DNA from: a virus | Lineage: Duplodnaviria; Caudoviricetes | Length of the DNA: 37,009 bases | Reading direction: 5' to 3' (one strand) | Virus record (IMG/VR): IMGVR_UViG_3300031965_000089 | Location: 1-37,009 of that record | Program-made: the position numbers and the translations under genes | Part shown: piece by piece, positions 1 to 37,009 of the stretch | Layout: each line of letters begins with the position of its first letter | How positions within the stretch are numbered: position 1 is the stretch's first letter | The notes under the pieces: model-generated | The model's input: only the letters and a program-made list of their open reading frames with translations | Told to the model about the DNA's origin: nothing | The model's database searches: none

Positions 1-1111
1 TGATGAACACCGGCAGGTTCATGATGCGGTCGGGCTCGCCGGCGCGCACGCTCTCGCGCCACAGATACTGGCCGTTGCCGTCCTTGAGCTTGGCGATCTC
101 GCGCACGCCGTCGCGGTGGAACATCCAGCGCGCCCGCGCGTGGTAGGCCTGCTTCAGCCCATACTTGGCGTTGGTCAGGCCATCGAAGGTCATGGCGGTG
201 GTGGTGTTGCCGCTCGAGATGTCGCGGCTGGTCGAGATGCCGTCGATCGAGGCCGTGAACACGCCGAGCGGCTGGTTGGCGCCATTGCCGGTCAGGAACC
301 CTCTCTCCTCGACCTCGCCCGCGTCGCGCGCCAGCTCCATCCGGACGATGGTCTCGCCTGGCATGACGGCCCGGCGCAGCAGATCGTTCGAGACCACGAT
401 CTCGCCCGTGAGGTAATGCGGGCGCAGGTTGCGGGCGCCGAACTTGAGCGCCGCGTCGGCCACCGGCTGGGTCAGCTCGGCCGCCCAGACGAAGCTCGAG
501 AGCTTGGCCGTGCGCTTGGGCGCCCCCAGGCTGTCGGCCATCGGCACGCTGAAGACCCGACTCCATTGCCGGATGAAGACCGCGTCGTCGAGGTCCTTGA
601 TCAGCTCGGCGACGAGCTGCACCGGCACGATCAGATAGCCGCCGGAGGGCTGGTCATCGGATTGCAGCGCCCGCAGTTCCTCGGGCCGCAGGCCGCCATG
701 GCCGCCGCCCACCCAGCCATTGAACGCCTGGCGATACTCCGCCGTCGCCCGTGGCCGGTTGACCGCCCGCGCCTGGGCGTCGAGCGCCGCCCAGCGCCGC
801 TGAATCTCCGCCGTCGGGGCCCGGCGCTCCGACGGCGCCGGCTGCGGCGCCGGGTCCGGTCCTGGCGCCGGCGCCGGATCCGGTCCGGGGGCCGGGAGCT
901 GCTGGCGCTCGAGCTCGCGTTGCCGGTGCGCCCGCTCGATGATCTGGCGCAGCTCCTCGGCGCGAGCGAACAGCTTGTCGTATTTCGCCATCTCCTCTGC
1001 CGTCAGCGCGCGCTTCTCGTTCAAGGACAGATCGTTGAGGTCCTTGAGCTCCTTGATCACGCGGGCGCGCTCTTCGGCCAGCGCCTGAATGGCATGGAAG
1101 GGTTCGGGCAT
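1..1111 (-). CDS. HK97-fold major capsid protein (3' end runs off the window start)
   Basis: Not in the ORF track; translated by hand. GAGGGGG RBS, then MPEPFHAIQALAEERARVIKELKDL (coiled-coil delta domain), a Pro/Ala linker, and ARWMFHRDGVREIAKLKDGNGQYLW, typical of HK97 capsids. Follows the protease gene. Confidence 0.93.
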   Translation of the reverse strand, partial: MPEPFHAIQALAEERARVIKELKDLNDLSLNEKRALTAEEMAKYDKLFARAEELRQIIERAHRQRELERQQLPAPGPDPAPAPGPDPAPQPAPSERRAPTAEIQRRWAALDAQARAVNRPRATAEYRQAFNGWVGGGHGGLRPEELRALQSDDQPSGGYLIVPVQLVAELIKDLDDAVFIRQWSRVFSVPMADSLGAPKRTAKLSSFVWAAELTQPVADAALKFGARNLRPHYLTGEIVVSNDLLRRAVMPGETIVRMELARDAGEVEERGFLTGNGANQPLGVFTASIDGISTSRDISSGNTTTAMTFDGLTNAKYGLKQAYHARARWMFHRDGVREIAKLKDGNGQYLWRESVRAGEPDRIMNLPVFI

Positions 1112-1305
1112 CGCCCCCTCTTGCGGCTTAGGGCGCCAGGGGGGCGGAAAGACAAACGCCACCCGGCGCCAGGTTGGACCTGGCAGCGGATGGCGTCATG
1201 ACGGCGCTCGGGCCGTCCGGCGGCCATCATTGCGGCGCGGTCGTTGGAGCCTTTGGCCCCTGCCCCGGCGGGCCGACCGCGCCGCGCCGACTCGCGACGA
1301 CGAAG

Positions 1306-1902
1306 CTAGGTGAGCGCCGAGTCGAGTGTCAAGAGCGCGATCTGGCGCGCCCGCGCCGCATGCAGCGCGCTAAGCCGCCGCAGGCACTCCCCCTCGAACG
1401 CCTTGAGCCCGCGCAAGGCGACATCCGTATCCGGGTAGGCGGGAAAGGCGACGATCGACACATCGAACAGGTCGACCTCGATCAGCGTGCGGATCGGGTG
1501 ATCGGCATCGCTGCGATCCCATTGGTCCTTGACCGTGCGAAAGCCGAAGGACATCTGGTCGAGGTCGCCGCGCTCGACGCTCGTCACCGCGTCGCGCCCG
1601 ACCTGCGTATCGGGCGGGAAGATCTCGACCGCCAAGCCCTCGTCATCCTCCTTGAGCTTGAGCGTCCTGGCCTTGCTGCGGCCAAGGATGAGACTCGAAT
1701 CATGATCGATCAGCGCCTTCACGTCATCGCCGCGGCCGATCGACTTGCCGAAGGCGCCCTTCGCCACCTTCTCGCGGAAGCCCCAGAGCGGTACCGACAG
1801 CTTGTCGAAGACCGCCGCGTGCCCGACCAGCACCGGCTTGTTGTCGGCGCGCCGCTCGACGCGGATTGTCCCAAGGACCCGCCGTTCATCGTTGTTGTCC
1901 AT
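1306..1902 (-). CDS. HK97-family prohead maturation protease
   Basis: GHAAVFD...FREKVAKGAF...DHD, MSFGF and LFDVSIVAFPAYPDT motifs. Start chosen after a GGGAGAG RBS. Confidence 0.95.
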   Translation of the reverse strand: MDNNDERRVLGTIRVERRADNKPVLVGHAAVFDKLSVPLWGFREKVAKGAFGKSIGRGDDVKALIDHDSSLILGRSKARTLKLKEDDEGLAVEIFPPDTQVGRDAVTSVERGDLDQMSFGFRTVKDQWDRSDADHPIRTLIEVDLFDVSIVAFPAYPDTDVALRGLKAFEGECLRRLSALHAARARQIALLTLDSALT

Positions 1903-1913
1903 GATGCTCTCCC

Positions 1914-3824
1914 TCAAGGTTCGGCGACGATCAGGCAGTCACAGGCCTGGCAGAGCGGCGGGTGACGGGCCTCGGTGCCGGCGAAGGCGAGACCCAAATC
2001 CACCGCCTGGCCGTCGAGGCGCCGCGCCTCCGCACAGGCTTCTGCACCGGCGCGCCAGCGCACGCGCGTGACGCCCAGACGGCGCCAGGCCTCCAAGGCC
2101 GCGGCCTCGGCCGCCCGCACCGCCTCGAGCGCGGCGAAGGCCGGCAGCCGCTCGACGAAGCCCTCGCCGCCGCCGGCCAAGGACAGCTCGCGGCAGTAGC
2201 GGCGCGCGAGGCCGCGCGCCAGTTCCGACACGATGGCCTCGAGGTCCGCCGGCTCGCCGCCCTCGGCGATTTCCCCCTCGGCCGCCTCGCCGATCGCATC
2301 GGTCAGCGCACCGAGTACCGGCAGGAAGGCGCGCGCCAGGTCAAGCTCGCGCGCCGCGCAATGGGCGGCGAGCCAGATCGCCAGATCCTCGGCCGCGAGC
2401 TTCTGCCGCTTCGCCTCGATCATCGCCAGGTCGCGGCGCGCCTGGCGCTCGAGCTCGGCCGCGAACAGCCGGCGATGCGCCGTCCGCAGCCGCCGGCGCA
2501 GGCGGGCCGCTTGACTCGCCCGCGCCTCGCGCGCGCGCCGCGCCCCTTCCTCGCCCAGGAGCTGCAGGTGGCGGCGCAGCGGATCGCCGGCCGCCGCCAC
2601 CAGCTCCTCGGCATTCACCATATTCAGTGGCGTCAGGTGCACGTCGCCGGCCGCGCCGATGCCGTTCTCATTCTCGCGCCGGCGGATATCGTTGATCGAG
2701 AACCAGCCCCATTGCCGCGCCAGCCCATAGGCCTGGTAGCGGGTCAGGGTGTCGCCGCGCAACAGCGCCTCGATCAGGAACTCGGCGAAGAACCGGCGAT
2801 CGCCCTCGCCGATCAGGCTCGCCTCGACCGCCTCCTCGAACCGGACATAGTGCGGACGAAGGGTCTGGGTCACATGCTCGATTTGCAGATGCTCGACGTT
2901 CCCCCATTTCGCCTGGCGCATGTCGCCGAGCTTATAGGGCGTCACGTTGTAAATTCTGCTGATGTCTTCGGTGGTGTAGTGCCGCGCCTCGATCATCTGC
3001 GACTTGATGGGATCGATGGCGATCTCCTTGAAGTCCATGCCGTCATCGAGGATCGCGGTCTGGTGGAGGTTGGTCGGCCCGCCGAACATTTCGGCCCACT
3101 CGGCCCTCAGTTCCTTCCGGCGTTCGGGCGAGATCGTCTTGTTGCTCGCCAGCTTGAGCAGACCACCCGGCCGGCCGCCGCCGCGGAACCACGAGGCGCT
3201 ATAGGCCTGCGTCGCCAGACCGGCGCCCAGCGCCTCGGCCTCGTAGGTGATGGGATCGATGCCCATGATGCCGTCGAGCGACAGGCCGCGCAGATGGAAC
3301 ACCTCGTCCGCGAAGTAGCGCACGACGCCGCCGCCCGAGCGCGGCGTGTAGTCATAGAGCAGCATCTCATTTTTCGGGTCGACGAAAGGCCGCATGCGCC
3401 GGGGCGGCACCGGCAGGAGCTCCGTGATCCGCAGCAGCTCGTCGCGCAGGATGATCGCGTAGGCGTTGCCGTGCAGCAGGTAGCTCGCGACCATGAATTC
3501 CTTGAACTCGCCCGGCCGCTGCCAGCGATTCGGTCTGAGATTGAAGAGTGGCCAGAGCGGGTGGCCCGGGGCGCGCCGCTTGCCGCCATCCTCCAGCCGC
3601 TCATAGATCAAGAGCGGCGTGAACGCGATGCCCTCGCTGATGTTCTTCACCGCCGCATAGACCTGGGTCAGCGCCAGCGCCGTCTGCTGATTGACGACGA
3701 TCCCGGCGGAATTCGCGGCCGTGATGCCGAGCAGTTCGCGCAGCCACGGATCGGTTATCGCGGAAGGATGCTGCGCGCCGGGTTGCGCCGCCCGCCGCTC
3801 GAAAAGCTCAACCAGGAGCCCCAT
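1914..3824 (-). CDS. HK97-family portal protein with a C-terminal extension resembling a degenerate head morphogenesis (Mu gpF/SPP1 gp7-like) domain
   Basis: VYAAVKNISEGIA, LLHGNAYA, VFHLRGLSLDGIMG, LLRGDTLTRY and SINDIRRREN motifs, then about 200 extra aa ending HPPLCQACDC. Confidence 0.93.
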   Translation of the reverse strand: MGLLVELFERRAAQPGAQHPSAITDPWLRELLGITAANSAGIVVNQQTALALTQVYAAVKNISEGIAFTPLLIYERLEDGGKRRAPGHPLWPLFNLRPNRWQRPGEFKEFMVASYLLHGNAYAIILRDELLRITELLPVPPRRMRPFVDPKNEMLLYDYTPRSGGGVVRYFADEVFHLRGLSLDGIMGIDPITYEAEALGAGLATQAYSASWFRGGGRPGGLLKLASNKTISPERRKELRAEWAEMFGGPTNLHQTAILDDGMDFKEIAIDPIKSQMIEARHYTTEDISRIYNVTPYKLGDMRQAKWGNVEHLQIEHVTQTLRPHYVRFEEAVEASLIGEGDRRFFAEFLIEALLRGDTLTRYQAYGLARQWGWFSINDIRRRENENGIGAAGDVHLTPLNMVNAEELVAAAGDPLRRHLQLLGEEGARRAREARASQAARLRRRLRTAHRRLFAAELERQARRDLAMIEAKRQKLAAEDLAIWLAAHCAARELDLARAFLPVLGALTDAIGEAAEGEIAEGGEPADLEAIVSELARGLARRYCRELSLAGGGEGFVERLPAFAALEAVRAAEAAALEAWRRLGVTRVRWRAGAEACAEARRLDGQAVDLGLAFAGTEARHPPLCQACDCLIVAEP

Positions 3825-3987
3825 CGCGCCCCCCGGACTGCGCCCCCGCCCGCCGCCTGGCGCTGAGCGCCGATAGGCCGACCAGGGCGCCGCCGCCCGC
3901 AATATAAGCGGCCGGCGGGTAGATCAGCCACAAGCCATAGCAGATGAGCGCCACGCCAGCCAAGGCAACCCCATCGCGCCAGTCCAT
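3808..3987 (-). CDS. Small two-TM membrane protein between terL and portal
   Basis: GAGGAGGAG RBS; MDWRDGVALAGVALICYGLWLIYPPAAYIAGG. This position is common in HK97-like phages. Confidence 0.8.
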   Translation of the reverse strand: MDWRDGVALAGVALICYGLWLIYPPAAYIAGGGALVGLSALSARRRAGAQSGGRDGAPG

Positions 3988-3995
3988 GCTCCTCC

Positions 3996-5600
3996 TCACA
4001 GCAGCTCGAATCCTTGCGTCTCGTAGATGGATGGCCCGGCCGGCGCATGCGCCAGCACACGGCCGAGCGCCAGGATGCCGGCGACGATCCCGTCGATCTT
4101 CTCCCGGCTCTTGCCCTTGTCCGGCTTCATGTTGCCGGCGGCGTCCTGCCACACCTGCACGTTGTCGGCCATCCAGCGCAGAACCAGATTGCCGCCATGC
4201 GCCACCTTGCGGGCGATGGCCAGCGCCTCGAATTCCGCGGTCGGGTCCTTCATCGACTTGATGCCGAGACCATACTCGATCGGCTTCAGGCCGCGCGCCT
4301 CGAGCCGGGCGAAGAGCTGGATGGCGCCCCAGCGATCGATCGCGATCTCCTGGCAGCGATGCTCCTGGCAGATGGCGGCGATCTCATTGCAGACGATCTC
4401 GTGATCCGTGATCGCCCCTGGCGTCGTGCGGATCAGCCCCTTCTCGATCCACAAATCGTAGGGCACCAGGTCCTCCATGACGCGGCGTTGGACGCCATCC
4501 TGCGGCATCCAGAACCAGACGAGGAGCGCATGCGCGCCGCCGGTCGCCGGCGAGGGCGGAAACCAGAGGGCGAAAGCCGTCAGATCGAGTTTCGAGCCGA
4601 GATCGGCGCCGCCATAACAGGGCGCACCCTTCAAGGCGGCCGGATCGAGCGGCAGCCTTCCGCAGTCGTCCCACGCCACCATGTCCATCCACTTCGTCTC
4701 CTGCTTGGTCAGGATGTTCAAGTGGAGCCGGCGGAAGACGTTCTGATAGCTCGGCAGCCGGACCGCCTTCTCGCATTCTTCGCGCAGATAGTCTTCCGTC
4801 ACGCCGGCGCCCAAGGACGGATTGACCTCGCGCCACAACGCCGGATCGGTCCAGTCGTCGTCGCGCGCCAGCCCATAGAGCACCGGCAGGAAGCGATCAT
4901 CCGCGACCTTGCCCTCGGCCACCTGGATGGCGTGGCGATGGAATTCCGCCCAGAAGGAATCATCCTCGAAGCCGGCCGTCGACATGATCCATTCGAGCGG
5001 CTGCAGCCGCGCGCCAGAGCCGGTGTGCAGCACGTCATAGAGATCGCGCGACGGCTGCGTGTGCAGCTCGTCGAAGCCGATGCCGTGCGGATTCAGGCCA
5101 TGCTTGGTGTAGACGTCGGCCGAGAGCACCTGATAGCTCGACCAGGTGGCGGGAACCAGGATCACGCGCCGCATCACCCGGGCCCGGCGCTTGAGCTCCG
5201 GCGCCTGCTCGACCATGCGGCGGGCGATATCGAAGACGATCGACGCCTGGAAGCGGTCGGCCGCCGCCGAGTAGATCTGCGCTCCCTTCTCGCCGTCGGC
5301 GAACAGCAGGTAGAGCATGACGCAGGCGGCCAGCGTCGACTTGCCGTTCTTGCGCGGGATGAAGGTGTAGACGATCCGGTAGCGGCGGACGCCGGTCTCG
5401 CGATGCACCCAGCCGAAGGCGTGCGCGATCGTATCGCGCTCCCAGGGCAGCAGCCGCACCAGCTTGCCCGCGTAGGGGCCCTGGACGTGGCGGCAATAGC
5501 GCTCGATGAAGCGTATCGCCCGCATCGCCCGCTTGACATCGAAGACCCACGGCCCCTCAGCCGAGGAGATCTTCGTCGTCTTCCTTGCTCGGCTCGACAC
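3996..5600 (-). CDS. terL: Terminase large subunit
   Basis: Walker A IPRKNGKST, Walker B GFDELH, nuclease domain GADLGSKLDLTA and KIDGIVA. Confidence 0.96.
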   Translation of the reverse strand: MSSRARKTTKISSAEGPWVFDVKRAMRAIRFIERYCRHVQGPYAGKLVRLLPWERDTIAHAFGWVHRETGVRRYRIVYTFIPRKNGKSTLAACVMLYLLFADGEKGAQIYSAAADRFQASIVFDIARRMVEQAPELKRRARVMRRVILVPATWSSYQVLSADVYTKHGLNPHGIGFDELHTQPSRDLYDVLHTGSGARLQPLEWIMSTAGFEDDSFWAEFHRHAIQVAEGKVADDRFLPVLYGLARDDDWTDPALWREVNPSLGAGVTEDYLREECEKAVRLPSYQNVFRRLHLNILTKQETKWMDMVAWDDCGRLPLDPAALKGAPCYGGADLGSKLDLTAFALWFPPSPATGGAHALLVWFWMPQDGVQRRVMEDLVPYDLWIEKGLIRTTPGAITDHEIVCNEIAAICQEHRCQEIAIDRWGAIQLFARLEARGLKPIEYGLGIKSMKDPTAEFEALAIARKVAHGGNLVLRWMADNVQVWQDAAGNMKPDKGKSREKIDGIVAGILALGRVLAHAPAGPSIYETQGFELL

Positions 5601-6036
5601 GGCTCACCCGCGAGCGCGAGGCGGGGCCGATCCCGAGCTCGGCCGCCGCCGCCATCCACAGTTTCATCGCGTTCTTCGCGATCGCCACATTCGGATTCTG
5701 CATCGGGACGCCGGACTGCGGCGCCTTCACCATGGCGCCCACGGCCAGCACATGCTCGATGGCCGCCGCCCAAATCCCATAATTGACGACGAACGCTTCC
5801 AGGACCGCGCGATCGATCCGCGTCAGCACGCCCAGATCGACCAACTCGCCCACCGTGCGGTCCCATTCGCCACGCGCGAGCTGCGCCGCGCGCGTCGCCG
5901 GGAGCTTGAGGGCCGGCGGCAATTCCGGCCGTTCGGCCGCCGGAGTCGGCTCGGCCGCATTGAGCCGGCGCTTGCCCGGATTGCCGGCGATCAGCTTGAG
6001 CCGCGTCGGCAAGGGCGGCGGGCCGCGCCTGGCCAT
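5557..6036 (-). CDS. terS: Terminase small subunit (P27 family)
   Basis: RGPPPLPTRLKLIAGNPGKRRLN N-terminus, QNPNVAI and ELGIGPASRSRV. Confidence 0.93.
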   Translation of the reverse strand: MARRGPPPLPTRLKLIAGNPGKRRLNAAEPTPAAERPELPPALKLPATRAAQLARGEWDRTVGELVDLGVLTRIDRAVLEAFVVNYGIWAAAIEHVLAVGAMVKAPQSGVPMQNPNVAIAKNAMKLWMAAAAELGIGPASRSRVSRVEPSKEDDEDLLG

Positions 6037-6304
6037 CAGCGGCTCGCCTCGGCCGAGCCGGCGGGGCGGCCGCCGGCGACGCCCTCACAACCGGCGCCGG
6101 CGCCCGCCCATGCGCACGCCGGCCGCCCGCCCCTTCCCCACCAGCCGCTCGCCCGCCGCGCACCACGGGCCGCGCCCGCCGGGCCGCGGGGCCATTCCGG
6201 GCGGGAGCCTTCCCGCCAACCGCCCGCGGCCTTTCCCGCGCCAGGCCGGAAAAGCTTTTTCCCAGCGCGACTTATAAGCCATTGATCGGCCGACATTTTC
6301 ACCC

Positions 6305-6334
6305 TTGCGCGCGGGAAATTTCCCGTGCTATCAT
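6305..6334 (+). promoter_or_regulatory. Predicted sigma70 promoter of the ribozyme operon, with an operator between -35 and -10
   Basis: TTGCGC (6305) N18 TATCAT (6329) with an extended -10 TG. The palindrome CGGGAAATTTCCCG lies at 6312-6325. Confidence 0.7.
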
Positions 6335-6404
6335 CCCCTTTGGCGCTGGGAAATTCCAGCGCCCCACCGCGCGGCGAGGCACGACCGCTCGGGGCAACAA
6401 GCCG

Positions 6405-6423
6405 GCTCTTTGACATCGTGAAG
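6405..6423 (+). promoter_or_regulatory. boxA-like antitermination site 1
   Basis: GCTCTTTGACATCGTGAAG resembles rrn/nut boxA (GCTCTTTAACA). 16 of 18 nt are repeated at 6620-6637. Confidence 0.55.
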
Positions 6424-6619
6424 CGCGCGGGGCCAGGCCTCGCCCTCATCCGCCGGCCGGCGCCTCGCCGGCTAGGCGGGCGGCGGCGAGTGCCGGCACG
6501 AAACCCGCACGCGCGCCCAGGCGGGCGCCCCTGGCGCCCGGCCGGCCAACATCCGCTCAAGAACGACCTGGCCGCCGCCACCGCCCCCGCCCGGAACGGC
6601 GATCAACAAAACGCCGCCC

Positions 6620-6637
6620 CTCTTTCCCATCGTGAAG
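6620..6637 (+). promoter_or_regulatory. boxA-like site 2 (direct repeat of site 1)
   Basis: CTCTTTCCCATCGTGAAG versus CTCTTTGACATCGTGAAG. Confidence 0.4.
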
Positions 6638-6720
6638 AGCAACTCCTGTGCAGTGCAGTTTGTGCGCTGCCGGACCGGCCTGCCCCTTCTTGTCTCCGAC
6701 AAGGCGGGCGGGCCGGCACG

Positions 6721-6788
6721 GTCGCCTGAGGAGGCCAGGGTGACGCCTGGCCGAAACCGGCGCTTCGGCGTCGGTCGCGGCAAACGTC
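6721..6788 (+). ncRNA. Type I hammerhead ribozyme 1 (GUC, predicted cut after 6776)
   Basis: GTCGC-CTGAGGA-GGCCAGG gtgacg CCTGGCC-GAAA-CCGGCGC ttcg GCGTCGG-TC-GCGGC. Loop II GACG pairs with 3' CGTC. Confidence 0.9.
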
Positions 6789-6818
6789 GGCCGCAGACTG
6801 CACATGAAGGAGAGACCG

Positions 6819-7019
6819 ATGAACAACACGACCATTCGCGTCGAGAAGGGCGAGCTCGTGATCCGCTGCAAGCTGAACGGCGCCAAGCCCGACAGCTTCC
6901 CGCTGAGCTCGACGGGCAAGAGCCGGCTGGTCGCTTCGACCACCGGCGCCGTGCCGATCGAGTTCCCGAGCCTGCCTGGCCTGAAGGTCGCGCTCAACGT
7001 CACGATCCCGGCGCGGTGA
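6819..7019 (+). CDS. Small hypothetical phage protein (SSTGKSRLVASTTG motif)
   Basis: AAGGAGAG RBS right after ribozyme 1; 66 aa with coding-like composition. Confidence 0.85.
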   Translation: MNNTTIRVEKGELVIRCKLNGAKPDSFPLSSTGKSRLVASTTGAVPIEFPSLPGLKVALNVTIPAR

Positions 7020-7027
7020 GGGCCAAG

Positions 7028-7249
7028 ATGGTCGAGCGATACAAGGGCGATCCCTATTGGATGATGACCAAGTATCCCGGCGCCTGCTCGAGCTGTGGCG
7101 AGAAGATCTCGCGCGGCAGCCGGGCCTTCTACTTTCCCAAAGGTCGGACGCTTCTGGGCGAGGCCTGCGGCTGCGGCGAGGTCGCGGCCCAGCGCTTCGC
7201 CGCGGAAGCGGCCGACGAAGCCGCCTACAACCAAGGCTACGGCGTCTAG
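7028..7249 (+). CDS. Small Cys-containing, probably Zn-binding hypothetical protein
   Basis: GAGGG RBS; MVERYKGDPYWMMTKYPGACSSCGEKI...ACGCG. The stop codon lies directly before ribozyme 2. Confidence 0.8.
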   Translation: MVERYKGDPYWMMTKYPGACSSCGEKISRGSRAFYFPKGRTLLGEACGCGEVAAQRFAAEAADEAAYNQGYGV

Positions 7250-7251
7250 CT

Positions 7252-7327
7252 CCCGCCTGACGAGGCCGGTTGACCACCGGCCGAAACCGCGCCGCCGGCT
7301 AGAGCCGGCGGCCGGTCGCGGGAAGTC
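7252..7327 (+). ncRNA. Type I hammerhead ribozyme 2 (GUC, cut after 7317)
   Basis: CCCGC-CTGACGA-GGCCGGT tgacc ACCGGCC-GAAA-CCG...CGG-TC-GCGGG aaGTC. Confidence 0.92.
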
Positions 7328-7357
7328 CCCCGCATACTGCACAGAAGGAGAGACCAA

Positions 7358-8437
7358 ATGAGCGAACCCGAAGCCATCGGGACTCCGGAGTCCGTCATCG
7401 TCCCCGCCGGTTATCTGCTGGCGGCCCAGATGCTGACGAACAAGAAAGAGGCCGGTTATCGGCGCTGCGTCTACCTGCACGCCGACCCGGACCCGCACCG
7501 GATGCGGATCGCCGCCACGGATGGCTCGCGCCTCTTCGTCGGCCGCTATGCGGTCGCCGGCGAGCGGCCATCCTGGGCACAGGCCGATCACGGCCTGTTG
7601 CTCGACGGCGAGCTCCTCAAATCCCGTGTCTCGCTGCTCGCCCGCGAGGGCGATCAGCATTTGGTCGTGAGCTTCGCCGCGGGCCTCGCCCGGGCGACGC
7701 TCGCCGACCGGAACGGGACGGCGACATTCAGCTTCAAGGCCGAGGAAGGGGTCTTCCCCGACTACGACGCGCTGCTGGATGTCGACAGCTTCGCCGCAAG
7801 CGAGCCCTTGTCCGGCCTGACGATCAACGGCGCTTTCCTCAAGGAAATCGCCGCCATCGCCCAGGTCCTCGAAGTCTCGGCGATCGACAAGCGGCCGCCG
7901 GCGATCCGCCAATACACGGGCGGGTCGAAGCACGCTCCGGTCCTGTTCGATTTTCCGAACTGGCCCGGCGTCGTGCTGATGCAGCTGCCGCAGCGCTCCG
8001 AGACCATTTCCTCCGAGACCGTGCGCCTGCTCGCTCCGGCGATGCAGCGCACGGTGGCCGCGCTCAAGGCGCATCAGACGCGCAACGAGGAATGGGCCAG
8101 GAAGGCCAAGGGCGAGGAACGCAAGGCCTACCAGGCCAAGGCCACCGAGTTCGCCAGCCGCATCGAGGAGCTGGCGAAGAGCCTGGCGGTCGCGATCGAG
8201 CACAAGCCGGCCGAGCCGCCGGCCGAGCCGAGCATGACCGAGGCCGCGCCCGAGGCCATCGCCGAGCCGACGCCGGCGACGCGCCTGGGCGACGCGGTGA
8301 CGGACAGGCAGCCGAGGGCCAACCGGCGTCTCAAGCGCCGCAAGGGCAACGGCAAGGCCAAAGCGAATGGCCGCGGCTCTAGGACCAAGCGCCGCGAGCG
8401 CCCGGCGCCGGCGGAAGTCGCCGCCGCCGCCGAGTAA
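7358..8437 (+). CDS. Truncated DNA polymerase III beta-clamp-like protein with a charged, low-complexity tail
   Basis: RIAATDGSRL, GVFPDYDALL, INGAFLKEI and VVLMQL parallel the DnaN motifs VATDGHRL, GKFPDY, FNxxYL and VVMPM. Confidence 0.65.
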   Translation: MSEPEAIGTPESVIVPAGYLLAAQMLTNKKEAGYRRCVYLHADPDPHRMRIAATDGSRLFVGRYAVAGERPSWAQADHGLLLDGELLKSRVSLLAREGDQHLVVSFAAGLARATLADRNGTATFSFKAEEGVFPDYDALLDVDSFAASEPLSGLTINGAFLKEIAAIAQVLEVSAIDKRPPAIRQYTGGSKHAPVLFDFPNWPGVVLMQLPQRSETISSETVRLLAPAMQRTVAALKAHQTRNEEWARKAKGEERKAYQAKATEFASRIEELAKSLAVAIEHKPAEPPAEPSMTEAAPEAIAEPTPATRLGDAVTDRQPRANRRLKRRKGNGKAKANGRGSRTKRRERPAPAEVAAAAE

Positions 8438-8512
8438 CCCGCCTGACGAGGCCGGACGACCACCGGCCGAAAAGAAGGGCGCCGCGAGGGCGCCCTTCTT
8501 CGCGGGAAGTCG
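8438..8512 (+). ncRNA. Type I hammerhead ribozyme 3 (UUC, cut after 8501)
   Basis: CCCGC-CTGACGA-GGCCGG acgacca CCGGCC-GAAA-AGAAGGGCGCC gcgag GGCGCCCTTCT-TC-GCGGG aaGTCG. Confidence 0.92.
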
Positions 8513-8542
8513 CCCGCAAACTGCACAACCAGGGAGACGAGG

Positions 8543-8737
8543 ATGACCACCAAGATTATGAGCCGGGCCGATCTCGAGCTGATCGGCGCGGCCCTCAAGA
8601 CTCTGGCCGACAACGGCGTCGTGCGCGGCGATCCCGACGCGCCGGGGCGCGCCGCACGCCTCAAGCTCGAATTCGATCTCGCGCTCAAGGCCTCGGCCCG
8701 CGCGCCGAGCCAGGCCTTCCGCATCGTCAAGGTGTGA
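8543..8737 (+). CDS. Hypothetical protein
   Basis: GGGAGACGAGG RBS after ribozyme 3; 64 aa. Confidence 0.75.
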   Translation: MTTKIMSRADLELIGAALKTLADNGVVRGDPDAPGRAARLKLEFDLALKASARAPSQAFRIVKV

Positions 8738-8740
8738 GGC

Positions 8741-8986
8741 ATGGCCTACTTCATCGCCCTGCCCTGCGCCGGCTGCGGCGTCATCTTCACGGCCAACCCG
8801 CACCTGGTGCCGGTCGCGGTGGTCAATGGCCACCGCGAGGGCATCTGCCAGAGCTGCGTCGCGCGGGTGAACCCGCTCCGCAAGGAGAAGGGTTTGCCCG
8901 AGATCGTCGTCGCCCCCGGCGCCTATGAAGGCGTGGCCGAGCCTACGGACATTGACTGCAACGAACCGCCTGACGAGGCCGGGTGA
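8741..8986 (+). CDS. Small Zn-finger-like protein (CxxC...CxxC)
   Basis: CAGCG and CQSC motifs; GAGG RBS. The 3' end runs into ribozyme 4. Confidence 0.8.
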   Translation: MAYFIALPCAGCGVIFTANPHLVPVAVVNGHREGICQSCVARVNPLRKEKGLPEIVVAPGAYEGVAEPTDIDCNEPPDEAG

Positions 8987-9046
8987 TCCGCCGGCCGAAA
9001 CGGGACGGGCCGCCCCACCAGGGCGGCCCGCCGTCGCGGAATGATC
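8966..9046 (+). ncRNA. Type I hammerhead ribozyme 4 (GUC, cut after 9035)
   Basis: CCGC-CTGACGA-GGCCGG gtgatccg CCGGCC-GAAA-CGG...CCG-TC-GCGG aatGATC. Confidence 0.9.
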
Positions 9047-9068
9047 CGCAAACTGCACAGAGGAGAGC

Positions 9069-9500
9069 ATGATGCACACCGAGGGTGAAGTCAACCTCGC
9101 CGAAGACCAGGCCTTCTGGGGCCCGATCATCTCCAGCTACAGCCGGGCGCAGGCGCTCGAGGACGGCGTGCTGGTCGCTGTGCCGCAGACGATGGCCGAG
9201 GAAGCCGGATTCAGGCTGCCGGTCACCCTGACCGCCAACGCCTGGGCGGCCTGCGTGGCGTTGCCGCCGGAAGGCGATCGCCACGGCCAGGACGAGGACG
9301 GGCGTCTGTGGGACGTGCTCTGGCTCGCCGGCTTCACGGCACGCCAGCGCCGGCACCGCGACCAGAGCCGCGCCAATTTCAGCGTCTCGGTCTACGACGT
9401 CGAACGCGAGCAGGCGATCGTCACCGAACTGGTCGTCGTCGCCGGTCCCGGCGACGAGGGCGAGCCGGTCATCACCATCATGCGTCCGAACGAAGATTGA
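9069..9500 (+). CDS. DUF6573-like mobile-element protein
   Basis: SYSRAQALEDGVLV, QDEDGRLWDVLW and GPGDEGEPVITIMRPNED are recognisable family motifs; GAGGAGAG RBS. Confidence 0.75.
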   Translation: MMHTEGEVNLAEDQAFWGPIISSYSRAQALEDGVLVAVPQTMAEEAGFRLPVTLTANAWAACVALPPEGDRHGQDEDGRLWDVLWLAGFTARQRRHRDQSRANFSVSVYDVEREQAIVTELVVVAGPGDEGEPVITIMRPNED

Positions 9501-9501
9501 T

Positions 9502-9568
9502 CCCGCCTGACGAGGCCAGGTGACCCCTGGCCGAAACCGGGGCACACTCGCCCCGGTAGCGGGAAGTC
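9502..9568 (+). ncRNA. Type I hammerhead ribozyme 5 (GUA, cut after 9558)
   Basis: CCCGC-CTGACGA-GGCCAGG tgacc CCTGGCC-GAAA-CCGGGGC acactc GCCCCGG-TA-GCGGG aaGTC. Confidence 0.92.
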
Positions 9569-9631
9569 CCGCAACTGCACACCGCGCTGCACGGATTGCA
9601 GCTCATCAAATGCGAAGTCGCAGGAGAGAAC

Positions 9632-9937
9632 ATGGCACGCTACCACATGGACGATGGGACCGTCGTCGACACCAAGAACGCTACCGAAAGCTGGGAGGAG
9701 GAAACCCGCTGGGATGGGAACAACAACGTCAGCGTCGCGACGGGAACCCAATGGGACCATGAGAAGCTGCATCGAAGCCGGAAGGGCCGCTACTGGATCG
9801 AGCAGTGGTCGCAGTGGCAGGGCCGGCTGCCATCAGCGCGCTGGGTAAGCCATCAGATAGCCGCTGCCTGGCTGTTGGCGAACGAGCATGAGATTCCGGC
9901 CGATCTCGTAGACGCGGCTGCCGAGGTCGCCGAATGA
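9632..9937 (+). CDS. Hypothetical protein (Trp-rich, acidic)
   Basis: AGGAGAG RBS; MARYHMDDG...HEKLHRSRKGRYW...WSQWQG. Confidence 0.85.
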   Translation: MARYHMDDGTVVDTKNATESWEEETRWDGNNNVSVATGTQWDHEKLHRSRKGRYWIEQWSQWQGRLPSARWVSHQIAAAWLLANEHEIPADLVDAAAEVAE

Positions 9938-9942
9938 ACAAA

Positions 9943-10021
9943 TCCGCCTGACGAGGCCAGGTGACGCCTGGCCGAAACGAAGGGGCGCCCCATTCGGGCG
10001 CCCTTTTCGTCGCGGGAAGTC
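9943..10021 (+). ncRNA. Type I hammerhead ribozyme 6 (GUC, cut after 10011)
   Basis: TCCGC-CTGACGA-GGCCAGG tgacg CCTGGCC-GAAA-CGAAGGGGCGCCC cattc GGGCGCCCTTTTCG-TC-GCGGG aaGTC. Confidence 0.92.
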
Positions 10022-10047
10022 CCGCAGACTGCACAAGGGGGCCAAGC

Positions 10048-10962
10048 ATGACAGTGTTGAAGACCCATATCAGTTGGACGGACTCGACGTGGAATCCGAC
10101 CGTCGGCTGCACGAAGGTCTCGGCCGGCTGCGACAATTGCTACGCCGAGGCCATCGTCCGCCGGCAGGGTCTCGATTTCGCGACGGTCCGCACCTTTCCC
10201 GCCCGCCTCGCCACCGGCCTGGGCTTCGGCCCGGTCGCCGGCGAGGATGGGCGGCCGCGACCTCGCCTCGTCTTCGTCAACTCGATGAGCGACTTGTTTC
10301 ACGAGCAGATCGGCGAAGGCTTCCGCGGCGAGATTTTCGACACCATCGACCACAACAGCCGGACCATCTTCCAGGTCCTGACCAAGCGGCCGATGACCAT
10401 GGCGCGGGTGATCGAGCAGAGATACGCCGCGGCCGGAGTGCCGCGTCATCTTTGGCTCGGCGTCTCGGCCGAGGACAACCGGGTCAAGGGCCGCCTCGAC
10501 CAGCTCCGGCGCTTGAAGGAGCGGGTCGGGAATTTCACGGCCTTCGTCTCGGTCGAGCCGCTCATCGGCCCGGTCGATCGCCACGACTACACCGGCCTCG
10601 ACTGGGTGCTGATCGGTGGCGAGTCGATCCAGATGGGGCGCTGGCGCAAGATGGACATCGACTGGGCCCGACAGGCCCGCGACCAGGCGCGGGCCGCCGG
10701 CGCCGCCATCTGGTTCAAGCAGTTCGGCATGTGGCAGAACAACCCGCTCTACCGCCAGGCGCCGGCCGGTCGCCATTGGGAGAAGGTTCGCTGGTGCATC
10801 GCGAATGGCGAATGCCAGGCCCGGCTCGTGACCGATTGCACGACCGGCAAGGTCAGGATCGAAGGAGAGAAGGGCGGGGCGACGCTCGACGACGAGGTCC
10901 TGCACGAGCTCCCACCCGCCTATCATGCGCTGCGCCAGGAGTTGCTCCGCACGATGCTTTGA
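10048..10962 (+). CDS. Phage Gp37/Gp68 (DUF5131) three-Cys radical-SAM-like protein
   Basis: ISWTDSTWNPTVGCTKVSAGCDNCYA, FVNSMSDLFH, QVLTKR, SVEPL, WVLIGGES and FKQFG. Confidence 0.93.
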   Translation: MTVLKTHISWTDSTWNPTVGCTKVSAGCDNCYAEAIVRRQGLDFATVRTFPARLATGLGFGPVAGEDGRPRPRLVFVNSMSDLFHEQIGEGFRGEIFDTIDHNSRTIFQVLTKRPMTMARVIEQRYAAAGVPRHLWLGVSAEDNRVKGRLDQLRRLKERVGNFTAFVSVEPLIGPVDRHDYTGLDWVLIGGESIQMGRWRKMDIDWARQARDQARAAGAAIWFKQFGMWQNNPLYRQAPAGRHWEKVRWCIANGECQARLVTDCTTGKVRIEGEKGGATLDDEVLHELPPAYHALRQELLRTML

Positions 10963-10992
10963 CATATCTCGCGCTCGAGCACTGAGCGGAAC

Positions 10993-11643
10993 TCAAGCCC
11001 GCCGGCCTCCCGCCGGCGGGCTCTTCTTTTCACCGACGAAGACCAGGCCGAGATAGCGCACCGCGGCGCCGGTCTTGCCCTTGGCCTCCCAGCGATCCGC
11101 CAGCCGACAGCACATGGCCATGGCCAGGCGCCGCAATGCCCGCCCGATGATTTCGCCATGCAAGGCGGCGCCGCCGGAGGGCGTGCCTTCGAGGCCGGCG
11201 ATCCACAGCAGCGCACGCGGATAGCCGCCCATCTTCAGCTTGAGACCCGAGCCTTCGGTCAGCACCAGGCCGACCCTTTCGCCCGGCGCCACCAGCCGAC
11301 GGCTGGCGACGATCCACGCCTGCTCCCACGGCGAACCATGGGCGTCGAGGTCGAATATCGAATAGGGCTGCAAGTCGATCGCCCGCAGCACGCGGCGATT
11401 GTCAGCGACAAAGGCCAAGCGGTCGTCGCGGCTCCATAGCAGGTCGCAGCCGCAATAGCCCGGCGCCTCGCGCCAGACGCGGCGATACATGACCCCGGCG
11501 CCGGCGAAGGCGTCGAACACCTGGCCCCCGACCGCCTGGAGGACGAGCCGCCGGACCGCGACCTTTGCCTCGTGGTGTTCGGCTGCATTGTGCACCTTGG
11601 CCGTCTTGCGGATGGCGGTGCTAAATCGACTGCGTGGTGCCAA
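10993..11643 (-). CDS. SAM-dependent methyltransferase-fold protein (start uncertain)
   Basis: VFDAFAGAGVM (motif I) and FDLDAHGSPW. Confidence 0.7.
   Translation of the reverse strand: MAPRSRFSTAIRKTAKVHNAAEHHEAKVAVRRLVLQAVGGQVFDAFAGAGVMYRRVWREAPGYCGCDLLWSRDDRLAFVADNRRVLRAIDLQPYSIFDLDAHGSPWEQAWIVASRRLVAPGERVGLVLTEGSGLKLKMGGYPRALLWIAGLEGTPSGGAALHGEIIGRALRRLAMAMCCRLADRWEAKGKTGAAVRYLGLVFVGEKKSPPAGGRRA
10996..11030 (+). terminator. Rho-independent terminator closing the ribozyme operon
   Basis: AGCCCGCCGGC ctccc GCCGGCGGGCT stem followed by CTTCTTTT. Confidence 0.75.
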
Positions 11644-12214
11644 GCTCGACCTCGACCATCGGATAGTCCTTCATGAGCAGCTTGATCTTTTGCAGGACCT
11701 GGGCCTGGTCCTTGAGCGGCCCACGCACCGAGACCCAAAACCGATCTTCGACCGGGGCCGTCTCGATGCGCTCGACCGAAATCTCCGCCGGCTCGAGCTC
11801 CGCCAGATCGAAGCCGGCGAGCCCCGTGTCGAGGCCGAGCGCCTGCAATTCCTCGAGCTCTGCGGTGAGGAGGGCCGGATCCCACTCGCCGAGCTCGCCC
11901 AGCCGATTGTCGGCCAGCACGTAGAGCCGTTTCTGCTCTTCGCTCAAATGGCCGAGCTCTATGGTCGGCACCCTCTCCATGCCGAGCTGGCGCGCCGCCA
12001 GCAATCGGCCATGCCCAGCGATGACGCCGGCGGCGCCGTCGACCAGGACCGGAGCATTGAAGCCGAACTCGCGGATCGAGGCCGCGATCTTCGCGATCTG
12101 CTCCGCCGAATGCTTGCGCGGATTGCGCGCGTTCGGGATCAGCTCGGCGACGGGCCGATAGACGATAGCAAGCTCGGCTGCTGGCCGAGCTCGCTTGGGC
12201 TTGGCTCTGGACAT
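11621..12214 (-). CDS. ParB/Srx N-terminal domain protein
   Basis: LIPNARNPRKHSAEQIAKIAASIREFGF, IAGHGRLLAA and LADNRL; AGAGG RBS. Confidence 0.9.
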   Translation of the reverse strand: MSRAKPKRARPAAELAIVYRPVAELIPNARNPRKHSAEQIAKIAASIREFGFNAPVLVDGAAGVIAGHGRLLAARQLGMERVPTIELGHLSEEQKRLYVLADNRLGELGEWDPALLTAELEELQALGLDTGLAGFDLAELEPAEISVERIETAPVEDRFWVSVRGPLKDQAQVLQKIKLLMKDYPMVEVELGTTQSI

Positions 12215-12780
12215 CCTCTTTCTCCGGCTGCGCCATCGAGCTCGTCGCCCCAGGCCTGCCAGCCTGGCCGTCGCCGGCGCGCGAACAATTCGACATAGGG
12301 GCCATCGAACATGCGCTCGAGCATCACATGCAGCGCTTCCGGCTTTTCGGAGTGGCGGCCAGCGGGCGCCACGATCAGATTGCGCTCCGACCGGCTGCGT
12401 TGGCTGGGCGACCCGATCTTGCCGATGAGGAAGAGCTCGGCGGCACTGCGCAGCACATAGCCGGGGCCGAACTGCCAGCTCCCGCCCCCCTTCGAGCGCT
12501 TGGCCCAGGGACCGCCGGTCACATAACGGAAACCCCAGGTTTCCATCACGGCCAGCGCCTCCTTGAGCATCGGGAAGGTGGCCCACAGCGCGAGCACCGC
12601 CGGCGCCGAGGCCAGGTGACCGACCGGGAGCGCCGCGATCTCGTCCGTCGCCATCGTCCGATAATGCGCCTGCGGCGACTTCGCCTCGCCCTTTTGCGAG
12701 TACAGCTCGAACTGCCAGGGCGGATCGGCCAGGATCACCCGGTAGCCGAAGGGCCGAAGCCCGCCAAACGGCCATTTCAT
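12139..12780 (-). CDS. MT-A70 family adenine methyltransferase
   Basis: ILADPPW, HYRTM, LALWAT, WGFRY, HSEKP, ELFAR and WQAWGDE. Confidence 0.92.
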   Translation of the reverse strand: MKWPFGGLRPFGYRVILADPPWQFELYSQKGEAKSPQAHYRTMATDEIAALPVGHLASAPAVLALWATFPMLKEALAVMETWGFRYVTGGPWAKRSKGGGSWQFGPGYVLRSAAELFLIGKIGSPSQRSRSERNLIVAPAGRHSEKPEALHVMLERMFDGPYVELFARRRRPGWQAWGDELDGAAGERGCPEPSPSELGQQPSLLSSIGPSPS

Positions 12781-12784
12781 CCTC

Positions 12785-12875
12785 TAGACCCCCCCTATCG
12801 AAACCTGCGGGCGCGCTCGCAAAGCTACCGCCGCCGGTCCACGGGCGGGGGCGGAAACTTTTTACTCCCCCCCCT
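12785..12875. other. Probable cos/packaging region
   Basis: Non-coding gap immediately after the HNH gene, bounded by G-runs on the minus strand with a central GACCGGCGGCGG. Based on position in HK97-like phages (inference). Confidence 0.4.
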
Positions 12876-13224
12876 GCCCCTCAGCGCGCGCGGCCGCCGC
12901 GTCGGCGCGAGTCTTGGCGCGGTGATGGGCGCGGCAGAGCGGCTGCAGGTTCGTGGGATCATCGCTGCCGCCCGCTGCCTTGGGCACGATGTGGTCGAGC
13001 TCGGCGGCGAGCCGCGTGATGCCGGCCGCCTCGCACAACCGGCAGAGTGGCAGATGGCCGAGGATCAAAGCCCGGGTTCGTCGCCAGCGACGATCGTAAC
13101 CGCGCGCCGCGGCCGAGCGCTCATGGCGCCAAGGCGCCGGCTTGTGCCGCTCGCAGTAGCCGCCGCCGCGCACGACGGCCGGGCAGCCCGGGCGCGGGCA
13201 AGGTCTGAGTGGAAGGTCAGGCAT
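12862..13224 (-). CDS. HNH endonuclease (packaging-associated, HK97 gp74-like)
   Basis: RGYDRRW, LCRLC, LDHIVP and NLQPLCRAHHRAKT. Confidence 0.93.
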   Translation of the reverse strand: MPDLPLRPCPRPGCPAVVRGGGYCERHKPAPWRHERSAAARGYDRRWRRTRALILGHLPLCRLCEAAGITRLAAELDHIVPKAAGGSDDPTNLQPLCRAHHRAKTRADAAAARAEGQGGE

Positions 13225-13471
13225 GGTCGAAGCGCGCTCCCGGGAAGAGGACCCCCTGTCGCGTCGGCACACGCGTTCGCGCGCACAGCTTCACGGCCGC
13301 ACGCGCGGCTTGCAGGCGGCCATAATGATCGGCGCACCACCAGGTCGAGCGGCTCTGCTTCAAGTCAAGCACCAGCGCACGGGCGGTGCGCAACGGGGGC
13401 GGCGACTCACCGAAGCAACCAAAAGCCCGGCAGCCTGGCCAGACGCAGCGGAAGTCAGCGGCGTTTGACAA
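13217..13471 (-). CDS. Hypothetical Cys/His protein
   Basis: CVWPGC...FGCFG...WWCADH; fills the gap in the operon. A TTG start is assumed. Confidence 0.5.
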   Translation of the reverse strand: MSNAADFRCVWPGCRAFGCFGESPPPLRTARALVLDLKQSRSTWWCADHYGRLQAARAAVKLCARTRVPTRQGVLFPGARFDHA

Positions 13472-13709
13472 AGATCTCGGTTCCCTGATCTTCGGCCTCC
13501 CCGACGAGCTCGGCCGCCGCATGCAGCAGCGCCTGGCAAGCGGCGCCTCTGCTGGTCGGAGCAACGGCCACCTCGCCCGTCGGCCGATCGAGCACGAGGA
13601 TGACGAGCTCATGCTCCGGGCCGAGCTCGGCCGCGCACGATTGCATCAAACGGGTCGCCAGCCCTGCCACGGCCGCTTGCGCCCTCAGGCGGGCCATCGT
13701 GTCGCTCAT
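13455..13709 (-). CDS. Hypothetical protein
   Basis: AAGGAGG RBS and ATGA overlap with the upstream gene. Confidence 0.7.
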   Translation of the reverse strand: MSDTMARLRAQAAVAGLATRLMQSCAAELGPEHELVILVLDRPTGEVAVAPTSRGAACQALLHAAAELVGEAEDQGTEIFVKRR

Positions 13710-14311
13710 GCCGCCGCCTCCTTGCGCGCCGCGGCCCGCGCCGCCTCGATCGCAAGATTGGCGTCGACCGCCTCGGGGCCGGCGCCGCCGCACGCCTTCA
13801 TGCGCTGCTTCCAGGCGGCCTCGGCTATCGCCAGCGGCGCATCGGGCAGCACGCCCAAGACGACCCACCAGGGCCAATCATCCGCCCGGTTGGCGACGTC
13901 GCCGGCCCTCGGCGCCGGCAGGGCGATGAAGGCGGCGAGCGTCCGCTTCAATATCTGCCCGGCGCCCCAGCGCTCGATGCCGCGCATCGCCTCGACGGTC
14001 TTGGCCAGCGCCTGCACGTTATGCGCGACATGATTGTAGCGGTCGCAGGCAATGACGCGCTGCTCGCCCTGGGCCCGAAACCACACGGCGGCGCCCGGAT
14101 CGTCCGGATCGCCTTCGGCATAGGGCAGGCCATCGCGCCGCAGCGGAACATTGGTCGACAGGATCGCCTCGCCGCCGCCGAACAGGCGCAGCTCGTAATA
14201 GAGCGCCTGGCAGGCGCGATGCAGCCCCGTCTTGAACTTGGCGGCCTGGCGCGCGCGCGGGTCGCCGCGCGACCAGTCTTCCGGCCACTGCAAGGGATAC
14301 TTGTTCGGCAT
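13706..14311 (-). CDS. Phage protein with a degenerate C-terminal J-domain
   Basis: YPLQWPEDW, LSTNVPLRRDGLP, DPGAAVWF, ACDRY, MRGIERWG and WWVVLGV. The HPD motif is absent. Confidence 0.8.
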   Translation of the reverse strand: MPNKYPLQWPEDWSRGDPRARQAAKFKTGLHRACQALYYELRLFGGGEAILSTNVPLRRDGLPYAEGDPDDPGAAVWFRAQGEQRVIACDRYNHVAHNVQALAKTVEAMRGIERWGAGQILKRTLAAFIALPAPRAGDVANRADDWPWWVVLGVLPDAPLAIAEAAWKQRMKACGGAGPEAVDANLAIEAARAAARKEAAA

Positions 14312-14332
14312 GGTCAGTCCTCCCTTCTATTT

Positions 14333-14378
14333 CGCCGCGCGCGATCAGCCGCCACTCCAACCCTGATCGCGCGCGGCG
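14333..14378. repeat. 16-bp intergenic hairpin whose 14-nt loop is identical to the loop at 19659-19672
   Basis: CGCCGCGCGCGATCAG ccgccactccaacc CTGATCGCGCGCGGCG. Confidence 0.85.
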
Positions 14379-14416
14379 GCATCCACCGCCGCGCGTCCGC
14401 GGCGGCCTCGGCACGG

Positions 14417-14707
14417 TCAATTCTTGCTCAATGGCAGTACGGCGCTGCCCTCGATTGTGATCTTAATTCTCCCTTCTTCTTTTGCTCTGTGACTAAGATC
14501 GCCGCCTTCGGCCTGGATCGGAGGCGCTTTCGAGATCCGTTCGAGGCGGGGCGCGTCAAACCAAACTTCCTCGACTGGTCTATTATCTTTCAACACAGTC
14601 GACTGAACGGCGAAGCGAAGGAGACCATGGAGCCATTCGCTGCGAGCGATTGCCACGCCTTCGAATCCAGTAATCATATCCCGTACTCGGCTGCCGAGTT
14701 CGATCAT
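14417..14707 (-). CDS. Conserved phage hypothetical protein
   Basis: GAGGAG RBS; MIELGSRVRDMITGFEGVAIARSEWLHG...WFDAPRL. Confidence 0.8.
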   Translation of the reverse strand: MIELGSRVRDMITGFEGVAIARSEWLHGLLRFAVQSTVLKDNRPVEEVWFDAPRLERISKAPPIQAEGGDLSHRAKEEGRIKITIEGSAVLPLSKN

Positions 14708-15423
14708 TACTTGTCTCCTCTTGTCATGTGTTGCGAAAAACCATCCGCCGCCGCGCGGCCGCGGCGGCGGGTCCAGTAATCGTGACGGATCAGCGTCGAG
14801 AGCAGCAGCCAGTCGGCGAGCGGACCGCGCGCCTTGGCGCCCCGCCGCACGCGCCAGCCGCCTGGGCGGCGTTCGATCAGCCCGACTCCTGCCGGCAATT
14901 CCTGGGCCGCCACGAGATCGGCCGGCGTCGCGAAGAAGAACTTGGTCGCCAGCTCGGCATAGCCGCGCCACTTGGCGCTGCGCAGCTCCTTCATCAGATC
15001 GCCGCGGCCGACCTTGATCTCGTAGATGCTGGTCGCCGGCGCCGTCTCGAAGCCGGCCGGCCGCCAGATCGCCACGACGTCGGCGACGATCCCCCACTCC
15101 AGGCTCCAGGTGCGCCGCCGCTGCAGCTCGAGGTAGCGCAGGCTGTTGAGCCGGACCCCCTGCCAGGTGATCAGGTCCTGCACGCGCGAGAGATAGAGCG
15201 CCAGATCGCGGGCGAGCCCATCGTGATCGGCCGGCATCGTCGGCGCCTCGCCGTCGGACCAGGGCGAGGCCGGGCGCGCCTGTTCCAGCAGGTCGACGAA
15301 ATGGCGATTGAGGACGATCGAGGCGGTCGCCCGATTGACGAAGCGCGCGCCGGCGGCGCTCATCAGCTCCTCGAGCGCCCGCTCGCCGAAGGCCGCCACG
15401 CTCGCAATCTTGATCGCGGTCAT
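14707..15423 (-). CDS. MmcB-like PD-(D/E)xK nuclease
   Basis: ADVVA...YEIKVGRGDL...KWRGY...FFFATP...ELPAGVGL. Confidence 0.75.
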   Translation of the reverse strand: MTAIKIASVAAFGERALEELMSAAGARFVNRATASIVLNRHFVDLLEQARPASPWSDGEAPTMPADHDGLARDLALYLSRVQDLITWQGVRLNSLRYLELQRRRTWSLEWGIVADVVAIWRPAGFETAPATSIYEIKVGRGDLMKELRSAKWRGYAELATKFFFATPADLVAAQELPAGVGLIERRPGGWRVRRGAKARGPLADWLLLSTLIRHDYWTRRRGRAAADGFSQHMTRGDK

Positions 15424-15968
15424 GCCATTTTTCGCGCAACAGTGAAACTTAATGCCACGACCTCGGGATTCCGCTTCCACGCGCCTAGCCCATTAACCAC
15501 CTCCCAGAGTCGAGCGAACATCTGACGTTCGGACCAGGCGGCTTGGGCCAGCGTGCCGCCAAGATCGCGCAGGGACGGCTCCTGCATCCCTTCGGCCTCG
15601 GCATCTTCTTCGCTAATATCTTGCAAGCGCTCGAAGCGAACTTCGGTCACGCCGAGCGTCAGTCGCGACGCCGAACGCGGCATTAAAACCGCCGAAAGCC
15701 AGCGAGGCGCGGTCGCAACGTCGCTCGCACTTTCTGTCCAATCCGCGCGATAGGCGGGCGCATCGTCAGCAAAATAACGGGGCACGAATGGCTCCTTTAC
15801 CCAGAGCCGATCACCCGCCCTGACCCTTTGCCAGATGGTCGGATAGAAACATCCCGGTGTTGTCGTTTCGCGATCTTGCCATCGCAGCTTCCGCATCTGC
15901 GTCTTCCGGCCAGCGAGCAATGCGCGGATCATCGGCGTCGAGAAGAACATCACCGGATACTCCGTCAT
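15420..15968 (-). CDS. ASCH/PUA-like phage protein
   Basis: FSTPMIRALLAGRKTQMR, GDRLWVKE, MPRSASRLTL, ERLQDISEEDAEAEG and NPEV. Confidence 0.85.
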   Translation of the reverse strand: MTEYPVMFFSTPMIRALLAGRKTQMRKLRWQDRETTTPGCFYPTIWQRVRAGDRLWVKEPFVPRYFADDAPAYRADWTESASDVATAPRWLSAVLMPRSASRLTLGVTEVRFERLQDISEEDAEAEGMQEPSLRDLGGTLAQAAWSERQMFARLWEVVNGLGAWKRNPEVVALSFTVARKMA

Positions 15969-16645
15969 GGCGCCGGCGTCTCCGGCGGCGCGCCCTCGCC
16001 GCGCCAGCCGCCATCCCAGGCCTCGCGCCGCGCATCGCCCCACAGGAATGGATTGTCGATGATCGAGCGGTTCTCGGTGAAGGCCTCACGGCCCAGCCGC
16101 TCGGCGCCCTTGACGTCGACGTCCGGCAGAACAGCCTTCGCCTGGGCGCTCGCCTTGCCGCGCCCGCGTTCCGCCGTCACGACCGGCGCCGGGCGCGCAG
16201 TCGGGGTCGTGACATCGTCGGCCCGCACTTCGCCGGTCGCATCGCGCCAGAGCCGGACCGGCACCGGGCCGATCGTGACGGTGATCTCGCCGTTGCGCGG
16301 CACGAATTGCTTCAGCGCCTCGATCACCTGCTCGCGCGCCGCCAGGTCGACGGCCATCAGTCCGACCGCCCGGAACAACGGGGTGTCGGTCGCCATGCCG
16401 AGCGCGTGCAGATACATGTCGAGCTGCTGCTCGGCCTCCTGCAGATCGTGCGGCTTGGCCCGGGCGAAGATCGCCGAGCGGTGCTCGCCCAGCGTCTTGC
16501 GCTCGCCGTCGACCCGCTCGATCTCGTCGATGAACCCCTGCAGCTCGCGGCCGGCGGCGGTGTTGCGGCCGACGACCAAGAGCGGCGCGCCGACATCCCC
16601 GCTCTTCTGCGGCTTGGTCTTCCTCGGTCTGCGATCTTTTGCCAT
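15965..16645 (-). CDS. GapR/DUF2312-like DNA-binding protein with a C-terminal RMF-like motif
   Basis: ELQGFIDEIERVDGERK...LDMYLHALGM; C-terminal GREAF...DNPF...AWDGGW. Confidence 0.7.
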   Translation of the reverse strand: MAKDRRPRKTKPQKSGDVGAPLLVVGRNTAAGRELQGFIDEIERVDGERKTLGEHRSAIFARAKPHDLQEAEQQLDMYLHALGMATDTPLFRAVGLMAVDLAAREQVIEALKQFVPRNGEITVTIGPVPVRLWRDATGEVRADDVTTPTARPAPVVTAERGRGKASAQAKAVLPDVDVKGAERLGREAFTENRSIIDNPFLWGDARREAWDGGWRGEGAPPETPAP

Positions 16646-17454
16646 CAGCTCCCTCCCTTGATGATCTGGAACAGCCTGAGCCGCAGTTGCTCGCGCGGCC
16701 CCGCCCGCTCGATCGGCGGCGCGTTCAGATAGACGGAGAGGTCCTGCAAGAGCGCCCAATATTCGGCCGGATGCGCGCGGCTCCAAGTCCAGAAGCGCTC
16801 GCGATCCTCGAGCTGGAAAACCGAGACCATGGCGGCGAGCGTCGCCTCGAGCTCGCCGTCGGCCCGTGCGCGCCAGGTCTGGTATCTTTGTTCGGCCTCG
16901 AGCCCGGCCGGCTCGGCTGATGTCCCTGATCCGGGTACATCAGGCCGACGCCACAACTGCCGAGCCTCTTTTAGGTTATAGTTCTGGTCTAGTTTATGTA
17001 CCCGTTTCGGGTACATCAGAGCCTCGTTTTCGGGTACATCAGGATTTCCTGATGTCTCCGTTTCGGGTACATCAGCCGCCGCAAACAGGACGCGATAAAG
17101 GCAGCCGCGCTGGCCGCGGGTGACGGTGACGAGGCCGGCCGCCGCCAGCTCCTTAAGCGCCTCGTTGACGTGCACGCGCGTCGTCCGCAGCCGCCGCGCC
17201 AAGGTCGCTTGTCCCGGCCAGCAGAAGCCGGCGGGGTCGGCATAGAGGCCGAGCAGCATGAGCACGCGGAGCGCGCGGCAGGAGAGGTCGAGCTCGGCGG
17301 CGCGCGCCGGCACCCGGGCGAAGGATGCCGGCGCCGCGCCTGCCGGGGCGCGCCCTCCGGGGGAAGGGCGCGGGGGCGCGCCGCGATGGCCCGCCGACGC
17401 GGGCATTTCAAGCCTGAACCGTGGCGCAGGCCGGGCAGAAGTCGCGATAGACAC
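16645..17454 (-). CDS. Winged-HTH replication initiator-like protein
   Basis: ALRVLMLLGLYADPAGFCWPGQATLARRL...ALKELAAAGLV; the gene contains internal iteron-like repeats. Confidence 0.8.
   Translation of the reverse strand: MSIATSARPAPRFRLEMPASAGHRGAPPRPSPGGRAPAGAAPASFARVPARAAELDLSCRALRVLMLLGLYADPAGFCWPGQATLARRLRTTRVHVNEALKELAAAGLVTVTRGQRGCLYRVLFAAADVPETETSGNPDVPENEALMYPKRVHKLDQNYNLKEARQLWRRPDVPGSGTSAEPAGLEAEQRYQTWRARADGELEATLAAMVSVFQLEDRERFWTWSRAHPAEYWALLQDLSVYLNAPPIERAGPREQLRLRLFQIIKGGS
16932..17075. repeat. Iteron cluster / probable replication origin
   Basis: CGGGTACATCAG at 16932, 17008, 17031 and 17064; inverted ATGTACCCG at 16996; AT-rich tract at about 16966-16998. Confidence 0.75.
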
Positions 17455-17620
17455 CGACCCGCCAGCCCGCCGCCTGCGCCTGCCGATAGCCGCTCTCGCC
17501 CGGCTCGATGATCAGCTCGAAGGCCGGCTGCTCGGCGCCCTGGTGGCGGCCATCGCAGATCAGGCGATAGCGCATGCGCTGCGGCCGCGGCCCCTCGAGA
17601 ATTTGGATGTCGATGGTCAT
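17408..17620 (-). CDS. Small hypothetical protein with Cys motifs
   Basis: LICDG...AQAAGW...DFCPAC; ATGA overlap with the upstream gene. Confidence 0.7.
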   Translation of the reverse strand: MTIDIQILEGPRPQRMRYRLICDGRHQGAEQPAFELIIEPGESGYRQAQAAGWRVGVYRDFCPACATVQA

Positions 17621-17880
17621 GGCCCGCCATCGCCCAGCAGGCCCTCTAGCGGAAGCTCCGGCTCCTCGGCCGGTCGCGAGGCGACCTCGCCGGCACAGAA
17701 TTCGTGGAAGCGGCCGGCGAGCGCCACCGGATCGCCCGGCAGCGCGCGCACGATGTGCGCCGACAGCGCCTTGATCGCGAGATCGAGACAGGCAAAACGC
17801 AATCCGGCCGGCTGGCCGCGCGCCCCCGCCCCCAGGCCTATGACGTAGGCCCGCTCCTCATTGTCCCACTCTCCCAGCAT
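17617..17880 (-). CDS. Hypothetical protein
   Basis: GGGGAA upstream; MLGEWDNEERAY; translationally coupled to the next gene. Confidence 0.55.
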   Translation of the reverse strand: MLGEWDNEERAYVIGLGAGARGQPAGLRFACLDLAIKALSAHIVRALPGDPVALAGRFHEFCAGEVASRPAEEPELPLEGLLGDGGP

Positions 17881-18120
17881 CGAATTCCCCCGGAGTCGAA
17901 GTGATGCGGGAGAGGCCCGCCGCTTGGGAGCGACTGCCCCTCCCGCCCTTCCGGCAGTCCCCTGGCCGTTCCGCCGGAAGTCTTTCCCGGCGCTCGCATG
18001 CGGCCGCTCCACCAATCCCACATGCTCACGCCGATGAATTGGAGCGGGGGCGCGAACTTGCATCGCGCGAGACCGGCGTGGTCCGCCGACCTTCCGCTTG
18101 GCCCCGCAAGAGGTGGCGCA

Positions 18121-18354
18121 TCAGAACGGCCGCCGGCGGCGCGGCGGCGCGTCTGGCGCCGGCGTCAGACAGACGAGAAGAAGGCTGGCGATCACGCCAT
18201 GCATGATCATGCCGCCGCGCGCGAAGGGATCGCCGGTAACGAGACAGGTGACGCCATTCAAAATGAAGACAGCGGCGTTGATCCCGAAGGCGAACGAGCA
18301 CCAGAACGCCAGCCAGCCCCCCAGCTCTTGTGTCCGCATCCCGGCTCCCATCAC
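18121..18354 (-). CDS. Small membrane protein
   Basis: Two hydrophobic segments; lies downstream of the cro-like gene. Confidence 0.5.
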   Translation of the reverse strand: MMGAGMRTQELGGWLAFWCSFAFGINAAVFILNGVTCLVTGDPFARGGMIMHGVIASLLLVCLTPAPDAPPRRRRPF

Positions 18355-18388
18355 AATTCCGTGAGCGGTAGCCCCACCGCATCACCCA

Positions 18389-18706
18389 CTAGATGTTGTG
18401 GCCGGCCTTGCCTGCCGGTTTTTCCTGCATGGACCGCCGCCGCCCCGACCGCTTGACTGGCCTGCCCGCGGCGATATCGCCGCCGGGTGGGGAGACGCCG
18501 TGCCCATTCAGCGCCGCCGGGCAATGCTCCCGGAACCAGGCGAGAAAGCGCTCGTAGGTGCGGGTCGTGAAGCCGCCGCCGGCGCGCACGCGGACGAAGA
18601 ACTTGCCGTCGTTGACGACCAGGCTGGCCAGCCGCGCCTCGCTGATCCTGAGCTCGGCGCAGGCCCGGGCACTGGCCGCCAGCAGCCCCTCGGACAACGA
18701 CTCCAT
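18389..18706 (-). CDS. Cro-like regulator
   Basis: MESLSEGLLAAS...ISEARLASLVVNDGKFFVRVRAGGGFTTRTYERFLAWF; divergent from the repressor gene. Confidence 0.8.
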   Translation of the reverse strand: MESLSEGLLAASARACAELRISEARLASLVVNDGKFFVRVRAGGGFTTRTYERFLAWFREHCPAALNGHGVSPPGGDIAAGRPVKRSGRRRSMQEKPAGKAGHNI

Positions 18707-18712
18707 GAGGGG

Positions 18713-18741
18713 ACCATACGGGAAATTTCCCGCAATTGCAA
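18713..18741 (-). promoter_or_regulatory. Lytic (cro) promoter with overlapping operator
   Basis: TTGCAA N17 TATGGT on the minus strand; operator CGGGAAATTTCCCG at 18719-18732; ATG only 6 nt after the -10. Confidence 0.8.
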
Positions 18742-18790
18742 TCGCCCTTCCACGCGCGACGCGCGGCCGGCGGGCGGGCAGGCTCCCGCC

Positions 18791-19573
18791 ATGCGCGACC
18801 TCGCCGGCCGCATCGAGGAGGAGCGCCTGAAGCGCGGGCTGTCCGCCCGCGCCCTGGCCGACGCCGCCGGCCTGGGCGAAGGCGCGGTGCTCGACATCGT
18901 CAACCGGCGCTCGAAGGCCCCGCGCGTCGACACCGTATGGAAGATCGCCGACGCGCTCGGCGTCAGCATCGGCTTTCTCCTCGACGAGCCGGCCGCGCCG
19001 GCCGCGCAGGGCGACATCATCGAGGTGGTCGGCGCCATCGCCCTCGACGAATGGCAGGAGGACGCCGTTTGGCCGCCCGGCCGGCGCTACCACGTCGCGG
19101 CCACGCGCTCGCCCGCCCATCCCAAGGCCCGGCGCTTCGGCCTCATCGTCGGCGACGGACATTGCGACCTCTACTATCGCCCGGGATCGATCCTCCTTTG
19201 CCTGCCGCTCAAAGACGCCGGCCAATCGCTCAAGGAAGGCGACCGGGTCATCGTCCGCTTGCGCAAGAGCGGTCTGGTCATGTCGCTGTGCATGACCGCG
19301 GCGCCGACCGCGACCGGCGGCGTCGCGCTGCGGACGGCGGCGACCAACCCACGCCGGCGCTTCATGGCGGAGATCGAACGAAGCGGCCGCAATGCCCATC
19401 CGCGCGCGGGCGGGACGCCCGCTCTTGTCTCGGACAGAGTCGGCGGCGGCGCCGCCGTGGCCGGCCGCACCGGCTACCAGCTGGTCGGCGAGGGGCCGCG
19501 CCCGATCGCCTATCAGCCGCAGCCCGCCGACCAGGTGACGATCGACGCGCTGGTGGTCGGCCATGTCGAATAA
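18791..19573 (+). CDS. CI-like XRE-family HTH repressor
   Basis: RIEEERLKRGLSARALADAAGL...PRVDTVWKIADALGVS; C-terminal region loosely similar to S24 domains; divergent from cro. Confidence 0.88.
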   Translation: MRDLAGRIEEERLKRGLSARALADAAGLGEGAVLDIVNRRSKAPRVDTVWKIADALGVSIGFLLDEPAAPAAQGDIIEVVGAIALDEWQEDAVWPPGRRYHVAATRSPAHPKARRFGLIVGDGHCDLYYRPGSILLCLPLKDAGQSLKEGDRVIVRLRKSGLVMSLCMTAAPTATGGVALRTAATNPRRRFMAEIERSGRNAHPRAGGTPALVSDRVGGGAAVAGRTGYQLVGEGPRPIAYQPQPADQVTIDALVVGHVE

Positions 19574-19574
19574 A

Positions 19575-19624
19575 CGGGAAAATTCCCGCGATCCGCTTGA
19601 CGCGGGAAATTTCCCGTCTAGACT
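19575..19624 (+). promoter_or_regulatory. Promoter for the xis/int operon with two operators
   Basis: CGGGAAAATTCCCG (19575) and CGGGAAATTTCCCG (19603); TTGACG (19597) N16 TAGACT (19619). Confidence 0.78.
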
Positions 19625-19631
19625 CGCCGGC

Positions 19632-19723
19632 TATCGTGATCCGGGCGCGCGCCGCCAGCCGCCACTCCAACCCTGGCGGTGCGCGCCGCGAGCGGATCGG
19701 GTTGGCGGGCGGCGATCGGCGAG
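19632..19723 (+). ncRNA. Putative structured leader RNA / small RNA
   Basis: 15-bp stem (19644-58 with 19673-87) with loop CCGCCACTCCAACC; outer GATCCG/CGGATC helix; downstream GGGTTGGCGGGCGG is partly complementary to the loop. Confidence 0.5.
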
Positions 19724-19738
19724 CGGCGGGAAAACATC

Positions 19739-20005
19739 ATGCGATCACGCGACGCCGCACGCGGCATGTTCCCGCCCAGGCTGTCGGCCGAGCGGGCGCG
19801 GCGACTGCGCCCCATGCTCGGGCGCGGCTGGCGCTTCACGGTCGCGGTCTCGGCCCAGGGTTACGGCCTCGCGCTGGCGGCGCTCGACGGCTCCGTGGTC
19901 ACGCTCCTGCCCCACTCCTGGTATCGCGGCGAGAGGCTCGGCGAGGCCCTGGCCGAGGCCCAGCGCCTCAACCGCCCCCCGATCAAGCTGTTCGACGAGG
20001 CTTAG
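19739..20005 (+). CDS. Hypothetical protein
   Basis: ORF whose stop abuts the start of the xis-like gene. Confidence 0.6.
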   Translation: MRSRDAARGMFPPRLSAERARRLRPMLGRGWRFTVAVSAQGYGLALAALDGSVVTLLPHSWYRGERLGEALAEAQRLNRPPIKLFDEA

Positions 20006-20287
20006 ATGCGGCAGGCCGCCGTGCCGCACACCTTGCGTCAGGCGCTGGATTCCGGCGCGCGCGGCGTCACGCTGGCCATCGTCTGCGAGCTGCTCGGCGT
20101 CAGCGACGAGAAATGGCGCCAGCTCAAGCCGCGGCTCGAGGCCGCCGGCTTTCCCGGCCGTGATCCGATTACCGGCCTGTACGATCTCAAGGCGGTGCAG
20201 GGCTGGATGGACCGGCGCCACGATCAGGCCGAGGCGCAGCAGGGCGGCGAGCAATGGCTCGCCCGGCTCAAGGAGCGCGCCGCGTGA
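20006..20287 (+). CDS. Excisionase/AlpA-like winged-helix protein
   Basis: VCELLGVS...LEAAGFP...GLYDLKAVQGWMD; directly upstream of the integrase. Confidence 0.7.
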   Translation: MRQAAVPHTLRQALDSGARGVTLAIVCELLGVSDEKWRQLKPRLEAAGFPGRDPITGLYDLKAVQGWMDRRHDQAEAQQGGEQWLARLKERAA

Positions 20288-21531
20288 TGTTCATTTTCTC
20301 GCCCTCATTGGAGGCGGAGAAAAGTAACGTGGCGCGCGTCGACCTGCCTTTCGTCTTCGCCATTCGCCGGCAGGGCGGCCGCAAGGGCGACCGCTCTCTC
20401 TGGTACTTCCGCCGCGCCGGTTACATCGATGCGGTCAGCCAGGCGCGCATCACGCGGCTGCCCGGGCGACCGGGCGAGGTGCGCTTCGACGCCGCCTACC
20501 GCCGCTGTGTCGACGAAAGCGAGCGCCAGCGCCGGGCGATGCCAGCGCCTCCCGGCGAAGGCAGCTTCGCGCGCCTGGTCGTGAGCTTCCGCGGCGACGC
20601 CCTGCGCAGCCTGCCGCCCTCGCCCGCCTGGACCAAGTTGAGTCCGCGCACGCGCCAGGATTATGGCCGCATCCTCGACCGTCTCGCCGAGCGCTTCGGC
20701 GATCTCAAGGTCGCCGATCTCGACCAGCCGCGCGAGCGTGGAGCCTGGCTCGGCCGGCAGTTCGTCAAGCGGCTGCAGGCGGACTATGCCGATCGGCCGC
20801 GCGAGGCCGATCATTTCGTGACGACGCTGCGGCGATTGTTCAATTTCGCCATCGACCTCGGGCTGCTCGCCGCCAATCCCGCCGCCCGGCCGGGCCGTCT
20901 CTACAGCGCCCGCCGCCGGCAATTGTGGAGCTGGGCAGAGGAGGAGGCGTTCCTCGCCGGCATCGACGCGGCGCTGCCGGCGGCCGGCCGCGCCACCCTC
21001 AGGCTGTTCTACTTGCTGCTGGCCTACACCGGCCAGCGGCCGGGCGACGTGCTGGCCATGCGCTGGGACCAGCTCGCCGAGCGCGAGCTCGAGCTCGACG
21101 GCAGGCGCACACTCTTGTGGTGCCTCGAGGTCCGCCAGCAGAAGACGGCCGCCTTTCTCTGGGTCCCGGTGCATGAACGGCTGTTGCCCGAGCTGCTGGC
21201 GGCCCGCGCCGCCGAGCGCGCTCCCGGCCGCACCATCATCGCGACGCGGCGCGGCGCCCCCTGGTCGCTCTCGGGCATCGCCAAGCCCTGGGCGCAGGTC
21301 CTGCAGGTCAGTGGCGTTGCCGGCCTGCAGCGGCGCGACCTGCGCCGCACCGCGGTCGTGCGCCTGGCCGAGGCCGGCTGCACCGTGCCGCAGATCGCCG
21401 CGATCAGCGGCCACTCGATCGAGCGCACGACGCAGATCGTCGAGACCTACCTGCCGCGCTCGGCGGCGATGGCCGCCGCCGGCATCGTGCGGCTGGAGCG
21501 CCACATGCGGAAGCGGGAGGAGACCTCATGA
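20287..21531 (+). CDS. int: Tyrosine recombinase / phage integrase
   Basis: YTGQRPGDVL (R), QQKT (K), RDLRR, ISGHS and ETYL (Y). The start could instead be GTG at 20329. Confidence 0.93.
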   Translation: MFIFSPSLEAEKSNVARVDLPFVFAIRRQGGRKGDRSLWYFRRAGYIDAVSQARITRLPGRPGEVRFDAAYRRCVDESERQRRAMPAPPGEGSFARLVVSFRGDALRSLPPSPAWTKLSPRTRQDYGRILDRLAERFGDLKVADLDQPRERGAWLGRQFVKRLQADYADRPREADHFVTTLRRLFNFAIDLGLLAANPAARPGRLYSARRRQLWSWAEEEAFLAGIDAALPAAGRATLRLFYLLLAYTGQRPGDVLAMRWDQLAERELELDGRRTLLWCLEVRQQKTAAFLWVPVHERLLPELLAARAAERAPGRTIIATRRGAPWSLSGIAKPWAQVLQVSGVAGLQRRDLRRTAVVRLAEAGCTVPQIAAISGHSIERTTQIVETYLPRSAAMAAAGIVRLERHMRKREETS

Positions 21532-21782
21532 GTCCGGACAATCCCAAGCGCCTCGACCGGGCCTGGCGCAGCTTCTCCGAGCGCGTGATTCCGGCGGGCG
21601 CGCCCACAGTCCAGCGCATGGAGATGCGGCGCGCCTTCTATGCCGGGGCACAGGCCTGGTTCGGTATTATTTTCTGCCTTGATCCGGGCGAGGAGGCGAC
21701 CGATCGCGACATGGCGAAGATCGGATATATCGAAGAGGAGCTCGCAGCCTTCTGCGCCGACGTCCTGGCCGGCCGCGCCTGA
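21528..21782 (+). CDS. Hypothetical protein, RRAFYAGA paralog 1
   Basis: GGAGGAG RBS; ATGA overlap with int. Confidence 0.8.
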   Translation: MSPDNPKRLDRAWRSFSERVIPAGAPTVQRMEMRRAFYAGAQAWFGIIFCLDPGEEATDRDMAKIGYIEEELAAFCADVLAGRA

Positions 21783-21783
21783 G

Positions 21784-21993
21784 TGCAAACGATTGCCCGG
21801 ACGTTCGCCCCGGCGGCTGCAAACGATTGGGCCAAGTCCTGGCTGGGGCGGCAGGATTCGAACCTGCGATCGCGGATCCAAAGTCCGGCGCCCATCGCCC
21901 GCAAGACCGCGCATTGGGCCGAATCGTTTGCAGCCCGTCAACCGGACAGAGGCGGAACGGGCCAGGACCGAACCGCGCCCAGTGCAAACGATT
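21784..21993. mobile_element. attP site: tRNA-Gln 3'-half core flanked by integrase arm-type repeats
   Basis: TGCAAACGATT at 21784, 21818 and 21983, and inverted at 21922, surrounding a tRNA fragment. Confidence 0.85.
21840..21892 (-). pseudogene. 3' portion of tRNA-Gln(TTG) (att core; not a complete tRNA)
   Basis: Minus strand reads CGGA cTTTGGa TCCG ... GCAGG TTCGAAT CCTGC CGCCCCAG CCA. No matching 5' acceptor strand or D-arm upstream. Confidence 0.8.
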
Positions 21994-22012
21994 CAACCCA
22001 TGGAGGAACCCG

Positions 22013-22276
22013 ATGACCACCGATCCTGAACTGGCCGGGCATCCGATCGAGGCCGCCTGGCGCGGATACCAGGAGATCGAGCTGCGCGGCGCCACCACGC
22101 TCCAGACGGTGCAGCAGCGGCGCGCCTTCTATGCGGGGGCCACCCTACTCCATCAATTGATCTGCACCGTGCAGCCGGGGCCGGTGACGCCGGACGAGAT
22201 CAAGCTCTTGCACGGCATCCAGAGCGACCTGGCGCTGTTCCGGCGCGAGCAGGAGCTGATCGAGCGGATGAGATGA
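22013..22276 (+). CDS. Hypothetical protein, RRAFYAGA paralog 2
   Basis: GGAGGA RBS; AAW...QRRAFYAGA. Confidence 0.8.
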   Translation: MTTDPELAGHPIEAAWRGYQEIELRGATTLQTVQQRRAFYAGATLLHQLICTVQPGPVTPDEIKLLHGIQSDLALFRREQELIERMR

Positions 22277-22289
22277 CCGCTGAACGGTT

Positions 22290-22595
22290 TCAGCCCTTGG
22301 GCTGAAACTCGACGTGGAAGTGGTCGTGCTCGACCACGATGTCGAAATCTGGCCCGAGCGCGCTCCGCAGCTCGACGGCCACGTCATCGACCTGGTCGCC
22401 GGTCATGCCGCTCGAGCGGAAATCGAAGGCCGCTCCCGCATCATGCAGCGAGGTCTTGGAGTGCCGGCCCTCCGTCACCGACGTGATGACGAAGGCTAGC
22501 CCGCGCGCCTCGACCGCGGCCTCCGCCGCCCGCACCGCTAGCAGGAACTCGGGCCGGACGGCCATCACGCGCACGCCCGGCTTCAGACGGATCAT
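22290..22595 (-). CDS. Endolysin, peptidase M15 (hedgehog/DD-peptidase fold)
   Basis: ITS...SLHDAGAAFDFR...DHFHVE Zn-ligand pattern. Confidence 0.85.
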   Translation of the reverse strand: MIRLKPGVRVMAVRPEFLLAVRAAEAAVEARGLAFVITSVTEGRHSKTSLHDAGAAFDFRSSGMTGDQVDDVAVELRSALGPDFDIVVEHDHFHVEFQPKG

Positions 22596-22903
22596 CGGTG
22601 CCAAGGCCGGCCCGGCCGGTCCTCGAGCGCATGGCGCCACTCATGCCGGTGAATCTCGACGTTGAAGGGAGGCACCTCGAGCAGCGGCGGCAGGAACAGG
22701 ATCGGGTGGCCGCCCACCCACACAGTCAGCCCGAGCTTGCCCGGCCCCTTCCCCATCTCGCGCGCCAGCCGCTCGATGAACTCCGGCGAGCGGATGCAGA
22801 CCAGCGCATCGCGCGAACCATCCTCCGGAAAGGGCGGCATCACCCAGCCGATCGTATTGGCCGGGAGGATGCTTCCCTTGCCGATCTCCGACAGCTTGGC
22901 CAT
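22592..22903 (-). CDS. Hypothetical protein
   Basis: Start and stop overlap the neighbours on both sides. Confidence 0.7.
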   Translation of the reverse strand: MAKLSEIGKGSILPANTIGWVMPPFPEDGSRDALVCIRSPEFIERLAREMGKGPGKLGLTVWVGGHPILFLPPLLEVPPFNVEIHRHEWRHALEDRPGRPWHR

Positions 22904-23193
22904 CAGCGCGCAGGCTCCGCCGGCGCCTGTCCATCCGGCACGCCCTCGGCCTGCCAGTACTTCCGGCAGGCGACGACGTACGCATCCCAGTCGCGCGCCG
23001 TCTGTCCGAAACGGTCCATCGCCGCCCCGATGAAGATGCCGCGGCAGCGGAGGTATTCGAAATTCTCCAGGTTGGTTGCGACCTCGTCCCTCGCCAGCGC
23101 CTTGGCGCCCTCGACATACGCCTTCACCGTCGGCGTCGAGCAGCCGCCGAGCAAGAGCGCCAAAACCGCCGGCAACAAACCAGTCATGCGCAT
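22903..23193 (-). CDS. Lipoprotein (possible spanin component)
   Basis: Signal peptide and lipobox LLLGGC; located in the lysis module. Confidence 0.7.
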   Translation of the reverse strand: MRMTGLLPAVLALLLGGCSTPTVKAYVEGAKALARDEVATNLENFEYLRCRGIFIGAAMDRFGQTARDWDAYVVACRKYWQAEGVPDGQAPAEPAR

Positions 23194-23462
23194 CAGCCGA
23201 CCCTCAAGCGAACCGGGCGCGAGCCCGGCGGATCGGGCGGGCCCGGCGGCAGCGGTCGCGGTGCGCGCCGGTTCCTCTTATCCCACAATGACCAGAGCAG
23301 CGCCGCGATGAAGAAGCCGCCGCCTAGGATTTGAATGGTGGCGTCGGTCAGCCCGGCCAGCTCCTCCTCGCTCAGCCATCCGATGGCGACGAGGAAGGTC
23401 CCGGCGCCGCCCAGCACATGGCGCAAAAAGCCGGTGATCGCGGGATGCAGAAGAGCTCTCAC
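23193..23462 (-). CDS. Putative holin
   Basis: GFLRHVLGGAGTFLVAIGW, two TM segments and a basic C-terminus; GAGGAG RBS. Confidence 0.7.
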   Translation of the reverse strand: MRALLHPAITGFLRHVLGGAGTFLVAIGWLSEEELAGLTDATIQILGGGFFIAALLWSLWDKRNRRAPRPLPPGPPDPPGSRPVRLRVG

Positions 23463-23749
23463 GGCGTCTCCTCATTTGCTGGAAGGCGCGGCCGCGGCGC
23501 GCTGGCCGCATCGACACGCGCCTCGATGCGCCGCACCTGAACCGAAAGGCTCTGCACCGCACTCGTCACGCTGGCGAGCTGCCAGGAGACGAAGAAGGCG
23601 CCCCCCACCGCCATCGGCAGAAAGATCACGACGATGGTGCCGATGAGCTTGAGCATGGTGGCGACGCTGCGCACATCGCGCTGCAGGAGATGCACGCCGA
23701 GCTGCGGATCGATCGCCCCCGGATCATCGGGTTGGCCCGTCCAGGTCAT
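23459..23749 (-). CDS. Membrane protein with coiled coil
   Basis: One TM segment followed by a heptad region; GAGGGA RBS. Confidence 0.7.
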   Translation of the reverse strand: MTWTGQPDDPGAIDPQLGVHLLQRDVRSVATMLKLIGTIVVIFLPMAVGGAFFVSWQLASVTSAVQSLSVQVRRIEARVDAASAPRPRLPANEETP

Positions 23750-24075
23750 CGCGCTGTCCCCTCGCGCGGAGTCCCTTCGACGATCGGCCAGGCTTCGTCG
23801 AGCACCACATAATCCATGCCGGCGCGCGTGTCGATGATGCAGCCGCGGCGGCCGTCGCGCAGCGCCAGGCTCCACGACTTCGTCACGCGATTGACCGCCA
23901 GCAGGAAGAGCTGGGGCCCACTCGCCCCCGCCCAGGCGAGCCGCTGCCCATGCGTCGCCTGCGCCGCCTCAAGCCAGGCCTCGGCCGATAGGCAGGATTG
24001 CGCCTGCGCCGCCGCGTCGCCGGCGAGCTGAACCAGCAGCAGGAAGAGGATGGCCCTCACCACTTGACCATCCAC
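23746..24075 (-). CDS. Secreted hypothetical protein
   Basis: Signal peptide and two Cys. The true start is probably GTG near 24060. Confidence 0.65.
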   Translation of the reverse strand: MDGQVVRAILFLLLVQLAGDAAAQAQSCLSAEAWLEAAQATHGQRLAWAGASGPQLFLLAVNRVTKSWSLALRDGRRGCIIDTRAGMDYVVLDEAWPIVEGTPREGTAR

Positions 24076-24956
24076 GGCGCCGCCATCCAGGGCGGCATGT
24101 TCTCGTGCGCGGAGCCGGAGCCGGAAGTCTGAGTCGTGATCGTATCGGTCGTGCGCGGCAGACCGGTGCCGCCCACCTGGCCGGTCCCAGCATGCCGCAC
24201 GACGAGGCTGCCATTGTTGACCGGATGCGAATGCGGCCCGTTCTGCGACGCGGTAAGCGAGACAGTTTCCGCACCACCGGAATCACCGATCGCCCGCGTC
24301 GTCAGCCCGGCGCCGGCGCCGGAACCGACGAGCGTCCGGCCGCCGAAGTTCGGCAGCGTGATGGTCTTGTTGGCCGCCCAGTCGGCGGCGGCGTTGGCCC
24401 CTCGGCCGCCCGAGACCGTGCAAACCGAGTCCGGCCAATTGTCCCACAGCTTGCCGAACAGCGTCTCGTAGCTGGCGGAAGCGCGCGTGGCGCCAGAAGC
24501 GGCGCTGCCCATGGTGTCGCCGTTCAGCGCCAGCCAGCCTGTGGGCGGCGTTCCCATCACCATCGGCGCCATCATGCCGGTCGGCACCGAGGAGACCGCC
24601 GCGATCTCGTCGGCGATTTCCTGCGCGACCAGGTCCTCCAAGGCCTGCGCCGTGAGCACAGCGGCGATCGTCTTGGTCCCGGCCCCCCAATTCACGAGAG
24701 CGCCGCCATTCGACGATCCCTCGACCACATCGCGGGTCACGCGGTTGGGTGCGCCAGCGATGAAGCCGCCCTTGCCATATTCGTACTGCGTGGTCGCGGC
24801 CGGATCGTCGACGGTCAGGTAATAGAACTCGTCCCCGTCTGAGAACTCGGCGGCGACGCCGCGGAACCCGGCCACCGCGCCATTGAGATCGAGTGGCCCT
24901 GTGCCGGTGCTTGTCGTCGTCTCGCGCACACGGTTGCCGAATTTGACCGCCATCAC
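24057..24956 (-). CDS. Tail fibre protein with tail-collar domain
   Basis: NRVRETTTSTGTG N-terminus; PPTGWLALNG, LPNFGGR, GDSGGAETVSLT and HENMPP. Confidence 0.85.
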   Translation of the reverse strand: MMAVKFGNRVRETTTSTGTGPLDLNGAVAGFRGVAAEFSDGDEFYYLTVDDPAATTQYEYGKGGFIAGAPNRVTRDVVEGSSNGGALVNWGAGTKTIAAVLTAQALEDLVAQEIADEIAAVSSVPTGMMAPMVMGTPPTGWLALNGDTMGSAASGATRASASYETLFGKLWDNWPDSVCTVSGGRGANAAADWAANKTITLPNFGGRTLVGSGAGAGLTTRAIGDSGGAETVSLTASQNGPHSHPVNNGSLVVRHAGTGQVGGTGLPRTTDTITTQTSGSGSAHENMPPWMAAPWMVKW

Positions 24957-25738
24957 GCGCTCTCCCGAATGTCCAAGGTCGCGGCATAGACGAAGGGCGC
25001 GTCGTGCCGGATGCGCGCCGGCGCCGCCAGCCGGCCGAGGATGACCTCGCGTCCGGCCGTCGCCGCATCGGGGAAGAGATAGGCGACGAGCTGGGCCCGT
25101 TGCCCGGCGACGCGCACCAGCTCGCGCGCCTGGTCGCGATCGGCGGCGTTCATCGCCTCGAGCGAGAAGGCGACACGGCGCAGGTCGGAACGCTCGTCGA
25201 CGAACTCCGCCCCCGACCGTGGATTGGCCGTGACGCCCGAGAGATCGTCACGGCCTTCCTCCCACTGGAAGGAGAAGTTGCGGGACGGCTGCCAAAGCGG
25301 CCCGGCCCAGGCGCGCCCGAAGTCGACGAACGACGCGGCGAAGGTCGGGACGAAGCGCCAATAGCGGGCGTTCACCGTCGAAGGCGGCCGGTGCACATGG
25401 TAGCCGTAGCCCGCCTGCGTGCCGCTGGCGATCGCCGTCGAGTCATAGGCGGCGCCGGTTCCCGGCGTGCCGCCGTCGGCGTCGAGCAGGTGGCGGATGG
25501 TCTCCGCGGCGCCGATCAGCGGCGTATCGCGGGGCGAGCGCAGCAGCAGAACGTCGATCGCCACGTTGCCGCCGAAATCCACCTGCGCCCAGTCGCCGGA
25601 CGCCGCCGGCCGCCAGCGCAGACCGATCAGCGGATCCTGCAGATTCTCGACCATGAAGTCGCCGGCCTCGGAGGCGGCGCTGAAGGTCGCGGCCGCGGCG
25701 TCGACGTGGTTGACCCAGGAGAGCAAGACCCGCGTCAA
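24953..25738 (-). CDS. Tail tip / distal tail protein
   Basis: TTGA overlap with the upstream gene; W-rich beta-type sequence; position in the tail module. Confidence 0.65.
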   Translation of the reverse strand: MTRVLLSWVNHVDAAAATFSAASEAGDFMVENLQDPLIGLRWRPAASGDWAQVDFGGNVAIDVLLLRSPRDTPLIGAAETIRHLLDADGGTPGTGAAYDSTAIASGTQAGYGYHVHRPPSTVNARYWRFVPTFAASFVDFGRAWAGPLWQPSRNFSFQWEEGRDDLSGVTANPRSGAEFVDERSDLRRVAFSLEAMNAADRDQARELVRVAGQRAQLVAYLFPDAATAGREVILGRLAAPARIRHDAPFVYAATLDIRESA

Positions 25739-27747
25739 GACGCCGGCCCCCACAGGCGCAGGACGATGCGGTCGCGGTCGGCTTCCTCGCGGATGCCGAT
25801 CACCGCGAAGTTGCGGCCGGCGGCAAGCCCGAAGCGCGGCCAGGTCAGTTTCACCACCATGCCGAGCTCGGCGAGGAAGCCGATGCGCTTGACCGTCGCC
25901 CGCAGGATGACGCGCTCCGGGCCGTAGAGATCGATCATCGCCTGGGCCAGCGCCAGCGCATCCTCCGCTTCCTCGAGCTGGGTCAGGAGCTCGCCGTCCT
26001 CGGCGTTGAGGTGGCGCACGCGGACCAGGCCGTCGGCCACCGCCTGCTGGCGCCAGGGCAACGCGAGATACTGGCGGCGCTCGGCATCGACGATCAACGC
26101 CAGATCGGTGCCGGGCTGCAGCGTGTAGATCGGCTGGTAGGAGACCACCTGGCGCCAGCGCGGCGGCGGGTCCGGTTCGGCCGCCACGTCCACGACGTTC
26201 CACAGATCGAGCTCGAGTGCGGGCGTCGCATCCTCGGGCGCCTGCAGCCGGCCGGCGACGAACTTGCCGTCGCGTCGCACGCCCCAGAAGCCCCCGGCGG
26301 AAGCCACCAGCCGGTCGATCACCTGCGCCGTCGTCGGCCGCTCGCCCTCCGAAATGTAGAGGCCCATGGGCCCGGACAGAGAGGCCAGCGCACTCCAGGA
26401 CGGGTCATGGATTTCCGTCTCGGGAATGCCGGCATAGGTCAGCAGCCGGATCGCCAGCACGTCGAGCGCCGTCGAGTAGCCGCCCGAGGCGTCGCCCTCG
26501 ACATCCGCCGTGATCCGTCCGGCCGGCGACGAGCCGAGCCGCACCAAGCCGTAGGCGAGCGAGGTGGCGAAATTCCCGTCCGCGACCTCGGCCGCGATCA
26601 GCGACGGATAATCGGGAGTGTCGGCGCCGGCCGTCAGCGCCGCGCCCCGGTCATAGACGGCGACCACCGCCTGCATCGGCCCGTCATGCACCTGGTAGAC
26701 CAGCTTGACCGGGTCGATCAGCAGGGCCAGAACCTCGCGCGCGAATCCCAGCGTCTTCGGCCGCGGCTTGTCCTTGAGCTCGGCCGTCCCGTTGACGCCG
26801 CCGGTCCCGGTATAGACGCCGCCCTGCACCGGCAGCTCGAGGCCGTAGGATTTGTCGCGCAGGCCGAGCCGCACCACCGTATCGCCCGGCTCCCATTCGG
26901 TGCCGACGACGTTGGCCACGGCGACGAACTCGCTGTAGGCGCCCATGTACGGGCCGACCAGGACGCGCACGTCGCGGCCGTCGATCGCCTGCGCCGCCAC
27001 CAGCGCGTCGAGCGCCGCGTCGCCGGCGAGCAGCTCGATCAGGCCGAACTGCCGCTGCACGCGGCGCGGCTCCTCCGGGTAGAGCGGCAGCAGGCGCTCG
27101 AAGACCAATGGCGAAGGCGAGCGGCCGGGATAGAAGACGTTGGGCTTGAGCGAGTCATCGGGCGCGCCGGCCCAGTCGCGATCCGCATAGAGCAGGGCCG
27201 GGCCCGGCTGGTCGCCGATGTTGCCCCGCTCGTTGGTCGCGAGCGGGATTTCCGCCAGGCCGGCGATGCCCTGGCCCTGGATGGCGCCGGCCGACAGGAA
27301 GGCGGCGATCTCGATCAGGTATTGGATGGCGTCGCGGCCGAGCGCCAGGCCGGTCAAGGGCGAGGTCACCGCCACCTGATCGAGCATCACCAGGATGCCG
27401 GACTGCGTGATGCGCGCGCCCGGGGACGGCGCCAGCGCCACCAGGATGCCGGCCTGCGTGATGCGCGCGCCCGCCGCCGTGCCACCGACCAGGGCCAGCA
27501 CCCCGCCCTGCGTCAGTTGCGCCGCCTCGGCCAAGGGCGACTGATCTTCGAGCACGAGGATGCCGGCCTGCGTCAGCTGGGCGCCGACCGCGCGGCCGCC
27601 CTCCAGCATCAGGACCCCGGCCTGGGTGACTCGCGCCGCCGGCGCCCCGCCGTCGAGCGTCAGGACCCCGGCCTGGGTGACGCGCGCCGCCGGCGTCCCG
27701 CCGTCGAGCGTCAGGACTCCGGCCTGGGTGACGCGCGCGTCGGTCAT
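25735..27747 (-). CDS. Minor tail / hub protein with N-terminal repeats
   Basis: YTGTGGVNG...KPRPKTLG...YQVHDG...VYDRG; N-terminal ARVTQAGVL repeats. Confidence 0.75.
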   Translation of the reverse strand: MTDARVTQAGVLTLDGGTPAARVTQAGVLTLDGGAPAARVTQAGVLMLEGGRAVGAQLTQAGILVLEDQSPLAEAAQLTQGGVLALVGGTAAGARITQAGILVALAPSPGARITQSGILVMLDQVAVTSPLTGLALGRDAIQYLIEIAAFLSAGAIQGQGIAGLAEIPLATNERGNIGDQPGPALLYADRDWAGAPDDSLKPNVFYPGRSPSPLVFERLLPLYPEEPRRVQRQFGLIELLAGDAALDALVAAQAIDGRDVRVLVGPYMGAYSEFVAVANVVGTEWEPGDTVVRLGLRDKSYGLELPVQGGVYTGTGGVNGTAELKDKPRPKTLGFAREVLALLIDPVKLVYQVHDGPMQAVVAVYDRGAALTAGADTPDYPSLIAAEVADGNFATSLAYGLVRLGSSPAGRITADVEGDASGGYSTALDVLAIRLLTYAGIPETEIHDPSWSALASLSGPMGLYISEGERPTTAQVIDRLVASAGGFWGVRRDGKFVAGRLQAPEDATPALELDLWNVVDVAAEPDPPPRWRQVVSYQPIYTLQPGTDLALIVDAERRQYLALPWRQQAVADGLVRVRHLNAEDGELLTQLEEAEDALALAQAMIDLYGPERVILRATVKRIGFLAELGMVVKLTWPRFGLAAGRNFAVIGIREEADRDRIVLRLWGPAS
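27385..27740 (-). repeat. About 7 tandem peptide repeats, A(R/Q)(V/I/L)TQ(A/S/G)G(V/I)L, with a unit of roughly 51 bp
   Basis: Visible in the protein, and in the DNA as ccggcctg(g/c)gt(g/c)a repeats. Confidence 0.85.
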
Positions 27748-28802
27748 GCGGTGCGTTCGATGCGCTTGAGCGCCGCGTTGAAGCCGGCGGCCGCCCAGGC
27801 CGCCGACGTCGCCGGGTCGAGCTCGGAGATGTCCTTGTAATAGGCGTAGCCGGTGGTGATCGCGCGGTCGGCGCCGGCCCCGACCGAAGCGCCCGACAGG
27901 ATCGACATCTGCACATTCGCGGCGCCGGCGTCGGTCTTCTTCATGCGGGCGAACAGCATGATGGCGGCGATGCCGCTAGCGCCGCCGGCCAGATCGGCGA
28001 TCGAGAATTCCGAGATGTCGTTGAGGTTGGCGGCGCTGATGTAGGTGGTGTCGTCGTCCGGCGCCGCCTCCTTGATCATGTCGAAATCGTTCGAGCCGCC
28101 CGAGCGCACCCAGTCGGTTGCCGCCGTGTCGCCGTCGAGCGCCTGGAACAGCACCCGCTTGTCGCCGATGAAGTCGTTGTTCTGCGCCCCCTGGTCGTCC
28201 CAGGTGAACCAGTCGTCGAAGTCGCAGTTGCCGGCGCCGGAACCGCCGCCGCCGCCGCGCGTTCCATGGAACAACTGGCTGGTCTCGGTGTTGGCCGTCG
28301 CCTTCGTGTCCTGCGCCGTGAGGTTAAGCGCGCTGACCCCATTCACCTTGCAGGCGGCGACGCCCACCGTGTCGCTGATGGTGACCTTGAACTCAACATG
28401 CTGGTAGCTGCCGCCAACGAACACCTGGCCGGATTCGCCGAGCAGGGTGACAAAATCCCCGCGATAGGCCTTGATCGTGCCGGTCGTCCCGAGGAGGAAC
28501 TGCACCTGCGCGGCGTTCGCCGCGTCACGGAATTCGGCGAGGACATGCTGGCTGCCGCTCGTCGGCAGCGTCGGCACGAAATGGCCGAAGCCGACGCCGG
28601 CGGTGACCAGGGCGGCCCCGAGCGGATGGCGCGCGGTCGCGGTGCTCGACCCGTTCATGTTGATGCGCAGCGCGTGCGTTCCGTTGCGCGGGTTCGCGGT
28701 GGCAATGGAGACGCTGCTCTCGAGCTGACTCCACCAGCCTTCGAGCGCGCGCGCCGTGAGCCCGCCATAGTGGTCGAAGCCGTCCATCGTCCGGATGCTC
28801 AT
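27744..28802 (-). CDS. Virion structural protein, ConA/LamG-like beta-sandwich
   Basis: MDGFDHY, YQHVEFKV, FDDWF and DFIGD; Gly/Thr/Ala-rich; in the tail module. Confidence 0.7.
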   Translation of the reverse strand: MSIRTMDGFDHYGGLTARALEGWWSQLESSVSIATANPRNGTHALRINMNGSSTATARHPLGAALVTAGVGFGHFVPTLPTSGSQHVLAEFRDAANAAQVQFLLGTTGTIKAYRGDFVTLLGESGQVFVGGSYQHVEFKVTISDTVGVAACKVNGVSALNLTAQDTKATANTETSQLFHGTRGGGGGSGAGNCDFDDWFTWDDQGAQNNDFIGDKRVLFQALDGDTAATDWVRSGGSNDFDMIKEAAPDDDTTYISAANLNDISEFSIADLAGGASGIAAIMLFARMKKTDAGAANVQMSILSGASVGAGADRAITTGYAYYKDISELDPATSAAWAAAGFNAALKRIERTA

Positions 28803-28805
28803 CCG

Positions 28806-29126
28806 TCATCTCCCCGCCACGACATGGAACACTTCGCGTGCGAGCATTCGCCGGAAAGACCGAACGCGCTGGCCGAAACTCCGCTCAACCATTACGGCGA
28901 AATGCACCCGCCACAGGGCGTCTGGCGCCGACGCGACCAGCGCCACGACTAGGCCAAACAGATGGCCGGCGAGCCGCGCATGGGTTACGCCCTGCGCCAG
29001 CGCCTCGACCGTAAGCTTCTCGACTGTCGCCTCATAGACGCGCGCCGCGCCGGCGGCATATTCGGCCGCCGCCCTCGGCGAGTGCGGCGGGTTGGTGGGC
29101 GGCGCCGCGCGAGCCGGATACGGCAT
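28806..29126 (-). CDS. Hypothetical protein
   Basis: TGATG overlap with the tape measure stop; fills the gap to the next gene. Confidence 0.5.
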   Translation of the reverse strand: MPYPARAAPPTNPPHSPRAAAEYAAGAARVYEATVEKLTVEALAQGVTHARLAGHLFGLVVALVASAPDALWRVHFAVMVERSFGQRVRSFRRMLAREVFHVVAGR

Positions 29127-32100
29127 CACGCCGCCAGCTCCCGCCTGAGCAGGACCAGCTCGCGCTCGATCCGCCGGTTCTGATCGCGCAACGCCTGCAG
29201 CTCGCTGACGATCGCCGCGGTGCCGTCGCGCGTCGCCTGGATCTGCCGGTCGATGAAGCTCTCGCTCACGATCTCGGATGCGAGATTCGTCAGGCTCTCG
29301 CGCACGAAGCGCTCGATGTTCGCGAAGTCGACGGTCGAGGCGAAGGTCTCGCGGCCGAGCTGGATCAGCGTGCCGGCGGCCCCGGTCAGCGAGCCGATCA
29401 AGCCGAGGTTGCCGCCGCGCACCGCCGACAGCAGGTCGCCGAACTGCCGCTGCGCCTCGCCCAGCCGATCGAGCGGCGAGAGCGTCGAGGTCGGCGAAAG
29501 CGCCTGCGCGCGCAGGAAGTCGACGATCGAGCCGGCCGCCTGCACGAAGGGCGCCCGCTGCCGCTCGCGCAGCAGATCGAGCTCGTTCTGCCGCGCGGCT
29601 TCGAGGCGCTCGGTCGCCAGGCCCAATTCGCGCGCCCGCCGGATCGCCTCGCGCCACTTGGCGTTGATCGCATCGATCTCCGCCGCCAGGACATCGGCCG
29701 TCTGGCCGGTGGCGATCATCGCCACCTGCAGGTCGGCGAGGATTTCCTGGGGATCATCGCGCAACCGCGTCGAGCGCCGCAGCACCCGCGCCAGCTCATC
29801 GGGCAGACCGCGGAAGACGCCGCCGGCCAGCGCCTCGCGGATGGCGTTGAGCGTCGCCTGCTCGGCGCTCGCGAAGGAGGGCGGGCCGCCCGGCTGCTGC
29901 AGCCCGGCGAAGAAGCGGCCTTGATGGATGCCCGCGACCAGGTTGCGCCCGGACAAGGAGGCGCCCGAAGTCTGCGCGATGCTCCCGAAGAGCTGCGCCA
30001 GCATGTCGGCGAAGCTCCTGGCCGCCGCCAGGTCGCCGCCCTTCTTCGCCTCCTCGAACAGCGTGCGGGCGACGCCGTTCATGAAGTCGAAGCGCACCAC
30101 GGAGAAGTCGCGCGGCCGCTTGCCGCCGCCGAACAGCGAGCCGAGCAGCCCACCGCCGGCGCCGCCGATCAGTCCGCCCAGGAGCGTGCCGACGCCGGGG
30201 AAGATGCTGCCGATCAGCGCCCCGCCGGCCGCGCCCAGGCCGCCGCCGATCGTGCCGCCGAGCTGGTTGCCGCCGGTCAGTTGCGCCAACAGGCCGCCGC
30301 CGAAGGCGCCCAGCGCGCCGGCGCCGAGCAGGCCGCCGAGCGTCAGGGCCGGGAGCTGCGGCCCGAGCGGCCCGACGACCGAGCCAATGAGCGGCGTCTG
30401 CAGGAAGCCGCGGATGCCGCCAGACAGGCGCGCCAGCGCCGAGCCGGCGCCCAACAGATTGCCGGCGCCGCCGAGCAGGCCGCCGCCCGAGAGCTGCTTG
30501 GTCAGCGCCGTCTGCGCCAGGCCGGACAAGCCGAGGCCGCCGGCCACCGCCGAGACGACCGGCACGACGATCGGCCGGATGAGGGCGAGAGTCGCCAGCT
30601 CCGCCAGGAGCCGCGCGAAGGCGTCGCGCACGAAGCCGATGAAGTCCTCGACCAGACTCCGATTGCCGCGGCCGGAGAAGACGTTGAACAGCGCGTCGGA
30701 GAAACCGCGCTGGATTTCCTCGGCCGCCTGCTGGAAGGGACGCGCCTGCTCGCGCGCCAGTTGCTCCGCCTCGCGCAAGGCTTCTTCCGCCGCCTTCTGG
30801 CGCAGCGCCGCCAGATCGCGGTTGAATTGCTGTTCGATCGCCAGCCGCCCGCGCGCCGCCAGCTCCTGGAGCTTCGGCGCGGCGGCCGCCTGCGCCTCGA
30901 GCTGCTTCAAGGACAGGTCACGCTCGAGCTTGAGCTTCGCCTCGCCCTCGAGGCCGGCCAGCGCCGCCGCCCGTTCCGCCGACTCGACTGTCCGCAGCAG
31001 GCTGGAGCGCGCGCGATCGTTCTCCTGCAGGCTGCGCTTCAGCGCCAGCGCGATACGGCCGGCGCGCTCGCGCGCGGCTTCGCGCGCCTGCTCCGCTGCC
31101 GCCTCTTCTGTCGCGCGCCGAGCCGCCTCGGCGGACGCATCGGCTGCGGATTTCTGCGCCGATTCCAGCTCGCGAACATCATGCGCGGCCTCCTCGTAGG
31201 CGATGCCGAGCTTCGCCATGCGCGCCAGCTCTGCATCCAATTGCTCGATCAGTTCGCGGCGGATCGTCGGATCGAGGCCCGCCTGTTCGAGCTGCTGTTG
31301 AATCGACTGGACGCGCGTGCCCTGCCCCGCCAGCGCCGCCGCCGCTTCGGTCAGCCGCTGGCCGGGCGCGGCTCGGGCGATCGCCCCCTCGGCCAATTCC
31401 GCGGCGTTGGCGAGCGCCGTCAGCAGCTCGGTGAGAAAGGAAACGGTGCCGCTGCGGCGCGCCACTTCTTCCAGGAAGTCCCCGACATTCTCTTTCAAGA
31501 GATGGAAGGCGCCGGCCAGCCCGCCGGCTTCGGCCTCGCCGGCGCCGGCCACCTTCTCGCTCAACCGATCGAGAATGAAGGCCTGCGCCTCGGCGACGCG
31601 CCCGGTCTCGGCCAGGGTTTCGATGACCTCGCGCTGCTGGGCGCTGAACGAAATCCCGAAGCGCCGCAAGGTGTCCAGGCCCTTGACCGGGTCCTCGAGC
31701 ACGCGGCCGAGTTGCGTGGCGGAGGTCATGAGACCGCCGAAGCCCAACGCCGCCAGGTCCTGCGAGAGACGCAAGGTGCGCTCGAAGGTGTCGCCGGCGA
31801 TGCTGCGGAAGCTCAAGAGCGCGGCCGCCGCCTCGCGGACTTCGCTCGAGGTCGCCAGCGTCGAGCGCGAAATGCCAGCGGCCAGCTCGGCGATCTGCTC
31901 GCGCGTCTGGCCGGAGGCCTGGCCAGTCGCCTTGAGCACGCCCTCGATCTTGAGGAGCTGCGCTTCCGTCGATGAAGCCGCCCGCGTCCCGGTCGCCAGG
32001 GCCGTGGTCAGCAGCCCGACGCCGGCGCCAGCGATGACGCCGGCCGGACCGATGGCGGCGAGGATGCGGCCGATCGGCCCGGCGCGATTGGCGTAGACGC

Positions 32101-32290
32101 CGAACTCGCGCGAGCCGGCTTGCGTCGCGCGGCCGAGCGCGCTCGCCTCGAAGGCGGCCTGGCGCTGCGCCGCCTCCAGCCGCTTCAGGGCCCGCGCGCC
32201 CTCCGCTCCCATGTTTTGCAGGGCGCGGCTGACCAGATCGGCGTCCTTGACCCGCAGGTGAACGGTGAATGGGAAATCGCGCAGCGCCAT
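29126..32290 (-). CDS. Tape measure protein
   Basis: 1054 aa, Ala/Gly/Leu-rich and helical; QLGRVLEDPVKGLDTLRRFG; follows the tail chaperones. Confidence 0.92.
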   Translation of the reverse strand: MALRDFPFTVHLRVKDADLVSRALQNMGAEGARALKRLEAAQRQAAFEASALGRATQAGSREFGVYANRAGPIGRILAAIGPAGVIAGAGVGLLTTALATGTRAASSTEAQLLKIEGVLKATGQASGQTREQIAELAAGISRSTLATSSEVREAAAALLSFRSIAGDTFERTLRLSQDLAALGFGGLMTSATQLGRVLEDPVKGLDTLRRFGISFSAQQREVIETLAETGRVAEAQAFILDRLSEKVAGAGEAEAGGLAGAFHLLKENVGDFLEEVARRSGTVSFLTELLTALANAAELAEGAIARAAPGQRLTEAAAALAGQGTRVQSIQQQLEQAGLDPTIRRELIEQLDAELARMAKLGIAYEEAAHDVRELESAQKSAADASAEAARRATEEAAAEQAREAARERAGRIALALKRSLQENDRARSSLLRTVESAERAAALAGLEGEAKLKLERDLSLKQLEAQAAAAPKLQELAARGRLAIEQQFNRDLAALRQKAAEEALREAEQLAREQARPFQQAAEEIQRGFSDALFNVFSGRGNRSLVEDFIGFVRDAFARLLAELATLALIRPIVVPVVSAVAGGLGLSGLAQTALTKQLSGGGLLGGAGNLLGAGSALARLSGGIRGFLQTPLIGSVVGPLGPQLPALTLGGLLGAGALGAFGGGLLAQLTGGNQLGGTIGGGLGAAGGALIGSIFPGVGTLLGGLIGGAGGGLLGSLFGGGKRPRDFSVVRFDFMNGVARTLFEEAKKGGDLAAARSFADMLAQLFGSIAQTSGASLSGRNLVAGIHQGRFFAGLQQPGGPPSFASAEQATLNAIREALAGGVFRGLPDELARVLRRSTRLRDDPQEILADLQVAMIATGQTADVLAAEIDAINAKWREAIRRARELGLATERLEAARQNELDLLRERQRAPFVQAAGSIVDFLRAQALSPTSTLSPLDRLGEAQRQFGDLLSAVRGGNLGLIGSLTGAAGTLIQLGRETFASTVDFANIERFVRESLTNLASEIVSESFIDRQIQATRDGTAAIVSELQALRDQNRRIERELVLLRRELAA

Positions 32291-32304
32291 GCTAGGCTCT
32301 CGCC

Positions 32305-32487
32305 ATGGTGCTGCTCTTCGCCATCGCCCTCTGGCTCACGTTCACGGTGTGCGCCAATTTCCTCGCCCAGCGGAAGGGCCGCAGCGACTGGGCTTGGACC
32401 TTCGCCACCTTCCTGTTCCCGCTGTCGATCCTCATTCTCCTGGCCCTGCCGGCAATCAACCGCGACCGTCCCGAGGCTTCGGCCTGA
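32305..32487 (+). CDS. Small membrane protein inserted antisense in the tail operon
   Basis: Two TM segments with AQRKGRS..W; occupies the gap between the chaperone and tape measure genes. Confidence 0.65.
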   Translation: MVLLFAIALWLTFTVCANFLAQRKGRSDWAWTFATFLFPLSILILLALPAINRDRPEASA

Positions 32488-32794
32488 TCCGCGACCAGGC
32501 GCGGTCGAGGATCGCGAAGGCGTCGAGCAGCATCAGCGGCAGTTCCATGAGATCGAGCGGCGACAGCCGGCCGCCCCCGAGCTCGCCGCCGCGCCATTCC
32601 CGCCACAGCCTTAAGACCAGCGCCGTCTCCTCCGTGACCAGGTGACGCGGATGAACCCTGAGCTCGTCGATTCCCACCTCGGGGAACGACCAGAAGGCGC
32701 CGGGCGACGGGCATTCTACGGTCCAGCCGCTGGTTTCGGGGTCGAGGAATTCCCGCCCTCGCTCGGACCAGAGGAGGGCGACGACGAGTTTTTT
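32456..32794 (-). CDS. Tail assembly chaperone GT extension (-1 frameshift product)
   Basis: The -1 frame is open from the slippery site: KKLVVALLWS...LLDAFAILD. Confidence 0.75.
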   Translation of the reverse strand, partial: KKLVVALLWSERGREFLDPETSGWTVECPSPGAFWSFPEVGIDELRVHPRHLVTEETALVLRLWREWRGGELGGGRLSPLDLMELPLMLLDAFAILDRAWSRIRPKPRDGRG

Positions 32795-33378
32795 TCCTCG
32801 TCCTTCGACGGCGAGCGCAACCGCGCGATCTCGACCCATAGGGCGCGCAGATCGTCCTGGATCAGCTCCATGAGCCCGAGCGGCAAGAGTCCCTGCGCGC
32901 GGCGGAACTCGGCCGGGCCGTTCTCCCAGCCGACGACGTGCAGCCGGATCGCCTCGATCGCCTGTATTTCCCCATGGAAGACGTTATCCGCCTCGGCCTG
33001 GGCGAAGGTCGGATCGCGTCGGCGCGCCTCTTCCGCCAGCTCGCCATAGCGCACGATGCTCTCGGCCGCTTCCTTCGCCTCTTCCTCCGTGAGCGGCGGG
33101 GCGTCGGGCCCGCGCGAGGCCATGGCCGAGAGCATCGCCAGATGCTGCTCGACGATCTTGATGAAGTGCGGCGCCTCTTCCGTCGACCAGGCGCGGTCGA
33201 TCGCCGCCTTCAGGCGCCGCCCCATGTCGAATCCGCCATGGCTCACGGCGCCGCGCGCCGCCGTCAGCCGCGCCATTTCCGCCCAGGAATAGGGCGTCGG
33301 CGGCTGCAGCAGGTAGGTGACCGCGGAGCCGGGCGGCCGGAAGGCGACCGGCCGCCGGCCCGAGACGAGCATGCTCAT
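32716..33378 (-). CDS. Tail assembly chaperone G
   Basis: Between major tail and tape measure genes; ends EEKNSSSPSS, typical sequence just after a slip site. Confidence 0.82.
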   Translation of the reverse strand: MSMLVSGRRPVAFRPPGSAVTYLLQPPTPYSWAEMARLTAARGAVSHGGFDMGRRLKAAIDRAWSTEEAPHFIKIVEQHLAMLSAMASRGPDAPPLTEEEAKEAAESIVRYGELAEEARRRDPTFAQAEADNVFHGEIQAIEAIRLHVVGWENGPAEFRRAQGLLPLGLMELIQDDLRALWVEIARLRSPSKDEEKNSSSPSSGPSEGGNSSTPKPAAGP

Positions 33379-34538
33379 CAGTAGACCGTGATGTAGACGC
33401 CGGCGTTCTCGCCCTGGGCGCCGAAGGGAATGCCCTCATGGCCGAAGCCGTTGAGGTCCTCGTTTTCCGAGCCGGAATAGAGGAGCTGCGGCACATAGAA
33501 GGAGATCGCCTTGCCCGGCGTCCCCCAGCGCCACCACAGCTTGCGCGTCGTGCCGGCGAGGAAGTCGGTCAGCACGTCGCGCTCGGAAGTCAGCGCCACC
33601 GGCGGATTGATCCGGCCGCTATGGCCCCGCCGCGTGATGCCCGCGACATCGATGCCGAAGGTATCGGCCGGGTCCACCGCATTCTGCACGGTGTTGCCGA
33701 GATCGAAGCTGATCGTGCCGAGCTTGGTCTTGACGTTGTTCAGGTAGACGTCGGCCTGCTGGAAGGCGAGCGGGCGCTGCGCCTGGTAGGTGGCGGCGCC
33801 CGGGTGCGCCACGTCGGTCGGCGTCACGAACTTGCCGGAGAATGTGAAGGCGGCGCGCGGGATGCCCGAGACCGGCAGCGTGAACACGGCGTTGCCCTGG
33901 CCGCCGAGGAGCGGATGGAGCTTCGAGTTCACGCCCGCCGGCGTCGCATGCAGGTAATCGTAGATCGTCAGGTTCTTCAGGTCGGTCGAGATCGGCACGT
34001 AGATCTGCGAGGCCTTGACCGAGTAGGTCGAGGTCGCGTCGGGATTGACCGTCCAGTTGGGATAGATGGTCGCGATCTTCGTCGTATTGTCCCAGGCCGT
34101 GATGACCCGCGTCTGGCCGCTGCCGGTGCCGCCGGTCAGCGTGATGATGTCGCCCACCAGGATGCCGGTCGCACCGGCGGCGAGGGTGATCGAGCCGGCG
34201 GCGCCGGCCTGTGCCGTGCCGGTCAGATCGGCGGCGCGCGTCGTCTCGCTCATGCCGGCGCCGCGCAAGAAGACACCCCATTCCGGGGCGGTGCCGCCGG
34301 CGCCGGAGCCATGCATGTTGACCGTGCCCAGCCATTGCCGGCCGCCGCCGCCGACCACCGGCGCCCGCACGTCGAGCGCGCCAGTCACCTCATTGGTGTC
34401 GAGCGCTTGGGGCGATCCCTGTATCTGTGGCGACTCGAGGAGTACGGCGTTGGCGCCGACGGTCGGCGCCGCGTCGATTCCCGGCGTCGTCTCGACCTTG
34501 GCCAGGACCGTGCGGTTCAGCGTGCGATAATTCGACAT
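33378..34538 (-). CDS. Major tail tube protein with an inserted domain
   Basis: VLAKVETTPG, SGAGGTAPEWGVFLRGAG and FDLGNTV; GGAGAG RBS. Confidence 0.82.
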   Translation of the reverse strand: MSNYRTLNRTVLAKVETTPGIDAAPTVGANAVLLESPQIQGSPQALDTNEVTGALDVRAPVVGGGGRQWLGTVNMHGSGAGGTAPEWGVFLRGAGMSETTRAADLTGTAQAGAAGSITLAAGATGILVGDIITLTGGTGSGQTRVITAWDNTTKIATIYPNWTVNPDATSTYSVKASQIYVPISTDLKNLTIYDYLHATPAGVNSKLHPLLGGQGNAVFTLPVSGIPRAAFTFSGKFVTPTDVAHPGAATYQAQRPLAFQQADVYLNNVKTKLGTISFDLGNTVQNAVDPADTFGIDVAGITRRGHSGRINPPVALTSERDVLTDFLAGTTRKLWWRWGTPGKAISFYVPQLLYSGSENEDLNGFGHEGIPFGAQGENAGVYITVY

Positions 34539-34550
34539 GGCGACTCTCCC

Positions 34551-35003
34551 TTAAGCCTGACCGATGACCAGGACCGAGGCGTAGCGGAACTCATGCCAGA
34601 GCCGCGCGCGCGTCGCGAGAAGATGGCTGCCGCCGCGATACTCGAGGCCTGAATAGAGATCGGCATCCGGCGACCAGCCGATCAGCGCCGCGTGCAGGGC
34701 GAGCTTCAGATCGTCGAGCTGGTCGCCGGCCGCCTGGCCGCGCAGGTCGGCCGTGTTGTCGACCGCCACGACGATGGCGAAGACTTCCCAGACCACCTGC
34801 GACACCTGGCCGGCGGTCAGCGAGCGGGCGCCGCTCTGCGCATCGGCGACCAGCACTTCCTCCTCGGCATTGAGGACGAAGGCATGCGGCACCGGAAACT
34901 GCTCCTGCTCGGCGGCCTGCGCGAATTCCGCGGCGCCGGCGACGCGGCCGGCGAAGGCCGCCACCTGGTCGCGGACGCGCTCGATGATCGGGCTCGTTTT
35001 CAT
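34551..35003 (-). CDS. Tail terminator / completion protein
   Basis: RVAGAAEF...VPHAFV...DLRGQAA...ALIGWSP; position in the operon. Confidence 0.8.
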   Translation of the reverse strand: MKTSPIIERVRDQVAAFAGRVAGAAEFAQAAEQEQFPVPHAFVLNAEEEVLVADAQSGARSLTAGQVSQVVWEVFAIVVAVDNTADLRGQAAGDQLDDLKLALHAALIGWSPDADLYSGLEYRGGSHLLATRARLWHEFRYASVLVIGQA

Positions 35004-35070
35004 CGGCTCGCACCGCCCGCCGCGCCGCCAACCCGGGCGATGCTCGCCGGGTTCCAAGATTGTCGACGGA

Positions 35071-35568
35071 TCACGCGCCGATCCTCTGCAGGGCGGCGGT
35101 GATCGCCAGGCGGATGCGATCGGCAATCACATCGGCCTTGAGCTCGAGCGCCCGCGTCACATGCGGCCGCGCCGCCATGGCGAAGACTTGGGTCGCGAGA
35201 CGCCGGCGCCGCACGAGCCCCGCCTTGCGCGACACCTGACCGGCGCGCCGGCCCGTCTCGAGCGTGCGCGCATAGAACTCGGTCACCGCCACCGAGGCGC
35301 CGAGCTGGACCAGGCCGCCGCGTCGCCGGCGCGTCTGCCGTGCTCGGACGGAACGCGCGAGCGCCCCGGTGACCTTGGCCGGCGGCTGGCCGGGCGGCGA
35401 GGGCGAGTCCGACGATTGGCGCAAGAGAGCGCGCGTGTCCTTGGCCACCTCGCGCGCGCTGGAGGCGAGCGCCGCCTGGATTTCCGGGACCATCTTGCGG
35501 CCGGCGGCGAGCAGCGTCGCCAGCGCGCGGTTCGCCTCACTCGTGTCCAGTTCTATTTCGTAGGCCAT
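35071..35568 (-). CDS. HK97 gp10-like neck protein
   Basis: SPPGQPPAKVTGALARS, YARTLETG and MAARPHV. Confidence 0.8.
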   Translation of the reverse strand: MAYEIELDTSEANRALATLLAAGRKMVPEIQAALASSAREVAKDTRALLRQSSDSPSPPGQPPAKVTGALARSVRARQTRRRRGGLVQLGASVAVTEFYARTLETGRRAGQVSRKAGLVRRRRLATQVFAMAARPHVTRALELKADVIADRIRLAITAALQRIGA

Positions 35569-35576
35569 CGACTAGC

Positions 35577-35921
35577 TCATAGACCGACCTTGATTTCTTC
35601 CGCCAATACTTCGAGCCAGCGGCGCCGATCGTCCGGCTCCATGACCTGCACCACCCGATAGCGCTTGCCGTTGGCTTGGAGGAACTGCCAGGCCTGCACG
35701 TCGCTCCGGTGGTAGATCACGAAGACGTGCGTCGCCCGCTCCTGCGTCTGCACGTTGTCGATGACCTTGGTCCCGAACAGGGCCCGCACCCGCGCCCGCA
35801 CGGTCGCCACGATCGTATAGCTGTCGGCCAGATCGCTCGTGCCGCTCGCGACCTGCGAGCGCGTCTGCAGCTCGACCACGTCGCGCAGCTCGCCGGCGTT
35901 GCGGGGCGGATCGAAAGCCAT
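35577..35921 (-). CDS. Head closure protein (SPP1 gp16-like)
   Basis: AGELRDVVELQ...THVFVI...RRRWLEV. Confidence 0.85.
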   Translation of the reverse strand: MAFDPPRNAGELRDVVELQTRSQVASGTSDLADSYTIVATVRARVRALFGTKVIDNVQTQERATHVFVIYHRSDVQAWQFLQANGKRYRVVQVMEPDDRRRWLEVLAEEIKVGL

Positions 35922-35934
35922 GGTTATTTCCGCC

Positions 35935-36519
35935 CTACACCCAATTCACGGCATCGGGCGACAGCAGCGCCTCGATGCCGGACGGGCCGGGCAGCTCGGT
36001 GACGATCGTGCCGGTCACGTAACCGCGCCGCTCGCCGTACCAGGCCTCGATCAGCAGCAGCATGGCCTGGCGCACCTTGCGCGGCGCGCGGTCGGCCGAG
36101 GCGAAACCCGCGGTGAAGGTCACGCGCACGGCGCCGGTCTGCGCCCGGGTCGCCGGCCAGCTCTCATTCCAGGCCGCCTCGATGATCGCCGGCGCCCGGT
36201 GCGCGCCGAGCCGATACTTGCTTGCCGCCAGGGTCTGCTCGATGCCGTCCGCGTCGTCGTACTTGATCGAATCGACCGAGACGATCGGCCAGCGCAGCAG
36301 GCGGATCATGCCGCACAACTCATCGAGCGTCTGGCGATAGACGGTCTCGACGTAGGCGAGGCCCTGGCGCGCCTCGCACCACTCGGCCGCCGCCCGGATC
36401 AGCTCGGCGATGTACGCATCGTCCGTGCCGTGCGTGACGTTCAGGTGGTCCTTCGCCCCTTCCAGCGTCACCGGATAGAAGGCCGGCGGCGTCACGATCG
36501 TGATCCCTTCGCGGATCAT
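35935..36519 (-). CDS. Head-tail connector (HK97 gp6-like)
   Basis: PVTLEGAKDHL...DDAYIAELIRAA...VRVTFTAGF...QAMLLLIEAWY. Confidence 0.9.
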   Translation of the reverse strand: MIREGITIVTPPAFYPVTLEGAKDHLNVTHGTDDAYIAELIRAAAEWCEARQGLAYVETVYRQTLDELCGMIRLLRWPIVSVDSIKYDDADGIEQTLAASKYRLGAHRAPAIIEAAWNESWPATRAQTGAVRVTFTAGFASADRAPRKVRQAMLLLIEAWYGERRGYVTGTIVTELPGPSGIEALLSPDAVNWV

Positions 36520-36821
36520 CACGCCTCCTGCCACAGCGCATAGAGCTCGCCGAGCACGACTGCCCCCTCGCCCGATCCGATGCCGGCCCCTTTCCAGGTC
36601 CAGCGATGGCGGCCGGGCTTCGCCAGCGGCCAGTCGACGTGATACTTGCCGGTCGAGTCCTTCACGAGCTGTGCATCCGTCTGATGAACGTAGGTCGTCC
36701 GCACATCGTCCGGGTCGAGCATCTCGAAGGTGACGGTCGTCGGATCGGCGAGCACGCCCGCCGCATCCGTGAACGTCACGTCGATCGTCTTCACGGCGCC
36801 GACCGGAAAGGACTCCGTCAC
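36519..36821 (-). CDS. Small Ig-like virion protein
   Basis: VTFTDAAGVLADPTTVTF...KDSTGKYHVD...GRHRWTW; GTG start overlapping the upstream stop. Confidence 0.7.
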   Translation of the reverse strand: MTESFPVGAVKTIDVTFTDAAGVLADPTTVTFEMLDPDDVRTTYVHQTDAQLVKDSTGKYHVDWPLAKPGRHRWTWKGAGIGSGEGAVVLGELYALWQEA

Positions 36822-37009
36822 GGTCCGGCCCCCGTCGCCCCGCCGGCGCCGCCGATCCCGGTTATGGACTTCGCACCACCAATCGCAGTGGCCGCGCCTG
36901 CGCCGGCAAGGCCGCTCGTGGCGAGGCGCGGGATGGCGCCGCGGCCCAGGCGCACGAGCCGCCGGCGCCGGTCGGTCGACGCCGCGCTCCGCGCGAATTC
37001 CAGCCATTC
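36818..37009 (-). CDS. Partial CDS (C-terminus only)
   Basis: Frame is open from the window end: EWLEFARS...GAGGATGAGP*, with a GTGA overlap. Confidence 0.5.
   Translation of the reverse strand, partial: EWLEFARSAASTDRRRRLVRLGRGAIPRLATSGLAGAGAATAIGGAKSITGIGGAGGATGAGP

Follow-up and report, generated by a model that had tools for sequence, protein, structure and literature searches.

The window, by which we mean the whole 37-kb virus record analysed (37,009 nucleotides, 56% complete), carries genes for an integrase, a cI-like repressor, a replication initiator, a terminase, a portal and a tail, and comes from a temperate soil phage for which a terminase search indicated no host. A weak tRNA-like match (21844-21901, minus strand, E 0.25) lies directly after the integrase gene and is possibly an attachment-site remnant, and a 43-nt repeat occurs at 14336-14378 and 19646-19688, one copy just past the promoter that follows cI. 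Between terS and a ParB-like gene, and oriented opposite to these neighbours, lies an operon of eight ORFs on the plus strand (6819-10962), with predicted hammerhead ribozymes ahead of its genes except those at 7028 and 8741, which lack a separate cassette. Region 6000-11100 is matched without differences by one contig of run X1, which may be the source sample. The cassettes and the operon end are as follows:

6721..6821, + strand: cassette 1, type I hammerhead core at 6726, predicted cut after 6776; 5' hairpin, box 6797-6804, SD, ATG 6819
7252..7360, + strand: cassette 2, hammerhead, predicted cut after 7317; box 7336-7343; ATG 7358, the product being sliding-clamp-like in its N-terminal part
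8438..8545, + strand: cassette 3, hammerhead, predicted cut after 8501; box 8520-8527; ATG 8543
8966..9071, + strand: cassette 4, hammerhead, predicted cut after 9035; box 9052-9059; ATG 9069 (DUF6573)
9502..9634, + strand: cassette 5, hammerhead with GUA site, predicted cut after 9558; box 9574-9581; ATG 9632, 50 nt from the box
9944..10050, + strand: cassette 6, hammerhead, predicted cut after 10011; box 10028-10035; ATG 10048 (DUF5131)
10996..11031, + strand: terminator-like hairpin at the operon end

After each predicted cut the order is GCGG hairpin, box ACTGCACA, SD and start codon, and every sense box (plus-strand starts 6797, 7336, 8520, 9052, 9574 and 10028) begins 16-21 nt after the predicted cleavage site. 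All six cassettes hold a type I hammerhead core (CUGANGA plus GAAA, NUH site, three stems) and a 3-4 bp complementarity between loop II and the tail (a pseudoknot) whose letters co-vary (GACG, GAC, CGAC, GATC); Rfam models run on the window at E<=1 gave no match for the leader and did not report the hammerheads, and the minus strand holds no hammerhead. An initial annotation of this DNA had described six sense boxes and one exact inverted complement in the operon leader, and that description is borne out: ACTGCACA has seven matches in the window, six on the plus and one on the minus strand, where 0.28 are expected, and a count of seven was reached in 0 of 100 shuffles. In cassette 5, an extra hairpin with a second CTGCAC stands between box and SD (9574-9631), so the inverted copy may not cover the ribosome site of this cassette.

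In the protein encoded at 7358-8437, the N-terminal 215 aa look like a portion of a DNA polymerase III sliding clamp (Atlas score 0.95, TM about 0.74; PDB clamp E 0.0016) and a low-complexity tail comes after them; homologues of this protein occur in the ribozyme arrays of three other phages treated below (L421, L758 and L437); the 66-aa protein at 6819-7019 belongs to a family with 34 matches, also present in the L437 and L758 arrays and without a Pfam or PHROG name. A protein search with operon gene 3 gave no relative.

Upstream of the first cassette, the following control elements were found, together with a gene elsewhere in the window that bears on them:

6305..6334, + strand: predicted operon promoter (TTGCGC, 18 nt, TG-extended TATCAT), read from the sequence
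6313..6324, unstranded: palindromic operator GGGAAATTTCCC, in the promoter spacer
6406..6422, + strand: boxA-like motif CTCTTTGACATCGTGAA, copy 1
6620..6636, + strand: boxA-like motif, copy 2, 6 nt before the anti-site
18791..19573, + strand: cI-like repressor gene (PHROG repressor matches, E 3.6e-9), operator on both flanks

We infer a transcription start near 6341; a strict promoter scan did not list this promoter among its predictions. The palindrome recurs at 18720-18731 and 19604-19615, with variants at 6348-6358 and 19576-19587, so that one GGGAAATTTCCC site falls within the spacer of the operon promoter, one separates the cro-like from the cI-like gene, and one belongs to a second promoter-like site after cI. 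Because the predicted promoter overlaps an operator of the cI/cro switch, the ribozyme operon is probably a repressor-controlled early operon, with the cI-like repressor as the likely regulator of its promoter. The CTCTTTGACATCGTGAA motif, which we take to be a possible Nus boxA antitermination site, has two related copies in the L421 leader, one likewise just before the anti-site. Similar motifs recur in the ribozyme-operon leaders of L421, L051, L471 and L016; no rRNA-linked match was recognised in five draft alphaproteobacterial genomes, and no paper on the motif was found.

The leader itself is composed of the following parts, listed with the segment of cassette 1 that it is predicted to meet:

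6341..6776, + strand: structured leader of 436 nt, the predicted 5' product of hammerhead 1, ends inferred
6342-6363, + strand: leader 5' hairpin
6643..6669, + strand: anti-site, with anti-SD CTCCT at 6643-6647
6647-6654, + strand: register 1 of the anti-site, TGTGCAGT, the inverted ACTGCACA
6653-6664, + strand: register 2 of the anti-site, GTGCAGTTTGTG, overlapping register 1
6650-6670, + strand: self-hairpin of the anti-site, loop GTTTG
6670..6720, + strand: long GC-rich spacer hairpin between the anti-site and hammerhead 1
6788-6812, + strand: segment of cassette 1, predicted cis partner of the anti-site

The leader folds more stably than its shuffles (z = -4.07 against 100 shuffles), and ORFs can be read in it in a mechanical sense. 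The 20-mer quoted initially is present at 6643-6662 and reads CTCCTGTGCAGTGCAGTTTG, and its second stretch does match copies 3 and 4, with GTGCAGTTTG complementary to CAAACTGCAC of those cassettes. Register 2 could form 12 contiguous pairs with CGCA(A/G)ACTGCAC of cassettes 1, 3, 4 and 6, the A/G variation falling opposite a U where a G-U pair is possible. Over the 37-kb sense strand, no other site complements the six start regions as well as the anti-site at word sizes 5, 6 and 7, and the anti-site also ranks first by duplex energy within 8 kb. When the 436-nt leader was put through 20,000 dinucleotide shuffles, using motifs picked after being seen, TGTGCAGT arose 13 times, CTCC plus TGTGCAG 6 times and two GTGCAGT copies 0 times.

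Comparison with related arrays supports a connection between box and inverted copy. Relatives with ribozyme arrays were collected by hammerhead-pattern scans, and L437, L758 and L421 were thus picked up independently of the anti-site; counting the window, 18 groups have at least three ribozymes, and the 12 with at least three SD-bearing starts entered the tests. A CTGCAA(T)GGAG-type tag is found in L437 (20 tagged starts on the array strand of its contig), L758/L114 and L421, and their leaders hold (A/T)TGCAG-type anti-sites of the TTGCAG/ATGCAGAT type, namely CTCTATTTGCAGGATCTCC in L437, CTCATTGCAGGATCTCCACTTGCA in L758/L114 and TCTTCCATCACATGCAGATTCCCC in L421. In L454 the tag is an unrelated one, CACAC..AAGGGGGAACC, and the leader holds GGTTCCCTACCCTTTATGTGTGTG. 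Box/anti-box covariation across distant phages, proposed beforehand as a check, is therefore seen in L437, L758, L421 and L454.

With ribozyme-defined starts and 13-20 kb of sequence, the leader sites of L437, L758 and L421 rank 1, 1 and 2 at word size 7, and at word size 5 only that of L758 is in the top three; the L454 site, chosen by eye, ranks 3 at size 5 with ribozyme-defined starts and 1-2 with box-selected ones. With box-bearing starts, a set selected for the box, the own-set ranks at word size 6 are 1 for the window, 1 for L437, 2 for L758, 2 for L421 and 1 for L454. By comparison, the window's starts rank the L437, L758 and L421 sites 47, 449 and 645 at this word size, and the starts of these three rank the window's site 152, 1232 and 769; this specificity holds at sizes 6-7, and at size 5 the CTGCAA-group starts partly pick the window site. 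A duplex energy matrix, again with start sets selected for the box, gave the lowest value for the own start set in six of six rows. Other tests were negative: for 7 of the 11 relatives (two of which have little upstream DNA) no leader site came into the top three at any word size, the L045 site, also chosen by eye, ranks 11-36 and fails the rank test, plain duplex energy across 12 arrays places a leader site in the top four for the window only (1/12), and a longest-match scan with truncated start regions singles out the window alone.

All leader copies are inverted and carry anti-SD bases, and orientation is strict in five lineages, with the tag in sense at starts and inverted in the leader. 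The tag also stands at genes without a ribozyme and, in L421, at a gene that lies upstream of the leader, a distribution more in keeping with a reader that can diffuse. Pairwise, the stretches compared between lineages align over just 158-693 nt, and the lineages have three operon gene families in common, at 27-64% identity; with shared gene families but so little shared DNA, the modules are probably distant homologues and not independent inventions. A hairpin occupies the spacer position also in L758, L437, L454 and L045. Release of the leader by a ribozyme, which the initial annotation had invoked, does not generalise: four of six lineages (window, L758, L454 and L045) have a hammerhead core no more than 170 nt past the anti-site, with none in that range in L437 or L421.

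In the L758-type records variation is confined to 8 of 472 columns, which does not suffice for covariation; a leader-motif scan gave 13 matches, of which the L421 contig alone has cassettes; an anti-site scan gave 39 loci, made up of the L437 contig, eight near-identical L758-type records and others without arrays; and a search pattern, TGTGCAG..CCTGANGAG, was discarded as too loose. CTGCA cassettes also occur at metagenome loci L584 and L614-L616, on contigs without flanks, and in G407, whose record begins inside the array, the box is CTGCAC. A sample of 401 genomes from the class to which G002 belongs yielded no recognisable ribozyme array, as judged from the matching strings listed, and neither did cultured phages. 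L454 has a mixed array, with permuted (type II-like) hammerheads right after the anti-site and before its first type I hammerhead, and a long GGCT repeat tract ahead of its promoter. Five further arrays of 6-7 hammerheads (L033, L038, L032, L050 and L061) have released 5' ends without an SD and lay outside the SD-based test; in L061, the complement of the CAACCAACA tract of these arrays lies 2.5 kb upstream.

Folding predictions set bounds on how the anti-site could pair. Burial of the anti-box in structure had been named at the outset as a danger to the antisense idea, and it is partly what the folds give: most of the anti-box is paired in its own leader hairpin, while the GUUUG loop and, in the anti-SD, the UCC stay mostly unpaired. 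In two-strand folds, which cannot model loop-loop kissing, the predicted net binding to the six targets is -3 to -9 kcal/mol for a short leader piece and -7 to -11 for a long one, clearly better than box-shuffled controls for cassette 1 and, varying with the piece used, for some others, but no better for cassette 2, 3 or 5, again according to the piece; in the relatives the mean is -11 to -12, and shuffled starts give -7 to -8. Pairing is predicted to be strongest with cassette 1 (gene 1), in cis, where a helix of about 20 pairs (6643-6669 with 6788-6812) is the best local fold, and full-transcript folds with the helix enforced (-266.7) and without it (-267.0) lie within 0.3 kcal/mol. The initial proposal of one RNA co-regulating all cassettes thus gains from the covariation, but loses from a best partner in cis and modest net binding in trans. 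In equilibrium folds of five of the six cassettes, the GCGG hairpin competes with stem I.

The window and four other phages each match their own tag with their own inverted copy, and the leader is therefore likely to be an RNA off-switch for the tagged genes as a group. On balance we lean toward a reading, drawn from sequence and predicted folds, in which the leader anti-site acts as an antisense over tag and SD, on gene 1 in cis and then on the others in trans, as a delayed shut-off of translation. The sequence holds an operator in the promoter, six ribozyme-hairpin-box-SD cassettes, and one inverted box with anti-SD. On infection or induction the promoter would fire and the hammerheads would cut the transcript into units beginning with hairpin, box and SD, which would be translated initially, the anti-site being predicted to be self-folded at first (6650-6670). 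The cut at 6776 would leave a structured 436-nt RNA that may outlast the messages, and its open UCC and GUUUG loop could seed pairing with GGAG and CA(A/G)AC that would extend to 12-20 pairs and cover the ribosome site, yielding a self-limiting pulse of early proteins. The ribozyme would be one route to freeing the leader RNA and not an essential one. Taken together, the leader feature is real and is supported by covariation, and the proposed mechanism is likely.

The main rival, next to which the others are weaker, is a cis-only switch, in which the anti-site folds onto cassette 1 and gates gene 1, ribozyme 1 or read-through in an attenuator-like manner, the remaining boxes being homogenised copies or serving another reader. 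The long local helix and the near-equal full-transcript folds fit such a switch, as do pairing that reaches bases unique to cassette 1 (6788-6792), a nearest boxed start that is best or tied-best in the window, L454 and L437, and local cis pairing predicted in four of four relatives. We nonetheless judge it unlikely, since the second register of the anti-site exactly matches cassettes 3 and 4, the nearest start in L758 has a degenerate box and is the second weakest, the first gene after the site in L437 has no box, and as many as 20 starts retain the tag, which also occurs far from any ribozyme.

A less probable reading still makes the box a protein site, on RNA or DNA, with the inverted copy as operator or decoy and no RNA-RNA pairing. 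The TGCA cores are palindromic, and for the comparable start-associated sequence (SAS) of cluster K phages the sections of Pope et al. 2011 that treat it leave open whether the reader is protein or RNA (PMC3203893). However, orientation is strict in five lineages, the complement would be unreadable to an RNA-binding protein, the inverted copies carry anti-SD bases and wobble-compatible changes, and the phage's recognisable operator is a different palindrome. We find it harder again to credit that the leader RNA activates, with register 2 invading the 3' arm (CGC) of the cassette hairpin, freeing GCGG for stem I and licensing cleavage. Register 2 does pair with that arm, and the hairpin's competition with stem I gives such invasion something to relieve, but the same duplex covers the SD, the tag is found at ribozyme-free genes too, and the folds omit the pseudoknot that favours the ribozyme.

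Very improbable, in our view, is the alternative offered initially, that the anti-site is the box and ribosome-binding site of a minus-strand ORF (6472-6630): a GGAG does lie 12 nt before an ATG, and in L758 a minus-strand ATG lies 8 nt behind GGAG, but the ORF has no Pfam match and no homologue, the minus-strand ORFs of four lineages (10-115 aa) have no evident likeness, and the minus strand has no ribozyme. As little credence goes to a functionless chance match or decayed inverted cassette, which a GC-rich, repeat-rich operon and a motif chosen after the fact might invite, but against which stand the rarity among leader shuffles (13 of 20,000), the lineage-specific recurrence in distant phages and the lack of a minus-strand hammerhead.

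Several known systems resemble parts of this arrangement. The P1/P7 C4 RNA is an antisense element in the untranslated leader of the operon it regulates, freed by processing. The C4 and CI RNAs are made in the lysogen, where they confer immunity, and act by terminating transcription prematurely; they mature through host nucleases, with processing by RNase P. The account of P4 CI RNA in part of PMC4825925 has it processed from the untranslated leader and pairing with seqA and seqC, leading to termination. The window shares with C4/CI a putative antisense in the leader of the controlled operon, which would likewise be self-generated, and complementary sites in the same transcript, and differs in that processing would be by predicted hammerheads, not RNase P, and in that the targets are 6-20 ribosome-binding regions instead of two termination-control sites; Rfam gave no C4/CI family match at E<=1 in the window or at gathering score in L758, L745 and L769. 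As the promoter carries a repressor-type operator, a role of the leader element in lysogen immunity is unlikely, and the analogy first drawn with C4 and CI fits poorly in this respect. P22 sar, in turn, is an antisense RNA by which a phage keeps an early regulatory gene from being translated; its module is set among late genes, and it is an opposite-strand transcript with one target. Like sar (named in the relevant part of PMC5415839), the window's element would act against early gene translation from a module placed among late genes; unlike sar, it lies on the same strand and would have many targets.

Clustered hammerheads flanking prophage genes, of unexplained purpose, are described in part of Perreault et al. 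2011 (PMC3088659); like those in the window they have loop II pseudoknots and would cut a phage transcript into gene-sized units, but that part of the paper mentions no start tag or antisense leader (PMC3088659). Searches of the open-licence literature brought up neither ribozyme arrays with an antisense leader nor an early operon that is shut off by one antisense RNA of its own making with many targets; the arrangement would be a variant of self-processed phage antisense control.

A close parallel is the cluster K SAS. According to the SAS sections of Pope et al. 2011, which give the inverted copy no role, this 13-bp tag stands at 11-19 starts, and four K1 phages have one inverted copy of it (PMC3203893). 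In three K1-type phages whose last 14-16 kb we examined, a single inverted SAS is present (BarrelRoll L824:14709, SgtBeansprout L827:13659, Validus L825:15366), in an aligned conserved region after terminator- and promoter-like sequence; two of three folds place it, as CCUCCUAUCC, in the open loop of a long hairpin, and it is intergenic in two phages, whereas in Validus a hypothetical gene is annotated over it. Two of the five phages covered by part genomes, Unicorn (L823) and Keshu (L826), keep the region with a different loop and no inverted SAS within two mismatches. The inverted SAS region is accordingly offered as a candidate antisense RNA for SAS genes; PMC13596312 makes no mention of SAS or a small RNA.

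As with SAS, the window's tag is asymmetric, stands at the SD of many genes, has one orientation and has a single inverted copy away from starts, and the SAS genes, as treated in that part of the 2011 paper, are many non-structural genes (PMC3203893). Unlike the 13-bp mycobacteriophage consensus GGGATAGGAGCCC, the window's box is ACTGCACA plus a variable SD; sequence and host group differ, and no hammerheads are reported for SAS in the sections cited (PMC3203893). The extended SAS has 17-bp inverted repeats where the window's upstream element is a hammerhead, and the inverted SAS lies near the genome end after its own promoter-like stretch, whereas the window's lies in the operon leader.

More tentatively, and with real doubt, we propose that many phages may run a tag-and-antitag regulon, in which a private tag marks early-gene ribosome sites and a single antisense RNA silences them all. 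The window's hammerheads would give the tagged 5' ends a standard form and, from the same transcript, set the antisense RNA free, making a protein-free timer, and the cluster K SAS would be the same system. If true, this would give one answer to two questions, namely what purpose clustered hammerheads serve in cutting the early transcripts of phages (Perreault 2011) and what role start tags with one inverted copy have (Pope 2011), and synthetic operons would gain an RNA timer that is compact and portable. Since three K1-type phages hold a single inverted SAS in a conserved region, as a hairpin loop in two of three folds, and are cultured, the idea is directly testable in M. smegmatis.

Follow-up and report, generated by a model that had tools for sequence, protein, structure and literature searches.

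What does a phage gain from six self-cleaving ribozymes placed among the genes of one operon, and what becomes of the RNA pieces that they would release? The available text of a 2019 review describes the purpose of bacterial and phage hammerheads as undefined beyond a suggested role in processing (PMC6765202). Here, we present an analysis of the 37,009 nt of the viral record IMGVR_UViG_3300031965_000089 (the window), which encode an integrase, an HTH repressor, a terminase, a portal protein and a prohead protease, a temperate phage context. Based on sequence comparison and predicted folding, we lean slightly toward a joint model in which the ribozymes process the operon transcript and an antisense leader freed by the first of them represses the resulting cassettes.

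Hammerhead array and operon map

Using a structural scan of both strands of the window for type I hammerheads, we found exactly six, all on the + strand, with cores starting at 6726, 7257, 8443, 8970, 9507 and 9948, while 100 third-order Markov control sequences gave no hit. In all six copies, the CUGANGA, GAAA and NUH core elements stand in the correct order, stem I is open, and stems II (6-8 bp) and III are closed by loops. Stem III is paired in every copy although its sequences are unrelated between copies, and the cleavage triplets (four GUC, one GUA and one UUC accompanied by an A-U pair) stay within the NUH rule. These features were described in the initial annotation and are borne out here, as are its cut positions and fragment sizes (541, 1184, 534, 523, 453 and ~1020 nt); only its length for the short stem I needs changing, from 4-5 bp to 4-6 bp counting G-U pairs. 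Its claim that four of the five internal copies lie within 6 nt of the upstream stop codon also holds, with 3, 1, 2 and 6 nt between the stop and the inner 4 bp of stem I in copies 2, 3, 5 and 6; in the case of copy 4, the upstream ORF enters the ribozyme and stops in loop II. As in clustered prophage arrays, several same-strand hammerheads lie around single genes or short gene blocks. Neither type II nor additional type I hammerheads were found in the window. The Rfam hammerhead models, which the initial annotation had proposed as a check, matched none of the six copies, whether at the gathering score or with the E limit relaxed to 10.

Behind each hammerhead and before the next gene start lies an invariant ACUGCACA box, which in the case of boxes 5 and 6 has no adjacent GGAG. 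Between cut and box lies a hairpin that competes with stem I for its 3' strand (the rival hairpin). The operon, with predicted cut positions, is as follows.

6721..6812, + strand, hammerhead 1 (GUC, cut after 6776; rival hairpin 6777-6794, box 6797-6804, SD 6807-6812)
6819..7019, + strand, g1 (66 aa; no Pfam or PHROG match)
7028..7249, + strand, g2 (73 aa; weak match to phrog_5664)
7251..7343, + strand, hammerhead 2 (GUC, cut after 7317; rival hairpin, box 7336-7343)
7358..8437, + strand, g3 (359 aa; N-terminal part DNA polymerase III beta clamp-like, a lead)
8438..8527, + strand, hammerhead 3 (UUC, cut after 8501; rival hairpin, box 8520-8527)
8543-8737, + strand, g4 (64 aa; no family matched)
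8741-8986, + strand, g5 (81 aa; no family matched; stop inside hammerhead 4)
8966..9059, + strand, hammerhead 4 (GUC, cut after 9035; pseudoknot GAUC/GAUC, rival hairpin, box 9052-9059)
9069..9500, + strand, g6 (143 aa; DUF6573, PF20213, E 1.5e-26)
9501..9581, + strand, hammerhead 5 (GUA, cut after 9558; rival hairpin, box 9574-9581; SD ~45 nt beyond)
9632..9937, + strand, g7 (101 aa; no family matched)
9943..10035, + strand, hammerhead 6 (GUC, cut after 10011; rival hairpin, box 10028-10035)
10048..10962, + strand, g8 (304 aa; DUF5131, PF07505, E 5e-64)
10996..11032, + strand, terminator-like hairpin with 11-bp stem and U tract (operon end)

The clamp-like assignment of g3 is a lead from atlas matches in features and predicted fold; the weak PHROG match of this protein bears a different label. 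Homologous operons in other viral contigs encode relatives of g1 (64% over 36 aa in G004 and 45% over 64 aa in G008), g3 (27-34% in G001, G004 and G008) and g8 (37-39% in G004, G008 and G002). A protein search returned one outside homolog of g1, and neither the array DNA nor g1 or g3 has a relative among GenBank phages. It is very likely that the hammerheads process one transcript into a leader and six short mRNAs of one or two genes each.

Pseudoknot and rival hairpin

All six copies can form a loop II pseudoknot of at least 3 bp (3-4 bp), and its pairs change in step between copies (GACG/CGUC, CGAC/GUCG, GAUC/GAUC). In an outside set, 44 of 67 hammerheads with a short stem I have such a pseudoknot, compared with 27.5 on average and at most 41 under permutation. 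The rival hairpin, which would cap the 3' product, is present in all six copies here, in 13 of 13 scanned copies of G004 and in six of seven copies of G002; in the outside set, it is present in 43 of 159 hammerheads (permuted maximum, 29). Behind stems other than CCGC, the count of 25 of 134 exceeds that for permuted tails but not that for letter-shuffled ones (mean 18.8, maximum 31).

When the copies are folded plainly with their 3' flanks, stem I forms in only one of the six minimum-energy structures, while the rival hairpin takes the stem I 3' strand in four. The rival-hairpin folds match the stem-I folds in stability or surpass them by up to 5.6 kcal/mol, in a calculation that leaves out the pseudoknot and tertiary terms; because of this, some copies may cut slowly.

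Might the fragment ends instead re-form a hammerhead and ligate into circular mRNAs, or might the repeats serve mainly for DNA recombination? Stem I is near-identical across copies, most loop and tail pairs are cross-compatible, and the order of common genes differs among the homologous arrays, as cassette shuffling would predict. However, the rival hairpin would hide the ligation strand in all six 3' products, and Perreault et al., in the available part of their paper, sought circles and spliced products and found none (PMC3088659). Moreover, the divergence of stem III alongside invariant catalytic bases fits selection for cleavage. We therefore consider circularization or shuffling very improbable.

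Putative promoter, operator and leader

Upstream of the array, we identified the following elements.

6305..6334, + strand, likely promoter of the array (TTGCGC, 18 nt, TATCAT), read from sequence
6313..6324, no strand assigned, palindromic operator in the promoter spacer (exact copies at 18720 and 19604; one-mismatch copy at 19576)
6340..6776, + strand, ~435-nt leader without a credible ORF (5' end placed from the promoter; would be freed by cut 1)
6404..6423, + strand, boxA-like site 1 (a 12-mer as found ahead of alphaproteobacterial 16S rRNA)
6620..6637, + strand, boxA-like site 2 (two mismatches to site 1; directly 5' of the antisense element described below)

A consensus promoter scanner returned no hit, 6305..6334 being too weak for it; its layout is that of the TTGACG...TAGACT site at ~19597. 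Allowing up to two mismatches, we found the operator four times, compared with 0.77 expected, and the copy at 18720 lies in the cro/cI gap, flanked by a small gene that points leftward and by the gene for the HTH repressor. It is likely that the phage repressor binds the palindrome at 6313..6324 and that the array is an early operon under repressor control.

The leader has a folding z of -4.15 and matches no Rfam family. Two boxA-like sites were found, compared with 0.01 expected. The 12-mer of site 1 lies ~190-230 nt before 16S rRNA in two of five alphaproteobacterial genome hits (L997 and L1001) and also occurs in the leaders of G001 and G005; in G001, the order of a boxA-like site followed by the antisense element is kept. 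We suggest that these sites probably guard the untranslated leader from termination.

An antisense element in the leader

Near its 3' end, the leader carries a stretch complementary to the boxes.

6642..6664, + strand, antisense element (23 nt, two overlapping registers: 6642-6654, anti-SD and anti-box; 6653-6664, anti-box and anti-rival-arm)

By mean duplex energy with the six boxes, this element ranks first among 24,475 windows on both strands; its duplexes with the single boxes are all at or below -19 kcal/mol. The leader also pairs well with the boxes of G004 (-16.8 to -18.0), so the specificity of its pairing is modest. Once the leader is freed, the element is predicted to be mostly paired within it; together, its two overlapping registers cover box and SD. 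Our literature search, which covered few subscription papers, found no antisense leader for hammerhead arrays.

Because the second register covers the rival arm, the leader could be an activator rather than a repressor, binding rival arm and box, freeing stem I and turning cleavage on, possibly while tethered to the RNA polymerase through boxA. With the element bound, stem I forms in five of six minimum-energy folds, compared with one of six alone, and a boxA-like site lies directly 5' of the element both here and in G001. Furthermore, rRNA antitermination complexes hold 5' RNA at the exit channel and help long-range annealing, according to the available text of PMC8632103. On the other hand, the probability of stem I increases in only four of six copies, decreases in one and is 0 throughout for copy 1; most boxes of G001 are not preceded by a type I hammerhead; and the leaders of G004 and G008 lack a good boxA match (best, 7-8 of 12). 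On balance, we judge such a folding guide to be quite improbable. Also improbable is an all-RNA circuit in which the leader, freed by the first ribozyme and held on the RNA polymerase via boxA, acts as a travelling guide: it would pair with each emerging box and hold back the rival arm, so that the ribozyme is on, and it would keep the ribosome site masked up to the cleavage that releases the gene. If true, a single RNA would set the timing of both cutting and translation throughout the early operon.

Antisense stretches in homologous operons

We found antisense stretches in three homologous operons, strong in two and weak in one. The proteins of these operons are 27-64% identical to those here, their boxes read CTGCAA compared with CTGCAC here, and their leaders pair better with their own boxes than with those of this phage. 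G003, G005, G006, G007 and G009, whose hammerheads are not accompanied by a common box plus a located leader, were left out of the antisense test. In G008, the leader site ranks first among ~300 sites on the array strand. In G001, the best site ranks first among ~490 and pairs with the seven boxes at -17.4 to -28.6 kcal/mol; it lies downstream of all seven, just 3' of a type II hammerhead that Rfam confirms and ahead of a terminator-like hairpin, so that the terminal hammerhead would free an antisense RNA of ~100 nt downstream of every target. The G002 site ranks second on its own strand in 25.7 kb. In the case of G004, the leader site is weak, ranking sixth of ~566 in 17 kb, and 27th (array strand) or 50th (both strands) in 46 kb. 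A combined rank test gives p ~0.005, but because it took the better of the G004 ranks, that in 17 kb, and presumed a leader of 500 nt, we place no weight on it.

These comparisons bear on whether the element pairs solely with the box and SD of gene 1, cut 1 thereby gating g1 and the other boxes being bystanders. The minimum-energy fold of 6611-6830, that is, before cut 1, does join the element to this box and SD, and a partner in cis has the advantage of concentration. Nevertheless, boxes 3, 4 and 6 pair equally well with the element, the degenerate box of the first gene in G008 is among the worst matches of its leader site, a whole gene separates the element from the first box in G004, and the strongest G001 element lies beyond its targets. 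Accordingly, a clamp confined to gene 1 appears unlikely.

They also bear on whether the ribozymes process and nothing else; the box would then be a spacer for ribosome loading that was copied along, or a site bound by a protein, and the match in the leader would be an inverted leftover without regulation. The cassettes look duplicated, and duplication alone would conserve the box; boxes also precede genes without a hammerhead; the G004 match is weak; and the G004 and G008 elements overlap a boxA-like stretch. By contrast, antisense stretches recur in diverged leaders together with a changed box variant; the antisense 13-mer is the sole word of at least 9 nt common to the G004 and G008 leaders; and the G001 stretch is placed between hammerhead and hairpin. 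A gene start on the reverse strand behind the element, considered as its origin, was inconsistent across four phages. We regard processing without regulation as rather unlikely.

A three-way leader alignment showed no overall sequence in common. A scan for the 13-mer returned 120 loci, of which 65 had at least 1,500 nt downstream; arrays were found only in four loci of the two known families, with no further independent array. The eight records of the G008 family are near-identical and for this reason give no covariation.

Proposed mechanism

We propose the following sequence of events. Induction would clear the operator, giving one ~4.7-kb RNA whose leader is probably shielded from termination by the boxA-like sites. 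Each ribozyme would then fold with its loop II pseudoknot, for which we observed pairing and covariation, and, as expected from knowledge of the family, cut. In the 3' product, the stem I strand would refold into a 5' hairpin, the sequence for which is present in all six copies; we hold these cutting and refolding steps to be very likely. Ribozyme self-cleavage leaves 5'-OH and cyclic phosphate ends, and the hairpin would release the product, stop re-ligation and leave an mRNA with a 5'-OH stem-loop end. Finally, the accumulated leader would bind the boxes in trans through 6642-6664 and cap cassette expression; here, the complementarity is observed, and we consider the chances that the ribozyme-released RNA represses the pieces to be about even.

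The initial annotation had read the operon as cut into mRNAs of one or two genes, like a ribozyme-insulator array. The first part remains the best reading of the ribozymes; the pseudoknot, rival hairpin, common box and antisense leader argue against a passive insulator array.

A wider class of hammerheads

Related arrays in viral contigs contain 7 and about 19 ribozymes, viral stretches with two core patterns are estimated at 410 and 1,900, and of 257 loci examined, 155 yielded type I hammerheads, 161 distinct ones in all. The Rfam models also miss the type I copies of G001, G004 and G008, matching one type II copy. The type I class is large and overlooked by Rfam. Four loose pattern scans gave 485 loci, mostly by chance, and the loci that contained true hammerheads were confined to two phage families, G001 and the record itself; in 401 alphaproteobacterial genomes, none of the matches listed (47, in 46 genomes) was hammerhead-like by eye. 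The locus offers hammerheads a testable purpose, in which the cuts standardize many mRNA 5' ends and free one co-regulating RNA, and the four diverged operons are natural compensatory variants.

Comparison with known systems

The initial annotation had suggested that this architecture is new. According to the available text of Perreault et al. 2011 (PMC3088659), however, prophage hammerheads often occur in multiples flanking single genes or short blocks, the same processing was proposed, and tandem arrays from three bacteria cleaved in vitro, one being active in E. coli; clusters have thus been known since that work. The arrays tested there had two or three copies, compared with six here, and the available text is silent on rival 3' hairpins, on a common box ahead of the SD, on boxA and on an antisense leader, features that may nevertheless occur in its sequences.

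As in T7, an early transcript would be cut co-transcriptionally into mono- and dicistronic mRNAs; a host enzyme cuts in T7, whereas self-cutting is predicted here. The boxA-like sites resemble those of rRNA operons, site 1 having the exact 12-mer found before 16S and site 2 two changes; here, they occur twice in a phage mRNA leader, with a predicted role in antitermination. The antisense step resembles the C4 RNA of P1 and P7, a phage RNA that is processed from a longer transcript and pairs over ribosome-binding sites (PMC5320573, available text). C4 itself, ~77 nt long, folds into three stems, carries two seed loops and matures through RNase P (PMC5320573); we found no match to the Rfam C4 family at E up to 10 in 6200-10200, nor to Rfam antisense families in the window. 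Unlike C4, the leader here is predicted to be released by a ribozyme and would have six targets on its own transcript.

The type I hammerheads of the array

A pattern scan of both strands of the window recovered six type I hammerheads, all on the + strand and at the positions claimed in the initial annotation; the same scan found none in 100 Markov controls. The cleavage triplets, the fragment sizes and the nearness of four stop codons were likewise borne out, and in copy 4, the upstream ORF (the fifth one) terminates within loop II. No Rfam model matched the six hammerheads in an Rfam search. Because Rfam also missed the type I copies in three relatives and matched one type II copy, this silence points to a gap in the models. 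On all features that can be checked by computation, the six copies belong to the clustered hammerheads of prophages.

The core and stems described for each copy were found; a pseudoknot, a rival hairpin and a common box had been overlooked. In all six copies, loop II pairs with the 3–4 nt immediately beyond stem I, with changes matched. Among hammerheads from other viral loci (the outside set), which are not all independent, 78 of 156 loop/tail pairs had at least 3 bp, compared with a permuted maximum of 64. The pseudoknot signal lay in the short-stem-I class (44/67; maximum, 41), and permutation gave none for the long-stem-I copies of this set (21/55; maximum, 26).

Searches with two core patterns that leave stem I unconstrained gave 257 loci, 155 of which contained type I hammerheads (161 distinct ones in total); in an uncontrolled count, 119 of 159 had a ribosome-binding site (SD) and start codon at most 90 nt away. 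Among phages bearing several copies, G002 has 7, and G004 has three type II candidates and 17 type I matches, 16 of them candidates and one lacking stem II. The G004 array (L813, 3724–14600; L1003, 1152–1215) places about 19 hammerheads of mixed types I and II in one operon; in several of them an extra base follows CUGANGA, and the UGA of the hammerhead core doubles as the stop codon of several upstream genes.

Operon and phage setting

The window is a single 37-kb virus record carrying HK97-type head genes, an HTH repressor and an integrase. The array operon comprises eight genes (g1 to g8), is divergent from the small terminase gene and has these features:

6313, palindrome within the likely promoter; recurs at 18720 (between the cro-like and repressor genes), 19576 and 19604
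10996, + strand, terminator-like hairpin at the operon end
g3, resembles a sliding clamp (a lead only)
g6, DUF6573
g8, DUF5131

We infer from the sequence that the array would be a repressor-controlled early operon; its promoter scores under the threshold of the promoter scanner. A 12-mer in the leader (the ~435-nt RNA before cut 1) also precedes 16S rRNA in two of five matches in alphaproteobacterial genomes, which suggests that it is a boxA signal and that the host is an alphaproteobacterium. The leader of another operon with hammerheads has a boxA-like 17-mer identical to site 1 of the window (L811, 2125–2150).

Upstream of the array, 11621–13272 (− strand) holds genes for an HNH nuclease, an MT-A70 methyltransferase and a ParB-domain protein; if a late − strand transcript continued as far as the small terminase gene, it would run antisense to the array over its entire length. 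A probable tail gene (− strand, 25735–27747) contains six coding repeats with a 51-nt period (27383–27743). Elsewhere, two long hairpins have the same 20-nt stretch in their loops, at 19646–19688, in a leader behind an operator-bearing promoter at about 19597 (+), and at 14336–14378, where the − strand reads as the complement just upstream of the SD of an ORF starting at 14311. The two RNAs could pair loop to loop as antisense partners or form an antitermination signal.

Rival hairpin, box and antisense element

In all six copies, a repeat of the 5' strand further downstream offers the 3' strand of stem I an alternative partner. The resulting rival hairpin, predicted to form the 5' end of every product, is present in 13 of 13 scanned G004 copies, 6 of 7 G002 copies and 43 of 159 in the outside set (permuted maximum, 29; letter-shuffled maximum, 36); in the non-CCGC class, the count (25/134) exceeds the permuted control only. 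Folds with it range from 0.2 kcal/mol less to 5.6 kcal/mol more stable than stem I folds, tertiary terms excluded. On these energies, an assay on refolded RNA could give a false negative.

After the rival hairpin, all six copies have the box ACUGCACA; the rest of the + strand has a single further ACTGCAC. The 5' region of cassette 5 (9574–9625) is longer and includes another CTGCAC, which lies in a hairpin ahead of the SD. The sole reverse complement of the box in the 37 kb is at 6647–6654, inside the leader. With the reverse strand of the boxes themselves masked out, 24,475 windows from the two strands were ranked by mean duplex energy against the six box regions. The one at 6643 came first (−21.8; runner-up, −19.8), and its worst-case duplex was also the best among the matches listed. 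The element has two registers, one covering box and SD and the other box and rival arm.

In unrelated AT-rich phages (L229, L266 and L301), CTGCTAGGAG directly follows the hammerheads, which suggests that a CTGC box ahead of the SD may serve as a signal for translation in phages more widely. Many short GTGCAG-n-CTGCAC palindromes with variable spacers, possibly protein-bound hairpins, are spread across G003 and G005 (L808 and L811); one variant contains the SD directly before a start codon.

Leaders of relatives

Three operons have g1, g3 or g8 homologs with 27–64% identity to those of the window, and their boxes are CTGCAA. The G008 leader site, ~70 nt upstream of the first ribozyme, comes first among about 300 sites; its counterpart in the near-identical G002 takes rank 2 on the strand that carries it, over 25.7 kb. 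The G004 site is weak (rank 6 in 17 kb, 27 in 46 kb). The G004 and G008 leaders have one 13-mer in common and no other word of at least 9 nt; a scan of 120 loci for this 13-mer found no further independent array. The G001 leader has two boxA-like sites and then an antisense stretch, in the window's order (antisense rank 4 of about 490). The best G001 antisense site is directly behind a type II hammerhead, ahead of a terminator-like hairpin at the operon end and downstream of all seven boxes. The G004, G008 and G001 leaders pair better with their own boxes than with those of the window; the window leader favours its own boxes, yet pairs with G004 boxes too.

The type II hammerhead (L807, 3400–3544, − strand) would free an ~100-nt RNA from the early operon end with a 17-nt antisense to the common box and the terminator-like hairpin; the stretch 3' of its core could pair back onto CUGAUGA after cleavage.

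Proposed mechanism

The sequences show the motifs, the pairings, their covariation and a conserved layout. As in the tested hammerhead family, the ribozymes very probably cleave the array transcript. Each 3' product would then refold into a 5'-OH hairpin, and the freed leader would bind the boxes. We favour repression of translation by this pairing because boxes also precede ribozyme-free genes and the G001 element spans box and SD. Against repression, the predicted leader fold leaves most of the element base-paired, gene 1 offers the element a partner in cis, the G004 site is weak and the scan for further independent arrays found none. The G001 site, downstream of all boxes, cannot clamp the first gene, and this placement is our best argument for action in trans. 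It is also possible that the leader activates cleavage: binding of register 2 raises the number of minimum-energy folds with stem I from one of six to five of six, but its pairing probability rises in only four of six copies.

Comparison with known systems

The initial annotation knew of no characterised operon with this full hammerhead-segmented architecture. It had already been described: in Perreault et al. 2011 (PMC3088659), prophages often have multiple hammerheads flanking single genes or short blocks, processing into short mRNAs is proposed, and tandem arrays from three bacteria cleaved in vitro, one of them in E. coli. The architecture is thus known, and it is common as well. The same paper describes the pseudoknot and reports that circles were looked for and none found. 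Our literature search, with the figures and alignment file of PMC3088659 outside its scope, turned up no publication describing an antisense RNA in hammerhead arrays. The putative antisense circuit is seen in diverged homologs too and is directly testable. Membership of the leader in the C4 family was rejected, with no C4 family match. The array would work like the processing of T7 early mRNA by RNase III, and the leader would be likened to C4 antisense RNA only if it acts.
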